DNA from: Phycisphaerae bacterium | Lineage (GTDB): Bacteria; Planctomycetota; Phycisphaerae; UBA1845; Fen-1342 | Reading direction: 5' to 3' | Assembly: GCA_050115495.1 (NCBI GenBank) | Contig: JASFQK010000069.1 | Location: 1 to 12,019, forward strand | DNA: 12,019 bases | In this document: positions 1 through 12,019 of the stretch, piece after piece | Layout: the number at the start of each line of letters is the position of its first letter | Position numbering within the stretch: the first letter of the stretch is position 1 | Notes under the pieces: generated by a model | Database searches by the model: none | Told to the model about the DNA's origin: nothing | Seen by the model: only the letters and a program-made list of their open reading frames with translations | Made by a program: the position numbers and the translations under genes

Positions 1-300
1 ACGTCCTTCTGCCGAAAGCGGATCGCCTGCCGCGAATGCCGGGATGCCGGGCCTACGGGCGACGCCTGGCGCGACCGCGAGGGCGCCCCCGAGACCTGCC
101 CGTTCGGCGTGACCGCCGACACGCTGCCCGAACCGGCCACGCCAACGACGGCCAGCTCAGAACCCTGCCCGGCGGCCGGCGCCGCGTGCGACCACTGGCG
201 AGCCCGGAAATGCCACCTCGACCCCGCCGACTCGCGGTGCCTGTCGGACCTGCGCTTCAAAGGGCCCGCCAGCGACTGCCCGCTGGGCTGGCGGAAGTAG
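1..300 (+). CDS. Cys-rich small hypothetical protein, 5' truncated by the window edge
   Basis: Frame +1 is open from base 1 to TAG at 298-300 (99 codons): TSFCRKRIACRECRD...ETCPFGVTADTLPEPATPTTASSEPCPAAGAACDHWRARKCHLDPADSRCLSDLRFKGPASDCPLGWRK. It has 9 Cys, strongly G/C-ending codons, and two modules ending CPFG and CPLG. The track's 109..300 ORF is only its 3' part. Confidence 0.7.
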   Translation, partial: TSFCRKRIACRECRDAGPTGDAWRDREGAPETCPFGVTADTLPEPATPTTASSEPCPAAGAACDHWRARKCHLDPADSRCLSDLRFKGPASDCPLGWRK

Positions 301-555
301 CGGGTCGGCCCTCGCGGGGCTATCTTTGGTCTCGAGCACACGGCGGTTTGGCCGCCTCGGCTCTCGCGCGCGACTTTTGCTACGACAGCTTTGGCAGCGG
401 CCGTTTTCCGGCCAGGGTATGTGCGCTTGCGTGGCGTGCTGGCAGTTTGTCCGACCCGCCTCGAGAGACAACGACCGCCTACACGGCAGCCGTAACGTTG
501 GGTGGGGACGCTGTACAGCGGAATCACAAGACGGAGCGGTGGCAGAGTGCCCATC

Positions 556-608
556 TCAGGCCAGTCGGGTTAAGCTACGCTTGGGTAGCCTAGCTCGGCC
601 AGGCCTGA
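556..608 (+). promoter_or_regulatory. Long imperfect stem-loop 24 nt upstream of the methyltransferase start
   Basis: TCAGGCC(556-562)/GGCCTGA(602-608), GTCGGGTTA(564-572)/TAGCTCGGC(591-599) with three G-U pairs, and GCTAC(574-578)/GTAGC(585-589) around a 6-nt loop, 21 pairs in all. The structure is seen directly; the function is unknown. Confidence 0.45.
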
Positions 609-632
609 CTCGAATATGATGTCGAGAGCAAC

Positions 633-3224
633 GTGGAGGAGATCGCCGTCGCGTCGCCACCTGAAGATTCCGCTGCCGCGTTGAGACCGCTGCTCGAGGA
701 GTGCGGCTACACGGGAACGTGCTTGGCCGCGCGCTACTCCGTGGGCGCACAGACGTTCCCACTGGTCGGTTTTGCGGGCAAGCCGTGGGACAGCCGGTCG
801 GCGTGCATCGCGGTTGTGGACACCGGTGGTGACCCGTGCGCTGCGGCCGCGTCCTGTCGGGAGCTCGGAGCGCCGATCGTGTGGGTGCGGTACAACGGGA
901 CCATCGACTGGTGGACGCAGCACGAGCAGAGCCCGAGCCGGTTTGCGTCGCGACCGGTGGCCGAGTTTCCTCAGCTGGTTCGCGAGTATCAGGCCGACCT
1001 CGCGCCGACCGAGGTGTATCGGCTCAAGACGCTGGGCCGGCTGCCCGGGGCGCGGCAATTGGACTTTATCGATGTCGGGCTGATGCCGCTGCTGGAAGCA
1101 CGGGCGGGCAAGGAGCTTGGCGGTCTGGTGGAAGACATGACGCGTGCCGTGCTGCTTGGCTTGAGGCTGCGCAGCCCCGGCAAACAGCGCATGCGCGAAG
1201 TGTTCACCGCCGTCTTCCGGCTGCTGGCCGGAAAGATCCTGCACGACAAGCGGGTCCGTGGGTTCGCGACGCTCGCGCTCGACGATCCGGCCGCCGTGCT
1301 GACCGCCGTGCAACGGCACTACAACGCCGGCGAACCTGCCCCGCATCTGGACCACACGTGGCGGACGGCGCTGGCGAGGGCGTGCGAACTCATCGCGGGC
1401 TTCGGCGACGTGCGCACCGTGTCGCCCGAGGCGCTCGCGTACGTTTACGAGCACACGCTGGTCAGCAAGCCACTCCGCAAGAAGCTGGGCATCCACGCCA
1501 CCCCGCTCTACTTGGTGGACTACGTCCTTTGGCAGCTCTACGACTGGATTCGCGAGATTCCCGCGGCCGACCGCCACGTGTTTGAGCCAGCGTGCGGGCA
1601 TTCGCCGTTCCAACTGGCGGCTCTGCGGATGCTGCGGCTGGAAATGCAGGGAGACTCGGACGAGGCGGTGCATACGTACCTGAAGCAGCATGTCCACGGC
1701 GTGGAGATCGACGATTTCGCCCGCGAGATCGCCCGGCTGTCACTCACGCTGGCGGACATCCCGAACCCCAACGGCTGGGACCTGCAGGCCGCCGACATGT
1801 ACGCTTCGGATATCCTGGCCGAGCAGGCCGGGCACTGCCGCATCCTGCTCAGCAATCCGCCTTATGAGCGTTTTGATCCCGCCGAAAAGAAGGTGTACGC
1901 CGCCGCCGGCTATCCCGTGCGGCGATCCAAGGCGGTCGAACTGCTAGACCGCACGCTCCCGCACCTGGCGCCCGGCGCGGTGTTTGGCGTGGTGGCGCCA
2001 CAGGGCGTACTCCAAAGCAAGGAGGCGAAAGACGTTCGTACACTGTTGCTGCGAGAATTCGAGATTCGCGAAGTGTGCATGTTCGCGGACAAGGTATTCG
2101 AGGAAGGGGATGCCGAGACTGCCGTGATCTTGGGGCGGCGGCGTCCAGACGCCGGAACTGCAGCGAAACAGACAACGTTCCGTCGCGTTCGCGAGGATTC
2201 CATCGCCCAGTTTGCTGCGGACTACTCGTTCGACTCGGAACACGTCGCATCAGCGGCGCAGCTCAAGGCGCATCGCGACAAAGACCTATACGTCCCCGAC
2301 CTCCCCGACGTGTGGGAGCGCACCAGGGGAAACCCTACGCTCGGCACAGTCGCGGACATCGGCGAGGGATTCTCGTTTGCACACAAGGGGTTGATCGAGA
2401 AGGCGCAGGCCGCCGGCAAACGACGGACGTCGGACGCAGTGCCCGCCTACCTAGCCGGCGTGGGCGACTTGTCGATCTGGGAGGTTCCCGAGTGCGTGTG
2501 GCTCAGCTCGAAGCGTACTCCGGTTGAACCGTGGCGCAGCGGCGACCACACCGGAAAGGCCCAGATCCTGGTCAATCACGCACGCGTGATGCGCGGGCCG
2601 TGGCGAATCAAGGCTCTGCTGGATCGAAGTGGGCGCGCGGCCATCAAGAAATACGTGACGGTCCGCCCCAGGAAAGGCGGACCGGCAATCACGTTCCTTT
2701 GGGCGCTGCTAAACTCCCCCGTTGCGAACGCCTACGTTCACTGCCACACGTTCCGCCGAGACATCTACGTGAGCGTGCTCGCATCGTTCCCCCTGCCGGT
2801 TCACTGGCAAGCGCACGTAGCGTCCGTTGTTTCGGCGGCCAATGCGTATCTGCAACTCGTGTGCGAACCAGAGGCGTTCGAATTGCAGTCGGAACAGAAC
2901 CCCGCTGTCTGCCAGGCGCTCCTGCGCATGGATGCCGCGGTGACGCGCGCCTATGCGCTGCCGGTCCGGCTCGAACGGGAGCTGCTCGATCTCTTCCGGC
3001 TGCCGGCGGAGAAGAAGGAGCGGCGGCGGCGTAAAGGCGTCGGATGCATGTTCGGCGACTACTTCCCGGCCGACTTCGAGTCGCTGATCCCGCTGCACAA
3101 GTACGTCGCGGCCGGCTACCAGCGCTCCACGGTGAATGCCGTCACTGCACGGTTGAAGGCGGGGGAGTCGGACACCGTGCTGCGAGACCTGCGAACGGCC
3201 GCGGATGCATTTGGGGGAGACTGA
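633..3224 (+). CDS. N6-adenine (amino) DNA methyltransferase, gamma class, Type IIG/Eco57I-like architecture: degenerate N-terminal nuclease-like domain + MTase + probable target-recognition region
   Basis: 863-aa ORF with a GTG start. Motif X RKKLGIHATP (1476-1505), motif I FEPACGHSPF (1581-1610), motif II GVEID and motif IV NPPY (1854-1865) occur in the order X-I-II-IV. They are followed by a TRD-like region and the helical ending MDAAVTRAYAL...ELLDLF typical of Type IIG-like proteins. Confidence 0.9.
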   Translation: MEEIAVASPPEDSAAALRPLLEECGYTGTCLAARYSVGAQTFPLVGFAGKPWDSRSACIAVVDTGGDPCAAAASCRELGAPIVWVRYNGTIDWWTQHEQSPSRFASRPVAEFPQLVREYQADLAPTEVYRLKTLGRLPGARQLDFIDVGLMPLLEARAGKELGGLVEDMTRAVLLGLRLRSPGKQRMREVFTAVFRLLAGKILHDKRVRGFATLALDDPAAVLTAVQRHYNAGEPAPHLDHTWRTALARACELIAGFGDVRTVSPEALAYVYEHTLVSKPLRKKLGIHATPLYLVDYVLWQLYDWIREIPAADRHVFEPACGHSPFQLAALRMLRLEMQGDSDEAVHTYLKQHVHGVEIDDFAREIARLSLTLADIPNPNGWDLQAADMYASDILAEQAGHCRILLSNPPYERFDPAEKKVYAAAGYPVRRSKAVELLDRTLPHLAPGAVFGVVAPQGVLQSKEAKDVRTLLLREFEIREVCMFADKVFEEGDAETAVILGRRRPDAGTAAKQTTFRRVREDSIAQFAADYSFDSEHVASAAQLKAHRDKDLYVPDLPDVWERTRGNPTLGTVADIGEGFSFAHKGLIEKAQAAGKRRTSDAVPAYLAGVGDLSIWEVPECVWLSSKRTPVEPWRSGDHTGKAQILVNHARVMRGPWRIKALLDRSGRAAIKKYVTVRPRKGGPAITFLWALLNSPVANAYVHCHTFRRDIYVSVLASFPLPVHWQAHVASVVSAANAYLQLVCEPEAFELQSEQNPAVCQALLRMDAAVTRAYALPVRLERELLDLFRLPAEKKERRRRKGVGCMFGDYFPADFESLIPLHKYVAAGYQRSTVNAVTARLKAGESDTVLRDLRTAADAFGGD

Positions 3225-3227
3225 CGG

Positions 3228-3791
3228 GTGCGTGACTATCTCATCGATACGCAGATCATCCGTTACTGGTATGACATCGCGTGCCCGCAGCACGCCGCGG
3301 TAATTGGAAACGTGCAGAAGCTGCAAGCCCTCGCCGGATCGGCCGAACACCAACCGCGGCTGCTGGTTTCCGTCATCACGCTGGGTGAGATCGAGTTCGG
3401 CCACCGCGTTCAGCAACACGACCATCCTGCGGCGCAGGAGGCCTATCTGCGATTCGTCAACGAGCAGCTTCCCGATCGTCTGGAGCTCACCGGCGATGCG
3501 GCAGCAGCTTACGGCAGGCTTCGTGCGCGGTTGTTCAACAAGCACGCCCCCGGGGGCATGAGGAAGCCGAAGATGCGGCCCGAGCAACTCATCGACCCCG
3601 CCACGTCGCTCAACCTGCAAATCCAGGAGAACGACCTGTGGCTCTGCGCTCAGGCCGTTGGGCATCGATTGGTGCTGGTCAGCAACGATGCCATGAAGCC
3701 AATCATGGCGATCGCCGAGGGAGTGAATCCGCCGCTGTTGGTGGAGAACTGGGCTCTGCCTGGAGCCGTTACCCCCAACGCCCCCGCATGA
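3228..3791 (+). CDS. PIN-domain (VapC-like) ribonuclease
   Basis: 187 aa. Motifs YLIDTQII, VSVITLGEIEFG, AYGRLRARL, ENDLWLCAQA and LVLVSND; the four PIN acidic residues are present (D7, E54, D136, D154). The GTG start is 3 nt after the MTase TGA, with GGGGAG just upstream as a possible ribosome-binding site. Confidence 0.92.
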   Translation: MRDYLIDTQIIRYWYDIACPQHAAVIGNVQKLQALAGSAEHQPRLLVSVITLGEIEFGHRVQQHDHPAAQEAYLRFVNEQLPDRLELTGDAAAAYGRLRARLFNKHAPGGMRKPKMRPEQLIDPATSLNLQIQENDLWLCAQAVGHRLVLVSNDAMKPIMAIAEGVNPPLLVENWALPGAVTPNAPA

Positions 3792-4191
3792 TGAAGTGCG
3801 GCAGCAACCAGCATCATGCCGGCGCTGGCGCTGACCGAGCGGGTCGAAGTCGACGTCACGGCCTTCGGCGACGCAGCTCTCGATCCAACCGGCCATCATC
3901 TCAGTAACCGCCGGCCCACCCGTTCGACCGACCGCTGGCGCCATACAGGGTTGGTTTGGCCAGTTTCAAGCTGTAGAGCTGGGCGTCGATACCACCTCGG
4001 CCCCGGATTCTCCTGCACAGCCCTCAATGTGGGCGGAGTCTGGCGGAAGACTTGCTGTCGCGACGGTGCGGTACATGCTGAATACGGCGGCAGCCACGAT
4101 GCGGACGGCTGAAGCTATGCGCCCCCATCGAGTCCAGATGCCCCGTGCCGCTGTGACATTCTCACTCAGCGTCTTCCTCGTGGGGTGAGCT

Positions 4192-4209
4192 CTTCGCGCA
4201 TGCGCGAAG
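4192..4209. repeat. Perfect 18-bp palindrome CTTCGCGCATGCGCGAAG
   Basis: The sequence equals its own reverse complement over 18 bp and lies in the intergenic spacer. Confidence 0.85.
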
Positions 4210-5066
4210 GACTGGCGCATGTTGCGGTTGTTCGCGCAGTTGAATCGGCATTCACGGAGCTGCGGCAAGCCCATTGCTGTGCTGACAGATCGCTGGTCAC
4301 TGTGGCCGCGACGAACACAAGGAACACGGACAACACGGCGTTGCCGTCCATAAGTGCTGTGTTTGCAGGACTCCGCAGAGCGCCGGGCGCTCGTGAACAG
4401 CCATTGGGGTCGGTTGCGGTCGTGGTTGACCAGAGCTGCCCGTGGCGCACATGGGATGAAGTGTCGGCGTGCTGCTGTTCGTGGCGTCGTCGATACTGCT
4501 TTCTACCCCGACCAGCGAACTCGAAGTCACGGACGGACCGTCACTTGCAGCGTGTGGCCCTTCGGCACTCCGCGGGTCAGACAGATCTCCATCTCTTATT
4601 GATGTGCGGATGTCGTGTGACGGCGGCTGCGGTTCCTCTCATTCTATGCGGCCGACATTGCCTGGGTGCCCTGATCACGGAAGGACGCTGCAAGCGTCAC
4701 GGCGTCACGCGCCAGGCCGCAGTACGTCCGAAGTGATGCAAAACCTCTCCCGACCGTCACTTGTGTCGCCTCGGCGCGATCTTTGCGTCTCCTGAACGAA
4801 GTGCGATCGTCGAATGCTCGGTCGTCATAGGACCATACACAGAACCGACCGCCGTTCGCGTGAATCTCCGACGAAACCCGTATTCTCCGAAACAACGAAA
4901 AGCTTGCTCCCACCATACGAACAGGGAGCTTTGAGGGATCTTAATGGCGGCCCCCTTCCCTCGGGTGTTGCGCGCGCGTAATATGGGAGCAGTCAGGCAG
5001 GGGAGGTGGCTCTTGCGCGAGACGGCGCGGGCGCCCTGCTTGGAGGGTATTCTAAGGGGACCAGCA

Positions 5067-6431
5067 ATGCATAGCATGCAGCGCGTAATGGTGGGGGCCA
5101 TCGTCACGATTGCAGGGGCGGTGGCGTTGAGCGCATCGTCATCGGCGCAAGCGCCGGCGAATGCGTCTCGAGGATCGTCGCAGACGTTTGACACGTCCGG
5201 TTTCGCTACCGAGTGCGGTATCGTTGAGACTGAGGTGGGGGGGGCTGCCTTGGGACGTTTCACCCGCGCTGAACTGCTAGTGATGATGGGGCGATCCTCC
5301 GCGGCAACAGGACGGTTCGGCGTCTCTGCGGCCGCGTACTTGACGTTCCTGAACGAGTTCGGATTGCGGCACGAGTGGGCTGAGCGCGTGTCGTTGCGAC
5401 TCATCGACAGTCTCGCTCCGCTGAAGCTCGACGTCGTTGACGTCATGTTCTCGACAGACGGCCCGCAGTTCAGGCCGGCTTGGCGGATGGGGTACGTGCC
5501 GGACACCGCCCAACTTGAACAAGCCGTGACGGTGTGTGAGACCCTTGCTGCCGAGTTGGAGCAAGAGGCCGCGCGGGCGACGGTGCTTCTCAAGCTCGGC
5601 TGGATCCAGCGTGCGAGAGGCGACTGGGACGCGGCCACGCGAGCCTGGGACCGTGCCGCTGTCGCGGCGCCACGGGGGTCCAATCAGGCGACGCAGGCGC
5701 TGTCGTTGGCTGCGGAGAATTGCGAGTGGCTCGGCCATCCGACGGAAGCGATCGCACGACTGGAGCAGATCGTACAAGCACGTGGGGAAGACGCGATGAC
5801 CCCCGAGACACGATCGCGAATCGAACGTCTGCGCCGGGAGGCGGGGCGCGATGAGGCTTGGTTGGCAGATCCCGTAGCGGGGTTCCAGCGTGAGGGCGAA
5901 ACGAACGGCGCCGCGGACCCGAGCGCACGGTACGTGGAGGCAGCGACTTGGCTGAAACGAAGGGGGCAGTTCCCAGTCCTCGCTAAGCTCGCCTGGTGGG
6001 CATCCAGAGAAGCAAAGTGGCCGTTATCCGTTCAGTTGAGCGTACTCGGCGACCTGGCTGACGCCTCGCTGGCCGGAGGTACCGATGAAGGGCGTGTGGT
6101 TGCCGCGGAGGCTTATGCGAGCATCATCGCCGCTTCAGAGGAGGAATCCTGGATCTTGCCGGCTGCTGTGCGCCGTAGTGCCCTGTTGCGCGTACTACAT
6201 CGACCGGGCGATGCGCTGTCCACGATTGAATCGACTGAACAGCGGTTGCGGAATGCGGAGATCTGGGAGACCACGCTTGTGCCGGAGAAGGTACGTGTGC
6301 TCCTGGACTTGGGTGACATGGAAGCAGCCAGGACGCTGGTGGACGACTTCGGCGTAAGGCACTCTGATCATCCGGAACTGCCGGCGCTTCGCGATCTCGT
6401 GCAGCAGGCCAGCAAGCGGGAGGGCAAGTGA
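5067..6431 (+). CDS. Exported tetratricopeptide-repeat (TPR-like) protein
   Basis: Same frame as track ORF 4944..6431. ATG 5067 is preferred because AAGGGGA lies just upstream and it opens a Sec-type signal peptide (MHSMQRVMVGAIVTIAGAVALSASSSAQA). TPR-like helical units include VLLKLGWIQRARGDWDAATRAWDRAAVAAP, ALSLAAENCEWLGHPTEAIARLEQIV and KVRVLLDLGDMEAARTLVDDF. Confidence 0.8.
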   Translation: MHSMQRVMVGAIVTIAGAVALSASSSAQAPANASRGSSQTFDTSGFATECGIVETEVGGAALGRFTRAELLVMMGRSSAATGRFGVSAAAYLTFLNEFGLRHEWAERVSLRLIDSLAPLKLDVVDVMFSTDGPQFRPAWRMGYVPDTAQLEQAVTVCETLAAELEQEAARATVLLKLGWIQRARGDWDAATRAWDRAAVAAPRGSNQATQALSLAAENCEWLGHPTEAIARLEQIVQARGEDAMTPETRSRIERLRREAGRDEAWLADPVAGFQREGETNGAADPSARYVEAATWLKRRGQFPVLAKLAWWASREAKWPLSVQLSVLGDLADASLAGGTDEGRVVAAEAYASIIAASEEESWILPAAVRRSALLRVLHRPGDALSTIESTEQRLRNAEIWETTLVPEKVRVLLDLGDMEAARTLVDDFGVRHSDHPELPALRDLVQQASKREGK

Positions 6432-9400
6432 TGTACAAGGCCAGGAAGACAATGTCCATCGTCACGTTGTTTATCGCGGTCACGTTGAGCGCCTCGGCGG
6501 CGGCTCAGATTACGTCCAACGCCGGCGACGGCGTGCTGAATGCGCCGTATCGCGGAACGATCACGTCGCTGCGCGAGTTGTGCGCCGACATCCCCTATGG
6601 AGAGGTGAAGACTCACTGCGAGCCGCTCTTCGTAGACACGAACTACATAACCAGTAGCACATACAGCGTGTGGGTGCTGCAGGAAACCGCCGACGATCAG
6701 TCCTGGGATCGAAGTGTGATTCGGCTCTTTGAGGGTGTCGATGGGAGTGGTGCCGAACTGGACCTAACCGGGACGAGCCAGGCGAATCCCATCACGCGCT
6801 CCGTATCCGCCGACGATTTTGTGCGCATGTCGGTCAAGGCGATCGGCACCCGGACGACGGAACCGCTGAAGTTCCGGTTGCGCTTCTCCTATTCGATTAA
6901 CGGCACTCCCACGACGGCGACGCGGACGTTTGTCGTGGCACCAATCACTGGTTCATTCTCTGTGCTGCCGGGAGAAAGCGAGGCATTCCACCTGGGCACG
7001 CCGATTCTCGACGTGACGGCCGGGGCGGCTCACCTCATGGTGCCCGTCGGACGCACTGCCGAGATGATTGGAGCGACCTTCGAGGATAAGGACAACCGGC
7101 TCGGGCCGTCTGTCATGCAAACAGCGGATGTCCTCCTTCCCGGGGCCGCGGAGTCCGTGTTTATTCAAAACAGCTTGCAGTTCAAGCTGGGAGGGACTTA
7201 CGGCAAGACGGCTTGGGGCGCACCGTGGCCGGGACACTTGATCGGCTACTACAGCTCAGGTGACACATGGGGGCCGGATGCCACCCACTACGATTCAGAC
7301 GCCCCGACCGGCCAAGATGGCGTGCGCTGCTATGACCGCATCCGCCCGCGGGACTTGGCGAACGCGCATCCTGCCACGCAGCAGTTGACGTACGATGGCA
7401 GCGACCTTGTTACGCAGATCCATGACGGCGCGAGCCCCCATAATGTGATCACTCTGCAGCGCAGCGTTGGCGTCGTGACGCGTATTACGACTTCAGACGG
7501 GCGTGGCTGGGATATTGGCAGTGATCAAGTCGACGGGTGGATCACCTCGGTCGAACCAGACAGCGGTAAAGGGGCACGTTTCTTTGTACACAACGCCGCG
7601 GGCCGCGTCACGCAGGTCAAGGACGCCAATGACCAGGTGATGTACGAGTATGTCTACGCGAATGATCCAACAGGTCTGCCGACCAAGCTCACTACGGAAC
7701 GCCGGTATATCCAAGCCGACGGCGAGCTGCGTGACGCTGTAGTCCATGAGACGATTGGGGACTACCACTTGCGAAGGAAGGAATTCACGGGTAGCGGTGA
7801 GTATCGGCAGTATGACTTCTTCTACGACGAGGCGGATTCGCTGAGACACCGGTTGGCCTGTGTGCGAACCTACCGCGATCCTAACGGCGCCGACCCGCCC
7901 CACTACGATACTATCTACACGCATGATATCAACAAGCCGGCAGGAGCGATGGTCATCACACAGATCACACTGCCGGATCTATCCACGATCGCCTATGAGT
8001 ACGACCATCACCTCGAGGCAGGCACGGTGCACTTCGGGTTTCGGAGCAAGACAACGCACACCGGGGCGGGGGGCTCTCTCGTCACGTACGATGTCGATCA
8101 TGACTTTCTGTACGTTAACGCGCTTGAAGAGACGCGCCTTTATCATCGACCACGCATCGTCGCCGAACGCGATGGGCTCGGACATGAGGTTGGGTACCAG
8201 TACGAAGAAGGGGGTGTGGACAGCGATCTCGATGGTCGGAGTGATGGTCTGACTGGGGAGAAATCGAATGACCTGCTGCGCCGCTTCGGTCCGACGATTG
8301 CGGAGGGTTGTTCGGGAACGCGCGTGCCGGAAGCGCGCTACTATTACTACAACTATTACGACCCAGAGCCGGTACGGCGCGTGCTCAAACGGGTTGAAGT
8401 GGATTATGACGACGGACTCTGTCGCAACACGGAGTACGAATACGATGACCTGTTGCGACGCACGGCAGTCGTCGTCGACCGCGGCGGCAAGGACATCCGA
8501 ACGGAGTACCAGTACGTCGATGATGCGCCGACACAGGATCGAATCGTCATCGATCCGGACGATTACTGGACGAAGACGCAGTTTGACGCGGACGGGCGTG
8601 TGTCGAACGTTCGCCGGTATCTTGACCCAGGTGGAGCAACGGGCAACTACTACCAGACCGCGTATCAATACGACGTCAACGGCCGGCTCGAATACGAGAT
8701 TATCGACAACAAGGACCAGGCTGGGGTAGCCCTTAGTCCGGCGACGATCACGACGCAGTACACGCACGATCGGCTGGGCCGGCTCACCATGCGCGAGGTC
8801 GATCCGAGCGGGATCGGCCAGGAGTCACACACTGATTACAATTGGCTGAATGATGTGACGCAGACGTACGATACGTCTGGCCGTGGCATGCAACGTGAGT
8901 ACGACGGACGGGGACTGGTCAAGTACGAGACTCCAGTCACAGCGCCCGAAACGCCCGTGGGGGCGTTGACAACGGAATTCACGTACGACGCTATGGGGCG
9001 GCTCAGGTTTACCGATCTCCCCACCGGTGCCCAGGACGAGATCATGTACGACGACTTCGGTCGTACGTGGAAGCAGATCCGGCATCCGGGACCGGATGGC
9101 GGGTCCACCATTACAAACGAGTTCGAGTACGACGCGGCCAGCCACGTTGAGCGCGGCCACGCATATGAGGACGACGGCCGGACAATTCGCCATCTGTCCG
9201 ACGTAACGCACGAATACGACGAAGGCGGTTTCCGTTACGAGTCGCGGCAGCGCCTGACCGCTGGCGACGACACCGCCTCGGATCCGCTTACGCAATGGAA
9301 ATTCGACTGGGCCGGCAACGTCATCGAGGAGCGGGCCAAGGGAGAGAGCGGACGGGGCGACGACGACCGCGTCATCACAACGTTGTACGACGCCGCAAAC

Positions 9401-12019
9401 CGCGTTGAGAGCACGCTTGACTCGGAAGATGGCGAGACGATCTACGACCGGGATGACCGCGGGAACGTTGAGCAGCTTCAAGTCAAGCTCACAGATCGTG
9501 CCTACGCCGTCACCGACACGATGTACGACGCCCTGAGCCGGGCGACGCGTGTGACGGATCCGCCGGACGCCACCGGCCTGAGGCATTATCGCGAGCGCTT
9601 CTACGACTCACGCGGTAACCTGAGACGCGAAACGGCGAAGGCGTACGGGGGAGACGCCGTGCAGACGGCGATCTCCGAGTACGACAATGCCGGCCGACTT
9701 GATTATCAAGCAATGCTGGATGACGCCGACGGGACGGCGCTAGCCGGCCGCGATGTCGACCGCGTCGTCGACTATGAGTACGACCAGGACGGTCGGCTGC
9801 GCTTCCGGACAACGTACAACAACGGCACGACATCGCCCCTGACGACCGAGACCACCTACGACAGTCTCGGCCGGGTCGACGTCGTCACGGATCCGTCGGG
9901 TAGTACGACCAGCAACGGATATGCGGCCAATGGACGCCTCAATCAGAGGACGGTTGACGATGGCTACGGCCCGCGCGTATTCACCTTTGGCTATGACGGT
10001 CACGACCGGGTTACATCACGGACTGCGGTCGGTGATGGCCGAACGCCCGCCCTGGTTACGTCATACGAGCTCGACGGCCTTGGCCGCGCGGTTCGTATCA
10101 CTGACCCGAAGGGCGTCATCACCCGAACCGACTATGACCTGACCGGCCAGCGTGTGGCCGTCGTGGAAAACGAAGGTGGCGGGGTGCTCGAACGCACCAC
10201 CAATTACGACTACGACCGACTCAACCAGCTCGTCACGCAAACGGCCGTCAACAAGTCCTCCAGCGGAACGCCGCTGGACGACCAGGTCACGCAGCACCGC
10301 TACGACACGCTCGGTCGGTTGGAGTGCACCGTCTACCCGGACAGCCTCGCCGATCCGGAGGACCCGGATTGCGTCGACTGCCTTCGCATGGCGTACGACC
10401 TGGGCGGCCGGCAGATCTTCCGCCACGATCAACGCGCCGTCGAGACGACCTACGTCCACGACGACCGCGGCCTGCTGATTTCGCGCACGACGGGTCGCGA
10501 CGTCGACACGTTCGGCTACGATGCGCTCGGTCGGATGACCTCTGCGAGCCGGGGCGATTCGCAGATCGAACGCGATTACACCGACCTCGGCGATCTCGAC
10601 TACGAGACTCAAACACTCGGCGGTCGTGCTGCGCGGACGGTCGACTATACGAGCGATCAGGCCGGTAACTGTACGCAGCTCCAGTACCCCAACGGCGCCG
10701 CGCTGACGTACACCGCCACGGCGTTGAACCAGGTGGACACGATCACGCTCGGCGTGAACCCGCTTGTTGAGTACGGCTACAAGGGAGACGGTCACCTGCT
10801 CGACTTCCGTCGCACGACGACGGACGAGCCGAGTGGTACGACCGTTTACGACACTGGTTTCGACTACGACATCCACCGCCGCACGACCGTGATCGAGAAC
10901 TACCTCGAGGTCGGCGGCCTACCGGATCTGATCGCCTCCTACGGCTTCACGCATGACGCCAACGGCAACCCGCTGACGCAGACGGCCGGCGGCTGGCCCG
11001 ATTTCGCGCCTGACGATCGGGTCTTCGCCGTCGACGATCTCGATCGGCTGACCGGCACGACCTATGACGAGCTCGGCAGCACCGAGTCCACGACGTTCGA
11101 CCTGCTCGGCAACCGGGAAATGCACACCGACCGGGCGGGCACGACGACGCCGTACGGCCCGGTGAACGCGGCGAACGAGTATCCGGCGATCGACGGATAC
11201 GCGTTGGCGTATGACGCAGCGGGCAATTTGATCGTCGACGAAGAGGGCCGGGAGTACGACTACGACGAGTTCGACCGCCTGACGGAAGTCCGGGACGTCG
11301 AAGAGGCCGTCCTGGTGCGGTACACGTACGACGCTCTGGGTCGGCGGGTGCTGAGCGAGTTTTCGCCGAACGATCCGCCGAATGCGTACACGATTCGGTA
11401 CGTGTACGACGGCCGCCGGATTATCGAGGAACGTGACGCCGCGGACGCGCTGACGTGTTATCACGTGAACGGGGCCCAGTTTATCGATGAACGGGTGGCG
11501 ACGTACCGGGTTGAGGAAGAGCGTTCGGCGGGTCCGGGAGCGTTCCCGGCTGGGGCCGGCGGGCGTTTGGGCGTGTTCACGTATTATCTGGAGAGTGGGA
11601 ACCACTCGGTGGTGGCGGTGGGCGACGCCGCCGGGTCGGTGGTGGAGCGGCTGGACTATGGTTCTGGGGGCGATTTCGGGGGCAGTGGGCCGGTCTACCT
11701 GATCGCCGACAGCAATTGCGACGGGCTGGTCAGCAACTTCGATATCACCCCGTTCCTGCTGGCGATGGAAGGTCGCGAGGGATGGGAGGCGTTGTACGAC
11801 TGCGACTACCTCTGCGCGAACGACCTGACCGGCGATGGCTTGGTGAACAACTTCGACCTCAGTCCGTTCATCAGTTGCCTGGCGGACGGTGGGTGTGGGA
11901 CGTGCACGCCGGTGGGGAGCGGTTCGGCTCCGCCGCCGACGGGGACGTTTGCGTTGCACGGTCGGCCGGTGGACGTGCTGGCGGACGGGAAGGTGCTGGT
12001 GTACGTGCGGGCGCGGTAC
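6431..12019 (+). CDS. Large secreted RHS/YD-repeat protein (probable polymorphic toxin carrier), 3' truncated by the window edge
   Basis: Manual translation from ATG 6431, which overlaps the TPR stop (TGATG), is open for 1863 codons to the last base. Signal peptide MYKARKTMSIVTLFIAVTLSASAAAQ. Many YD repeats, e.g. YQYDVNGRL, FTYDAMGRL, YEYDQDGRL, YDTLGRL, YTYDALGRRV. RHS-core-like end YYLESGNHSVVAVGDAAGSVVERLDY...FALHGRPVD...LVYVRARY. Absent from the ORF track because no stop falls in the window. Confidence 0.93.
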   Translation, partial: MYKARKTMSIVTLFIAVTLSASAAAQITSNAGDGVLNAPYRGTITSLRELCADIPYGEVKTHCEPLFVDTNYITSSTYSVWVLQETADDQSWDRSVIRLFEGVDGSGAELDLTGTSQANPITRSVSADDFVRMSVKAIGTRTTEPLKFRLRFSYSINGTPTTATRTFVVAPITGSFSVLPGESEAFHLGTPILDVTAGAAHLMVPVGRTAEMIGATFEDKDNRLGPSVMQTADVLLPGAAESVFIQNSLQFKLGGTYGKTAWGAPWPGHLIGYYSSGDTWGPDATHYDSDAPTGQDGVRCYDRIRPRDLANAHPATQQLTYDGSDLVTQIHDGASPHNVITLQRSVGVVTRITTSDGRGWDIGSDQVDGWITSVEPDSGKGARFFVHNAAGRVTQVKDANDQVMYEYVYANDPTGLPTKLTTERRYIQADGELRDAVVHETIGDYHLRRKEFTGSGEYRQYDFFYDEADSLRHRLACVRTYRDPNGADPPHYDTIYTHDINKPAGAMVITQITLPDLSTIAYEYDHHLEAGTVHFGFRSKTTHTGAGGSLVTYDVDHDFLYVNALEETRLYHRPRIVAERDGLGHEVGYQYEEGGVDSDLDGRSDGLTGEKSNDLLRRFGPTIAEGCSGTRVPEARYYYYNYYDPEPVRRVLKRVEVDYDDGLCRNTEYEYDDLLRRTAVVVDRGGKDIRTEYQYVDDAPTQDRIVIDPDDYWTKTQFDADGRVSNVRRYLDPGGATGNYYQTAYQYDVNGRLEYEIIDNKDQAGVALSPATITTQYTHDRLGRLTMREVDPSGIGQESHTDYNWLNDVTQTYDTSGRGMQREYDGRGLVKYETPVTAPETPVGALTTEFTYDAMGRLRFTDLPTGAQDEIMYDDFGRTWKQIRHPGPDGGSTITNEFEYDAASHVERGHAYEDDGRTIRHLSDVTHEYDEGGFRYESRQRLTAGDDTASDPLTQWKFDWAGNVIEERAKGESGRGDDDRVITTLYDAANRVESTLDSEDGETIYDRDDRGNVEQLQVKLTDRAYAVTDTMYDALSRATRVTDPPDATGLRHYRERFYDSRGNLRRETAKAYGGDAVQTAISEYDNAGRLDYQAMLDDADGTALAGRDVDRVVDYEYDQDGRLRFRTTYNNGTTSPLTTETTYDSLGRVDVVTDPSGSTTSNGYAANGRLNQRTVDDGYGPRVFTFGYDGHDRVTSRTAVGDGRTPALVTSYELDGLGRAVRITDPKGVITRTDYDLTGQRVAVVENEGGGVLERTTNYDYDRLNQLVTQTAVNKSSSGTPLDDQVTQHRYDTLGRLECTVYPDSLADPEDPDCVDCLRMAYDLGGRQIFRHDQRAVETTYVHDDRGLLISRTTGRDVDTFGYDALGRMTSASRGDSQIERDYTDLGDLDYETQTLGGRAARTVDYTSDQAGNCTQLQYPNGAALTYTATALNQVDTITLGVNPLVEYGYKGDGHLLDFRRTTTDEPSGTTVYDTGFDYDIHRRTTVIENYLEVGGLPDLIASYGFTHDANGNPLTQTAGGWPDFAPDDRVFAVDDLDRLTGTTYDELGSTESTTFDLLGNREMHTDRAGTTTPYGPVNAANEYPAIDGYALAYDAAGNLIVDEEGREYDYDEFDRLTEVRDVEEAVLVRYTYDALGRRVLSEFSPNDPPNAYTIRYVYDGRRIIEERDAADALTCYHVNGAQFIDERVATYRVEEERSAGPGAFPAGAGGRLGVFTYYLESGNHSVVAVGDAAGSVVERLDYGSGGDFGGSGPVYLIADSNCDGLVSNFDITPFLLAMEGREGWEALYDCDYLCANDLTGDGLVNNFDLSPFISCLADGGCGTCTPVGSGSAPPPTGTFALHGRPVDVLADGKVLVYVRARY
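11705..11881 (+). repeat. Duplicated EF-hand/dockerin-like module within the RHS protein
   Basis: DSNCDGLVSNFDITPFLLA (from 11708) and DLTGDGLVNNFDLSPFISC (from 11822) lie 38 aa apart. Both have the Dx[N/T]xDGxVxxxD Ca-binding loop plus helix pattern of dockerins. Confidence 0.85.

Follow-up and report, generated by a model that had tools for sequence, protein, structure and literature searches.

A Type IIG-like DNA methylase with a predicted antitoxin tail lies directly before a VapC-like PIN ribonuclease

The locus and its two genes

The window, by which we mean the whole 12,019-nucleotide stretch of Phycisphaerae DNA analysed here, holds two adjoining genes on the forward strand, with the following features.

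633..3224, + strand: methylase gene (ORF, GTG start), 863 aa; Type IIG-like DNA adenine methyltransferase with a fused, antitoxin-like C-terminal tail
660..1037, + strand: N-terminal restriction-nuclease-fold domain without E-x-K, about residues 10-135 (structure matches and alignment columns)
1581..1598, + strand: SAM-binding motif I, FEPACG, residues 317-322; H-S-P comes next where glycine is usual
1854..1865, + strand: catalytic motif IV, NPPY, residues 408-411 (113-row alignment)
2295..2807, + strand: target-recognition domain (TRD), about residues 555-725 (VIA matches; swapped among close relatives)
3012..3221, + strand: tail A, residues 794-863, predicted PIN antitoxin (co-fold and co-variation with the effector)
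3228..3791, + strand: PIN gene (ORF, GTG start), 187 aa; PIN-A subfamily, VapC-like ribonuclease

Only 3 nt separate the methylase stop from the PIN start, and both ORFs sit where the initial annotation had placed them. The GTG at 633 is supported as a start codon because close homologues share the identical 'MEE' beginning. ORF inspection bore out the further claim that neither an REase nor an HsdR or HsdS gene is encoded separately in the window; its other long ORFs encode one TPR protein and one RHS protein. A small antitoxin gene hidden upstream of the PIN was excluded by the 3-nt gap and by the ORFs preceding 633, which are unlinked to the PIN. No match to a sigma-70 promoter was found across positions 1-5000, and neither a second copy nor a different tail or effector was found in the same genome.

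The methylase has the layout of Type IIG enzymes, that is, a nuclease-fold domain, an NPP(Y/F/W) methyltransferase and a TRD, and it carries the gamma-class order (motif I, then NPPY/F/W) together with a specificity domain at its C-terminus in a single chain. Pfam N6_Mtase scores above its cut-off over residues 268-538, and BpuSI is the best Foldseek match. The N-terminal domain gives an Atlas feature match to MmeI_N (0.91), structure matches to HSDR_N clusters (TM 0.73-0.75) and VIA matches to an HsdR fragment (Z 9.0) and a putative restriction endonuclease domain (Z 6.3). Motif conservation was counted over 113 aligned family members. E, D or Q stands in none of them at column 60 and K in one at column 62, columns which we take to be those of E-x-K by analogy with the PD-(D/E)xK strand order; column 43 has D in 15 rows and E in 4, and a loose [EQD]xK anywhere within residues 48-72 occurs in 6. 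Read from these columns, the N-terminal nuclease of the family has lost its catalytic E-x-K, and an active Type IIG enzyme was excluded on the same columns, the fold being present and the catalytic residues absent. The nuclease-dead Type IIG-like methylase of the initial annotation is thus upheld by the fold, the motif columns, BpuSI and the VIA matches.

The methylase motifs are retained across the alignment: in motif I, E or D at position 319-1 is found in all 113 rows, P in 112 and G in 113, with A (59), G (48) or S (6) at residue 324; in motif IV, N is found in 113, the two prolines in 112 and 113, and F (90), Y (22) or W (1) at the fourth position. Methylase activity stays a prediction, since motif I deviates (H-S-P) and the surrounding region, residues 315-387, is modelled with pLDDT under 50. 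VIA matched model residues 555-776 to HsdS/TRD chains (Z 10-12), and one relative (L015) shares 71-73% identity with three others (L011, L012 and L047) in the core and only 32-37% in the TRD. The dN/dS of the methylase is 0.20 (against L001) and that of the PIN 0.13-0.18, the out-of-frame L020-L021 PIN row having been left out of the table.

The PIN model (pLDDT 89.8) matches VapC structures (E 7.5e-7). Its acidic residues D7, E54, D136 and D154, all four described as intact in the initial annotation, are retained in 80, 80, 81 and 80 of 81 aligned PINs, at least 80 at every position. An Argonaute match of the PIN (E 0.036) was treated as chance.

Pairing and exchange of tails and effectors

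In all 73 genome loci where the end of the methylase is complete, a nuclease or toxin gene stands directly behind it. In the reverse direction, 76 of the 77 PIN-A loci whose upstream DNA is available are preceded by a gene with a tail or by a stacked PIN-B, so chance adjacency was excluded. The initial annotation asked whether methylase homologues are consistently paired with this PIN; a nuclease or toxin follows in all 73, behind tail A alone always PIN-A (59), and at least five effector types, not PIN alone, occur in the methylase family. The class of the tail tracks that of the effector: tail A goes with PIN-A (59 loci), tail H with HNH (9), a VapB-like tail with VapC (1) and stacked A+B tails (4) with PIN-B then PIN-A (3) or PIN-B alone (1). 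Stacked A+B tails are also found in four further metagenome loci. Tail and effector form a cassette that is swapped as a unit, with the methylase stop codon at the site of exchange. The HNH effector was found in 1 of 401 genomes of the phylum and, with one query, in none of 301 genomes of the same class.

A separate small antitoxin gene was found before PIN-A in none of the 77 metagenome loci with upstream DNA. The initial annotation, which saw no antitoxin at the locus, was therefore right as to a separate gene and missed an antitoxin-like module fused to the methylase C-terminus.

The C-terminal tail as a predicted antitoxin

This module comprises the final 40-70 or so residues of the methylase. 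Tail A consists of a hinge (RxKGVG, 800-804) and a distal, effector-specific part (827-863). Co-folding of tail A with the PIN gave 0.87, 0.87 and 0.00 in three runs and 0.00 in the controls, with at least 44% of contacts shared between runs and a partner pLDDT of at least 40; the mark used is reached by 116 of 157 solved pairs and 2 of 215 mismatched pairs. Since VapBC complexes have already been solved, the pass may mirror likeness to them. In the model, the tail A helix 849-856 lies on PIN residues 7-9, 54-59, 133-135 and 152-154, and the tail is predicted to cover the PIN active site as VapB covers VapC. When core similarity was removed, similarity of the distal tail followed that of the PIN more closely than any other of five regions (partial rho 0.48, 70 pairs), in a permutation that takes no account of kinship among loci which are related and hence non-independent.

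Other tails point in the same direction. That of P0277 contains Xre_MbcA_ParS_C above the Pfam cut-off, and a plasmid copy of Rhizobium sp. Q54 has a tail with the middle and C domains of Xre/MbcA, scoring below cut-off, directly before a RES gene. In Cyanobacteria, stand-alone small genes match tails (E 3e-9 and 3e-5 in a set of 8445 ORFs) and lie ahead of toxins of the same kind, and in G223 tail H precedes HNH as a small gene of its own, with no methylase. The likeness of tail B to three stand-alone cyanobacterial genes is weak: in a large database one gave E 0.03 and two gave no match. As to tail A, none of 7415 small ORFs of the loci encodes it alone; a profile search returned 53 short proteins, of which the 8 inspected, mainly those on longer contigs, are methylase C-terminal fragments, and a stand-alone tail-A antitoxin was rejected.

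The methylase tail is very probably a fused antitoxin for the toxin encoded behind it. Co-fold and tail/effector co-variation favour the proposal of the initial annotation that the methylase protein restrains the PIN, and the restraint is predicted to map to a discrete, exchangeable C-terminal tail, a point which that annotation had missed.

The tail might instead dock the nuclease without blocking it, recruiting it to unmethylated sites as a replacement restriction subunit, so that HNH would cut DNA and the PIN nascent RNA close by. The dead N-terminal nuclease and the separate HNH gene at 9 of 73 loci do resemble a two-subunit restriction enzyme, but we regard docking, with either output, as very improbable: the tail is modelled over the PIN active site, tail H and HNH also occur without any methylase (G223), and RES and canonical VapC effectors accompany recognisable antitoxin tails.

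In two loci (L134 and L136) an antitoxin-type UPF0175 head replaces the methylase core, giving a 416-aa UPF0175-TRD-tail A gene, and in another (L114) just TRD and tail are left; PIN-A is intact in all three, which indicates that methylation is dispensable for restraint. UPF0175 is described as a predicted antitoxin family associated with PIN (PMC5499597, PMC2701414). These genes would suit an ordinary type II toxin-antitoxin (TA) pair with an odd head, in which methylase and TRD serve as the DNA-binding autoregulatory domain of the antitoxin in place of RHH or AbrB. However, the core is missing from only 3 of 68 tail-A genes of the metagenome set, the catalytic motifs are invariant over 113 representatives, and no prominent operator-like inverted or direct repeat is found upstream of 633, and we consider this explanation distinctly unlikely.

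A possible DNA-reading switch and its relation to known systems

Restraint by a fused tail can be read as part of a defence or of addiction. The distribution is patchy (10 of 401 genomes of the same phylum, 2 of 401 of another), the loci are inserted among unrelated housekeeping genes, some copies lie on plasmids close to IS and Tn7-like genes, and toxins with different targets are exchanged freely. All this would suit an addiction module in which the tail neutralises the toxin and nothing is sensed, the toxin having taken over from the restriction nuclease the post-segregational killing by which a selfish methylase is retained. Such a module leaves unexplained why purifying selection (dN/dS 0.13-0.24) maintains, at nearly every locus, an enzyme of 800 residues whose nuclease is dead, whose catalytic motifs are intact and whose TRD is exchanged, and why PIN-A is nearly absent with an ordinary small antitoxin; we hold it to be rather unlikely.

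The pair is likely to be a defence switch not yet described, with toxin release decided by an enzyme that would read DNA. The chain would start from the operon of tailed methylase and PIN, in which the methylase and PIN motifs are intact, the nuclease motif is dead and cassettes are exchanged, and from tail A, predicted to lie across the PIN active site and block the RNase; these two parts together, the fused architecture and the predicted blocking, are highly probable. The complex would stay quiet as long as the enzyme has methylated the host sites. Binding of many unmethylated phage or plasmid sites would move the recognition domain, and the tail tied to it would free the RNase; a DNA mimic such as Ocr is our second choice of trigger. 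Cleavage of tRNA or other RNA would then stop translation and abort the infection. This full chain, in which unmethylated foreign DNA makes the methylase free its RNase, we judge slightly more probable than its negation.

Across the family the effector targets are RNA, DNA or NAD, given the activity of RES, which fits a general suicide output and not site cleavage. Sensing is favoured because the methylase motifs are invariant though the nuclease is dead family-wide, and because close relatives exchange TRDs, which in Type IIG enzymes has been described as a sign that new specificities are being selected for (PMC4081073). It is also favoured by BpuSI, whose C-terminal domain is described as having to rotate for DNA binding (PMC4081073). 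Against the sensing chain stand, besides the deviating motif I and the loci in which restraint needs no methylation, the thin defence context, the lack of a recurrent third gene over 80 loci and the GC of the cassette (0.62-0.68), near the genome value of 0.667. The enrichment in defence islands suggested by the initial annotation is weak at best: a plausible defence neighbour lies within 5 kb at 7 of 53 loci, counted with no background control and with a PADLOC scan that covered all but 108 (L054-L079) of 357 flanking ORFs. No carriage by phages was found in INPHARED or in three scans of IMG/VR.

Several known systems share parts of this arrangement. Type IIG, IIC and IIL enzymes (BpuSI, MmeI, DrdV) have the same order of nuclease fold, helical linker, gamma-class NPP(Y/F/W) methylase and TRD (PMC4081073 for Type IIG), but the present family lacks E-x-K in its 113 members, has an obligatory downstream toxin gene and, compared with BpuSI and MmeI, carries an extra C-terminal tail past residue ~790, where the alignments end. 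With VapBC the pair shares a PIN with D-E-D-D and the VapC fold, an abutting upstream partner and a predicted helix over the active site; unlike VapBC it has no small RHH or AbrB antitoxin gene, its predicted neutralising segment being fused to an 800-residue methylase, and PIN-A is ~50 residues longer than the matched VapC structures.

In PrrC/EcoprrI and PARIS, release of an RNase is likewise tied to restriction-modification (R-M) or anti-restriction proteins, as described in PMC12707154. Such systems have a type I hsdRMS locus or an ABC-ATPase sensor with a HEPN or TOPRIM nuclease. The present locus, in contrast, has no HsdR/M/S and no ABC ATPase, its R-M-like protein cannot itself restrict, and the coupling is through a covalently fused, swappable tail that is the predicted antitoxin. 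Matelska 2017 described type I hsdM-hsdS operons that contain PIN genes and have neither hsdR nor antitoxin, in which a PIN is likewise transcriptionally tied to a methylase without a restriction enzyme; by that account the operons were three and unconserved, PINs had not been seen with type II systems and a direct TA-RM interaction had not been demonstrated (PMC5499597). The present pairing differs from what is described there in being conserved, single-chain and tail-mediated. BREX PglX/BrxX, also among the structure matches of our methylase, is a nuclease-inactive MmeI-like methylase that reads unmethylated sites and binds Ocr (PMC11341690); PglX, however, has no nuclease-fold domain and no brx or pgl genes lie near the present loci. 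BREX and MADS were excluded, as the NCBIfam PglX and MAD2 models give 23-25 bits against cut-offs of 400-720, those of PglX being 400-500, and the other core genes are missing from the flanks.

PADLOC 2.0 returned generic methylase matches only (best E 1e-15) and none for the PIN, and no description of a tail-bearing methylase/toxin system was found in the literature searched, PADLOC or NCBIfam, in agreement with the initial annotation, which had recognised no named system in the pairing. We see an even chance for the broadest reading, namely a new R-M-derived defence class, with R-M recognition wired straight to abortive infection, of Type IIG enzymes which, having lost cutting, would now be programmable sensors marking self by methylation. 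They would hold captured TA modules (PIN, HNH, RES, RelE-like, sometimes two stacked) on the C-terminus until release by unmethylated DNA or an anti-restriction protein, with input (TRD) and output (tail and toxin) both swappable.

The arrangement covalently joins the two commonest selfish or defence modules of bacteria, a restriction-modification enzyme and a toxin-antitoxin pair, through a defined tail of 40-70 residues, which makes the TA-RM link directly testable. If sensing is true, methylation of self and non-self could set off cell-wide toxins rather than local cutting, and the two genes would form a chassis in which the specificity for DNA and the toxic output are separately changeable. 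Even without phage sensing, the family could serve as a natural catalogue in which uncharacterised PIN and HNH toxins are matched to their cognate antitoxin tails. At present such genes carry no annotation beyond orphan 'N-6 DNA methylase'.

Methylase and PIN genes

The initial annotation had proposed a nuclease-dead Type IIG-like methyltransferase coupled to a PIN RNase, with the two genes 3 nt apart. Both ORFs, on the forward strand, and the gap between them were borne out; the window itself makes up one entire contig of its genome.

Features of the window
109-300: Cys-rich ORF of 63 aa, at the start of the contig
633-3224, forward strand: methylase ORF, 863 aa, Pfam N6_Mtase match at residues 268-538
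3228-3791, forward strand: PIN ORF, 187 aa, weak PIN match (E 8e-4)
4944-6431: TPR-containing protein, overlapping the start of the next
6428-12019: RHS-repeat protein, at least 1864 aa, running past the contig end

The PIN ORF matches a VapC model far under the cut-off (E 1.6e-5), and its predicted structure (pLDDT 89.8) retrieves VapC structures (best E 7.5e-7). The four acidic residues initially read as intact, D7, E54, D136 and D154, are conserved in 80, 80, 81 and 80 of 81 aligned PINs. Purifying selection acts on both genes (dN/dS 0.11-0.24 across six valid pairs, a seventh, out-of-frame row being left out), whose named homologues are mostly from Planctomycetota. About 1.1 kb 3' of the PIN gene (3792-4943) hold no convincing gene, and the last part of the RHS-repeat protein has a repeated Asp-rich stretch, dockerin-like by eye.

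The top Foldseek match of the methylase model (pLDDT 71, pTM 0.55, below 50 at residues 315-387) is the Type IIG enzyme BpuSI. In VIA-align, CamA, M.BseCI and M.TaqI align with residues 280-778 and HsdS-like recognition domains with 555-776, BpuSI and MmeI alignments reach residue 789, and an HsdR fragment aligns with the N-terminus, where residues 8-135 resemble MmeI_N and HSDR_N. This nuclease-like fold also heads cyanobacterial ParA/CbiA-family ATPases and a cluster of 308-aa cyanobacterial proteins (TM 0.87), where the domain may have a different role.

A methylase profile search gave 641 clusters at E <=1e-30; the 112 full-length clusters among the best 150, plus the query, formed an alignment of 113 rows. 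The positions of motif IV, N-P-P-(F/Y/W), are kept in 113, 112, 113 and 113 rows. E/D, P and G of motif I are retained too, but H323 is followed by A, G or S. At the E-x-K strand of the N-terminal domain, whose columns we placed by what we take to be their position in Type IIG enzymes, E, D or Q occurs in no row and K in one; one strand earlier, D is found in 15 rows and E in 4. These columns indicate a nuclease that is dead not only here, as first suggested, but family-wide, and retained methylase motifs, with methylase activity predicted. The target-recognition domain (TRD) is swapped among close relatives: locus L015 shares 32-37% TRD identity with L011, L012 and L047, against 71-73% in the core and 86-97% in the N-terminal domain, and TRD identity is below 45% in 4 of 35 close pairs.

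Tail classes and downstream effectors

Out of 147 relatives in a scan of GTDB genomes, the top 80 entered the analysis; 7 of them stop inside the methylase. In all 73 loci with a complete 3' end a nuclease or toxin gene lies directly 3' of the methylase, whose last 40-100 residues predict its type.

Methylase tail and effector in the 73 complete loci
Tail A, then PIN-A: 59 (one PIN frameshifted, one truncated by the contig end)
Helical tail H, then HNH nuclease: 9
VapB-like tail, then canonical VapC: 1
Tails A and B, then PIN-B and PIN-A: 3
Tails A and B, then PIN-B only: 1

The methylase-PIN pairing is conserved in most loci, but PIN-A is not the only partner. Stacked order is nested (tails A, B; genes B, A), as expected if a tail-B/PIN-B cassette inserted at the methylase stop codon, and stacked tails recur in four metagenome loci. 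In the reverse direction, PIN-A was located at 333 metagenome loci; of the top 80, the 77 with upstream DNA have a tail-A gene (68), PIN-B (8) or a transposase-like ORF (1) before PIN-A. A FastTree was built from 76 methylase core sequences, tail columns excluded; parsimony puts 14 changes of effector class on it, and the seven loci with tail B are scattered rather than forming one group. As read from core sequences, the tree shows effector shuffling and not the order of events, because many inner branches are weak. These loci make up a real, conserved family: Type IIG-like methylases with a dead nuclease, whose fused antitoxin tails can be swapped and stacked. This architecture is well supported and richer than initially described.

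Decay was seen at L026 (2970-6256, a tail A remnant, PIN-A absent), L045 (3090-3633, frameshifted PIN-A 3' of an intact methylase) and L141 (PIN-A preceded by a transposase-like ORF). Outside all four tail profiles fall 34 of the 113 representatives; further tail types are seen in P0358, with a RelE/ParE-like segment fused behind the tail (by eye), in P0314, with a DUF5678 match under the cut-off, and in P0323, P0366, P0298 and P0264.

The tail as an antitoxin-like module

The C-terminus of representative P0277 is an Xre_MbcA_ParS_C domain, above the Pfam cut-off. In Rhizobium sp. Q54 the methylase gene overlaps a RES gene, and the protein closes with the middle and C-terminal domains of Xre/MbcA, both under the cut-off; Xre-RES is a known pairing (PMC2701414). 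Tails of P0346, P0350 and P0379 match the C-termini of stand-alone cyanobacterial genes of 94 and 117 aa (E 3e-9 and 3e-5; 8445 ORFs), both located before PINs and one with a weak RHH head; for tail B, the match to a third gene of this kind reaches E 0.03 only. Genome G223 has tail H and HNH without any methylase (E 7e-10 within the locus). Tail A matched no Pfam family, and no stand-alone tail-A gene was found among 7415 small ORFs of the loci or among the 8 short proteins read of 53 from the profile search, all 8 being C-terminal pieces of methylases.

Methylase residues 794-863 were co-folded with the PIN, both from 81-row paired alignments, in three runs with three controls. Scores were 0.87, 0.87 and 0.00 (top control 0.00); in the benchmark, 116 of the 157 solved pairs came up to the mark, against 2 of the 215 mismatched ones, and likeness to solved VapBC complexes may raise the score. 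The runs share at least 44% of contacts (partner pLDDT at least 40), and the last tail helix (849-856, with A856 invariant) contacts PIN residues 7-9, 54-59, 133, 135 and 152-154, the active site. The proposal that the methylase restrains the PIN is thus favoured by a predicted tail A over the active site, but one run scored 0.00. With core similarity removed, the distal tail tracks PIN similarity (partial rho 0.48, 70 full-length pairs, a statistic that ignores kinship), and four other methylase regions give 0.19-0.34.

A fused C-terminal antitoxin-like tail is very probable. Three readings share it: a sensing switch, a plain addiction module, which we consider rather unlikely, and a methylase/TRD acting as the autoregulatory head of an antitoxin, which is distinctly more doubtful; a tail that docks the effector is highly improbable. 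Core-less variants precede intact PIN-A at three loci: UPF0175 head, TRD and tail A at L134 (2740-3993) and L136 (403-1653), and TRD and tail A alone at L114 (961-1878).

Proposed switch, known systems and spread

Building on the observed architecture, motif states and cassette exchange, we propose that the tail would block the PIN, the methylase would mark host DNA, and its binding to unmethylated sites would release the toxin. This trigger is preferred over sensing of DNA mimics, because exchange of the TRD implies that it matters which sequence is read. In addition, the C-terminal domain of Type IIG enzymes rearranges on specific binding, and these enzymes act best with several sites (PMC4081073); the tail is attached directly behind that domain. 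That the effectors differ in their targets is consistent with a general arrest signal. Nevertheless, we lean only slightly towards such a sensing defence switch, since there is no recurrent third gene among the loci flanks, cassette GC is host-like, no phage copies appeared in INPHARED or IMG/VR scans, and the three core-less variants would still restrain PIN-A. Defence neighbours are few as well: on the initially posed question of enrichment in defence islands, a plausible neighbour occurs at 7 of 53 loci (a raw count over 249 of the 357 ORFs in the flanks, with kinases and generic SAM enzymes left out), and this scarcity counts against sensing.

In its working the pair would resemble a type II toxin-antitoxin and, should the sensing model be right, PrrC/PARIS as well (PMC12707154). 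However, it belongs neither to PrrC/PARIS nor to Type IIG, the methylase being without nuclease, nor to classical VapBC, a small antitoxin gene being absent at the window locus; BREX and MADS were also rejected. The initial opinion that the pairing is no recognised named system agrees with this. In Matelska et al. (PMC5499597) PINs accompany type I hsdM/hsdS genes and no type II systems, and interaction between toxin-antitoxin and restriction-modification is not demonstrated; its Supplementary Figure S7 might contain a related operon. Passages covered from a BREX survey (PMC12839542) and from papers on Menshen (PMC12065111), DefensePredictor (PMC13092281) and PglX (PMC11341690) deal with systems other than this one in which PIN domains or inactive nuclease domains occur. 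Full-text literature searches brought up no description of methylase-antitoxin fusions; there is a small chance that one is already in print, because subscription journals, DefenseFinder, TADB and REBASE were outside this scope.

In an evenly drawn sample of its own phylum the methylase occurs in 10 of 401 genomes, its own included; the complete loci there carry PIN-A-like genes, recognised by the ENDLW motif they have in common, and in single cases HNH or VapC. Another phylum gave 2 of 401. Three rhizobial plasmids carry the methylase, two with PIN and one with RES. One copy (L163, LR606151.1, Rhizobium sp. Q54) follows a further Type IIG-like gene as well as a vapBC-like pair, and another (L165, NZ_CP116694.1, Agrobacterium) lies beside Shedu and Tn7-like genes. 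The sole recurrent non-housekeeping neighbours of the cassette are HNH_3-AP2 homing-endonuclease-like genes, near L025, L032, L037, L044 and L065 (3 of 5 scanned).
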